This document shows positions 1 through 46,657 of a DNA stretch of 46,657 nt, piece by piece (the stretch's first letter is position 1; the number at the start of each line of letters is the position of its first letter). The DNA comes from Promethearchaeota archaeon Loki_b31. Lineage in GTDB: Archaea > Asgardarchaeota > Lokiarchaeia > Sigyniarchaeales > SOKP01. A program made the position numbers and the translations under genes. The notes under the pieces are model-generated. The model was not told where the DNA came from, ran no database searches, and worked only from the letters and a program-made list of their open reading frames with translations. The stretch is taken from positions 1 through 46,657 of the forward strand of contig NJBI01000027.1 in assembly GCA_005222975.1 (NCBI GenBank), in the 5' to 3' direction.

Positions 1-116
1 CTTCTAGGGATAGTATCAGATTTGTCATGCACGATCTAATAAAATGGAATTCAAAATTACAAGATTTAAAGCAAAAAGCCAACGAATTGATAAAATGGCT
101 ATTGATGAAAAATTAA
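1..116 (+). CDS. 3' end of an unidentified CDS entering from the left edge
   Basis: Frame 3 is open from the window start (SRDSIRFVMHDLIKWNSKLQDLKQKANELIKWLLMKN*), TAA at 114-116; too short to identify. Confidence 0.35.
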   Translation, partial: SRDSIRFVMHDLIKWNSKLQDLKQKANELIKWLLMKN

Positions 117-166
117 GAAAAAAAATATAAAAAAAATTTAAGATTTAATCTTATTCTTTATCAAAC

Positions 167-1492
167 TTAGCTTCTTAACTCGTAATCTAAAGGATCGATT
201 TTTCTAAAAATGAAGTAGCTTGCCAACAAACTGACAGCGCAGAAAGCAGAAACGAAGAAAAATATCATATAGAAGCTATTTGTAAACAAAACGAAAAGAG
301 CAAAAAGACCTGCACCGACAATTGTGCCTACAGTTTGACCCAAATTTGCTAGTGAAACTAATGTTGCAAAATATGTACTTTTAAGTTTAGGATAGTAATT
401 CTTTGATAAATCTCCGCGTACTGTTTGATTTACTACAGTTAAAGCGTTTTGAAGAGCACCTAGAAAGAACAGAAATATCATTCCAAATATTAACGGAACA
501 ATTTCGCCAGTTAATAATGCAAAAGGTATGACTAATATTAGAAACGATAGAATATATGTTAAGTAGATGTATGAAAGAGTCTTTTTACGGCTTCGGTCAC
601 CAAATTTGCCTGCAATAAGAGAACCAAAAACTATGCCAAACCCATTAACAAGGTAAAATATCGAACTCCACGCTTGTAAATCAACGGCACCCCCTCCAAC
701 AATCGTTAGTAACGTTTCACTGACATCGATAATGCCCATGGCAATTAACACAAGGTACATAAAGAAATTTAAAAGCATAACTGCTGGAATGCCTGCCAAG
801 AAAGTATACATAAAGACTTTCCAATTTCGCTTTTTTGTAACAATTGTCAATAAATCCAATCCAAATTCCTTCGATGACCTCTTTTCAAGAGGAGGTTCTT
901 TGACAAGGTAGGGAAAGACGCTAGATAAAATCACTAAAACTCCCGTTATGATAAATAAGACGGGTACAATATTTAAAGCTAAAAAAACCAATGCTAAAAG
1001 CATTCCTCCCGCACCGTAACCTAAAAACATCATAGTCCAAGTATATCCTTGAACTCGTGCTAACTTTTCTTTAGGTGTAACATCGAGAATTAAACCGTCT
1101 AAGGCGGTATCTGCAAAAGCCATTCCTAATTGCGTCATAAAGTAATATATTGTCAACCAAAGATAAATCTCATTAACAGGTAGATAAAATGCCATTGCGA
1201 TCCACCAAACACCTCCAAAGACACCAAAACTAAGTATCCACGGGAATCGTTGACCATACTTTTTAGAACCCCATCTATCGTTGAATACTCCCACAATCAT
1301 TTTAATTGTCCAAGGTAAGCTCCCTATTGATAAAATGACTAACCATATAGCAATATCATACGACCCACCTAATGTATGTGCTAAGTACTGAGGAAAGAAC
1401 AGAAATGGAATTCCTTGAGAAAAACCTTCACAGAGATAAAAGAAGACAAAAATGTACGTGTATTTTTTACTATAATTAACATCTGAATTCAT
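167..1492 (-). CDS. MFS transporter (AmpG/BT1-like)
   Basis: 441 aa, about 12 hydrophobic helices; motifs 'LPWTIK..VG..NDRWG', 'R.PWI', 'DTALDG..LD', 'GKFGDRSR'. Confidence 0.85.
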   Translation of the reverse strand: MNSDVNYSKKYTYIFVFFYLCEGFSQGIPFLFFPQYLAHTLGGSYDIAIWLVILSIGSLPWTIKMIVGVFNDRWGSKKYGQRFPWILSFGVFGGVWWIAMAFYLPVNEIYLWLTIYYFMTQLGMAFADTALDGLILDVTPKEKLARVQGYTWTMMFLGYGAGGMLLALVFLALNIVPVLFIITGVLVILSSVFPYLVKEPPLEKRSSKEFGLDLLTIVTKKRNWKVFMYTFLAGIPAVMLLNFFMYLVLIAMGIIDVSETLLTIVGGGAVDLQAWSSIFYLVNGFGIVFGSLIAGKFGDRSRKKTLSYIYLTYILSFLILVIPFALLTGEIVPLIFGMIFLFFLGALQNALTVVNQTVRGDLSKNYYPKLKSTYFATLVSLANLGQTVGTIVGAGLFALFVLFTNSFYMIFFFVSAFCAVSLLASYFIFRKIDPLDYELRS

Positions 1493-1653
1493 AAAAAATC
1501 TTATGTTTTTTTTCTATTTAAATGTTTAGAGTATAAAAAGGAGTTTTATATGTCTATTTAATTAGTTTTACGTAGTTGAAATGTATTTAAACAAAATAAA
1601 TTCACAAAATAAATATTATTAAAATGTTTTATTAAAACTAATAAATAGAAGAT

Positions 1654-2094
1654 TTGTCGAAATTGAAAGACAATTTAATCAAAAAGCTTCTGAAAGTTAA
1701 GGATAGCACTAGCGTAAAAGTACGGTTTAACGATACAGATGCGATGGGAATTGTCCATTTTAAAAATTATATAGTTTATTTTGACGATGGATTTGTTAGT
1801 TTTATGAATAGCCTTTTATCTCCAAAAAGGATAGAGGATACTGTCCATGAAGGGACTGTTTTTGGGGTTAAAAAAGTGGAGATAACCTACCAAGGTTCAG
1901 CTAAGTTTGGCGATTATGTTATAGTCGAAACTCAGATAAAAAAAATAGGAACATCGTCTATTACCTTTCAACACGAGCTTTTTAGAGAATCGGATAAAAC
2001 TCTAATAGCTAGTGTAGAATGCGTGAGATTAGCAATGGAACTTAAAACAAATAGATTGCTCAATGTGGTTGATTTTTTTGCTAATTATTTATGA
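1654..2094 (+). CDS. Acyl-CoA thioesterase, 4HBT/YbgC hotdog-fold family
   Basis: VRFNDTDAMGIVHFKNY motif and 'IGTSSITF'; TTG start. Confidence 0.88.
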   Translation: MSKLKDNLIKKLLKVKDSTSVKVRFNDTDAMGIVHFKNYIVYFDDGFVSFMNSLLSPKRIEDTVHEGTVFGVKKVEITYQGSAKFGDYVIVETQIKKIGTSSITFQHELFRESDKTLIASVECVRLAMELKTNRLLNVVDFFANYL

Positions 2095-2138
2095 TTTCCA
2101 TCAATTATTCTGTAATTATTAATTGTAAAGAAAAAGTA

Positions 2139-3233
2139 TTAAGAAGTTGAAACTTTAGGAGCAGGAATAAACACTTTCCTAAGTCCTGTCCGTTGTAGTT
2201 CTATAGCATCTTCGGGACAATTATTAGCGCACACTCCACAGCCAATACATCTTTCTTCGTTAACGATAGCAGTAGCTTCTTCTAAATCAATTGCATCCAT
2301 TGGACATAATTCTAAACACGTACCGCATCCAACGCAATCGATTTCACTAACATGTGCGATATAAGAAGTATAAGTATGAGTAGGGGAAGCGCCATTATAA
2401 AATGCTTGAAGGTTCTGGCAGCAACAACGGCAACAGTTACAAATTGCGAGCTCTTCCATAAATGGATCTCCTTTTACATGAAAAGTTTTATGAATTAACC
2501 CTAAATCTTCTGCTTCCTTTAATATCTTTAAAGCCTCTTCCTTAGAGATTTTTTTAGCAAAACTTTGATCGATTGCAAATTTAGCAGTTCTGCCAAAACT
2601 TAAACAGTTCTGCCGTGGCGCATTAATTTTACAAGGATCGTCTAGTAAATCTTTAAAGTGCCTGCAATAACAATGTGAAACGCCAATAATATCGTATTTT
2701 TCTATGATTTTTCTTACTTCTTCTTCGGGTAACGTTAATTCTTCGTGTGGTTCTATTTGTTGTTCAATAGGGATCACCCTATCGATAGGAGGTGCGTTTT
2801 TAAACGCGTTCATTACAATATCATAGTTTTTTCGAGTTACTTCTGCTTCATCTTTAAACAACTGTTCCCATAGTTTCGCCAGTTTCTTTTGTTTTGCTCC
2901 CGTTTCACCTCGCATGAGAGTAAATTCCAATAATCCCGGTAGAAAAGCCACTAAACGATAAACCATCACACCAGTAGTCCTACTGGGTATAGCCGTTATC
3001 ATTCCGATGTGCATTAACTCATTTAGCATTATGTTTAATGATGCTTCATCTAAATCAAATTTCGATTTAATTTGGTCCCGATTAAGAGATTTTCGAAACT
3101 TTAAAAGAAATTTTAATTGTTCTTCGTTTATCAATGTCTTTAACAATTCGATAAGGGTGTCATTAATGGGTACAGGTGGACCTCCTGTTTTTAAAATATT
3201 TCTTGCAAGTTGATGCCATAATTTATCAGTCAT
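2139..3233 (-). CDS. Fe-S protein with Cys-rich core and C-terminal 2x[4Fe-4S] dicluster domain
   Basis: HCYCRH, NCLSFG, ICNCCRCCC, then CVGCGTCLELCP and CIGCGVCANNCP. Confidence 0.88.
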   Translation of the reverse strand: MTDKLWHQLARNILKTGGPPVPINDTLIELLKTLINEEQLKFLLKFRKSLNRDQIKSKFDLDEASLNIMLNELMHIGMITAIPSRTTGVMVYRLVAFLPGLLEFTLMRGETGAKQKKLAKLWEQLFKDEAEVTRKNYDIVMNAFKNAPPIDRVIPIEQQIEPHEELTLPEEEVRKIIEKYDIIGVSHCYCRHFKDLLDDPCKINAPRQNCLSFGRTAKFAIDQSFAKKISKEEALKILKEAEDLGLIHKTFHVKGDPFMEELAICNCCRCCCQNLQAFYNGASPTHTYTSYIAHVSEIDCVGCGTCLELCPMDAIDLEEATAIVNEERCIGCGVCANNCPEDAIELQRTGLRKVFIPAPKVSTS

Positions 3234-3248
3234 CCAATATCCCTCATT

Positions 3249-4358
3249 TTAAGTTGTTTTTATCCTTGGAGGCGGAACAAAAACCTCTCTATTTCCAGTT
3301 CTTTCTAATTCCATTGCGTCTTCAGGACAATGATGAACACATACACCACACCCTATACATCTATTTTCGTTAACAACAGCAATAGCATCTTCCAATTCAA
3401 TTGCCTCCATTGGACATTTCTCTACACATGTTCCGCAACCTATGCATATATCATCAATCACTTTTGCTAAATAACTAGTATAGCAATGGTATGGCATACA
3501 GCCGTTCCAAAATAAAGAGAATATACCACAACAACATTTACAACAATTACAAATAGCTTCTTCATCTAATTCTGGTTTGAGGTGAGTATGGAACGCTTTA
3601 TGGACGAGTCCTTCGTCTGATGCCTTATTAATTATTTTTATTACTTCTTCCTTTGAAATTTGGTTTCCAAAGTTATGTTCTATCGCAAATTGTGCGCTTT
3701 TTCCTAATAATAAGCAGTTCAATCTTTCATTTGTAACTTTACAAGAGTCCTCTAATAGATCTTTCTCATGTCGACAATAGCAATGAACGAGAGCAATATT
3801 GTCGTATTTATTTACTATTTTTGATGCTTCTTCATACGGTAGGATTTTATCAACTGGAACATCCTCAATTTCTTCCTCAACGGGTACGACTCTTGTAATA
3901 GGTGGAAATTTTTTAAACTGAGGGACTATGTGATCGTAGTTTCTTTGAGTTCCTTCACTCATTATTTCAAACATTTTGTTAAAAAGGTGCGCCAGTTTTT
4001 TTTGTTTTTCTCCTGTTTCGCCTCTCGTAAATTGCATTTCAAATAGACCAGGAAAGGGGCCCAGCAGCCTATATACCATTATTCCCGTTCTCCTGCTTGG
4101 AACGCCTACTACGACTCCGTTATCCATTAATTCGTTTAAAGTCTGGTTTAGGACCTCGTCCCTTAGATTTGTTTTTTCTCTTATCTCATCTATACTAAGA
4201 GAAGGTTTTTTAAAGATTGCAATGAAATTTGCTTGTTCTTCAGTCATTATTAGTTGTAGCAATTCAAGAAGAGTATCATTAACAGCCATAGGAAGTTGTC
4301 CAGCTTTAACAATCGTTCGCGCCGCTTTATACCAAATTTTCTTACGATCTTTAACCAT
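3249..4358 (-). CDS. Fe-S protein with 2x[4Fe-4S] dicluster domain, tandem paralog of 2139-3233
   Basis: HCYCRH, NCLLLG, ICNCCKCCC, CIGCGTCVEKCP, CIGCGVCVHHCP; collinear similarity to the neighbour (e.g. RGETG.KQKKLA). Confidence 0.88.
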   Translation of the reverse strand: MVKDRKKIWYKAARTIVKAGQLPMAVNDTLLELLQLIMTEEQANFIAIFKKPSLSIDEIREKTNLRDEVLNQTLNELMDNGVVVGVPSRRTGIMVYRLLGPFPGLFEMQFTRGETGEKQKKLAHLFNKMFEIMSEGTQRNYDHIVPQFKKFPPITRVVPVEEEIEDVPVDKILPYEEASKIVNKYDNIALVHCYCRHEKDLLEDSCKVTNERLNCLLLGKSAQFAIEHNFGNQISKEEVIKIINKASDEGLVHKAFHTHLKPELDEEAICNCCKCCCGIFSLFWNGCMPYHCYTSYLAKVIDDICIGCGTCVEKCPMEAIELEDAIAVVNENRCIGCGVCVHHCPEDAMELERTGNREVFVPPPRIKTT

Positions 4359-4481
4359 TTTTTATAATCCCCTTAGTAATACCTAATACTAATTAAACAG
4401 ATTGTAAAATGCTTAATTTAATTAAAATTAATTGTTATGTTATAAAAAGATTATTTTTTAAACTAGCGATATTAGCAATTA

Positions 4482-4907
4482 TTAAAGCGGTTCTCTTACT
4501 AAATAATAAATCTTTTCAGATTCGCATTTTGGACAATTTGTCTTGCGTTCTTGCGAGGCTAGTTCATCTTCCCACTCTTCATTACAATTTAGGCACCCAT
4601 AGCCCTTAAAACCCTGTTTAAAATTAATATTCCCCCCATAAACACGTATATCTTTTCCTTCAATAAGAGCTTGAGTGATTTTTTGATGAGCTTTATCCAA
4701 AATCCTAGAAAATGTTGGTTGAGATACACCCATTTTTTCTGCAGATTCCTTTTGATTCAAGGAAATATAATGCTTCAATCGCATTGCTTCGAATTCTGCG
4801 ACCGTTAAACCAACAAAATCCACTAATAATGGGTCTCTTCTCTCAGATTGGAAGTAAAAATTATTTGGCGTACTTTTTACCTGTCTCATCCTTGTACGAC
4901 GACCCAT
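4482..4907 (-). CDS. DUF134 family HTH protein with C-terminal zinc ribbon
   Basis: MGR..R.R start, 'EFEAMRL', 'QKESAEKMGVSQPTFSRIL..AH.KI..AL.EGK.I...GG', CxxC and CPxC. Confidence 0.9.
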   Translation of the reverse strand: MGRRTRMRQVKSTPNNFYFQSERRDPLLVDFVGLTVAEFEAMRLKHYISLNQKESAEKMGVSQPTFSRILDKAHQKITQALIEGKDIRVYGGNINFKQGFKGYGCLNCNEEWEDELASQERKTNCPKCESEKIYYLVREPL

Positions 4908-5051
4908 TTTAACACAACACTATTATTATTAAAATTTTTAATAATTATTCGCAATTGATATATTTATTTATGAAAAATATTCATTTTAAATATTGGGTTA
5001 TACAATATAAAATACAATAACTGTATTTATCAAAAAAATTTGGATGATCAA

Positions 5052-6395
5052 ATGGCGACAAGCGAAAATGAATATAAATTGATTTATACAGGTATTTTTT
5101 CTTCTTTATATTTTACTCAAGGAGTTACTCAGAGTATATTTACTGTAATTGTACCCGTATATCTGTTAAAAAAGCTTGGTACAATTGACACGGCGGCTCT
5201 TTCGTTCATGTTTTCCATTATTTTAACGCCTTTTATTCTTAAATTGATATATGGCTTATTAAGCGATAGATTTGGTTCGAAAAAACTTGGTAGAAGGAAA
5301 CCATGGATATTAGGTTCCACCAGTTTTACAGGAATTATGTGGATAATATTATCATTATTAATTCCCTTTTTACTTGATTCAAATCCTTAAGGAATTCTTG
5401 GTTATATAACTTTACTTGGTTTTATAATAATTTTAGGAGTAGCGATTTCGGATACCGCAATGGACGGATTTATTCTTGATATTTGTCCTAAAGATAAATT
5501 AGGGCGTACTATAGGAACAGTTTGGGCATTTAGATCTGTGGGAATAATAATTGGAGGTCCTTTAATTTTGGTCATTATTCAATTTATACAATTTGAATTA
5601 ACCCTAATTGTAATCAGTATCCTTACAATTCTATTTGGGCTTTTAACTCTGAAAATACCACACACAACTATTACTGAAAAAGTAAGATTGGGAAAAAATC
5701 TTAAATCAATGTTTAAGAGGGGCGAAAACTGGAAGCTGTTTGGGTTTTCGTTTTTTATGGCAATTGTAAGTGGTGTTATATTTACAATGATTTCACTATA
5801 CGTATTAGTACAAGCGGGCGTTGTTGCCGGTGAAGGCGCTACCCTTGATTTGTTAGAAGAAGATATAAGCCTATACAGCCCTCAGGCTATAATAACTTTA
5901 ATTATCGGATTAGGGGTTATTATAGGCGCGTTTGTAGGAGGTTCAATTGCAGATCGCAAAACAAGAAGGTTATCCGTTTTTCTAGCACTTTCATTAGGAA
6001 CGATTGCTCTTTTGTTGCAGCTAATTCCTACTGAATGGTTCATTTTACTAGTTTTTACTTTTATTATTGGAGCTTCGAGTGGTTGGAACAATTCAAGTTT
6101 TTCGGCTGTAGCAAGTGAATATTCAAAGCAATATCCTGAAGCAACAAGTACATTTTATTCTATTTGCACATCTTTTGCCAATTTAGGCATACAAACAGGG
6201 TTAATTCTTACCGGAATAGTGTTTAGCACTTTATCTAGTACGGTAACAGATATTAGGAATATTTTTGGAGTTGTCTTTATCCTGATGATATTCCTTCTTA
6301 ATCTTGCGTTAATTCCTTTCTTATTAATGGATCGCAAACAATATGAGTATAAGTTAAATAAAGGAGAACAAATACCATCTACCCAAAAATCATAA
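5052..6395 (+). pseudogene. MFS transporter (paralog of 167-1492) interrupted by one in-frame TAA at 5388-5390
   Basis: ORFs 5040-5390 and 5460-6395 are in the same frame; the linker reads DSNP*GILGYITLLGFIIILGVAISDTAMDG and matches the paralog's LGMAFADTALDG; likely ATG at 5052. Confidence 0.75.
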
Positions 6396-6543
6396 AAACT
6401 TAAATTTTATGTTATGTTATTTTGATATTTTTATTTAATTTCTTCTTTATCTAATAATTAGTTCAATATTTGTAAATTCTTTTCATAAGATTTTTAACTT
6501 TTTATAAATGAAGTAATACAAATTTTAATTCTCTAAAATTTAT

Positions 6544-7734
6544 GTGGTGTTTAAAATTAATATAAAATATGCTAATAGAATTAACAGATTACCGCCGTAT
6601 ATTTTCGTTGAAATTGAAGAATTGAAAAATGAAAAAGAAAGGCAAGGAATTGACTTAATATCATTAGGCATCGGAGATCCAGATTTAACGACTCCAGATT
6701 TAATTCTTAACGAAATGATTAAACAAGTACGATATCCAGAAAATCAAAATTATCCAACTAGTATGGGTGAACAAGATTTTAGAGAGGCAGTTCAGAGATG
6801 GTATAAAGTAAGATTCAATATAGAATTTGATGCGGATAATGAGGTAAGTAATTTAATTGGGGGAAAAGAAGGTATAGCCAATATAGCAAGAGCTTTTGTT
6901 AACCCGGGAGATATTGTGTTGTGTCCTAGCCCGGGATATCCTGTTTATGAAAACGGTGCTACAAAATTATGCGATGGAGAACCATATCTAGTACCGTTAT
7001 TAGAAGAAAATAACTTTCTACCGGAATTTGAAACCATTGATACTAGTATTCTTAAAAAAGCTAAATTGATGTATTTGAATTACCCCAATAATCCAACTGG
7101 AGCTACTGCACCTAAAGCGTTTTTAAAAAAAGCAGTTGACTACGCTGAAGATTATAATTTTATTATTGTTTATGACAATCCTTATTCTGAGTTCACTTTT
7201 GAAGATTATATTGCCCCCTCTCTCTTACAAATAAACCAAAATCACATAGAACTTAATAGTGCGTCAAAAATGTTTTGTATGACGGGATTTAGGTGTGGTT
7301 GGGCAGTTGGACATGAAGATATAATTAAGGGAATTAGAAAAGTAAAATCTCAAATTGATTCTGGAAGTCCAAGGTTTATTCAAAAAGCTGTTATTAAAGG
7401 TTTGAGCGAATACACATCTGAAAAAAAGCCCAAAATTGTAAAAGAAATTATAAAAACATATGAAAGAAGGCGAGATGCGTTAATAAAGGGTCTCAATGGA
7501 ATAGGATGGAAAACTGAAAAACCAAAAGCAACTTTTTATGTATGGTCTCATATACCTGAAGAAGAAACTAATAGTATGGATTTCGTAAAGAAATTGATAG
7601 ATATTGGAGTAGTTCTCACTCCTGGAGCAGGATTTGGTAAGTTTGGAGAAGGTTTTGTAAGATTTGCATTAACTCAACCAATCGATAAAATAAAAGAAGC
7701 TTTAGAAAGAATAGAAAAAATAATTAATTATTAA
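6544..7734 (+). CDS. dapL: PLP-dependent class I/II aminotransferase, LL-diaminopimelate aminotransferase-like
   Basis: RLPPYIF, ISLGIGDPD, LIGGKEG, LNYPNNPTGA, SASK..CMTGFRCG (PLP lysine), PGAGFG..GEGFVRF; exact substrate specificity is inferred. Confidence 0.75.
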   Translation: MVFKINIKYANRINRLPPYIFVEIEELKNEKERQGIDLISLGIGDPDLTTPDLILNEMIKQVRYPENQNYPTSMGEQDFREAVQRWYKVRFNIEFDADNEVSNLIGGKEGIANIARAFVNPGDIVLCPSPGYPVYENGATKLCDGEPYLVPLLEENNFLPEFETIDTSILKKAKLMYLNYPNNPTGATAPKAFLKKAVDYAEDYNFIIVYDNPYSEFTFEDYIAPSLLQINQNHIELNSASKMFCMTGFRCGWAVGHEDIIKGIRKVKSQIDSGSPRFIQKAVIKGLSEYTSEKKPKIVKEIIKTYERRRDALIKGLNGIGWKTEKPKATFYVWSHIPEEETNSMDFVKKLIDIGVVLTPGAGFGKFGEGFVRFALTQPIDKIKEALERIEKIINY

Positions 7735-7752
7735 TTAAAAAAGAATTAAAAG

Positions 7753-7929
7753 TTATTTAGATAAATTTTGATATTTTTTTCTCAGATAAGCCATTCTTTT
7801 CTGATCTTCGCTTTCAATTACACCAGGATAGGCATCTGAGATATCAAGCATCATCATGAGGGGGGCATTATCAGAATTCCAATCTTTATAATACTCTAAT
7901 ATCATTTCAGGTTCTATTTTTCCGGCCAT
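7753..7929 (-). CDS. Small hypothetical protein (58 aa), not in the ORF track
   Basis: MAGKIEPEMILEYYKDWNSDNAPLMMMLDISDAYPGVIESEDQKRMAYLRKKYQNLSK*, preceded by a perfect GGAGGTGA Shine-Dalgarno. Confidence 0.65.
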   Translation of the reverse strand: MAGKIEPEMILEYYKDWNSDNAPLMMMLDISDAYPGVIESEDQKRMAYLRKKYQNLSK

Positions 7930-7938
7930 TTCTTTTTT

Positions 7939-7946
7939 TCACCTCC
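7939..7946 (-). promoter_or_regulatory. Shine-Dalgarno sequence GGAGGTGA
   Basis: + strand tcacctcc, 9 nt upstream of the ATG at 7929. Confidence 0.7.
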
Positions 7947-8014
7947 TTTTTATAATTTAAATTTTTACGCAGAAAATTAAACCCCCATTCCACCTTTTTC
8001 TAAAAAATTGAGAA

Positions 8015-8093
8015 AGTATTACACTAAGAGAATAAATCCAAACAATTCAAAAGAAAAAGAGTAAGAAAAAGGATTTATTCTCTTCATAATACT
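8015..8093. repeat. Long inverted repeat / stem-loop
   Basis: AAGAGAATAAATCC (8026-8039) pairs perfectly with GGATTTATTCTCTT (8071-8084), extended by AGTATTA (8015-8021) / TAATACT (8087-8093). Confidence 0.8.
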
Positions 8094-8352
8094 GTAACAG
8101 TGGGAATAATGGCTCTCTTGCAGCCAGCCCATGTACTAGTATTATGTCGTGAAAAATTCATTATTATAAGAATAAAACGAGTGTACACTAATAAATATTG
8201 TGGGTTTTTTTTCCCATCTGTTTTGATATAAAGGTTTTGCTTTGTCATTTTTGTCAAGAGCAAGATATCATAATTCTTTAAATCAATTGAACCCTAAATT
8301 AATTTATAAGAATAAAATGGATATTCTTAATTTTAATTATAAATTGAGACCG

Positions 8353-9672
8353 ATGGATAAAAAAATTGTACTAGTAGGCGCGGGTAGTACCTCATTCGGG
8401 CCTTCTACTTTCTTAGATCTTTATCAAAGCGATATTCTAAGCGGATCAACCGTTGTATTACACGATATCAATAAGGAACATTTAGAAATCATTTTTGAGT
8501 TAATTGAAGCTGAAAATAAGATCCATAATAATAAATTCAATGTTGAACACACCACAAACCGTAAAAAAGCTTTGAAAGGAGCAGATTTCGTTATTAGTTC
8601 TATTGAAGTTGGAGATCGTTTTAAATTGTGGAGAGAAGATTACGAAATCCCTAGAAAGTATGGGTCTACTCAGATATTAGGAGAATGTGGTGGCCCTGGA
8701 GGGACTATGCATGCTTTTAGGATTATTCCTCCAATAGTAGAAATTGTGAAAGACGTTGAGGAAATATGTCCCGCTGCGTTTTTCATAAACTTTTCAAATC
8801 CTATGGCTAGAGTATGCTTAGCAATCAAAAGAACGGCTCCAAATCTTAAATTTGTAGGACTTTGCCATCAAATCGGATTTCTTAATTATCACATACCTAG
8901 AATGGTGAAAAAGAAATTGGATAATTTAAAGTTAAAGCCGTATGGATTAAATCATTTTGGGTTTTTAATGGGGCTCGAGGAGTTAGCTAGCGGAAAAGAT
9001 TTAATGCCAGAATTTAATAGTAAGGCAAGTGAGTACTTTAAACAGCGCGAAGACAGGTTTGAATTTTCTAACTTAACTTTTGAGGTTTATAAAAGATTTA
9101 GCTATTTTCCCTATGTGGGTGATAATCATCTCGGTGAATATTTACAATTCGGAGGAGAATTCACTGAAACGCAAGATATGATCGATTGGATTGATAATAC
9201 TGATAAACACGGTAAAAGGATTAATAGACGCGTTCTAAGGCACTACAAACGCCTTAAAGAAGGGAGGTATCTTAAGAAAGGAATGCTCGCTAAGGGACAT
9301 TCTGGAGAAAGAGCAATCCCTATTATTGAAGCAATAATTACCGATGAAAATACTTATGAGAGCGCTGTAAACGTTCCAAATGACGGGATCATTGAAAATT
9401 TACCTCAAGACCTCGTTGTCGAATGTCCAGTTACGGTGGATAAAGATGGCGTACATGGTGTCAAATGGGGGATGTTGCCAAAAAACATTGCTGCAATACT
9501 TAGAATTGAAGCGACTATTCAAGATTTATGCGTTGAAGCCATTTTAAAGAAGTCAAAAGATATCGCAATAGCAAGCTTAGCTGTTGATCCAAATGTGGGA
9601 AGTTTTGAAATTGCGGAAAAAATCTTTACCGAAATAAAATCTAACAGTAATTACTATGATTATTTTAAATAA
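8353..9672 (+). CDS. Glycoside hydrolase family 4 (NAD+-dependent alpha-galactosidase/alpha-glucosidase)
   Basis: KIVLVGAGS Rossmann start, ALKGADFV, GECGGPGG, INFSNP, GLCH, GLNHF, VNVPNDG.I.NLP; ATG 8353 is more plausible than TTG 8242. Confidence 0.9.
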   Translation: MDKKIVLVGAGSTSFGPSTFLDLYQSDILSGSTVVLHDINKEHLEIIFELIEAENKIHNNKFNVEHTTNRKKALKGADFVISSIEVGDRFKLWREDYEIPRKYGSTQILGECGGPGGTMHAFRIIPPIVEIVKDVEEICPAAFFINFSNPMARVCLAIKRTAPNLKFVGLCHQIGFLNYHIPRMVKKKLDNLKLKPYGLNHFGFLMGLEELASGKDLMPEFNSKASEYFKQREDRFEFSNLTFEVYKRFSYFPYVGDNHLGEYLQFGGEFTETQDMIDWIDNTDKHGKRINRRVLRHYKRLKEGRYLKKGMLAKGHSGERAIPIIEAIITDENTYESAVNVPNDGIIENLPQDLVVECPVTVDKDGVHGVKWGMLPKNIAAILRIEATIQDLCVEAILKKSKDIAIASLAVDPNVGSFEIAEKIFTEIKSNSNYYDYFK

Positions 9673-9944
9673 TCAAGCGAAAAAATTGACTCAGTCTATT
9701 AAACAACATCGAAGTGAAACATACAAATTTTACTAATTATTCTTCCTTAAAGCTGTAATTTCATAACCAAAATTTTTTGTTTCATATAATGGTGCTAGAG
9801 CGTGAGACACAGGAATATCAAAAAGTCTATAGGTTGAAAAATTACAGTTATACACAAATTCTTAGAGCTTTACGAGTAAAATGCAGAATTTACCGGTAAA
9901 TTATATCAATACATTTTTTTATGAGTATCACCTTATGTTAGCTC

Positions 9945-10886
9945 ATGGATTCTAATGTTGTAAAAAAATCTGAAATTAAATACGAAAAAGCTACAAATAT
10001 TCTTTGGAAAGTGTGGTGGTTTTGTTGGTATTTATTAATTGTTCCTTCAGGTATTACCGCATTAGGTTATTTTATATTTCTATTTATAAGCAATTATGAC
10101 ATATATATTTCGTTAGGATTTTCTGTCCTTACATTTATTTTTTCATTACTATTTTTTTATAAATTTTATGATAAATATAGAAATGATCCCGTATTCCTTA
10201 ATCAAACAAACAATCCTACCTCAAGGATTCATATTTTATTCTTAATAACGATCTTTTCTTCAATTGTAACCCCCATTTTCGTGTTTATTTCTCCTCCAGG
10301 TTACTCTTTTGAATTATTACCTTTAATTTCTTTTTGCGTTCTTTATTTTATAGTTTTTTACTATTACTATTTCAAACCTATAGACTTCTTTAACGCCTCT
10401 GAAGGCGAATTCAAGCGCTCAATTAGCTTTTCTTTAGCATCCAAACAGTTTTACAACATTATCGTAATCATAAATTTTATTATTCATATTTTATTTCTCT
10501 CTTTCCTATTTAATACAAAGATTTCATGGTTATTCGCAATCATAACAAATACTTTTTTTTATTTCATCACATTAGTATCTACTAAAAATATACGCAAAAT
10601 AATTAATGATTCAGTCAAAGAGAATAAAATATTTTTAAAAGAATTGATTATCTTTCATAAAAAATACTCAGTTTCAATTCTCAGCTTAATTTTCGTTCTG
10701 TTAATCCAAATACCTTTTGATATAATTGGAGTTTATAGTTTTAATGGGATAACACACACGCTTTTTGAATTAATAAATGCTTTCTTTTTATCCATAATGT
10801 TCTTTCTAATTTATTTGAAAATTAGAGTATATCTCGCTTTTTATTATAAAAAAATTCTTATGAGGTTACCCAAGAATGAAATCTGA
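9945..10886 (+). CDS. Hypothetical polytopic membrane protein (about 8 TM)
   Basis: 313 aa hydrophobic ORF overlapping the next gene by 11 nt. Confidence 0.75.
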   Translation: MDSNVVKKSEIKYEKATNILWKVWWFCWYLLIVPSGITALGYFIFLFISNYDIYISLGFSVLTFIFSLLFFYKFYDKYRNDPVFLNQTNNPTSRIHILFLITIFSSIVTPIFVFISPPGYSFELLPLISFCVLYFIVFYYYYFKPIDFFNASEGEFKRSISFSLASKQFYNIIVIINFIIHILFLSFLFNTKISWLFAIITNTFFYFITLVSTKNIRKIINDSVKENKIFLKELIIFHKKYSVSILSLIFVLLIQIPFDIIGVYSFNGITHTLFELINAFFLSIMFFLIYLKIRVYLAFYYKKILMRLPKNEI

Positions 10887-13800
10887 TAAAGTTGAGGATA
10901 GTTTGCCTGAAGAGTTCGGTAAATATCAGAAGTTAAATCTAATTTTGTCAATTTTAATTTTAGGGTTTATTATTTTATTCTCGTATCTCGTAAATTTTCC
11001 AATGCTAATCCTATTCTCGCTACTAATTTTAATCGTCATCTCGTATTACGAGCAGAAAGCAAACTTTTGTCCAAAGAAATACAGTAAATACATTTTTTTA
11101 ATTAACTCTACTGGGATTTTTGCGACAATTGTTTTTTGGTTTGTGCCTTTGCCATTAAATATTCAATTTATAATAATGATAATAGGATTATACTTAATCT
11201 TAGAAATTTTTGCGACAAGAGGTTATTTCGTTAAAGAGAATGTTTTGATTGCTCAACATGTTTTAGCTGTTTCTAGTTTTATTGCGATAATTTACTCTTT
11301 TTTCGATATTTTTTCTTTTATTTACATTGATTTTACAACAGATCCTATTCTAATAATTTTTTCAAAATTTTTACTACATACTTTAACGATTCTATCACTA
11401 ACTTTAGTCTCTTTTTATTACCTCTATGTGCGGCACTTTCGAAAACATCCATGGGATAATTTTAATAGATGCATGATGATATTAGTTTTATTATTAGAAT
11501 TAACATCGTACATCGTAATTAATCTTAGAAATTATATCTCATTAAACCTACTTTTATTTAGTAATGGTTTAATTTTGTCAACAATCTTATTTCCAGGTAT
11601 TTTTTTGATATTTACTTTCATAAATTATTTGATTGGCGTTTTCTCATCAAGAACAACTCTTTCTTACAGTTACTACTCATGTTGGGGTTTAATGCTGACT
11701 ATTGGTCTTTCAATTATGTTTATTTTTGTAAGTAATCTGACAATTGTAATTTCTATTTTATTATTTTTCTCAATCTCTTCATATTATCTATTGAAATTTG
11801 GGCAGAAAATCGAAAAAATAAGCGAAAGTTCAATAGTTAAGTTTACTCGTATTAATTCTTATTTTATTTTTATAGAGTTATTTTTCCTATTATTTTCTAT
11901 ATTTTTTGATTTGTTTTCATATTTTGCACTAAACGATAAAATTATTATTTCAGCATATGCGTCATTTATAGGAATAACCTTTCTAAATAACATAATTTTA
12001 AAGAAAAAATTAATCTCAGAATCGAACAGGGTTGTAATAAACGAGCTTTCTTTAATATTTACATCCGTTTTAATTTTTTATTATTCTTTTATTTATTTTT
12101 TCGGTTCCTTTCTCGTACTGGTTTTTCCTTTTTTAATTTCAAGTATTTCATTTTATTTACCTTTTAAATATATACTAACCAAAACAACCCATCAGCCCTT
12201 TATAAAAAGTTTAATAAAGTTAAATAGCATTGTATTATGTGCGTCATTTCTCCTTATTCCAACGGTATTTAGCTTGCAGTTGGTATTGTTAGGATACGAT
12301 TTCAATGCATTTAATGTCGTTAATTTTACATTATACATTTTTTATGGAATTTTAGTTTTTATTCAAAATTTATCAAGACAACTCAAAATTAGAGAAAATA
12401 GAAAAGAACTAATAGTTAAATTACAGATTATCATTGGATTTATCGTTACAGGTACCACCATGTTCTACTATCCATATGTCTTGTTTAAAGACACTTCGTA
12501 TTTAATAATTTTTCCATTGCTCTCTGCTTCAAGTTTCTTATTTATTCCTCTTATCTTTTCTTATAAAAAAGAGTGTTTTAATACCAAATTAGTTAAAAAG
12601 ATAATAATTCTGAATAGTATCCTATTTTGGAGCATAATTATTTTTATACCTTGTATGATCGGGTTAGAAATCGTTAGATTAGGGATGACCGCTGATCCTA
12701 TCTTAATTACTTTATTTTCCGTAATACTGTTTTTTATTTCTTTAAAATTTTTTGATCAGATTTCATCCTATATCGAATTGAAAGAAGGAATGATTAATAA
12801 TATTAAGATAATTCAACCAATTACTTGGTTATTCATCAGTATTCTAATTTCTTTAATCTTTTTCAATCTAAATTTAATCATAACAATTACTTGGTTAAGA
12901 AATGTTATTTTTGCCAGTGCGATTTTGTTATTTTTTATTTTTAACTCATATAATTTAGTTCTTTTAGAAGATTTAAAACAATCAGTCTTTGAAGACGAAA
13001 CAAGTAAGTTAGATTATTACAAGATTTACAAAATTTATGAATTTAATAAAAATATTATAATTTTCGGCGTAAACATTTCACTATCTCTTTTATTTATGTC
13101 AATCGTCCAAGTGATTAATTACAACCAATTTTTTATTGATAATGATCTTCAGTTATTAGGTTTTACCCTCGACATTGCCATATTTTTATTAATATTATTA
13201 CTCGCTCTTAATGTAAGTGATAAACTGATAAAAATTGACTTCGAAAGAGTTAAAGTTAGTTCTGAATTGATTATATGGATAATTCTAAAATCTATTATAT
13301 TATTTACTTTAGCCTTGTATCCTATTCAATTGTCGTTTTTCAATAAAATAGTACTATTAATTCTTGTCTTCGCCGTTTTAAGTCCCATTTCTCATTATTA
13401 TTTAGAAAGAAAATTTTTACTCTTAGAAAATACTCAGTTAGCAATAAGAAAAAGCATAAGGGGCTTGTTTTTCTTATCTACTATTTGTTTTTCCACTGAA
13501 ATTATTTGGAACATCTCTTCAATAATTTTAGTCCCATATTTTAATCAAGAGTTGCTCTTAATTCTTGTTTTCGGGAAAATATTTCTATTTTCAAATTATT
13601 ATCTTCTACAATATAATGTTTTTACAGAAAGAGAATCTGGGTTTCATATCTATAAACTATATGGAATTTCGTTAGTATTACTGATTTCATACTTATTCCC
13701 TATCTCAATAGTTTTCTTAATACCCTTTATGATAGTTTTATTACAAAGAAACAAAAATTCCTATTTTCGCTTGTTTTTCTATTTAATACTTAGTGTAGTA

Positions 13801-16800
13801 ACATTTATTGAAGCAACAGGGTTCTTGGTCATATATGAACATCTGCCTTCCCTTGAAGCATTGTCGATTAGTATGTCGTCTATTATATACTTAATATCTT
13901 TAATATCTGTATTTTTTACATCGATTATCTTGAATTTAAAAAGAGAAAATAACATTGAAAAATTCATACTTTATTTTTTAATATCTTTACTTTCGTTTAT
14001 TTTGTTAGCACCCTATATATATCTAATATATAACACGACTACCTCATTATTCATTTTCTTGTGTTTAATGGGTATTTTCTATTATCGGAAAGAGGAGAAG
14101 CGATATAAATGGTTTATTAAACCTTGTGTCCTGCTTGCGATTTTTGATTTTATTAGTTTTCTATCTTTTTCATTCTTTTTTAATGATACTATATTTGCAC
14201 CCTATAATCCGATACTAAGTTTTACATTAACTTTAAGCGTGTCTGGATTTGCGTTTGTATTTCTTTACAACGATTCACCAAGATTGTTTCGAAAGAGATC
14301 CTTTTATGCCGTTTTAGCTTCAAATATAATTTCTTTTCCCGTATTTCTTTACTTCTTCTTGATTTCAGTATACTCGCTTCCGTTATTCGATCTAATTATA
14401 TTAATTATAAGTATTAATGTAGGAGTTGTTCTTTTTTATCTTTCAATAGCAATTTATCAGTGGAAATTGTCATGGGCTATATGGAAAGTTGGTTATAGAA
14501 TGTGGATAATCTTTCCTATTATAAATTATGCATTGATAAGCGAAGCATTTACAGGTATAGATGTATTCACAAACGCTTTAAATTTATTTGGTGTAAATTT
14601 ATATGGTTCAAATCTTTTAGCTTTGATTCTATGCGTTATTATATCCTTACCGTTCTGGTATTCATGGATTAAGAAGCATTTCACTAATGTTTTATTTATT
14701 TCATGGGGCCTATGTCTATTTTTAATCTATTGGTTTAGCCAAAATGCCTTTTTCGGAAACCCTGGTTTGAGCTATTTATCTTTTATTGGAATCTCAGTTA
14801 TAATACTTATGCCAATTCTAGTAAGGTTAAGATCGTGGAATATTGTATCTATCTTATGGATAATATTCTCAACAATCCTGTTAATATTTCTATTTTCTCT
14901 ATTTGAAGCGGTAGGATTTCTAATTGAGTTAAATTACCCTATAATTACAATAGTATGTGGGCTACTTTTTATTACACTCTCGTTTTTCCCTAATTTAAAA
15001 GCTCAGAAGAATGTTATATTAATACTGGCCTACTCTATTGCATTAACGGGGATTTTCTTATTAATATTTCATCTTATATTTTTGTTAACTTTGGATCCAT
15101 ATATTTCTACAAATATAGCGTTAATAATTATGTCCTTTAGCTTATTTTCGTCAAGACTTCTAAAATTAAAACACACAATCTTTAATCGTTTAATTTCTAC
15201 AATTTTAATAGTTAATTTCTCTTCGCTAACATACTTTACTTTTAGTTTAGTTCCAGATTTTGGATTATTTCCATTATTTTTAGCGGTATCAGTCTTCGGT
15301 GGGTCGTACTTCGTATTTAATTACTATAAATTATTCTTTCCATCGAAAAAAATTATTCCATTAAGTATTCTATCTTTTGGAATTTCTTCTTCATTTTCTT
15401 CTTTTATATTTTTGTTATTCCCTGATTTACTTTTTATAGTTGCTGCAGTTTTTATTACTATAAATTTATTTTTAATTAATTTTTCATTAGGGAATTATCG
15501 ATTTATAATGTGGTATTTAATCCCTATTCCCTTCACACTTTTTATATTACAGTTTTTATTTTATATTGAACTTTTCCAACCTCTTTTTCTGTTTACTTTA
15601 GCAGGATTAATATTATACACTCTTATCTTCCAAATCTTTATAAATCTCTTCAATAGCGAAATTGAAATTCCAATCGATTCAAAATCCTATAATATTATGA
15701 AATTTTTTGAGGATAAAAATCAAATTAAAGTTCTAAATTTAATATGCTTTTTATTAAATTCAACTTACTTTTCAGTTTTTATTACATTTATTAGCCCATT
15801 TAACATCTTCTATCAAATTCTCGAATTTTTGATATTGTGGTCTATTTTGACATTACTCAGTATACGATACGCTGAATCTTCGAAAATAGAAATTGATATC
15901 GAAAAATTTACCATGTATTTAAAGAAATTCAGTTCAGTAGTAGCATTTCTATTATATATTGAAATTTCTTTTTTTGTTTTTGGAATAGCTCTTGATTATT
16001 TAGGGTTGGGGTTGATTGAGAATGTTTTATTATCACTTAGCTGTTTATTTATCCTGACATTTTTCGATTTCTATTTTATAAAGAAGGTTAGTAAAAAGAT
16101 AATCTATCCAATTCATATTTTTACGTATATTTTAATATCTATCTTTACATTTATTCTATTAAATCAATTCTTAACGATTGGTTTAGAAAGTCTCTTTTTG
16201 AGCCTTTCAATTCTGTTAATCATGCAATTCTATACTGAATACGCCATTTTTACATATTTAAATCTATTAGGTCGATATGACGCAAGTAAATTAAATGAAT
16301 CCATGATTCAGATTAGAAATGTCCTAATTAATTTAGTTATATTTACTATAGGCTTTTACACATCTTCCTTAATAACTTCTTTACTAATAAGTTCAAATAA
16401 GATTTTTATAGGATTTCCGGCGTTATTTTTCTTTTTAATGATTCTTTCCTTCATTATGTTTGTTATAAACCTTCTAATAAAGTTTAAATTCAGACAATTA
16501 ATTTTGTGGGGATCCTTTTTAACATTTCAAGTTTGCTTTACAGCTTTTTACGGCTTATCAATTTTACTTTTTACGAATTTCAATATATTTAATTCTATGT
16601 TTTTAGTTTTAGTTAATACACTCTTAGCTTTTTATTCTGTTTTCTCAATCAAAAGAATTTTTAAAGATAAAGTGAATGCTAAAACCATCCAAAATTCTTA
16701 TTCTATTCTAATGGTATTATCGTACTTAGAAACATCTATTTTATTTTATGGATTGTTTAATCTTTCATTTGGATTAATTGAAAGTTTCTTAGCATCCCAA

Positions 16801-18480
16801 ATCGTCCTATTTTTTATTAGTATAGTAGAGATTAATATAGTAAAAAAAATTAAAAGTAAGTACATGTTCATTGTTCATACAATTAGCTATTTCAACATTT
16901 CATGGTCTGTATTTTCGCTAATATTCTTTTTATCCCCCGCAAATTTGGCTTTAATAAGTCTTGCCACCTTGGTTTTTGCTTTAATGCAATTCTATACGAA
17001 TTATTCTTATTACAATACTATGCGTAATTTTAACAGAGATAATGAAGAATCGTTATTAAAGTGGAAAACACATCGAAAGAATTTCATAGGAGGGTTATTT
17101 TATATTGTATTATCAAATTATATTTTTCAGACTTTATATTTAACCAACATTGAGCTTCTATTAATTTTTTTTTTATCAAGCATATTAATTCACGTCTTAA
17201 TGATTTTCGACAGGTTTATCCTTAAATTCCTTGGTAAATATTCAGTCTATTTAATGACAGTTTCGTGGGCATTTATTTTTGGATTTTCATTTATATATTT
17301 TCTAGGTTGGATTCCTCAATACTCAATTTCTATCGTTCCAATTATTATTATTATACTTTTGTTAGAGTTAGTTTACGGTTATGCTTTAAACCTATTCGAT
17401 TTTTGGGGTCTAATTAAAGAAAACAAATTAAAATTTCGAAACTTTCTTATAATTGTTTCGTATATCAATTTCTGCTCTTGGCCACTGTACTATTTAACAT
17501 TGGATATATTAAATATTACTACGATGATTTTAATCGTATTTGGAATTTTACTATTTTTAACGCTACTTGATAATGATAGCAATCTAAATTCTATTAATCA
17601 AAAAACTAGAAAGCAGGTTAATCATTTCAGCTTGATTGGTTTTGGTGTATTTGCCTCATTTAATGTGTATTTTGCATTAGATGTAATGGCTCAAACATCA
17701 TTTTTATTAAATATTTCAACTTCCATATTAGTTTTTATGGTATTTGTAGGCTTCTTAGTCAAACCCTTTAAAAAACGGAAACTCCTCTCTTTTGCTTATT
17801 GGGCGTCAATGGTAACTTTAATAAGTACCATTTTTTACACCTTTTATACATCTGGTTGGAGCTGGTCACTTTTAATTGTAGGTGTTTTATTATACCCCTT
17901 TATTTTCATGTTAGAGGAGTTAAAAGAATTCTTCGATAAAATAGTTGATAATTTGAGCGCTTTATATCAAATTGTTAAGAACGCCATTAATTCTTTAGTT
18001 CAGGGAGTAATTAAATTCTTAAGAGTTAATTTTAAAGTGATCCGTATTATTTTGTGTTTATCATTAGGAATATTTACGGGAATTCTTTTTTCAGATTTAG
18101 TATGGCAGCGTTTAAACCCATTCCATTCAATTTTATTAGCTTTAGCTATTTTTGGTTTATCTTATGGAATTATACCCAGTCAGAAATCTGAAGACCTCGA
18201 CGAAATTTTTAGGGAGAAAATGAAGAAATTTATTATTCTTTGGATAAGCGTAACGGCTTTTATTTTGGTTCTTATAATACCTTTTATGGAACCTCTTTTT
18301 ACACTTTTCCTTGTAATATTATCAATTTTAGGGCTTGGAGCTATTCTTTTATTATTTATATACCGTTTAGAAGAAAGAGAGAGAGTTTCAATAAAATGGA
18401 GATTTTACACCTTAATATTTTTCTTTATTTTACTTGGTATTGAAATTTTAATAGTAGTTCTATTGTATGTTTTTGAGTGA
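10876..18480 (+). CDS. Giant polytopic membrane protein (2534 aa) with internal ~128-aa multi-TM repeats
   Basis: 7.6-kb uninterrupted ORF, almost entirely hydrophobic helices with short basic loops; internal repeats visible. Confidence 0.85.
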   Translation: MKSDKVEDSLPEEFGKYQKLNLILSILILGFIILFSYLVNFPMLILFSLLILIVISYYEQKANFCPKKYSKYIFLINSTGIFATIVFWFVPLPLNIQFIIMIIGLYLILEIFATRGYFVKENVLIAQHVLAVSSFIAIIYSFFDIFSFIYIDFTTDPILIIFSKFLLHTLTILSLTLVSFYYLYVRHFRKHPWDNFNRCMMILVLLLELTSYIVINLRNYISLNLLLFSNGLILSTILFPGIFLIFTFINYLIGVFSSRTTLSYSYYSCWGLMLTIGLSIMFIFVSNLTIVISILLFFSISSYYLLKFGQKIEKISESSIVKFTRINSYFIFIELFFLLFSIFFDLFSYFALNDKIIISAYASFIGITFLNNIILKKKLISESNRVVINELSLIFTSVLIFYYSFIYFFGSFLVLVFPFLISSISFYLPFKYILTKTTHQPFIKSLIKLNSIVLCASFLLIPTVFSLQLVLLGYDFNAFNVVNFTLYIFYGILVFIQNLSRQLKIRENRKELIVKLQIIIGFIVTGTTMFYYPYVLFKDTSYLIIFPLLSASSFLFIPLIFSYKKECFNTKLVKKIIILNSILFWSIIIFIPCMIGLEIVRLGMTADPILITLFSVILFFISLKFFDQISSYIELKEGMINNIKIIQPITWLFISILISLIFFNLNLIITITWLRNVIFASAILLFFIFNSYNLVLLEDLKQSVFEDETSKLDYYKIYKIYEFNKNIIIFGVNISLSLLFMSIVQVINYNQFFIDNDLQLLGFTLDIAIFLLILLLALNVSDKLIKIDFERVKVSSELIIWIILKSIILFTLALYPIQLSFFNKIVLLILVFAVLSPISHYYLERKFLLLENTQLAIRKSIRGLFFLSTICFSTEIIWNISSIILVPYFNQELLLILVFGKIFLFSNYYLLQYNVFTERESGFHIYKLYGISLVLLISYLFPISIVFLIPFMIVLLQRNKNSYFRLFFYLILSVVTFIEATGFLVIYEHLPSLEALSISMSSIIYLISLISVFFTSIILNLKRENNIEKFILYFLISLLSFILLAPYIYLIYNTTTSLFIFLCLMGIFYYRKEEKRYKWFIKPCVLLAIFDFISFLSFSFFFNDTIFAPYNPILSFTLTLSVSGFAFVFLYNDSPRLFRKRSFYAVLASNIISFPVFLYFFLISVYSLPLFDLIILIISINVGVVLFYLSIAIYQWKLSWAIWKVGYRMWIIFPIINYALISEAFTGIDVFTNALNLFGVNLYGSNLLALILCVIISLPFWYSWIKKHFTNVLFISWGLCLFLIYWFSQNAFFGNPGLSYLSFIGISVIILMPILVRLRSWNIVSILWIIFSTILLIFLFSLFEAVGFLIELNYPIITIVCGLLFITLSFFPNLKAQKNVILILAYSIALTGIFLLIFHLIFLLTLDPYISTNIALIIMSFSLFSSRLLKLKHTIFNRLISTILIVNFSSLTYFTFSLVPDFGLFPLFLAVSVFGGSYFVFNYYKLFFPSKKIIPLSILSFGISSSFSSFIFLLFPDLLFIVAAVFITINLFLINFSLGNYRFIMWYLIPIPFTLFILQFLFYIELFQPLFLFTLAGLILYTLIFQIFINLFNSEIEIPIDSKSYNIMKFFEDKNQIKVLNLICFLLNSTYFSVFITFISPFNIFYQILEFLILWSILTLLSIRYAESSKIEIDIEKFTMYLKKFSSVVAFLLYIEISFFVFGIALDYLGLGLIENVLLSLSCLFILTFFDFYFIKKVSKKIIYPIHIFTYILISIFTFILLNQFLTIGLESLFLSLSILLIMQFYTEYAIFTYLNLLGRYDASKLNESMIQIRNVLINLVIFTIGFYTSSLITSLLISSNKIFIGFPALFFFLMILSFIMFVINLLIKFKFRQLILWGSFLTFQVCFTAFYGLSILLFTNFNIFNSMFLVLVNTLLAFYSVFSIKRIFKDKVNAKTIQNSYSILMVLSYLETSILFYGLFNLSFGLIESFLASQIVLFFISIVEINIVKKIKSKYMFIVHTISYFNISWSVFSLIFFLSPANLALISLATLVFALMQFYTNYSYYNTMRNFNRDNEESLLKWKTHRKNFIGGLFYIVLSNYIFQTLYLTNIELLLIFFLSSILIHVLMIFDRFILKFLGKYSVYLMTVSWAFIFGFSFIYFLGWIPQYSISIVPIIIIILLLELVYGYALNLFDFWGLIKENKLKFRNFLIIVSYINFCSWPLYYLTLDILNITTMILIVFGILLFLTLLDNDSNLNSINQKTRKQVNHFSLIGFGVFASFNVYFALDVMAQTSFLLNISTSILVFMVFVGFLVKPFKKRKLLSFAYWASMVTLISTIFYTFYTSGWSWSLLIVGVLLYPFIFMLEELKEFFDKIVDNLSALYQIVKNAINSLVQGVIKFLRVNFKVIRIILCLSLGIFTGILFSDLVWQRLNPFHSILLALAIFGLSYGIIPSQKSEDLDEIFREKMKKFIILWISVTAFILVLIIPFMEPLFTLFLVILSILGLGAILLLFIYRLEERERVSIKWRFYTLIFFFILLGIEILIVVLLYVFE

Positions 18481-18522
18481 TTTGCAATTTTAAATATAAC
18501 TAATTAAAGTTAACCGAAAAAT

Positions 18523-18687
18523 TTAGTTAAGATTCTTCTCTTTCCATTCCTGTAAAAACTTTTTGTAGTCGTTTATCGGAATTCCTATCGAATTTATTTT
18601 TTCTCGATTACGCTTAACTCTTTCCTTTGAAGACTGGTTTTTACGGAAACTTAGTTCCCAATCAAAATAAGAACTTGATTTTGACAT
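18523..18687 (-). CDS. Small hypothetical protein (54 aa), not in the ORF track
   Basis: MSKSSSYFDWELSFRKNQSSKERVKRNREKINSIGIPINDYKKFLQEWKEKNLN*; coding-like composition in an otherwise AT-rich spacer. Confidence 0.45.
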   Translation of the reverse strand: MSKSSSYFDWELSFRKNQSSKERVKRNREKINSIGIPINDYKKFLQEWKEKNLN

Positions 18688-19262
18688 GATAAAAGGATTT
18701 TATATTTTTACTTATTTGTAAATTGTATAAAAAAAAGTATTTAAACCTCTTTAGATTTTTAATGAATTTCGTACTAAAAGAACATAAATATATAAAAAAG
18801 CAAAAATTAAGGATGAGAAATAAAAAAGCGTTAGATAATAAGTTAAATTATATTAGGAAAGGTTTCTATTCTTCCATTTTCTCAAATAATTTTCAAAGTC
18901 ATCGTCAGCAATTCCAATTGAATTTAATCTATTTTTTTTTGTAAGCGTAATTTTTGAAGTGCTATCTGTGTTATTACCTTTAAAACTTAACGACCAATCA
19001 TAGTAAGAAACTACTTTTGATGACATAATTTAATTTTAACATTAAACAAAAATAAAGCAATACTGAGTGCAAATTTACTAAAAAGGTGATTTTAAAATTG
19101 TATTAGAAAGCGTGTACTATAATCTACTAATTAAAAAATTCATGCAAAAAAGTACAAAAATCTCAATTATTAAAATTTATAAATTTTAAGATTAATTTAA
19201 TTAAATATTAGTAAATATTTTAGTGAAAATAATGGAAGAAAATAGAGAAAATAAAACCTTAA

Positions 19263-19775
19263 ATGTTAAAGATTGGATTATCCTTAACAACCATGATTGC
19301 TGCTGTTTTAACAATTTTAGCTTTAGTATGGCAAGTACGACCTTCAAGTGGTATTGTTTCTGCAACATTCTTGTTAATGCTTTCATTTATTTTTTTTGTA
19401 AATTCGGTATCAACTAACTCAAAAGTACACTATGAAGCAAGAGCAGGGAATATGCCAGAAGAACAAATTAATAGGTTTGTGACATTTGCGGAGTATTCGT
19501 TCGGTTTCGGATTTACTTTAGTTATAACAGCATTTTCTATACTTGGTTATAAATACTTATTAGATTTCGTAGGACGAGAATTATACGTCTTATTCTTGCC
19601 AATAGTTTTCCTATTAACAGCGTGGGTAATAATTTTCATTTATAATTGCATAAATTATTCAGGAAAAGTATTGAAAGGCTTAAGAAGTTTAAAGCGCAAT
19701 CTTTGGACATTATTAGAGATAGTATGTTTGTTATTAATAATATTTGACTATTTCGAGATAATTTTAATTCCTTAA
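19263..19775 (+). CDS. Hypothetical membrane protein (about 5 TM)
   Basis: 170 aa hydrophobic ORF followed by a T-tract. Confidence 0.7.
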   Translation: MLKIGLSLTTMIAAVLTILALVWQVRPSSGIVSATFLLMLSFIFFVNSVSTNSKVHYEARAGNMPEEQINRFVTFAEYSFGFGFTLVITAFSILGYKYLLDFVGRELYVLFLPIVFLLTAWVIIFIYNCINYSGKVLKGLRSLKRNLWTLLEIVCLLLIIFDYFEIILIP

Positions 19776-19778
19776 CTC

Positions 19779-19789
19779 TTTTTTTTTTT
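19779..19789 (+). terminator. Archaeal oligo-T terminator candidate
   Basis: Run of 11 T just after the stop at 19775, between convergent genes. Confidence 0.5.
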
Positions 19790-19813
19790 ATTTCAGAAAC
19801 TAATCTTATTTAA

Positions 19814-20824
19814 TTATTCAACTATACTGTAATATATTCCAGGTCTACCTACACCCTCACTTTTAATGTGTTCTTTAATAACTCCTTCTCTCACTAAAAA
19901 ATTTAAGATCTCTTTTAATTTGGTTCCTCCAATACCAGAAGATTTACTCAGATCTCTGGTTTTTATCACGTTTCTTTCATCAATTACGCCTAAAACTTCT
20001 TTAAATGATCTTGGGTAGCCTATTTTAATTCTTTTTTCTACAGTTTTAATTTCTAACATCTTCTTTGCTTGTTTTGCGAATGGACCGCGAAACCCATCAA
20101 CTTGAAAAACATCATCTTCTTTGAAAATTACGGAATTTAGGTAATCTTCATCAATAAGTATATGCCCCATATTAACAATTTCGTCATTAAACCTAATCAG
20201 TGCACAAGTCTTTTCTTTTGTTTGAATTATCTCAGTTCCGGTTCTTTTTAGTGTATTGGTAACTTCTTCAAGATAGCTTGAATATTTCTCAAAATCTAAA
20301 TCCGAGAAATATAACCTTATCTGAACGCCCCTCATAAATGCTTGATATAATGCGGGTTCCAATCTTTTTAAAAGAGAAATCGGCAAGGAGCTCATAATTA
20401 TCTCGTTAAGCGTGTTTTCTATTAGTATATAATAATTCTCAAAAGCTAAACTAAGATTGGAATAATAATAAAAACTTATGTCTCGAACACATCTTCCCAT
20501 TACACTTTCTTGAATTTTTAATTCTTCATCTAACTTATTAATTTTTTCTTGAAATGCGTTAAATTTTTTATTGATTAATTCTGTTAAAGCAATTTTAGGA
20601 CTGATCTTAAGGTAAACTCGAGGATTTGAATCTGATGATTCGATTAAACCTATTTCTTCCAAAATCATTAAATTATGGTGTACTTGTGTATAAGAATAAT
20701 TTAACTCCCTTTTTATATTGTTTATAGTTCCAAATTTATGAGTTAATAGATAATTGTATATTTTTATTTGAATATCGGTTAATCCAATTTCATTTAAAAA
20801 CCTATTAATTGTGCTTGTGATCAT
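19814..20824 (-). CDS. TrmB-family transcriptional regulator with an additional C-terminal HTH
   Basis: 'IGLT..QIKIY..LL..', 'LEEIGLIE....PRVY...SP..AL', effector domain 'A..RGV.IRLY', C-terminal wHTH ending GVGRP..YY. Confidence 0.8.
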   Translation of the reverse strand: MITSTINRFLNEIGLTDIQIKIYNYLLTHKFGTINNIKRELNYSYTQVHHNLMILEEIGLIESSDSNPRVYLKISPKIALTELINKKFNAFQEKINKLDEELKIQESVMGRCVRDISFYYYSNLSLAFENYYILIENTLNEIIMSSLPISLLKRLEPALYQAFMRGVQIRLYFSDLDFEKYSSYLEEVTNTLKRTGTEIIQTKEKTCALIRFNDEIVNMGHILIDEDYLNSVIFKEDDVFQVDGFRGPFAKQAKKMLEIKTVEKRIKIGYPRSFKEVLGVIDERNVIKTRDLSKSSGIGGTKLKEILNFLVREGVIKEHIKSEGVGRPGIYYSIVE

Positions 20825-20862
20825 AATTATGAAAACAAAAAATAAGGTTATTTCCTTGTATT

Positions 20863-20928
20863 ATTAATTTGTGACATATGCTTAAATAATTTTTGTATAA
20901 TAAATAGGTTAATATTGTCACAATTAAT
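20863..20928. promoter_or_regulatory. Inverted-repeat operator candidate in the divergent trmB / microprotein-gyrI promoter
   Basis: ATTAATTTGTGACATAT (20863-20879) and ATATTGTCACAATTAAT (20912-20928) are near reverse complements, core TTGTGACA/TGTCACAA. Confidence 0.45.
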
Positions 20929-20970
20929 TTAATACCATAATAACCTAAAAAAAAATTAAGTGATAATAAA

Positions 20971-21102
20971 ATGGCTCAATGTAAAGATTGTAAATTTTAT
21001 AAAACTATTGATGAAACTAAAGGAGACTGCTTCGGACACGAAGTTCCAGCAACTTTGGATACGGAAAAGTGTCCTACAAATAGTTTTCAACCAAGGGACT
21101 AA
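20971..21102 (+). CDS. Small 4-Cys protein (43 aa), BssC/TutF-like Fe-S or metal-binding microprotein; not in the ORF track
   Basis: MAQCKDCKFYKTIDETKGDCFGHEVPATLDTEKCPTNSFQPRD*; CKDC...KGDC...C...F pattern; first gene of the unit with 21118. Confidence 0.75.
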   Translation: MAQCKDCKFYKTIDETKGDCFGHEVPATLDTEKCPTNSFQPRD

Positions 21103-21117
21103 AAGGAGTGAGGAAAG

Positions 21118-21738
21118 ATGCCATTAAAAATAGATTTCAAGAGAACCATGAAAGAGTTTTATCAACCGAGCTCTAAGGAAGTGGTGCTGGTTGATGTTCC
21201 TGAGATGCAGTTCTTGATGATAGACGGAATAGGTTCTCCAGGTGATTCTAAAGAATATATTGATGCGCTTGCTGTACTTTATCCCGTAGCATTTAAAACG
21301 AAATTTTTAAGTAAAGCAAAAGGCAAGGATTATGTTGTCCCCCCTCTAGAAGGCTTATGGTGGGCAGATAATATGGATGACTTTACTGAAGGGAATCGTG
21401 ATAAATGGAAGTGGACGATGATGATAATGCAACCTGACTGGATTACTCAAGACATAATAAATGAAGCGATAAAAGTAACAAAAGATAAAAAACCTGAACT
21501 ATCAAAATTGCTTCCTAAACTCCGATTAGAGCGATATAAAGGAGGAAAAGCAGCTCAAATAATGCACATCGGTCCTTATTCAGAGGAAGGTCCTACGATT
21601 GCGAAAATTCATAATTTCATTAAGGATAAAGGAAGTACATTCGATGGACACGAGAAAAAACATCATGAAATCTATTTAAGCGACCCGAGAAAAGCAAATC
21701 CTACCACAATGAAAACTGTTATAAGACAACCTTTCTAA
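21118..21738 (+). CDS. GyrI-like small-molecule-binding domain protein
   Basis: FLMIDG.GSP, YVVPPLEGLWW, W.WTMMI.QP, H.GPYSEE, HHEIYLSDPR, T.IRQP; SD-like AGGAGTGAGG upstream. Confidence 0.9.
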   Translation: MPLKIDFKRTMKEFYQPSSKEVVLVDVPEMQFLMIDGIGSPGDSKEYIDALAVLYPVAFKTKFLSKAKGKDYVVPPLEGLWWADNMDDFTEGNRDKWKWTMMIMQPDWITQDIINEAIKVTKDKKPELSKLLPKLRLERYKGGKAAQIMHIGPYSEEGPTIAKIHNFIKDKGSTFDGHEKKHHEIYLSDPRKANPTTMKTVIRQPF

Positions 21739-21746
21739 ATATTTTT

Positions 21747-24149
21747 TTAAAAACATAATAAATCTTTTTGAATAGATCTTCTATTAAAATCAGATTTTAA
21801 TAATTCTTCGAGTTCAGGGAATTTAAAAGGAAAAATATTCTCAAAAGCTCTTTTTAGCAATTCGATATATTTCTTCCTATCGTACTGATGTTTTTTTTCG
21901 TCATAAAGATCTGAGAGAATCACCTTCTTTTCGGGGAATTCCGGATCAGCATCGGCATTGAGTATAATATAGCGAACATTTTTACCGGGAGTCACTACCA
22001 CACCTGATCTTTCTAGTTGTCTTGCAGCAACAGCCTGATACGAATTTACCTTGTATTGTGAAGGTTTTCTGGAAATTCTTTGGCGAATCGTAAGTTCTTC
22101 TCGCGAAACTTCACCTGTCTCTATCTTGTCCACATATCGATAGAGCATCTTCTTTACTTTTGGGATTCTTCTCATAAATTCTTCGACGGATTTTGCGCCT
22201 TGAAATACATCGATAAATGCGTACTGAGCGTCTTTAACGATTTTTGGTATGTCTCTGCGTCGAACTTCGATTCCTCTTACTTTTATCTCTCCATCGCTTT
22301 TAATCCCCCAATAGTGGCTTAACGCCGGGATGTCCGGTTCTGCACGAGATGGAAGAAAAACGACAAAATTGTACCTTCCGTCCCAACTCATTGGAATACC
22401 CACTTGTTCAGTTATTTCTTCAGCAATATTTTTAGTTACTACTTCGAACTCCTCGGGAGACCTATTTTTTGTATCTTTGAGCCAAATTGAATCCACAATT
22501 CCGTGAATAACTTTACAACCATGTTCTTCTGCTATCTCCGCAGAGCGCATAAGGAATTCACGAGCAAACGCGCAAACCGTTTGATGGGCTTCGATCTTTC
22601 CGAAACGAGCGTTTTTGAATCCTAAATACCCGAAGCTTACTACGAGCACCCATTTTAGAGCAATGTCAGTGAATTTATAACGGAGGTTCCCAGTTTTACG
22701 GACATACTCTTTGTACTTTAGTCTTTTTGATAAAGGCAGACTTATTGATTTCGATATGATTCCTTGTCTTTTTGAGCATATATGAAAGTCCAATCCTGGA
22801 ACTTTTACACCTGTACCGTCGTCTTTACAACACTTGCAATTAATGGTTTCCGAAGAAACATTAAAGTTTGCCATTAAAGAAGGATACATAGAAGAAAAGT
22901 CTAGTTCCACCACTTGATCAAAAACTCCAATGATCGGTTCGAATATATGGCCTCCACGATCGCTTCTAATTAGGTCCATTCCAGTATTGAACCCTTCTGG
23001 ATTTTTCTTGAATGGAGGAATTAAATGGCCAAGTTTATAAGCGTTATAAAATTGAATCGACTGGAGTGCCCCCCCGATAGTTATGCGACTTAATCTTTGG
23101 AGCGAGATTCGCGATATACGGGCGACTTCAATAACGCCTGGAATATTTCCTTCCGTAAAATGGAGGCTGGCGTATGTTGTTGTGTCCAAATGAAATCTGC
23201 CAGATAAATAAACTTGAGTCTTTGAACGCCGTCTTATTATACCATAAGACATATAATGATCTGAACCACCAGAAAGCTTGAAAAGACAGTTTACCAATGG
23301 CTTTTTATCCCGAGAAAGGTAAAGATCTTTTGTTACTCGATTCTCTGAAGCCCGAGCAACTAAATACGGAAGGAGAAATTCGTCCCCATTTTGGGTAAGT
23401 ATTATATCAGGATCGAGATGTTCGATTACTTTGCTTATGGTCTTCAAGGTTTCCGCTTCGTCTGCTTTATCGATCAATATTTTTCGTTTTATGTATCCAT
23501 CTGCTCGTGGAACATTGCTCTCGTCGTTTTCAACAATACTGATTTCAGCATGAGAAATGGGATCATTGTAATATGGCCTTATCCCTTGGTACTGAATTTT
23601 TACATCTAACCAAACGGCTTTTAGTGGGGGCAAATCGTAGAATAACTTTTCGTTGTCATCTTGTAAATCTAGAGAAACAAGGCGTAAAATATTACTTCTC
23701 TTGTCTTTGCCCTTTTCAATTTTAACTTTGAAACGACAGAAAGACATAGGGAATATGTCATTGACATAGAAATACATCTGAGTAATAGGAAGATCCGTAT
23801 TATGCAAGATAAGAAGTCCTATTCTGTCAACTTCTTTAATTGTTTTCTTAAATACCGAGGGTTTCGTTACAGTGACACCAAGAACTTTCGTTTTTTCGTG
23901 ATCTTCCAGTTTTGCATACTTTTCACAGATCCGCACCTCTTTTACATTTAGATTTTGAGTAAGGATATATTTCAATCGCTTTAAGTCGTTACCGACTTCA
24001 TTTCTGGGCACGGCAAAAAATTCAGGACAGAATTCTTGGTATATTTTTATTACCTTCTGCTCTTTTGAGGTTTTTACCCAAAGGATAACTCCTTCGCTAA
24101 AAGTAGATACATCTAAAAGCCAACCGTTAAAAACATTCTGTGAGTCCAA
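21747..24149 (-). CDS. polB2: Family B DNA polymerase, PolB2 (Dpo2-like) group
   Basis: Motif A ELDFSSMYPS, Cys insert NCKCC..C, motif B KWVLVVSFGY, degenerate motif C HGIVDS (vs YGDTDS), RGIEVRRRD; adjacent to PPB2. Confidence 0.9.
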   Translation of the reverse strand: MDSQNVFNGWLLDVSTFSEGVILWVKTSKEQKVIKIYQEFCPEFFAVPRNEVGNDLKRLKYILTQNLNVKEVRICEKYAKLEDHEKTKVLGVTVTKPSVFKKTIKEVDRIGLLILHNTDLPITQMYFYVNDIFPMSFCRFKVKIEKGKDKRSNILRLVSLDLQDDNEKLFYDLPPLKAVWLDVKIQYQGIRPYYNDPISHAEISIVENDESNVPRADGYIKRKILIDKADEAETLKTISKVIEHLDPDIILTQNGDEFLLPYLVARASENRVTKDLYLSRDKKPLVNCLFKLSGGSDHYMSYGIIRRRSKTQVYLSGRFHLDTTTYASLHFTEGNIPGVIEVARISRISLQRLSRITIGGALQSIQFYNAYKLGHLIPPFKKNPEGFNTGMDLIRSDRGGHIFEPIIGVFDQVVELDFSSMYPSLMANFNVSSETINCKCCKDDGTGVKVPGLDFHICSKRQGIISKSISLPLSKRLKYKEYVRKTGNLRYKFTDIALKWVLVVSFGYLGFKNARFGKIEAHQTVCAFAREFLMRSAEIAEEHGCKVIHGIVDSIWLKDTKNRSPEEFEVVTKNIAEEITEQVGIPMSWDGRYNFVVFLPSRAEPDIPALSHYWGIKSDGEIKVRGIEVRRRDIPKIVKDAQYAFIDVFQGAKSVEEFMRRIPKVKKMLYRYVDKIETGEVSREELTIRQRISRKPSQYKVNSYQAVAARQLERSGVVVTPGKNVRYIILNADADPEFPEKKVILSDLYDEKKHQYDRKKYIELLKRAFENIFPFKFPELEELLKSDFNRRSIQKDLLCF

Positions 24150-24152
24150 CTT

Positions 24153-24428
24153 CTACTCTTTTCCCTTAATTATTTCCTCTATTTCGATAATCTTTTTTTC
24201 CAACAACCCAATTTTCTTTTCTTGCTCAATCGCAAACGACATGAAAAGAATTTCTGAAAGCATAGGGCGAGCGCTTAAACTGCCAGCATCCGCATGAATT
24301 CTCGCAAAGTTCATTAATTTATCAAATATTTTTTGATCTTCTGGCCTAAGCGCTCTTTTATAGTCCTTCCAGCTTTCGATCTCGTGTTCAAGCGCAGGAC
24401 GAAAGCTTGGTACGGTTCTACCACACAT
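24153..24428 (-). CDS. PolB2-associated small helical protein (PPB2-like)
   Basis: GRTVPSFR..LE.EI..W..YKRALR.EDQ..FD.L...AR.H..A signature; immediately upstream of polB2. Confidence 0.85.
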   Translation of the reverse strand: MCGRTVPSFRPALEHEIESWKDYKRALRPEDQKIFDKLMNFARIHADAGSLSARPMLSEILFMSFAIEQEKKIGLLEKKIIEIEEIIKGKE

Positions 24429-24501
24429 ATTTACTTCAACTTTCTTTTTAGTTTTTCAAACAAACCCAGAAGGGTAGTCTTCTGAAACATTAAAAAAAAT
24501 A

Positions 24502-24528
24502 TACTTCGAAAATTTTCTAATTTTCTAT
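24502..24528 (-). promoter_or_regulatory. Conserved upstream motif, copy 1 (before PPB2-polB2)
   Basis: TACTTCGAAAATTTTCTAA..., 17/19 identical to 26843-26861. Confidence 0.5.
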
Positions 24529-24596
24529 CTAAAAAAATAATAAATAGATCTTTAACATTCTAAGATTATAGTAAAAATTTAATTATTGGATGAAAT

Positions 24597-25571
24597 ATGA
24601 AATACAAGATAATTGATTCCCTTTGTTATGTGCCAACTGAAGAAGTCTTTGTCGATCTTTTAGTGTCGTTACCTCCTCAGATGGCTAGATATCTTCAAGA
24701 TATTTTTGGTCCACGAATTGCTCCTCTACTTGGGATAACGGCAGAAGAACTTTATGTTATGAAAACAACAATGAATGCAGCTGAACTCAAGAATGCGATT
24801 AAACCTTTTATGCCAAATATAAAAAAAATGACATCAACCACAGATGAATTTGTCAAGCTGCTCGACAATATGGGCGTTGAAAAAGCTGTCATATTTAATC
24901 TTGACGAAGAAACGCCTAGTGGAATTGCGGGGCTTCCAAACGACTATTATGCCGAAATTGTTAAAAAACATCCAGATAAATTCGTAGGATTTGCAGGTAT
25001 TGATCCTTTAAAACGAATGAAAGCCGTAAGGGAGATAAGAAGATCTTACGATTTAGGACTTAGAGGCATAGCTGTTAGACCGTTTATGTTTGGAATACCA
25101 CCCCATCATGCGAAAATGTATCCAATTTATTCCACATGCGTGGAACTTGACATCCCTATTTGGTTTCATCTTTCTATAAATTATTCCACTAATAATGTGG
25201 AAGTTGAAAGACCGATCTACCTAGATATTGTCGCTCAGGATTTTCCTGAATTGAAGATTATTGCGGGACATGGCGGATGGCCTTGGGTAAACGAATTAGT
25301 AGCTGTTGCTTGGCGTAATCCTAATATATACATTGATATTGCATCTTACCTTCCTAAGTATATTGGTATGAAAGGAACGGGATGGGAGCAACTTATTCAT
25401 TTCGGTAATTCAGTTCTTCAAGATAAAATTCTATTTGGATCAACTTGGCTTTTTATGGGAATGTCAATAAAACAATTAGCAGATGGCGTTATGGAATTAC
25501 CTCTTAAAGAAGAAGTTAAAAGAAAATGGCTCTACGAAAATGCTGCTAGGCTTTTGGGGATAAAAAAATAA
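24597..25571 (+). CDS. Amidohydrolase family protein (Amidohydro_2, TIM barrel)
   Basis: PDKFVGFAGIDP, YPIY..C.ELDIPIWFH, FPELKIIAGHGGWPW, NIYIDIAS, KILFGS; the N-terminal DxH and C-terminal Asp metal ligands appear substituted. Confidence 0.85.
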   Translation: MKYKIIDSLCYVPTEEVFVDLLVSLPPQMARYLQDIFGPRIAPLLGITAEELYVMKTTMNAAELKNAIKPFMPNIKKMTSTTDEFVKLLDNMGVEKAVIFNLDEETPSGIAGLPNDYYAEIVKKHPDKFVGFAGIDPLKRMKAVREIRRSYDLGLRGIAVRPFMFGIPPHHAKMYPIYSTCVELDIPIWFHLSINYSTNNVEVERPIYLDIVAQDFPELKIIAGHGGWPWVNELVAVAWRNPNIYIDIASYLPKYIGMKGTGWEQLIHFGNSVLQDKILFGSTWLFMGMSIKQLADGVMELPLKEEVKRKWLYENAARLLGIKK

Positions 25572-25579
25572 AATAATCA

Positions 25580-26020
25580 TTGATAGAAAATAAAATGAGC
25601 AATAGGTATTGTTATATGAGCATATATTTAAAAGACCACGCCCCTTGTGGGATATATTGCACAAGATGCCCGGGAGTAAAGGTTTATAAGTGTAAAGGTT
25701 GCCGGGAGCAGAATGGTCAAATAAAAGATTTCCCTGTATGTAAAACGTATGAATGCGTGACGAGCAAGGGATATAAATTCTGCTACGAATGTGAAGATTT
25801 TCCTTGCGAGAAATTACAACCGATCGTAAATTTTGAAATTTTCTTACCTCACAATTCAAAAATTTACAACCTGCTTATGATAAAGAAGCATGGCATTGTT
25901 AAGTGGAATGAAATTTGTGAGAAGAAATCAGACTTTTATTATAAAGGGCGAAAAATTCAATTTGGTGGCGATCCTTTGACTCTTGAAAAAAAGAATCCAA
26001 ATTTATACAAAAAGAAATAA
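25580..26020 (+). CDS. DUF3795 Cys-rich protein
   Basis: APCGIYCTRCP, CKGCR, C..Y.C...KG..FCYECEDFPCEKL; true start probably a downstream ATG. Confidence 0.8.
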   Translation: MIENKMSNRYCYMSIYLKDHAPCGIYCTRCPGVKVYKCKGCREQNGQIKDFPVCKTYECVTSKGYKFCYECEDFPCEKLQPIVNFEIFLPHNSKIYNLLMIKKHGIVKWNEICEKKSDFYYKGRKIQFGGDPLTLEKKNPNLYKKK

Positions 26021-26046
26021 TAGAACTACCGTTTAATCTTCGATTT

Positions 26047-26805
26047 TTAGGAAAACCAGCAATCTAATGTCATATTTTTCATTGACTTTGCTAAGTTCTT
26101 TTTTGGAGCACGTGGCTTCCACTTTAAAAGGCGGTTTTCTGGCAAGAAAGGATGCTGAACTAGAACATATTCTGTATATCGCTCGTCTTCGTTTATCAAT
26201 GCTAATACACTTCCGAAGTGGGAGAGAATTTTTCCGCCATTAGGTCTATAGAGAGAATATTCGTTTAGGGGAGCAGTTAGGACGATGAGTGGTCTTGTTT
26301 TAGAGAGAATCGTTTTAATCCCGTTAATAGCTCTCAGTAAATCCTCAAACATCTGCTTTTCGTAACTCTGAAACAATGTAGTAATACCAGAAATTAAAAC
26401 AACTTTGACATGCTCAAGCTTAGAGAGCCTATTTTCTAAAAGCTCTACCATTTGATCCCAAATAAACGCGCGGGCAATAAGAATATTCTCTAAAACTTTC
26501 CGAGGCGATAAATTTTGGGAAACTGCAAACTTGCTTACGTTATATGGGTTAAAGCGGTTATTTGCGTCAATGAAAGCAACTTTTATTTCTTCTCCTAAAC
26601 CTCCATTATTAAAAGATTTTTGAGCGATAACCGCAGTGGTCAATAGAATGTTCGCAAGTTTTTTTTTATCGCCATAAAGTAGATAAACTAAGTTTTTATG
26701 AAAGCCACCGCCTCCCAATAACTCGTCTAGCGTTGAATCTCCGCTAGAAACTAAAGGAATTCTCTTGTTTTTTCTATAAAAATTAAACCCCGAATTAAAC
26801 GACAT
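26047..26805 (-). CDS. Inactivated RadA/RecA-like protein (iRadA), PolB2-associated
   Basis: SSG...LDELLGGGG, VAFIDANNRFNPY, NILIARAF..DQ, GGKILSH; Walker A degenerate (LYGDKKK, no GKT). Confidence 0.82.
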   Translation of the reverse strand: MSFNSGFNFYRKNKRIPLVSSGDSTLDELLGGGGFHKNLVYLLYGDKKKLANILLTTAVIAQKSFNNGGLGEEIKVAFIDANNRFNPYNVSKFAVSQNLSPRKVLENILIARAFIWDQMVELLENRLSKLEHVKVVLISGITTLFQSYEKQMFEDLLRAINGIKTILSKTRPLIVLTAPLNEYSLYRPNGGKILSHFGSVLALINEDERYTEYVLVQHPFLPENRLLKWKPRAPKKNLAKSMKNMTLDCWFS

Positions 26806-26842
26806 TACTTAAACTGATGAATCCATCAAAATAAAAGTGGGT

Positions 26843-26871
26843 TACTCCGACAATTTTCTAAAATTTGCTAT
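26843..26871 (-). promoter_or_regulatory. Conserved upstream motif, copy 2 (before iRadA)
   Basis: TACTCCGACAATTTTCTAA..., 17/19 identical to 24502-24520. Confidence 0.5.
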
Positions 26872-27186
26872 AATCATAAATAAATTTCGTAAGATAATTA
26901 CTCAAGCTAGAAGAGTAATTCTCTTTAAAAATATTAGCATTTCATGGAGACAGAGGGAGGAAAGTGGAAGTAAAAATAAAATAAGATTGCTAATTTCGAG
27001 CTTTTAATGAGTCGACAAAAATCATTGCAGCAATTTAGTAGAATTTAAAATTATCGAAGTTCTACTTTTTCAAGCAAACATTCTAAATAAATGATCACTA
27101 ATTCAAAACTTTATAACTAATATCGTCAATATTAATTATTAACAAATTGTATTTAATTAAAAACGGAAAAAATGTGAATAAAAAAA

Positions 27187-28902
27187 ATGTCGAGTCCGTA
27201 CGAAAGTAGATTTTGGCGAAAAAACTGGGATCCAGGTCTCACAGATCTTGACCCTAAAGAATTTGAGACCACTTATCCGGAAATGTTAAGAAGTATATTC
27301 GAAAAGTATCCTGATAATATGGCACTTGCTTTTCAAGGTTTAGAAATTAATTTTAGAGATTTAGATAGATATTCCAATCAATTTGCTAACATGTTAATAG
27401 AAAATGGATTTAAAAAGGGGGATGCAGTAGGAATCAATTTACCGAATGCTCCAGAATATATATATTCCGTCTTAGGTACGCTTAAAGCGGGATGTATCGT
27501 TTCAGGTGTTAGCCCCTTAATGTCAGATGTCCAAATGCACTATCAAATCGAAGATCTTGGGAAAGGAGGCAATAAAGTTGCCTTAGTTACTCTGGATGCA
27601 ATCTTTGAACATAGGTTAAAAAAAATTGCCGATAAATTACCTCAGCTTAAAGTTGTAATAGGAACAAGCGTAATTGGATCGTTTTCTAAAGAGGATCAAG
27701 CAAAAATTAAAGCAGTTAGAGAAATCCCCTCGGGTGAAATCACACCCTTAGAAGGAAAAACCGTCCTACACTTCCAAGACGATGTTTTGGCAAATTATTC
27801 TACTGATCTGCCTAAAGTTGATATATCTCCGGACGATATTGGTTGGATTCAATATACAGGAGGAACTACGGGACCACCAAAAGGTGCGATGTTGAGCCAT
27901 AGAAACTGTGCTTCAAATATGTTATGTATTAAAGCTTGGCTTCAATGGGAAGAGGGCAAAGGAATGCTATGTTCAGGATTTCCAATGTTTCATATTGCGG
28001 GATTAGTAGTTTCTGAAGCAGCTATAATCTTAGGCTGGGGACAAATACTTATAGCTAACCCCAGAGACGCCTTAGGTATTTGTAACGAGATGAAAAAATA
28101 TAAACCAACCGTTTTAGTAAATGTTCCTTCGCTATACCAGATTCTGGTTAATTTTCGAAAGTTCAAAAGGTTAGATCACTCAAATATAGTATCATGTATC
28201 TCTGCAGCAGCCCCATTTCCAAAAGAATCTCAAGAAGCATTAGAAAGCATAGTAGGGAAAGGAAAATTGTTAGAACTCTATGGAATGACAGAATTATCAC
28301 CTGTGGCAACAATGAACCCCTCTTTAGGGGAGAAAAAATTGGGTACTGTGGGATTACCTATCTTAAATGTTGAGTTAAAACTTGTCGATCCTGAAACCGG
28401 TAAGGAAGTTCCATTAGGGGAACCAGGGGAAATCTGCGTAAGAGGACCACTTGTCATGCAAGGTTATTACAATAAACCTGAAGAAACCAAAAATGCAATA
28501 GATTCAGACGGATATATGCATAGCGGCGATGTAGGAATAATGAGTGAAGATGGTTATCTACGAATAGTTGATCGTACAAAAGATATGATCATTGTCGGTG
28601 GATTCAAAGTATTTTCAGCAAAGATCGAAGATGTGTTAGCCAAGCATCCTGCAATTGGAATGATCGCCTTAATTGGATTGCCTAACCCTGATCGTCCCGG
28701 TTCGGAAATTGTTAAGGCACACATCCAATTAAATCCTGATCTTGAATACGATGGAAACGAAGAAGCATTAAAAGAGGATATTACAGCTTTTGCTAAGGAG
28801 AATTGTGCTCCATATGAAGTCCCAAAAATAATCGAATTTGCTAAAGAATTACCTCTAACTGTAATAGGTAAAATCGATAAGAAAGTTTTAAGGAAACAAT
28901 AA
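27187..28902 (+). CDS. Long-chain-fatty-acid--CoA ligase (FadD-like)
   Basis: QYTGGTTGPPKG, YGMTE, SGDVG...DGY..IVDRTKDMI, LP.T..GKIDK. Confidence 0.92.
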   Translation: MSSPYESRFWRKNWDPGLTDLDPKEFETTYPEMLRSIFEKYPDNMALAFQGLEINFRDLDRYSNQFANMLIENGFKKGDAVGINLPNAPEYIYSVLGTLKAGCIVSGVSPLMSDVQMHYQIEDLGKGGNKVALVTLDAIFEHRLKKIADKLPQLKVVIGTSVIGSFSKEDQAKIKAVREIPSGEITPLEGKTVLHFQDDVLANYSTDLPKVDISPDDIGWIQYTGGTTGPPKGAMLSHRNCASNMLCIKAWLQWEEGKGMLCSGFPMFHIAGLVVSEAAIILGWGQILIANPRDALGICNEMKKYKPTVLVNVPSLYQILVNFRKFKRLDHSNIVSCISAAAPFPKESQEALESIVGKGKLLELYGMTELSPVATMNPSLGEKKLGTVGLPILNVELKLVDPETGKEVPLGEPGEICVRGPLVMQGYYNKPEETKNAIDSDGYMHSGDVGIMSEDGYLRIVDRTKDMIIVGGFKVFSAKIEDVLAKHPAIGMIALIGLPNPDRPGSEIVKAHIQLNPDLEYDGNEEALKEDITAFAKENCAPYEVPKIIEFAKELPLTVIGKIDKKVLRKQ

Positions 28903-29096
28903 AATCCATTTTTTTTCTTATTCTTATTTTTATTCGTCATTAATTACGATTTTTTATAGGATTGTTAAATCGCCAAAATCAAATTTTTTAATGGAAGAAG
29001 AGTCTCATTAAGAAAGTTAAAACTTATATCTAAAAGAATCAAAATACTTAGTAACAATTTTTAAAGAAAAAAAGAAAAAATTAGAGTGAAATTAAA

Positions 29097-30809
29097 ATGT
29101 CAAGCCCTTATAGTTCAAGATTTTGGAAGAAAAACTGGGATTCTGGATTGGAAGATATTGATCCTAAAGAATTTGATACGACATTCATTGAAATGTGTGA
29201 AGAAGCGTTTGTAGAATATGCTGATAAAATGGCGTTAGAATTTTTAGGAGTAGAGATTACTTTCAAAGAATTAGATGATTATGCGAATCAATTTGCAAAC
29301 ATGTTAATTGAAAACGGATTTAAAAAAGGAGATATGGTGAGTATATGCCTACCTAATACACCAGAATATATGATAACCGTAATGGGAACATTGAGAGCAG
29401 GTTGTATTGTATCTGGAGTATCACCGCTACTTTCAGCGGTTCAAATTCAATATCAACTCAACGATTTAGGTACAGGAGGTAAGCAAATCGCATTAATGAC
29501 ATTAGATGCGATATTTGCGGGTCATATAGTCAAAATTGCTTCAAAGATACCACAATTGAAATTAATAATAGCTACAAGTGTAGCCGGCTTTTTGCCAAAG
29601 ATCAAGCAAGTTTTAGGTAAAGCGTTAGGAAAAGTCCCAAAAGGTAAGGTAACTCCTTTAGAAGGAATAAAAATTATTGATTTTCATAAGGAACTTATAG
29701 CTAATTATTCCACAGATCCAGTTGATGTTAAAGTAACTCCTGATGACATTGGATGGATTCAATACACAGGAGGAACTACGGGACCACCAAAAGGAGCGAT
29801 GCTAAGTCATAGAAATTGCGTTTCAAATCAAAAATGCATTATATCTTGGCTTCAATGGAAAAGGGGAGAAGGTGTATTGTGTTCAGGCTTTCCAATGTTT
29901 CATATTGCTGGATTAACCGTTACTGAAGCAGCTGTAGCTTCGGGGTTTAGCCAAATATTGATTCCTAACCCTCGTGATACTAACCATATGGTTAAAGTCA
30001 TGAAGAAATATCATCCAACAAACTTGGTTAATGTACCCTCTTTATATCAACTTTTAATAAATAATCCAAAATTTAAAGAGATAGATCATTCAGAATTAGG
30101 AACGTGTGTTTCTGCTGCAGCTCCATTTCCAAAGGAATCTCAAGAAGAATTAGAAAGCATTATTGGAAAAGGAAAACTATTAGAACTCTACGGTATGACG
30201 GAGACATCTCCCGTATCGACAATGAATCCTTCGTTAGGGTTAAAAAAATTAGGCACTATTGGTATACCATTTTTAAACGTAGAACTAAAAATCGTGGATC
30301 CTGAAACTGATAAAGAAGTCCCCCTAGGCGAACCTGGAGAAATATGTGTAAAAGGACCGTTAGTAATGAAAGGATATTATAACAAGCCAGAAGAGACGAA
30401 AAATGCGATTGATAAAGATGGATATATGCATACTGGCGATGTAGGAATTATGGACGAGGACGGTTATATTCGAATAGTCGATCGTACAAAAGACATGATA
30501 ATTGTTGGAGGATTTAAAGTATTTTCAGCTAAATTGGAAAACACTTTGACTCAACATCCAGCTATTGGAATGGTAGCTACAATTGGTTTGCCCAATCCCG
30601 ATCGTCCTGGATCTGAAATTGTTAAAGCGTTCATCCAGATTGATCCGAGTTATGATTTTGATGGAAATGAAGACGCATTGAGAGAGGATATAACAAAATT
30701 TGCTAAGGAAATGTGTTCGCCTTACGAAGTCCCTAAAATAATCGAATTTACTGAAGAACTACCTCTAACTACTGTTGGTAAAGTCGATAAAAAATCACTT
30801 CGTAAGTAA
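29097..30809 (+). CDS. Long-chain-fatty-acid--CoA ligase, tandem paralog
   Basis: Same ANL motifs; highly similar and collinear with 27187-28902. Confidence 0.92.
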   Translation: MSSPYSSRFWKKNWDSGLEDIDPKEFDTTFIEMCEEAFVEYADKMALEFLGVEITFKELDDYANQFANMLIENGFKKGDMVSICLPNTPEYMITVMGTLRAGCIVSGVSPLLSAVQIQYQLNDLGTGGKQIALMTLDAIFAGHIVKIASKIPQLKLIIATSVAGFLPKIKQVLGKALGKVPKGKVTPLEGIKIIDFHKELIANYSTDPVDVKVTPDDIGWIQYTGGTTGPPKGAMLSHRNCVSNQKCIISWLQWKRGEGVLCSGFPMFHIAGLTVTEAAVASGFSQILIPNPRDTNHMVKVMKKYHPTNLVNVPSLYQLLINNPKFKEIDHSELGTCVSAAAPFPKESQEELESIIGKGKLLELYGMTETSPVSTMNPSLGLKKLGTIGIPFLNVELKIVDPETDKEVPLGEPGEICVKGPLVMKGYYNKPEETKNAIDKDGYMHTGDVGIMDEDGYIRIVDRTKDMIIVGGFKVFSAKLENTLTQHPAIGMVATIGLPNPDRPGSEIVKAFIQIDPSYDFDGNEDALREDITKFAKEMCSPYEVPKIIEFTEELPLTTVGKVDKKSLRK

Positions 30810-30892
30810 TAATTAATTTTTATTTTTTTTATTTATTTTTGCCTTTTTATTAACGGAAATTAGAGAATATGAGTTCTATTACCTATAAAATG

Positions 30893-31672
30893 TTAATTAT
30901 TCTGATTTATTTCCCCTTCAACGATTTCAACAATAAGTGGGAATACATCGCCGATTTTTTCGTGGATTACAACTTCCGCAAATGAATCTACATCCGTTTC
31001 TTGAATGTTAATAATTGCGATTTTAGCACCCAAAGAAAGTGCTTTTCTAGGATAAAATGCCACGGGATATACTAATAAAGAACTTCCAAGAACGATTAAT
31101 AAATCACAACTATTAATCATGTCGTCTGCTTGACTCAATATTTCTGAACGCAAAGGTTCTCCAAAAAAAATCGCGTTTGGTTTCAATAGGCCATTACATG
31201 CTTCGCATGAAGGACGATTCTCACCCTTCATAACTTGATTTATCATCGTTGTAATGGGATAGATTTGATTACACGCCATACAAATTGCTTCGTGAGCTGT
31301 CCCATGTAACTCCACAATATTTTTACTATGGGACTTTTGGTGAAGACCGTCAATATTTTGAGTAAGAATTCCTTTTAATTTGCCAAACCTTTGGAGTTTA
31401 GTTAACATTTTATGACCCTTGTTAGGTCTTGCTTTAAATATGTTCAATCCCATCTCAAGCATAAAATCTAGATTTTTTTTAGTATCAGACACATACGAAT
31501 GGATGCTCGCAAACTCATCAGGATTTACTTTTTCCCATAAACCAGTGCCTGGGCTTCTAAAGTCCGCAATTCCGCTCTCTGTGCTCATACCGGCCCCAGT
31601 TAATACTACGATGTTGTTGGCATCAAGGATAAGTTGAGCAAATTTTTGAATTTTCGCATTCAAATCATTCAT
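30893..31672 (-). CDS. cobB: Sir2-family NAD-dependent protein deacylase
   Basis: TGAGMSTESGIADFRSP, TQNIDGLHQ, ELHG, CxxC..CxxC, KP...FFGE, GSSL.VYP. Confidence 0.92.
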   Translation of the reverse strand: MNDLNAKIQKFAQLILDANNIVVLTGAGMSTESGIADFRSPGTGLWEKVNPDEFASIHSYVSDTKKNLDFMLEMGLNIFKARPNKGHKMLTKLQRFGKLKGILTQNIDGLHQKSHSKNIVELHGTAHEAICMACNQIYPITTMINQVMKGENRPSCEACNGLLKPNAIFFGEPLRSEILSQADDMINSCDLLIVLGSSLLVYPVAFYPRKALSLGAKIAIINIQETDVDSFAEVVIHEKIGDVFPLIVEIVEGEINQNN

Positions 31673-31792
31673 TTAAGAAATTCTCCAAATTTATTTTGAA
31701 ATTTTGTTAAAAATAGACCAAATATTTAATATGATTATTTTTATTTATTGAATATAATATATTATTATAACTATATTAATTATTGAATCTCT

Positions 31793-32353
31793 ATGTCTGC
31801 TACAGATTCTAAATTTCAGAAAAGCTTCATTTACAAAATTTGCGTGGTTGGTAACGGTGGGGTTGGAAAAACTTCAATGGTTCTTAGATACTGCGAAAAT
31901 TCGTTTAGAGATAATTACCTAATGACTATTGGCTCAAATTTCAGTACAAAAACTGTAGAATTAGCTGATCATCCGCAATTTCAAGTAAAACTTCAACTAT
32001 GGGACCTTGCTGGACAGAAACATTTCTCCTTCGTCCGTCCACCATTTTATCGAGGTGCAACGGGCATAATTTACGTGTTTGATTTGACTAGACGCTCATC
32101 ATTTGCCGATTTAATAGAGTGGCGGGATGAAGTTGAAAAAGTAATTGGGCAAAAAGCAAGTCTTTTAGTAGGAAATAAACTCGATTTAGCGAAAGAGGGG
32201 AAAAGAGAAGTATCAGAACAAGAGGGGGACGCCCTCAAGAGTGAAGTCCACGCATTTAAATATTTTGAAACCAGTGCTAAACGGGGTGATTCAGTAGAAG
32301 ATGTGTTTAAGCTTTTAACTTTAGAAATCCTTAAAGCCTCGGGAAAAATTTAG
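31793..32353 (+). CDS. Rab-like small GTPase (Ras superfamily)
   Basis: G1 GNGGVGKT, G2 TIG, G3 WDLAGQ, G4 NKLD, G5 ETSAK; RabF-like IGSNF, KLQLW, FYRGA; no C-terminal prenylation Cys. Confidence 0.93.
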   Translation: MSATDSKFQKSFIYKICVVGNGGVGKTSMVLRYCENSFRDNYLMTIGSNFSTKTVELADHPQFQVKLQLWDLAGQKHFSFVRPPFYRGATGIIYVFDLTRRSSFADLIEWRDEVEKVIGQKASLLVGNKLDLAKEGKREVSEQEGDALKSEVHAFKYFETSAKRGDSVEDVFKLLTLEILKASGKI

Positions 32354-32404
32354 TTTTTAATGTATAAAATTCTTGTAAAAAAGATTTTTAAAAAAAATTT
32401 TAAT

Positions 32405-33171
32405 TTAAGTTTTAGATTCTTCCATTATTAAATTCAGGAATTGCTCTACTTCGTCCTTCGAGCACTCGTGATATTTTTTGTCTTCAGCCTTAATATAAAC
32501 AAGTCTGACGTTCTCTTTGGTGGGGTCTTCATCAATAGATTCTTTAAGCGTATTAAGCGCTAATTTTATTATCTCGTTGAAAGACATTCCTTCCTTATAA
32601 TTCTCTTTTAAATATTCTCTTGCAGTTGCTTCGCCACTTCCTAGAGCGTAAGCTTTAAATGCCCGATAAATCCCGCTTGGAGATGTAGTGTAAATCTGAG
32701 TGCCATTTGCATCAACAGCAACGAAGAATAGAGCACACCCAAAAGGTCTGATTTTGGTTCAGAAACTAATTGTTTCTAAGAATTTCCACCATACTGGGTG
32801 TAAAGCTGCTTCATGTCCGCTATTGACTTTACAAGCATATTCAACCTTACAGGCTCATCATATGTTAAACGAAAAGATTGCGCTTGAACTCGAGCGTAGT
32901 TAATTAAGGTTCTTGAATCGGCATGCAAACCGGCAATTGCAACGCCAATGTGCTCATCAACTTGAAATAATTTATCAATGGAATCAGCATCCATTAATTT
33001 TGAAGGAATTTTAATTTGAGCCGCTAAACAAACAGCTTCTTTTGATTTTACAGCCACAGCTAAAGTACCGCGCCTTACAGCCTCTAATGCATACTCTACT
33101 TGGAATAATCTTCCTTCGGGCGAAAATACTGTAAGAGCTCTATCATATTTTACCTGTCCTCCGCCAAACAT
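32405..33171 (-). CDS. psmA: Proteasome alpha subunit, two exons: join(complement 33171..32784, 32751..32405), 244 aa
   Basis: Exon 1: YDRALTVFSPEGRLFQVEYA...KQLYTQYGG. Exon 2 (different frame): IRPFGCALFFVAVD...TSPSG.Y...KAYALGSG...YL..NY...MS. Exons of 388+347 = 735 nt restore YGGIRPFG. Confidence 0.93.
32752..32783 (-). other. Predicted 32-nt bulge-helix-bulge (BHB/BHL-type) mRNA intron in psmA
   Basis: AUUCUUAGAAACAAUUAGUUUCUGAACCAAAA contains an in-frame UAG; internal stem UUC+AGAAAC/GUUUCU+GAA; central helix GUGG/CCAA (3 of 4 pairs); 3-nt bulges AA^A and AA^U; exon-exon helix UACACCCAG/UUGGGUGUG. Confidence 0.8.
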
Positions 33172-33325
33172 TCTATAATCACATTTTTGCTATTATAAAT
33201 AATTTTAATTATGTGATTATATAATCTAGAGAATTTTAATTTATTGTTTATAAGCTAAAAATCCTTCAGACTTGTTTATATTAAGGTTTTATTTTTAAAA
33301 GAAAAAAAATTAAAAAAAAAGATTA

Positions 33326-36325
33326 TTAATATACATATATTAATTTTTCTTGAGATTCGTAGATAATAGCACTATCGACAATCAAAGTCCATTTAAAGTA
33401 GAGTATTACACCTGCTTTCGTAGTGTTTAAGAAACCATTTAGGACTAAACCTTCACCAAAATACAATGTGGTATCTATTATTGTAAAATTTACTCGTGTA
33501 TAGTCGCCGTCTATAAATGTGGTGTTTTCAATTGGATACATATCTGGGGGTAAAATTAAGCTATAATCGACATTATTAGTAGTTTGGCTATATACAGATA
33601 GATTAACTTTAATGTCCAAACCAGGCGCAGAGAAGTTAGTATCGAAATTTTGAAGAGTTATTTCGAAGTTTGCTGGATTATCCGGATAAGTCATAGAAGT
33701 TTCCATCTCAAAGTTATATGAAATTGAAACATTAGAAATCGTTTCACCTTTCGTAAGGTTCAGATTGTCGTACGCATCTTGAGCGTTTTCACCATAACCA
33801 ACATTTCTAATAAATGCTTCTACAAACCCGGCTAATTTTAGCTGTTGAAGGCTGCCAGCAGTGCTATATGTAGGGATATAATAATAGATTGACCCTCCAA
33901 GGGGGTATATTAAAGTATTTCCGTGTCTTTTACCTGAGATTAAAGTAAGCTCTTGCGTTGCTTCAGATCCATAAGTTTCTCTCGCTGTTTTAGGACCAAT
34001 TAAATTTTCAATGGAATCTCTTGTATAATAGAAAATTGCTTCACCAAAATGATCACCGTGTCTGACTACATATATTCCTGCGAGTAGTGTCGCTGTTTGA
34101 CCTTTATATTCAACCAAATCTAAACCAATATATTCAATTCCATCACCTAAATCAGTTTCTATGTAGAATAAATTACCATCTTCGGGTCTTTCGTGGAAAT
34201 CATCGCCTCTTTTCCATGTTTGAGAATTTCTTACGTGATATTTGTAATTCGCTTCTAATTGTAATTCAAATAAATCCTCTGGATAGCGTAATTGTGCTTT
34301 TAACCACTCTGGGACTGTTTGCCAATCATATTTTTCCAAATAAATTTCCCAGAGAGGAGAAGTTGGGTCACCGCTAGGGTCTAAAGTCGGATTTTCATAA
34401 AAAGTCATCTCCCCACTTATTACATCGATTAAACTAACGCCTAAAAATCTTAATATAGGATATTGAGCATACGAACCTACATTGATATATGTATAAATCG
34501 AAACGGCATAATACATTTTACCTCGGGTCATATCAAATACTAAGTAGGGATCACTGTCAATTCTTAATTGAGGAAGGAGTATCTGATAAACTCTGTTTAT
34601 AACATTTCTATTAATCAAATACTCATGTTTACTATTAAAAGCGTAAGCAAAAAGTCCTATGTTTAAAGTTTTCCAAAAACCTTCCAAGCCAGTAAGAATC
34701 CCGTCTGGTTCTTCCTCATATGTAAACTTATTATTAGGAATTCCTTCTGCCCACTCAGTATTAAGTAATATATCAGAATCATAGGCGCCTAGAGCCCCCG
34801 ATTCGTAATAACCTAAAGTTTGTTCGAGATATCGTTGGCTTTCGCTTTCCCCAAAGAAAATTGGATAATTTTCAGTGATGTTGAAGGTTAAAGACACATT
34901 TACTAAGTCACCCGTAAAGGTATCCATTGCTAAAAAACCCTCAACATGATCGTATAATTCAGTGTTAGTCTGGACAGCATCTCCAGCAATTTCTGAAAAC
35001 CGTACAGATTTAGGTGCAACCCAATATTCTTTATTATTTATATATACTATGTCTGAATCTGCTAAACCCTCGAATGTAGAACCGATTGAAGCCGCTAAAT
35101 ACTGAACAGCAAAATTTTGATCAAATTGTCTAACTTGGGATATCATTAAAGCGTCGGAAGTTGTAGAAGATTCGGTAAAGTTCGAAATTGACCGTTCTTC
35201 AAACATATCTAAACCGGCACATGTCGAAGTCCATTCAATTTCCCTTTTATATTTTTTTATCCATTGTTGTTCTGTCCACACTGCTGTGTTGTTTAGGTTT
35301 AATGTTGGTCCAATACTGAATATTAATGGAGTAAGTGTGAAAGCAATTACGATTACTATGATATAGATGATTTTTTTTTGTTTAAACCGCGAAAAAATGT
35401 AATTTGCCGAATCTTTTTCGAACTGCATTTTTCCATAAAGGTACATGAAGATTCCTAAAGATGTCATTGTTATGAAACCCAAAATAACTGCCCATATTTG
35501 GATAAGACCTATACCGTCTAAAGGGAGCGTTGCAACGAAAAAGAATCCAAGTCCACATAGTAAACCAATTATTAAGAAAGCATTTGAAATCACATAATAG
35601 TCGTTTTTACGTAAATATGTATTCTTCACTATGTTAAGAACCAATCTAAGAATTAATACTCCAAAAATAAAAGTCACTACTGGGAGAATTAGATTTGAGT
35701 AAATAAAAATCGTTACAAAATCCTTGTTATTCGAATCAAATAAAACAGCAAACGCGTCTAATATTATGTTTGGAGTAATTTCAATTTGCCCGTTTTCAAT
35801 CAAATAGATTGTCCAAGAAAAGCCGCCATTATTTACATCAAGTAGTAAACCTAATAAATAGAACATTACAAATCCAATCGTCCACCAAAACGCTAATGCT
35901 TTTAACCTTGAGGGTTTTCCGAATCTTAGCTTAGTACCAATTATAGTTAACAAATTTCTTTCAGGTGGTAAACTCATTATAACAGATCCTATAAATGCCC
36001 CTATTAATGCAGTTTTGTTAAATATAAAATTAGTAGACCACAGATTTAAGAAGTAAAAATCAAAGAAATCAATTCCACCCGCTTTATTTGAATACAATTG
36101 AGCCTGAAGATTAATATTCCCGAACCAAGAGGGCCACCACCAGAAAATGGCCATCGATGTAATTATCGCAACAACTACAATAATCAGGAGAATTAGTTTT
36201 TTATAATGACCATTTTTTTTAAATAGGTTGTAATTAAACCGAGCATCTTTTACTACATTTGCATCTTGACAGTCTTGACAATAATAGTTAAATTTTTTAT
36301 GTTTCTCACACGATTTTTTTGCCAT
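33326..36325 (-). CDS. UPF0182 (COG1615) family membrane protein with N-terminal Cys/His motif
   Basis: N-terminal TM bundle then a large soluble domain with DPYLV...GK.Y, LKAQLRYPEDLF..Q...Y.YHV, YY.P.Y...LKL motifs. Confidence 0.8.
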   Translation of the reverse strand: MAKKSCEKHKKFNYYCQDCQDANVVKDARFNYNLFKKNGHYKKLILLIIVVVAIITSMAIFWWWPSWFGNINLQAQLYSNKAGGIDFFDFYFLNLWSTNFIFNKTALIGAFIGSVIMSLPPERNLLTIIGTKLRFGKPSRLKALAFWWTIGFVMFYLLGLLLDVNNGGFSWTIYLIENGQIEITPNIILDAFAVLFDSNNKDFVTIFIYSNLILPVVTFIFGVLILRLVLNIVKNTYLRKNDYYVISNAFLIIGLLCGLGFFFVATLPLDGIGLIQIWAVILGFITMTSLGIFMYLYGKMQFEKDSANYIFSRFKQKKIIYIIVIVIAFTLTPLIFSIGPTLNLNNTAVWTEQQWIKKYKREIEWTSTCAGLDMFEERSISNFTESSTTSDALMISQVRQFDQNFAVQYLAASIGSTFEGLADSDIVYINNKEYWVAPKSVRFSEIAGDAVQTNTELYDHVEGFLAMDTFTGDLVNVSLTFNITENYPIFFGESESQRYLEQTLGYYESGALGAYDSDILLNTEWAEGIPNNKFTYEEEPDGILTGLEGFWKTLNIGLFAYAFNSKHEYLINRNVINRVYQILLPQLRIDSDPYLVFDMTRGKMYYAVSIYTYINVGSYAQYPILRFLGVSLIDVISGEMTFYENPTLDPSGDPTSPLWEIYLEKYDWQTVPEWLKAQLRYPEDLFELQLEANYKYHVRNSQTWKRGDDFHERPEDGNLFYIETDLGDGIEYIGLDLVEYKGQTATLLAGIYVVRHGDHFGEAIFYYTRDSIENLIGPKTARETYGSEATQELTLISGKRHGNTLIYPLGGSIYYYIPTYSTAGSLQQLKLAGFVEAFIRNVGYGENAQDAYDNLNLTKGETISNVSISYNFEMETSMTYPDNPANFEITLQNFDTNFSAPGLDIKVNLSVYSQTTNNVDYSLILPPDMYPIENTTFIDGDYTRVNFTIIDTTLYFGEGLVLNGFLNTTKAGVILYFKWTLIVDSAIIYESQEKLIYVY

Positions 36326-36463
36326 GTAAAATCAACAAATATTTTCTATTTTTTTTTACTTAAAATTAAAAAGATAAAATTTTTTTAGATAATATAATAC
36401 GTTAATATAAAAGATAATCACTAATATTAAGGATTTTCTTTTTTGAAGTATAGGTACTTTTAA

Positions 36464-36859
36464 ATGGCCAAAAAGAAAAAAATTCGAGAGGACTTTGATG
36501 TAATCTTCGCAAGCGGTAATGAAAAAGCGATTAAAGAAATGTTAGATAAATATCCTTGGTTACTTGACGAGGTTTCAAACGAAATGAAAGGTAACATAGG
36601 AGAACAACAGCAAATGATCGCGGCATTAGGCGTAATGGAGGATGAGCTTGGAGGACCGGTTCCTTTAGACGAGATAATTTTTAGTTTAAGAATAGATTTC
36701 AATATTCGTAAAACAGAAGAAGAAGTACACGAAATTTTAAGTAGCACAGAAGATCTAAGCTTAGTTAAGAGAGAGTCAGACGGTTGGACTTTAACGGCTG
36801 AAGGGGGCAAAGTTTGCGACGATTTTTTAAATAGAAATTTAGGAAAAATTGAATTTTAA
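36464..36859 (+). CDS. Hypothetical protein with C-terminal winged-helix-like region
   Basis: 131 aa; 'PVPLDEI...L...EV.EIL...EDL.LV......WTLT.EG' wHTH-like pattern. Confidence 0.7.
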   Translation: MAKKKKIREDFDVIFASGNEKAIKEMLDKYPWLLDEVSNEMKGNIGEQQQMIAALGVMEDELGGPVPLDEIIFSLRIDFNIRKTEEEVHEILSSTEDLSLVKRESDGWTLTAEGGKVCDDFLNRNLGKIEF

Positions 36860-36996
36860 TTAGTTTTGCTATTACTAATATTGAAAATAGAGCAACTTAT
36901 TTAACTCAAAAATGAATTTTAAAATTACTATTGAACCAATATATTTTACCTATAAGTGTTTTGTAATTTAAATGAAAGACTTTTAAATTTTCTAAT

Positions 36997-39900
36997 TTGA
37001 TGATTAAAATGGATAAACGAGACGAACAAAAGGATAATAATCAAAAATTTAATGATACCAATCCAGACCCAACAAAAGTAGCTTTCTTTTCTGATATGGG
37101 TAATATGGAAGAAGAAATAGCTTCTGAAGCAATTGAATTAGTAACACACGCATTATCGTTAATAGAAGCGCGTTTTTATGACGATAGCATCGAAATTTTA
37201 CGTCAGGCAATTGGGTTATACGATCAAATTAGTAGAATTGCAGAAGTTGACGCGTTAAATAATAAAATTTCCGAGATTTATTTATTAAAAGAACAATCGT
37301 TTAGAGAAAGTGAATTAGAAACAGATACTATAATTGAAGATTCTCAAGAAGAAGTTCTTTTAGAACAGAACGAAGAGGAATTGTATAACCAAGCGGATTC
37401 CTTAATTGTAGAGGCATTACAACTTGTAACAAACGAAAAATTTGATGAGGCCCTTGATAATTATGACGAGGCAACAAAAATTCTCCAAAAATTAAGTAAA
37501 GAGCTTGAATTAAAAAAGCTAAGTGAATTGATAGAGGATTGTTTTAACAAAAAAACAGAATTTGTACGAATACATAAGAAAGCGTCTACTGGGGAGATTA
37601 TTACCGTAGAGCAAGATAATGAAGAGCCAATATCGAAATTAGAAATAAAGGCACAACGAGTTAGAGCGTTTGAAGAATTAAAAAGGAAAGAAAATCAAAT
37701 ATCTAACCAAGCATATGAATTAATTGGAAAAGCAACAGAATTAAAAAAGATACGACAGTATGATGAAGCAATAAGGTTATACGACGAGGGGCTTGCTTTA
37801 TTTCAAGAAATCAATTGGAACAATGAAGTTAAAAAAATTAAAAACATGATAGAGCAAGTTGAAAGAGAGAAAAAAAGATTTTTGGAAGAGGTTCAAAAAA
37901 TCAAAGCAGAAGAAGAGCAAGCGAAAGAAATCAAAAAACAAAAAGAAGCTGCTTTAATAGACAACGCGCAAATTCAAGAGCAAATAAAAGATCAAGCTCA
38001 AGCAGAAAAGTTGAGGGCACAATCTGAGAGAAAACAAGAAGAAATGACGTTTCAAAATGAAATTGCTGAGATGGTAGATTATGCTGAAAAGTTAGCAAGA
38101 GATTATGATTTAAAAGTTAAAAAGGCGATTAAAAGAGGAGAACTAGTTAAAGAATGCGTTTTTCCTGTGGTAATTAAGATTTACGAAGAAGTAAGGAAAA
38201 AAGTGAAAGATAGGGGTTGGAAAGACCAAGCAGAATTGTATGCTAACCAAATTAGGCATTATCATACACTTTTAGAAAAAGATAAGAATCTTCGCCAAAT
38301 AGAATTTCGGAAACGACAAAAACAAAAAGAATATGACGAGGCTTTAAAAATTAAAACAGATTCGACAATTGTTGAAGTAGATGTCGTACCAAAAAAAAAA
38401 ATTGATGAACAGAGAAAACAAGAAGCTGAAGTTAAAAATTTTAGAGAAATGATCGAGAATTTGGTGAATAGAGCAGAAAAAATTGCACGTGAATACAACA
38501 CCGCTTTTAAAAAAGCTGTCAAAGAGGGTAATTTGAATATTGAATCAAAATATCCAAAAATAATTAAAATTTACACTAAAGCAAGAGATAGCGTTTTAGA
38601 AAAAGGTTGGAACGAGGATGCTGCTATTATTTCAAGTCACATTAGAAAATATTCTGAATTGTTAGAAAAAGAAAAAAGAATAAGAGAAATAGAAGCTAAG
38701 AAAGACGAAGAAAAGAAAGCTTATGAAGAATTTCATAAAATTCAAAAAAAGGAAATTGATGCAGAGAAAATAAAAAAAATTGAAGTTAAAAAAGTAAAAG
38801 AATTTGAAGAGGATAAATTTCAAAAAGAAATTACTGATCTGGTAGACAAAGCCGAGAGAATGGCGCGTGATTATGAAGTAGCCTTGAAAAAAGCAATAAG
38901 AGCGGGAAAACTCATAGAAAATTCACCATATAGTAGAATTATTGAAATATATAATCAGATTAGAGAAGGTGTTATTTCAAGAGGGTGGAAGGACCAAATA
39001 TTAATATATACGAACCAAATAAGAATTTACCAAGAGAAATTGGAAAACGATAATAAGTTAAGAGAAATAGAGATTCATAAGATTCAAAAACGAAAAGAAT
39101 TTGAAGAATCTCTAAAAGTAAAAACGGAAAGTATACCCCCTGAAAAATTAAAAAAAATTGAAAGTAAAAAATCAAAAAAGCTAGAAGAACAAAATTTTCA
39201 AAAAGAAATAACTGAAAGAGTTGACAAAGCAGAGAAATTAGCTAGAGAATACGAAATAGCTAAAAAAAGTGCTTTAAAAGAAGGGAAAGATTTAGGAGAA
39301 ACTCCTTATTTTGAAATTATTGAAATCTATACAAAGTTGCGAAATAAAGTTTTAACAAGAGGATGGACGGATCAAGCGTTAATATATGCTAAGCAAATTA
39401 AAATTTATCAAGAGAAATTAGAAAGTGATAAAAAATTACGTCGAATTGAACTCAAAAAAATTCAAAAGCAAAAGCAGTTTGAAGAATCACTGAAAGTAAA
39501 AGCGGAAGGGTTAACTGTTGATAAATTGAAAAATCTTGAAAGCTTATCAAAACAAGAACAGGACGAGGAGAAATTTGAAAGAGAAATCGATGATTTAGTA
39601 GACAACACTGAAAAGTTAGCCCGAGAGTATGATTTAGCTATTAAGAGAGGGCAATTTGAAAAAGAGTGTCCTTATTTGATAATTGCAGAATTATATAAAA
39701 AGATTAGAGAAAAAGTATATGCTCGAGGTTGGAAAGATGAGGCAGATCTATATGGTAATCAAATTAACCATTACCGAGAAAAATATGAAAGAGATAAACG
39801 GTTACGTGAATTAGAGGCTAAAAAAGTAAAAAAACAAAAGGATTTTGAAGAATCATTAAAAATAACTAAAGAAGATAAGAAACTTAGACTTCAAGAGATA

Positions 39901-41871
39901 CAAGCAATCGAAAGTAAAGACAGAGAAACTGATGGCTTATTGAACGAAGCTATGGACCTTATTAATGAAGTTGAAAACGAAGTAAGAAGCTATGAGTTAA
40001 GTTTAAAAAAAGATCTTTTATATTATACAAGTCCTTATGAAAAAGCAATTTCAAACTATGAAAAAGCTAGAAAATTATTCCAGAAAATAGGGTGGAAAGA
40101 AGAAGCACACCGATTAATAAATACCATAACCTTTTATAAAGAAAAAAAAGTAAAAGATGATAATCTACGATTATTTGAACAACAAAAATTAGAAGCATCT
40201 AAGGAAAAGTTGAAATATAAACCGAAAGAAGAAGTTTTTGCTCATGAAAAGAAAATTATAGAATTTGAGAAGATAAAAGAAGCTACGACAAAAGAATCAG
40301 AGGAAATTTTTAATATTATCAATCGCGCCGAAAGATTGGCTCAGGAGTATGAAATTAAAAAGAAAAAAGGAATTTTGAATATTGAATCGGCATACGAAGA
40401 AATAATTAATATATACATGACGGCAAAAAAAGAATTTGAAAAGATCGGATGGAACGAACAAGCTAATCAAATAATCAACTCCATACGCCACTATCAAGAG
40501 AAGTCAAAGGCTGATAAAAGACTAAGAGCCTTGGAAACAGAAAAGATCTCAAAAGAAGAAGAAGAAATAAAGAAACGAAAAATCGAAACATCTTTAGCAA
40601 GAGAAGCAGAAGCAGAGTTATTAAAACAAAAAGCTCAGGCTCTTGAACTAAAAAGAAAACACGCGTTAGAATATGAATCCAAAAAAGAGCAAGCTTTTAA
40701 CTTTATGGATCTTGCAAAAAATCAGTTCAAACAAAAGAATTTCGATAAAGCAGTAAAATTTTATAATGAGAGCGAGAAAATCTTTGCCGAGATCAATTGG
40801 TCCGAAGGTCAAAAAATGATAAAAGAATCTATTAAAGTAATTAAGCTAAAAAAGGAAAGAATTGGACAAGAACAAAAAGTTATCGAAAGGCAAGAAGCAG
40901 AGAGATTAAAACTTGAAGCTCAAATTGAAGATGAAATAATAAAAGCTAAGGATTTACAAAAACTGCTACAAGATCAAAGGAGACGAGAGTTTTTAGCTAT
41001 ACAGAAGGAAAAAGAAAGAGAGAAAGAAATTTCAGAAAACGCTTATCACTTTTTAGAAGAAGGAACTAAATTGAAAAATAAAAAGAAATTTGAAGAAGCT
41101 TTTGAAAAGTATATTATGGGGAGAAATCTATTTAAACAAATTGGATGGTTACATGAAGTTAGTCGAATAAACAACGATTTACTATTTATTCTTAAAAAAG
41201 AAATGAAACAAACAGAAAAGATAAAAGCCATGCAACAGAAAAAAGTAGAAGAGAAAAAAGAGCTTGAAGTTTTATTAAAAGAAGCAGAGAAAAAACGAAA
41301 GGAACTCGATCAAATAAGGAAAGAAGAAAAACGTAAACGGCGCGAGGAAATCGTTCAAAAAGAATTAGACATAGCTAATGAAATCATTAAAGACCTTAAA
41401 TATAACGAAGGAATATTAAAGTTAAAAAAAGTAATTAAGAAATTAGAAAAATTGAAACAAGACAAATTAGTAAAGCAAATGAATAAACAAATTGAAGTTT
41501 TAGAAAATGCCAGTCAAGTGCCAATTATTACAACATGTGAACTCGAAAGGGATGAAAATATTAATAAATTTGAATTAGCTTATCGCGCTTTAGACAACGC
41601 TCAAATTTCTTTATCAAATAACCTTTTTATGAAAGCGATTACAGAACTTAATGAAGCGATATTTAATCTAAAAGAGACGAAAATTGGCATTAAATATATA
41701 TCCTTAATAGAAAATAAGGTAAACACTTATAAAAAGGAATTAGATATTAAAACGGTTCAAGAACAGAAAGTAGAGGTTCTAAAAGACGAAATTGACGATA
41801 TACGAGTGAAAATTGCTGCTAGACGGGCTGAAAGGAGGAAAAAAATAAAAGACTTGATGGATCTCCCTTAG
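36997..41871 (+). CDS. Large alpha-helical TPR-like/coiled-coil repeat protein (1624 aa)
   Basis: About 10 repeats of 110-135 aa with AE.LAR.Y...Y..II.IY...(G/N)W.DQ...Y..QI..Y..K, separated by E/K-rich coiled coils. Confidence 0.85.
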   Translation: MMIKMDKRDEQKDNNQKFNDTNPDPTKVAFFSDMGNMEEEIASEAIELVTHALSLIEARFYDDSIEILRQAIGLYDQISRIAEVDALNNKISEIYLLKEQSFRESELETDTIIEDSQEEVLLEQNEEELYNQADSLIVEALQLVTNEKFDEALDNYDEATKILQKLSKELELKKLSELIEDCFNKKTEFVRIHKKASTGEIITVEQDNEEPISKLEIKAQRVRAFEELKRKENQISNQAYELIGKATELKKIRQYDEAIRLYDEGLALFQEINWNNEVKKIKNMIEQVEREKKRFLEEVQKIKAEEEQAKEIKKQKEAALIDNAQIQEQIKDQAQAEKLRAQSERKQEEMTFQNEIAEMVDYAEKLARDYDLKVKKAIKRGELVKECVFPVVIKIYEEVRKKVKDRGWKDQAELYANQIRHYHTLLEKDKNLRQIEFRKRQKQKEYDEALKIKTDSTIVEVDVVPKKKIDEQRKQEAEVKNFREMIENLVNRAEKIAREYNTAFKKAVKEGNLNIESKYPKIIKIYTKARDSVLEKGWNEDAAIISSHIRKYSELLEKEKRIREIEAKKDEEKKAYEEFHKIQKKEIDAEKIKKIEVKKVKEFEEDKFQKEITDLVDKAERMARDYEVALKKAIRAGKLIENSPYSRIIEIYNQIREGVISRGWKDQILIYTNQIRIYQEKLENDNKLREIEIHKIQKRKEFEESLKVKTESIPPEKLKKIESKKSKKLEEQNFQKEITERVDKAEKLAREYEIAKKSALKEGKDLGETPYFEIIEIYTKLRNKVLTRGWTDQALIYAKQIKIYQEKLESDKKLRRIELKKIQKQKQFEESLKVKAEGLTVDKLKNLESLSKQEQDEEKFEREIDDLVDNTEKLAREYDLAIKRGQFEKECPYLIIAELYKKIREKVYARGWKDEADLYGNQINHYREKYERDKRLRELEAKKVKKQKDFEESLKITKEDKKLRLQEIQAIESKDRETDGLLNEAMDLINEVENEVRSYELSLKKDLLYYTSPYEKAISNYEKARKLFQKIGWKEEAHRLINTITFYKEKKVKDDNLRLFEQQKLEASKEKLKYKPKEEVFAHEKKIIEFEKIKEATTKESEEIFNIINRAERLAQEYEIKKKKGILNIESAYEEIINIYMTAKKEFEKIGWNEQANQIINSIRHYQEKSKADKRLRALETEKISKEEEEIKKRKIETSLAREAEAELLKQKAQALELKRKHALEYESKKEQAFNFMDLAKNQFKQKNFDKAVKFYNESEKIFAEINWSEGQKMIKESIKVIKLKKERIGQEQKVIERQEAERLKLEAQIEDEIIKAKDLQKLLQDQRRREFLAIQKEKEREKEISENAYHFLEEGTKLKNKKKFEEAFEKYIMGRNLFKQIGWLHEVSRINNDLLFILKKEMKQTEKIKAMQQKKVEEKKELEVLLKEAEKKRKELDQIRKEEKRKRREEIVQKELDIANEIIKDLKYNEGILKLKKVIKKLEKLKQDKLVKQMNKQIEVLENASQVPIITTCELERDENINKFELAYRALDNAQISLSNNLFMKAITELNEAIFNLKETKIGIKYISLIENKVNTYKKELDIKTVQEQKVEVLKDEIDDIRVKIAARRAERRKKIKDLMDLP

Positions 41872-42032
41872 CGTTCACTATAAATTTCTTGGAGTCTAAG
41901 GTCTTCTGACTTACTACTTTTTTTATCGCTTGAGCTTTTTCTACCATAATTTTTCGCTACTTTCTTATTTTAATAAAATTAAAATTTCTTTTCCAGAAAA
42001 GGGATTTCTTAGTAACCTCGGGAGATTCTGTC

Positions 42033-44600
42033 GTGGAAAAATCGCTTAACGATCTTACGGCAGGGGAGATTTCTGGAACTTGGACAGCAGTTCATAAAAA
42101 GGTTTCAAGTGGATTTCAAAACGGACTCTTGCTTGCGAATGTACCTGAGGTTAATCTACCCGAAGGATATCACAACGGTTTTAAAGATCCTATTTCAGGG
42201 ACAGTGAAGTCTAGCTTCATAGTATATAACGGTTATTTGCTATTCGGACCTGTACAGCTCAATCCGGTTTCCCATGTTCTTGAAATTGTTCACGAAGACG
42301 CTCTTGCAAGCGCGTTAACTGATGCCATGGATCCTCATTCCTTAGATCTTCTCGGCGCAAAAGAAATAGATATTTTTTTCACTTTAGATTATTTCCGTTC
42401 AACTTTCCAAGAAGCAGGCAGAAAAGTTTCGTTTGTTTTCCAACCAGTCAATTCCCGAATTATTCCAACGGGCGCGCACGAAAAGATTATTTCTGGTTCA
42501 GTTTCTGTGAAAAAACTGCTTGAAGGTAGGCAATTTAATCTAGCGGATTACGTCGATAAAAATTTGAAAAATTTCGAAGAAATTTCTCACCAATTTAAAA
42601 AAAATGTTTTTCAAATTGTTGAAGACTCAGTGAATACCAAATCCACAACTGGGTTTAGTTTTAGAAATGAATGGGTTTCGGAATATATTAACTCTTATGT
42701 TGACGAGTCTGGGTCTTTTAAATTGGGGTTGAACGATTTCGAACTTGGTTTTCTTTACAAACTATTAGTTCCAAACATTAAAAGCATGGATTATTCGATT
42801 ACCAATAAAGACAATATTGTTTACAAATTATTCAATATTGATTTTACTAAAGAAACAAATATACATTATTCGATGCGTAGGTCGACTCAGTCAACGAAAC
42901 AATTGTTTAACGAATACTTAAAGCTATTTAAATAGTTCTCTGAAATCGATCCAACAACGGTGCCGATAGAGCTTTGTGAAGTAGTAATAAGATTAAACGA
43001 AGAGACAGAACATTTCAGGAATAATCCAACTCTAGATTTTCAGATAAACGAACTAGATCCAACAGACTCCGTCAACAAATATTTCATGTCTAAAGAAGAG
43101 CTCATTTTGGCTCAGAGAATTAACTACGCTCTAATACGCTTAATTGGCGGAAACAACTTTAGAGATATCTTCTTGGGATCCATTTTCCCAAAGAACGGCT
43201 ACATAAGGCATATTAACAGACCTTGGGCTGTCATAAGACGGAATGTTTTAGACTTAAGTTTTAGTTTAGAATCTCTTTACGGTCATCCTGCTCTTGTTAT
43301 TGTTCCAAGTCATCTCGTATCCTATGAGAATAAATTTCAGTACTTATACGATCGCGTGGTACAGCCTGCAACAATCCCCTTACCAATTAACCCTAGCGAT
43401 AGCGCCCTTGCTATCTTTAGTTTAAGCAATCCTGGCATTTCTAATTTGCGCATATCAGGCGTTCCTTTACGAGTATGGACCTCTGATCTTGGTGGCCCCT
43501 TCTTTGAACCGATGATTGCTGATAAAAGAATGAAATTTTACACGACTTTATCTCAGATGGATCAACAATATTACCTTAAAAATTTTAGAACCAGTTCTGA
43601 TCTCTCGGAAGATTTTTTGAGATTTGAGAGTTTAACTACGATTGTAGGGATAATAAGGAAAATTTATGAAGACATCGTCGGATTAGACATCACTGGCATG
43701 GCAGATAAAGTCTTGCAGAAAGAATTTACCACTCTAGAAGTCTCTAACGCTCGAAATCAGTTATTTACCTTTCTCACTTCTTATGGGTTAGAAGCGACAT
43801 CTCTTGAGTTTCAATACAGACACGGGGCAAGATATACATTATTGTTAAATAGAGATATATACGATGTATATTTTAAAAATAGGGAAGATCTTACATCTTT
43901 GATAAAATCTCTCGAGAAAAAAACCATTTATAGTGGTACATCAAAAGATTCTCGTATAAGTTTAACAAAAGAGGCTTTAAGGTTTTCGCAAGATCGCATA
44001 ATATCTACATTAGACTTTGTATGGAGTCTTACTTATAAATCTGACGGAACTCGGCGTAAAGTCTACCTCTATTTTCTTCCAAAAAATTCGGAAGGTTTCG
44101 GGTATAGAGATTTACAATATAGATACTTACCAGTTATGAGTGGTCCAGATTGGAATCTATTCAGCAGTATGTCAAGTATACAGGCACGAGGTATAGTTCT
44201 CGATCCCGAACATCCGGAGCTTTTTAACCCCTCCGAAATTCTCGCCGCTATGAACATAGAAAACGCGTTATGTGTCGCGCGAACATCCGATATGGCTGAT
44301 AACGAGATTTTGTTTGCGTTCGACGAGTTTCAACCGTATATGCCTCATTTGGTAAAAAATGAGAATCGCCGGGTGATCGGTCCCGATCCAGACGGTTTAA
44401 CCGAGAAAAACACGCACGAATTCCTCACCCTCTACTTTAAATACTGGCAAATCGTACAACGGTTTAAAATGGTTGATTTCTATAATTTCGGCGATTCGAA
44501 CGATTTTTACAATATCTTTAGCGATGACACCGATTCGTTAATATGGTTTATAACCCAGTACGATCCTCCTTACGTTTTCGACCCGAGATGGTATAATTAA
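42033..44600 (+). pseudogene. Unknown large gene or gene remnant: ORFs 42033-42935 and 42960-44600 are one reading frame split by a single TAG
   Basis: TTT AAA TAG TTC TCT GAA ATC GAT CCA ACA ACG GTG is in frame; both assigned starts are GTG; frame is open upstream to 41934 with no ATG; CpG-richer than flanks. Confidence 0.6.
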
Positions 44601-44752
44601 TTCTATTTTTTTTATTTTTAATTCTATTTAATTTTAATAATATATTGAAAAATAATTAAAGACAACCTATTTAAATAAGGGATTAGTTATATCCTTCTTA
44701 GAATTGTATAAATTCATTAAAATTCGAAATTTGTAATAGGTAATTTGTTGCT

Positions 44753-45541
44753 ATGCGCGAATTCAAAGTCAGCGAACTCATAACCTTAAAGCTCGAAGGC
44801 GATAAGACGATCATCTACGTAGACGGTATGGAATTTAGGCAGTGCAAGTATCTTTTACTGAATATACCTGTCGAGAAAATAAGCTCGTTTGACGAAATCG
44901 CTTCCGTTGACGAAGCTGCTGAAAGATTGGATCATTCTGAAGAACCTCGTAAAAACACCGTTAAAAAAATCCCTCCAGAAGTCGAGTTCTGGGGACATTG
45001 TAGCAACCTTCAAGCGTGGGTTGAAAACAGCTACGACACTCGAATTATACATAGCAATTTAGCCTTTCCTTTGTTAAGGGCGTTGCTTATTTCAGGTGAC
45101 CCAATCGCGGAACGGGTAGTTAATGAAGAAGTCGCGAAAAAATTAATGCGAGGGACTTTTAACACCATAAGGTTTTTAATTTTAGAAGGCTACTTTGATT
45201 ATCTAAGCGACGAGGAGGTCCAAACCATAGTTTCCGGCGAGACAGAAAAATCCAGAATAGAGAAAAAGAAAATATCGTTTAAACACATGAATTTTGACGC
45301 TTTAGGGGACGATATCCACGGAATGACTCTGAAACAGTTCGATTTTCTGATAAATCACCCAAAGTTTGACTTCCTTGCGGATTTTCAAGAACATTTTACC
45401 GAAAGATTTAAGAGGGAAAAGGTTTTTGAGCCTTACGACTACATTGTATTTATTTTCCATAAACTTATAGATTTAGAAGAAAGAAAAAAATTAAGAAAAA
45501 AATATTTCCCTTTATTAAAAAAACTTAGAGAATCACTTTAA
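44753..45541 (+). CDS. Hypothetical protein carrying the conserved N-terminal domain typical of lokiarchaeal LRR-protein paralogs (no LRRs here)
   Basis: EFKV...ITLKLE..KT.IYV.G..FRQCKYLLLNIP...DEAAE.LD...EFWGHCSNLQAW.EN.YDTR..HSNLAFPLL; family assignment is from recall. Confidence 0.7.
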   Translation: MREFKVSELITLKLEGDKTIIYVDGMEFRQCKYLLLNIPVEKISSFDEIASVDEAAERLDHSEEPRKNTVKKIPPEVEFWGHCSNLQAWVENSYDTRIIHSNLAFPLLRALLISGDPIAERVVNEEVAKKLMRGTFNTIRFLILEGYFDYLSDEEVQTIVSGETEKSRIEKKKISFKHMNFDALGDDIHGMTLKQFDFLINHPKFDFLADFQEHFTERFKREKVFEPYDYIVFIFHKLIDLEERKKLRKKYFPLLKKLRESL

Positions 45542-45554
45542 GAAATCTCTGTTT

Positions 45555-45767
45555 CTAAATTTCGCTTTCAATCTTAGTTTCTATTAAATTTGGACTAATA
45601 CTACTCCTCACTGACTGCTCTATAAGATACTCCGTCCTAATCAAGTCCCTAATTCCGACTCGTATTGCTTCACTTCGATTTGGAAACTTACCTTCTGAAA
45701 CGAGCACTTCTAAAACCTTTAAATAATTTTCTGGTAAATTTACTGAAATTAACTTTATTTTAATCAC
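45555..45767 (-). CDS. Ribbon-helix-helix (CopG/CdrS-like) transcriptional regulator
   Basis: ISVNLP..YL..L..LV..GKFPNRSEAIR..IRDLI; GTG 45767 is a likelier start than TTG 45812. Confidence 0.85.
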   Translation of the reverse strand: MIKIKLISVNLPENYLKVLEVLVSEGKFPNRSEAIRVGIRDLIRTEYLIEQSVRSSISPNLIETKIESEI

Positions 45768-46058
45768 CAAATTTTTGAGTTCTTTGGAAAAACTCTTCGT
45801 TTTTCTATACAATTAAATATCACGTACGTATATATAAACATTTAGTGGAAATCGACCCTAAGTAATCCGACGAAAAAAAAATAGAGTCTCTATTAGGATA
45901 TTTCATCAATTTGGGATTTTTGTCTGTTCAAATAAGACCTTAACCTTCAAATAAAATATATCATAAATTTTAAATTAGAAAATAATATATATCATATGTC
46001 TTACATGTAACATACAATATAAAATATAAATTTTAAATTAAAAAAGAAGTGATTGAAT

Positions 46059-46382
46059 ATGGCTGATATTGAAGCTCAGTTAAGAAACCATCTAAAAACC
46101 GCAGCTGATTGGGAAAAAATGGAAGCTCCTGTACCTGGAGTTTTTGTAGTAAAGGTCCCTGCTACTAAAACTAGACCTGCCTTACTATTCCTAGAAATTA
46201 ATCCTCTAAAGGAAGATGGAAAACCAATGAAAAGAAAAGGACTATTCGTTGGATCTAAAGAAATGTTGATAAAATTTGGAGAAGCTTTAAATGACGATAA
46301 GGTCTTTCAATTAATTGGTGAATTGGAAAAAATCAATCCTGAAGTGGCTACAAGCGGAACCGTTAAAAAGTTAGAAATGTAA
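46059..46382 (+). CDS. Hypothetical protein (about 107 aa), possibly nucleic-acid binding
   Basis: ATG at 46059; WEKM...VPGVFVVKVP...LFLEINPL..DGKP.KRKGLF; followed by a T-tract. Confidence 0.7.
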   Translation: MADIEAQLRNHLKTAADWEKMEAPVPGVFVVKVPATKTRPALLFLEINPLKEDGKPMKRKGLFVGSKEMLIKFGEALNDDKVFQLIGELEKINPEVATSGTVKKLEM

Positions 46383-46418
46383 TTTTATATCCTTTTTTTT
46401 TCTCTTTTAATTTAAACA

Positions 46419-46657
46419 CTAGTACATAATTCACTTAATTCGGTTTATTTTTAATCTTGAATTTTACCTCTGCTTGTTTTCTGCTAAATTTCCAATTTAT
46501 TCCAATTTTTTCCCTATTTCGTTCATGTACCCAAGCTTGGACCTCTTCCCGTAATGTTTCCTCGTTAGGAAAACGACGACCATTCAAGCATTGAGATTCC
46601 AATGCTCCAATTTCTAATTCGGCTTGGTTCAACCAACTTGCGTGGACAGGAGTAAAA
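46419..46657 (-). mobile_element. Right end of an IS630-family insertion sequence (transposase C-terminus, truncated by the window edge)
   Basis: FTPVHASWLNQAELEIGALESQCL..RR...W...RN....INWKF DDE C-terminal signature; element end near ...GTACTAG (TA target) at about 46419-46426. Confidence 0.88.

What the first reader, a model, noticed from the sequence alone, without database searches (positions are those of the whole stretch)
32734..32802. Proteasome alpha-subunit gene split by a 32-nt bulge-helix-bulge mRNA intron
Seen in sequence: psmA stops at ...YTQYGG-N-S-* and resumes in another frame as IRPFGCAL..., with both halves otherwise intact. Removing exactly 32 nt gives GGT GGA ATC AGA CCT (YGGIRPFG, the conserved motif, no residue gained or lost) and a normal 244-aa protein. 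The pre-mRNA reads 5'-UACACCCAG UAUG GUGG AA^A UUC UU AGAAAC AAUUA GUUUCU GAA CCAA AA^U CAGA CCUU UUGGGUGUG-3'. This gives an intron stem (UUC/GAA plus AGAAAC/GUUUCU), a central helix GUGG/CCAA (3 pairs plus G.A), two 3-nt bulges, and exon-exon pairing (UAUG/CAGA 3 of 4, then 9 bp UACACCCAG/UUGGGUGUG). Cutting after the 2nd nucleotide of each bulge removes 32752-32783 and restores the frame. Established: the archaeal splicing endonuclease (EndA) with RtcB ligase removes BHB introns from tRNA and rRNA by that rule, and the classic protein-coding example is cbf5 in Crenarchaeota. Inference: this Asgard lineage splices mRNA of a core proteostasis gene with the tRNA-splicing machinery. That could be a regulatory switch, conceptually reminiscent of non-spliceosomal HAC1/XBP1 splicing, and more such introns may be misannotated as pseudogenes.
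Basis: partly seen in the sequence, partly recalled or inferred. Interest (0 to 1): 0.95.

Follow-up and report, generated by a model that had tools for sequence, protein, structure and literature searches.

The report
tRNA-type mini-intron in Asgard proteasome gene
The proteasome alpha-subunit gene of this Asgard archaeon is broken by a 32-base hairpin shaped like the introns archaea cut out of tRNAs; ten related assemblies keep it at the same codon with compensating base changes, so the messenger RNA is very probably spliced, which the papers I could search confirm inside an archaeal coding sequence only for cbf5.

Summary
psmA (minus strand, 32405-33171) is interrupted by 32 nt (32752-32783). 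Removing them gives a 244-aa alpha subunit whose two halves abut to the residue on solved proteasome structures.

The insert is not chance or an artefact. Ten other assemblies (three species genomes of the same family, seven metagenome contigs) carry 29-32-nt inserts at the same codon. All 11 are repaired by the bulge-helix-bulge (BHB) cutting rule. Nine base pairs show changes on both sides. The gene is under purifying selection, like its intronless sisters.

The genome encodes a two-subunit EndA and RtcB. Other genes in it carry similar inserts; I checked an FGGY kinase.

Best reading (about 0.85): a relaxed BHB pre-mRNA intron removed by EndA and RtcB.

Not shown:
- No RNA data could be obtained, so splicing is inferred.
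- The central helix has only 3 standard pairs of 4 in every copy.

This scan has already reported such introns on other DNA, including psmA in at least 9 other genomes. I found no paper describing them in Asgard mRNAs. Class: new member of a known kind (cbf5-type intron).

The parts
32784..33171 (-). psmA exon 1 (129 codons plus the first base of the split Ile codon)
   Evidence: Translation. Pfam Proteasome_A_N and Proteasome 1-98/189. Aligns to 6he5_A residues 6-129.
32752..32783 (-). 32-nt BHB-type intron; the same product results if both cuts are shifted by -1 or -2
   Evidence: Homologous inserts of 29-32 nt sit at the same codon in 10 other assemblies.
32405..32751 (-). psmA exon 2 (last two bases of the split codon, 114 codons, stop)
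   Evidence: Pfam Proteasome 101-188/189. Aligns to 6he5_A residues 131-235.
32794..32802 (-). 5' strand of the outer exon-exon helix (UACACCCAG)
   Evidence: Pairs with 32734-32742. 82.8% of cells paired across 11 sequences, with one compensatory pair (C-G to G-C or G-U).
32734..32742 (-). 3' strand of the outer exon-exon helix (UUGGGUGUG)
32790..32793 (-). exon-1 strand of helix h (UAUG), pairing with CAGA at 32747-32750
   Evidence: 3 of 4 pairs here. The closing G-C is kept in 10 of 11 sequences and is G-U in one.
32786..32789 (-). 5' strand of the central helix H (GUGG, exon 1)
   Evidence: Pairs with CCAA at 32754-32757: 3 pairs plus G.A. The U-A pair becomes A-U in two sequences.
32783..32785 (-). 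5' bulge AAA; predicted cut between 32784 and 32783
   Evidence: BHB rule as in PMC5829648. AA^A in 9 of 11 copies, AA^U and AG^A in the other two.
32758..32782 (-). intron hairpin h' (UUC/GAA, 2-nt bulge, AGAAAC/GUUUCU, loop AAUUA)
   Evidence: Inner fold -7.1 kcal/mol. All 5 modelled inner pairs covary, 98% of cells paired.
32754..32757 (-). 3' strand of the central helix H (CCAA, intron)
32751..32753 (-). 3' bulge AAU; predicted cut between 32752 and 32751
   Evidence: AA^U in 10 of 11 sequences and AU^U in one.

Best explanation
psmA carries a 32-nt archaeal BHB (tRNA-type) intron, and its pre-mRNA must be spliced to make the proteasome alpha subunit.

Proposed mechanism:
1. The transcript folds so that exon 1 and exon 2 pair with each other (a 9-bp outer helix plus a short helix h).
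2. The last bases of exon 1 (GUGG) pair with the 3' end of the intron (CCAA). The rest of the intron forms a hairpin. This leaves two 3-nt bulges (AAA, AAU) on opposite strands, four positions apart.
3. The heteromeric splicing endonuclease EndA (subunit genes on contigs C13 and C79) cuts after the second base of each bulge.
4. RtcB (contig C84) joins the exons and probably circularises the intron.
5. The joined mRNA reads GGU GGA AUC AGA CCU and encodes a normal 244-aa subunit. Unspliced mRNA would stop after 131 codons.

Shown here: the anatomy, exact frame restoration, conservation of the site, covariation of the helices, purifying selection on the exons, and presence of the enzymes.

Inferred: folding in vivo, cleavage by EndA, ligation by RtcB.

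The intron is most likely a tolerated, evolutionarily unstable element rather than a regulator. It is one of a population of 29-33-nt introns in mRNAs of this genome.
For: 1. Exact repair. Removing 32752-32783 gives a 244-aa protein whose halves abut on Pfam Proteasome (1-98 | 101-188) and on solved chains (6he5_A 6-129 | 131-235; 1pma_A 4-128 | 130-233).

2. Same site elsewhere. The orthologue has an insert at the same codon in G015 (30 nt), G016 (31 nt) and G081 (29 nt, another genus). Seven metagenome contigs from different samples carry 29-31-nt inserts there.

3. One rule fits all. In all 11, cutting after the 2nd base of each bulge restores GG(I/V)RP. It also restores an open frame: to a full-length stop at 239-244 aa in seven, and to the contig end in the four short contigs. 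Every unspliced frame stops at codon 131-140, including the in-frame 30-nt inserts.

4. Covariation. In 4 sequences, 6 pairs changed on both sides (0/500 shuffles). In 11 sequences, 82.8% of cells are paired against 25-45% when the partners are slid. Nine pairs and 26 cells changed on both sides (0/500 shuffles for cells and for the covariation score). All 5 inner-stem pairs covary. One central-helix pair switches U-A to A-U between an exon base and an intron base.

5. Selection. dN/dS against the nearest intronless orthologues is 0.08-0.12. Lineage-specific codon changes are 14 synonymous to 4 non-synonymous, like the intronless sisters. The terminal branch is no longer than theirs.

6. Machinery. 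Two EndA-fold genes are present. The C13 one is closest to the crenarchaeal EndA chains 3p1z_B, 3ajv_B and 2cv8. RtcB is present. Asgard archaea are reported to have the broad-specificity (alpha-beta)2 EndA (PMC5829648).

7. Not alone in the genome. An FGGY kinase gene has a 30-nt insert with the same geometry, and its exons abut on FGGY_N 3-78 | 79-245. A hydrolase, an AAA+ ATPase and a DeoC-type aldolase gene fit the same rule.

8. Chance test: 0 of 20,000 intron shuffles match the structure.
Against: - No RNA evidence. Sequencing runs could not be queried. No database protein is identical to the spliced product of any intron-bearing lineage among the 120 best hits.
- The central helix has only 3 standard pairs of 4 in all 11 copies (G.A, G.G, U.U or A.A at one position), so the motif is relaxed, not canonical.
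- The minimum-free-energy fold keeps the outer helix and the intron hairpin but not the central helix. The BHB model costs -12.9 against -20.9 kcal/mol.
- Helix h is weak, 72.7% of cells paired.
- A second, intact alpha paralogue exists (C94, 45% identity), so loss of this copy might be survivable.
- My ab initio census found no genome-wide excess of in-phase BHB candidates.
- Alignment A2 was fitted to the model, which favours the structure.
Confidence: 0.85

Rival explanations
1. The gene is a pseudogene in decay. A small hairpin-forming insertion destroyed psmA, and the intact alpha paralogue on contig C94 does the work.
For: An intact paralogue exists. Some genomes of the family show only the paralogue with this query. 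Two relatives do have ordinary frameshifts in this gene (G042; L175).
Against: - dN/dS is 0.08-0.12, and lineage-specific changes are 14 synonymous to 4 non-synonymous, like the intact sisters.
- No second lesion occurs in any of 11 intron-bearing copies.
- The insert is kept at one codon across lineages that differ by up to about 25% in DNA.
- The helices covary, which a dead gene would not maintain.
Confidence: 0.05
2. The two halves are translated as separate polypeptides that assemble into an alpha subunit (a split gene), and the hairpin is only an intergenic spacer.
For: The exon-1 frame has its own stop. Split proteins are known in archaea.
Against: - Exon 2 begins in the middle of a codon and in the middle of the GGIRPFG motif.
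- Exon 2 has no start codon until far downstream.
- This reading does not explain covariation between exon and intron bases, or the exon-exon helix.
- The break lies inside the single Proteasome domain.
Confidence: 0.03
3. The ribosome bypasses the insert (translational hopping as in phage T4 gene 60, or programmed frameshifting) without RNA splicing.
For: The gap is short, a stop codon lies close behind a GGA codon, and a hairpin follows. This is superficially like gene 60 (my own knowledge).
Against: - There is no matching landing codon: the sequence before exon 2 is CCAAAAU, not GGA.
- The junction falls inside a codon.
- Insert lengths of 29, 30, 31 and 32 nt all need exact removal.
- The conserved features are the two bulges and the helix between exon 1 and the intron's 3' end, which is what EndA recognises.
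Confidence: 0.03
4. The insert is an assembly or sequencing artefact of this metagenome-assembled genome.
For: The genome is a draft of 99 contigs with 6% contamination. Raw reads could not be inspected.
Against: Homologous inserts lie at the same codon in ten other assemblies from different samples and sources (GTDB genomes, Logan, JGI, ENA, NCBI), with lineage-specific sequence.
Confidence: 0.01

Closest known systems
BHB intron in the cbf5 (pseudouridine synthase) pre-mRNA of Crenarchaeota (Watanabe 2002; Yoshinari 2006; Yokobori 2009, PMC2738675)
   Same: [quoted passage not shown]
- The host has a hetero-oligomeric EndA of broad specificity.
- The intron is present in some lineages and absent in close relatives (gain and loss).
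- It is often mistaken for a frameshift or a split gene.
   Different: - Different gene (psmA) and different phylum (Asgard/Promethearchaeota).
- Not shown experimentally here, whereas cbf5 splicing was shown by RT-PCR and in vitro cleavage.
- This one is part of a set of 29-33-nt introns in several genes of one genome.
Archaeal tRNA and rRNA BHB introns (Marck and Grosjean 2003; EndA types reviewed in PMC5829648)
   Same: - Two 3-nt bulges on opposite strands, separated by a 4-position helix and flanked by helices.
- The cut falls after the 2nd base of each bulge.
- The same enzymes are expected (EndA, RtcB).
- The size is within the tRNA-intron range.
   Different: - The substrate is an mRNA.
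- The outer helix is made of two coding segments (codons YTQ and FGC).
- The central helix has one non-standard pair in every copy.
HAC1/XBP1 unconventional mRNA splicing (Ire1 with Trl1 or RtcB)
   Same: Non-spliceosomal cleavage of an mRNA at stem-loops, followed by ligation (RtcB in animals), which changes the reading frame.
   Different: - The endonuclease (Ire1) and the RNA motif are different, and the process is stress-regulated.
- I found no sign of regulation here, and the intron is dispensable in sister species.
- This is an analogy only.

Membership tests
Archaeal BHB (hBHBh') intron | Two 3-nt bulges on opposite strands | tested here: met
   Bulges AA^A and AA^U are bounded by helices that covary. 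The first is identical in 9 of 11 copies (AA^U and AG^A in the other two) and the second in 10 of 11 (AU^U in one).
Archaeal BHB (hBHBh') intron | Central helix of 4 base pairs between the bulges | tested here: inconclusive
   The spacing is four positions, but only 3 standard pairs are present in each of 11 copies (the fourth is G.A, G.G, U.U or A.A). One pair covaries U-A to A-U. This is a relaxed motif, of the kind accepted by (alpha-beta)2 EndA according to PMC5829648.
Archaeal BHB (hBHBh') intron | Flanking helices h (exon-exon) and h' (within the intron) | tested here: met
   h' and the inner stem: 82-98% of cells paired, 7 pairs with changes on both sides. h is weak (72.7%) but its closing G-C is kept (10 G-C, 1 G-U). 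It is extended by a 9-bp outer exon helix, 82.8% paired.
Archaeal BHB (hBHBh') intron | Cleavage after the 2nd nucleotide of each bulge yields the functional product | tested here: met
   In silico, the rule restores GG(I/V)RP in 11 of 11 copies with inserts of 29-32 nt. It gives a full-length stop at 239-244 aa in seven; the other four run open to the contig end. The halves abut exactly on solved structures.
Archaeal BHB (hBHBh') intron | Host encodes the splicing endonuclease EndA and the ligase RtcB | tested here: met
   PF01974 matches twice over its cut-off (C13, C79). The C13 protein is closest to the crenarchaeal EndA chains 3p1z_B and 3ajv_B. PF01139 RtcB scores 562 bits.
Archaeal BHB (hBHBh') intron | Cleavage by EndA and ligation shown in vitro or in vivo | not testable with these tools
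No spliced-product protein was found in the database.
cbf5-type archaeal pre-mRNA intron | Lies inside a protein-coding sequence that is conserved and uninterrupted in relatives | tested here: met
   Most orthologues in the same order lack the insert; 4 of the 154 genomes searched carry one, and the ortholog was found in about 134 of them. The protein is colinear with solved alpha subunits.
cbf5-type archaeal pre-mRNA intron | Spliced mRNA detected | not testable with these tools
   

The most novel reading that the evidence does not exclude
The psmA intron is one visible member of a genome-wide population of 29-33-nt BHB micro-introns in the mRNAs of this Asgard family. These introns are gained and lost between close species. 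If so, routine cutting and rejoining of messenger RNA by the tRNA-splicing enzymes is a normal part of gene expression in the closest archaeal relatives of eukaryotes.
Probability: 0.65. Interest if true: 0.85.

Novelty: new member of a known kind. Interest (0 to 1): 0.72.

Why it matters
In the papers I could search, splicing of an archaeal coding sequence by the tRNA-splicing machinery is confirmed for one gene only, cbf5 in Crenarchaeota (PMC2738675). Other cases were merely 'predicted'. I found nothing on psmA or on Asgard mRNAs.

Here a core housekeeping gene of an Asgard archaeon needs such splicing. The comparative evidence is strong: 11 copies, covariation and purifying selection.

Practical consequence: gene callers cut such genes into a truncated ORF plus an orphan. 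Database entries of 130-143 aa annotated as 'hypothetical' or 'partial' show this.

Conceptual consequence: Asgard cells would tolerate interrupted protein genes and process mRNA before or during translation. That bears on how intron-bearing genes could become established on the lineage leading to eukaryotes, although these introns are unrelated to spliceosomal ones.

The patchy distribution also offers a system for studying precise intron loss and gain.

Tried and rejected
- **Metagenome pattern scan**. My pattern was too loose. It is identical to the G016 locus.
- **Spliced product in protein databases.** No full-length protein is identical to any intron-bearing lineage among the 120 best hits. 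This is uninformative rather than negative.
- **Ab initio genome census.** I looked for BHB-like sites that join two open frames of at least 60 codons. In-phase and out-of-phase counts were equal at every stringency. Loose BHB patterns are far too common in this 31.5% GC genome. The test has no power and says nothing about how many real introns exist.
- **Co-conversion tract.** I looked for one around the intron as a sign of lateral acquisition. The region is a divergence hot spot in intronless sisters too, so the result is inconclusive.
- **Copies of the intron elsewhere in the genome.** None found beyond chance-level short matches, so it is not a dispersed repeat.
- **Minimum-free-energy folding.** It does not reproduce the central helix.
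- **Regulatory-switch reading.** No supporting evidence.
- **Group I or II self-splicing.** Rejected on size (29-32 nt).

Full report
**What is there**

The window is a whole contig (C67) of a 3.5-Mb draft genome with 31.5% GC. On the minus strand, an ORF starting at 33171 encodes the N-terminal 129 residues of a proteasome alpha subunit. It then reads N-S-stop.

Thirty-two bases further on, in another frame, the protein continues to a normal end at 32405. Deleting 32752-32783 joins GGU GGA A to UC AGA CCU and gives a 244-aa protein. Flanking A runs mean that shifting both cuts by one or two bases gives the same product.

- Pfam puts exon 1 on Proteasome_A_N and on Proteasome positions 1-98. 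Exon 2 falls on positions 101-188 of 189.
- On solved alpha subunits the halves abut with only the split Ile codon between them: 6he5_A 6-129 and 131-235; 1pma_A 4-128 and 130-233.

**Is the RNA structure more than chance?**

- a 9-bp exon-exon helix
- UAUG/CAGA
- the central GUGG/CCAA with three pairs and a G.A
- bulges AAA and AAU
- an intron hairpin

The 69-nt stretch folds better than shuffles (z = -2.9). With the boundaries fixed by protein homology, none of 20,000 shuffles of the intron reproduced the central helix, the closing helix and the hairpin together.

Two cautions apply:
- A loose BHB pattern occurs by chance dozens of times per 120 nt in this AT-rich DNA.
- The minimum-free-energy fold keeps the outer helix and the hairpin but not the central helix (BHB model -12.9 against -20.9 kcal/mol).

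The fold alone would not convince. The comparative data do.

**Comparative evidence**

I searched 154 genomes of the same order. The orthologue carries an insert at exactly the same codon in three other species: G015 (30 nt), G016 (31 nt) and G081 (29 nt, another genus).

A protein search for short forms of exon 1 found about a dozen truncated ORFs of 130-143 aa. They end in GGN..., GGS..., GGD... or GGI..., followed by a stop. I could fetch DNA for eight of them. Seven have a 29-31-nt insert at the same codon. The eighth has an ordinary frameshift.

In all 11 copies, cutting after the second base of each bulge restores GG(I/V)RP and an open frame. Seven reach a full-length stop at 239-244 aa. 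Four run to the end of short contigs. Every unspliced frame stops at codon 131-140, including the 30-nt inserts that are in frame but carry a stop.

**Covariation**

The stems differ in sequence but keep pairing.
- On four sequences, six pairs changed on both sides (0 of 500 shuffles).
- On eleven sequences aligned to a covariance model, 82.8% of cells pair. When the partners are slid, only 25-45% pair.
- Nine pairs and 26 cells changed on both sides. No shuffle in 500 reached the observed cells or covariation score.
- All five inner-stem pairs covary.
- One pair of the central helix switches U-A to A-U between an exon base and an intron base.
- One pair of the exon-exon helix is kept through a Thr-to-Ser codon change matched by a synonymous Gly change.

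That alignment was fitted to the model, which favours the structure. The unfitted four-sequence alignment gives the same answer.

**Is the gene alive?**

- dN/dS against the nearest intronless orthologues is 0.08-0.12.
- Changes unique to this lineage are 14 synonymous to 4 non-synonymous. The four intronless sisters show 14:6, 16:7, 19:2 and 11:2.
- The terminal branch is no longer than theirs.
- No intron-bearing copy has a second lesion.

The genome has one other alpha gene (C94, 45% identity). This is a separate paralogue, which most of the listed genomes of the order keep alongside the orthologue.

**Machinery**

The genome has two EndA-fold genes of about 200 aa (C13, C79).
- The C13 protein is closest to the Aeropyrum, Sulfolobus and Pyrobaculum EndA chains 3p1z_B, 3ajv_B, 2cv8 and 2zyz_B.
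- The C79 protein is closest to the M. jannaschii enzyme.

This fits the (alpha-beta)2 enzyme with broad substrate range that PMC5829648 reports for Asgard archaea. RtcB is present. Names attached to close homologues place the organism in Promethearchaeota, the Asgard archaea.

**Most likely mechanism**

The pre-mRNA forms a relaxed hBHBh' motif in which coding segments of both exons supply the outer helix. EndA cuts after A32784 and A32752. RtcB ligates the exons.

The structure, the rule and the enzymes are shown. The reactions are inferred.

One weak point is the central helix, which has one non-standard pair in every copy. This is constant enough to look like a feature of the family rather than decay.

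**Evolution**

Intron-bearing genes are scattered on the gene tree.
- At least 6-7 changes are needed.
- A single clade is rejected (p-AU 1.7e-40).
- The four closest relatives of this genome (93-95% protein identity) have no intron.
- The most divergent sampled lineages all have it, and the introns resemble one another.

An old intron with repeated precise loss is plausible, but lateral spread is not excluded. A search for a conversion tract was inconclusive. Sampling of the metagenome copies was biased towards intron-bearers.

**Context in this genome and in this scan**

Earlier notes of this scan list many BHB-type inserts in protein genes of this same genome. They also list such introns in more than 100 other genomes, including psmA in at least nine. 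A few follow-ups claim RNA support on other DNA.

I treated these as leads.
- I confirmed an FGGY kinase gene (C8) with a 30-nt insert. The best BHB register is also the one that restores the TNQRET motif, and its exons abut on FGGY_N 3-78 and 79-245.
- A hydrolase (C68), an AAA+ ATPase (C45) and a DeoC-type aldolase (C99) fit the same rule, with less decisive domain evidence.
- My own ab initio census had no power.
- Aragorn finds only 22 tRNAs, half of them with introns. This agrees with a 2026 preprint on heavily interrupted Asgard tRNA genes (10.64898/2026.10.13.758758).

**Comparison with what is known**

The closest known case is the cbf5 pre-mRNA intron of Crenarchaeota. It is the only confirmed case in the papers I could search, and others were only predicted (PMC2738675).

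The psmA intron works like it and meets the testable membership features. The exception is a fully paired central helix.

I class it as a new member of a known kind: a new gene, a new phylum, and not yet shown at the RNA level.

**Verdict**

- The intron reading is strongly supported (0.85).
- The regulatory reading is unsupported.
- Interest is high for archaeal RNA biology and for genome annotation. It is tempered by the lack of RNA data and by the fact that the phenomenon recurs throughout this scan.

Noticed in passing
G000:C8:22301-23917 (loci L160, L161): An FGGY carbohydrate-kinase gene of the same genome is split by a 30-nt in-frame insert with a stop. The best BHB register (AACC/GGUC, bulges AAA and AAA) restores TNQ|RET, and the exons abut on Pfam FGGY_N 3-78 | 79-245.
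   Followed up: yes
G000:C68:1144-1830; C45:8010-9791; C99:11674-12497; C83:34261-34527: A hydrolase (33 nt), an AAA+ ATPase (30 nt), a DeoC/LsrF-type aldolase (32 nt) and a histone (30 nt) gene each have a short insert that fits the same BHB cutting rule and joins long open frames. Pfam evidence across the junction is weaker than for FGGY.
   Followed up: partly
L031 (G042:C131) about 1355-1400: The psmA orthologue of a same-genus genome lacks about 16 nt just upstream of the intron site (the codons for DIKQQY), which shifts the frame. It is not BHB-like and may be a real lesion or an assembly error.
   Followed up: partly
L009:1789-2100 (+), L168:131-442 (-), L035:1719-1868 (+): A partial second copy of the 3' half of psmA lies just upstream of psmA on the opposite strand. 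It covers residues 138-241 at 69% identity (175-224 at 56% in L035). It occurs in G015 and a near-identical metagenome contig, and a shorter one in G057. This could be a remnant of duplication or recombination near the intron site.
   Followed up: no
L175:1100-1130; proteins P0123 and P0143: Other truncated psmA ORFs break 5-12 codons downstream of the intron site (...RPFGCALFF then out of frame). In L175 it is a +4-nt indel, not an intron. The other two were not examined at the DNA level.
   Followed up: partly
whole genome G000: Aragorn finds only 22 tRNA genes in a 92%-complete genome, 11 of them with an intron call. Many tRNA genes are probably hidden by multiple or non-canonical introns.
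   Followed up: no
alignment A2, columns 17/53 (window 32789 with 32754): In all 11 copies exactly one position of the 4-position central helix is a non-standard pair, usually G.A next to the 3' bulge. No copy has 4 of 4, even though a single change in the intron would allow it.
   Followed up: partly
window 31793-32353 (+) and 30893-31672 (-): psmA is flanked by a small Arf/Ras/Roc-family GTPase gene, a neighbour kept in three metagenome relatives (L173-L175). A Sir2-like ORF lies next to it (judged by eye from its GAG..S..GI.DFR motif, not searched).
   Followed up: no
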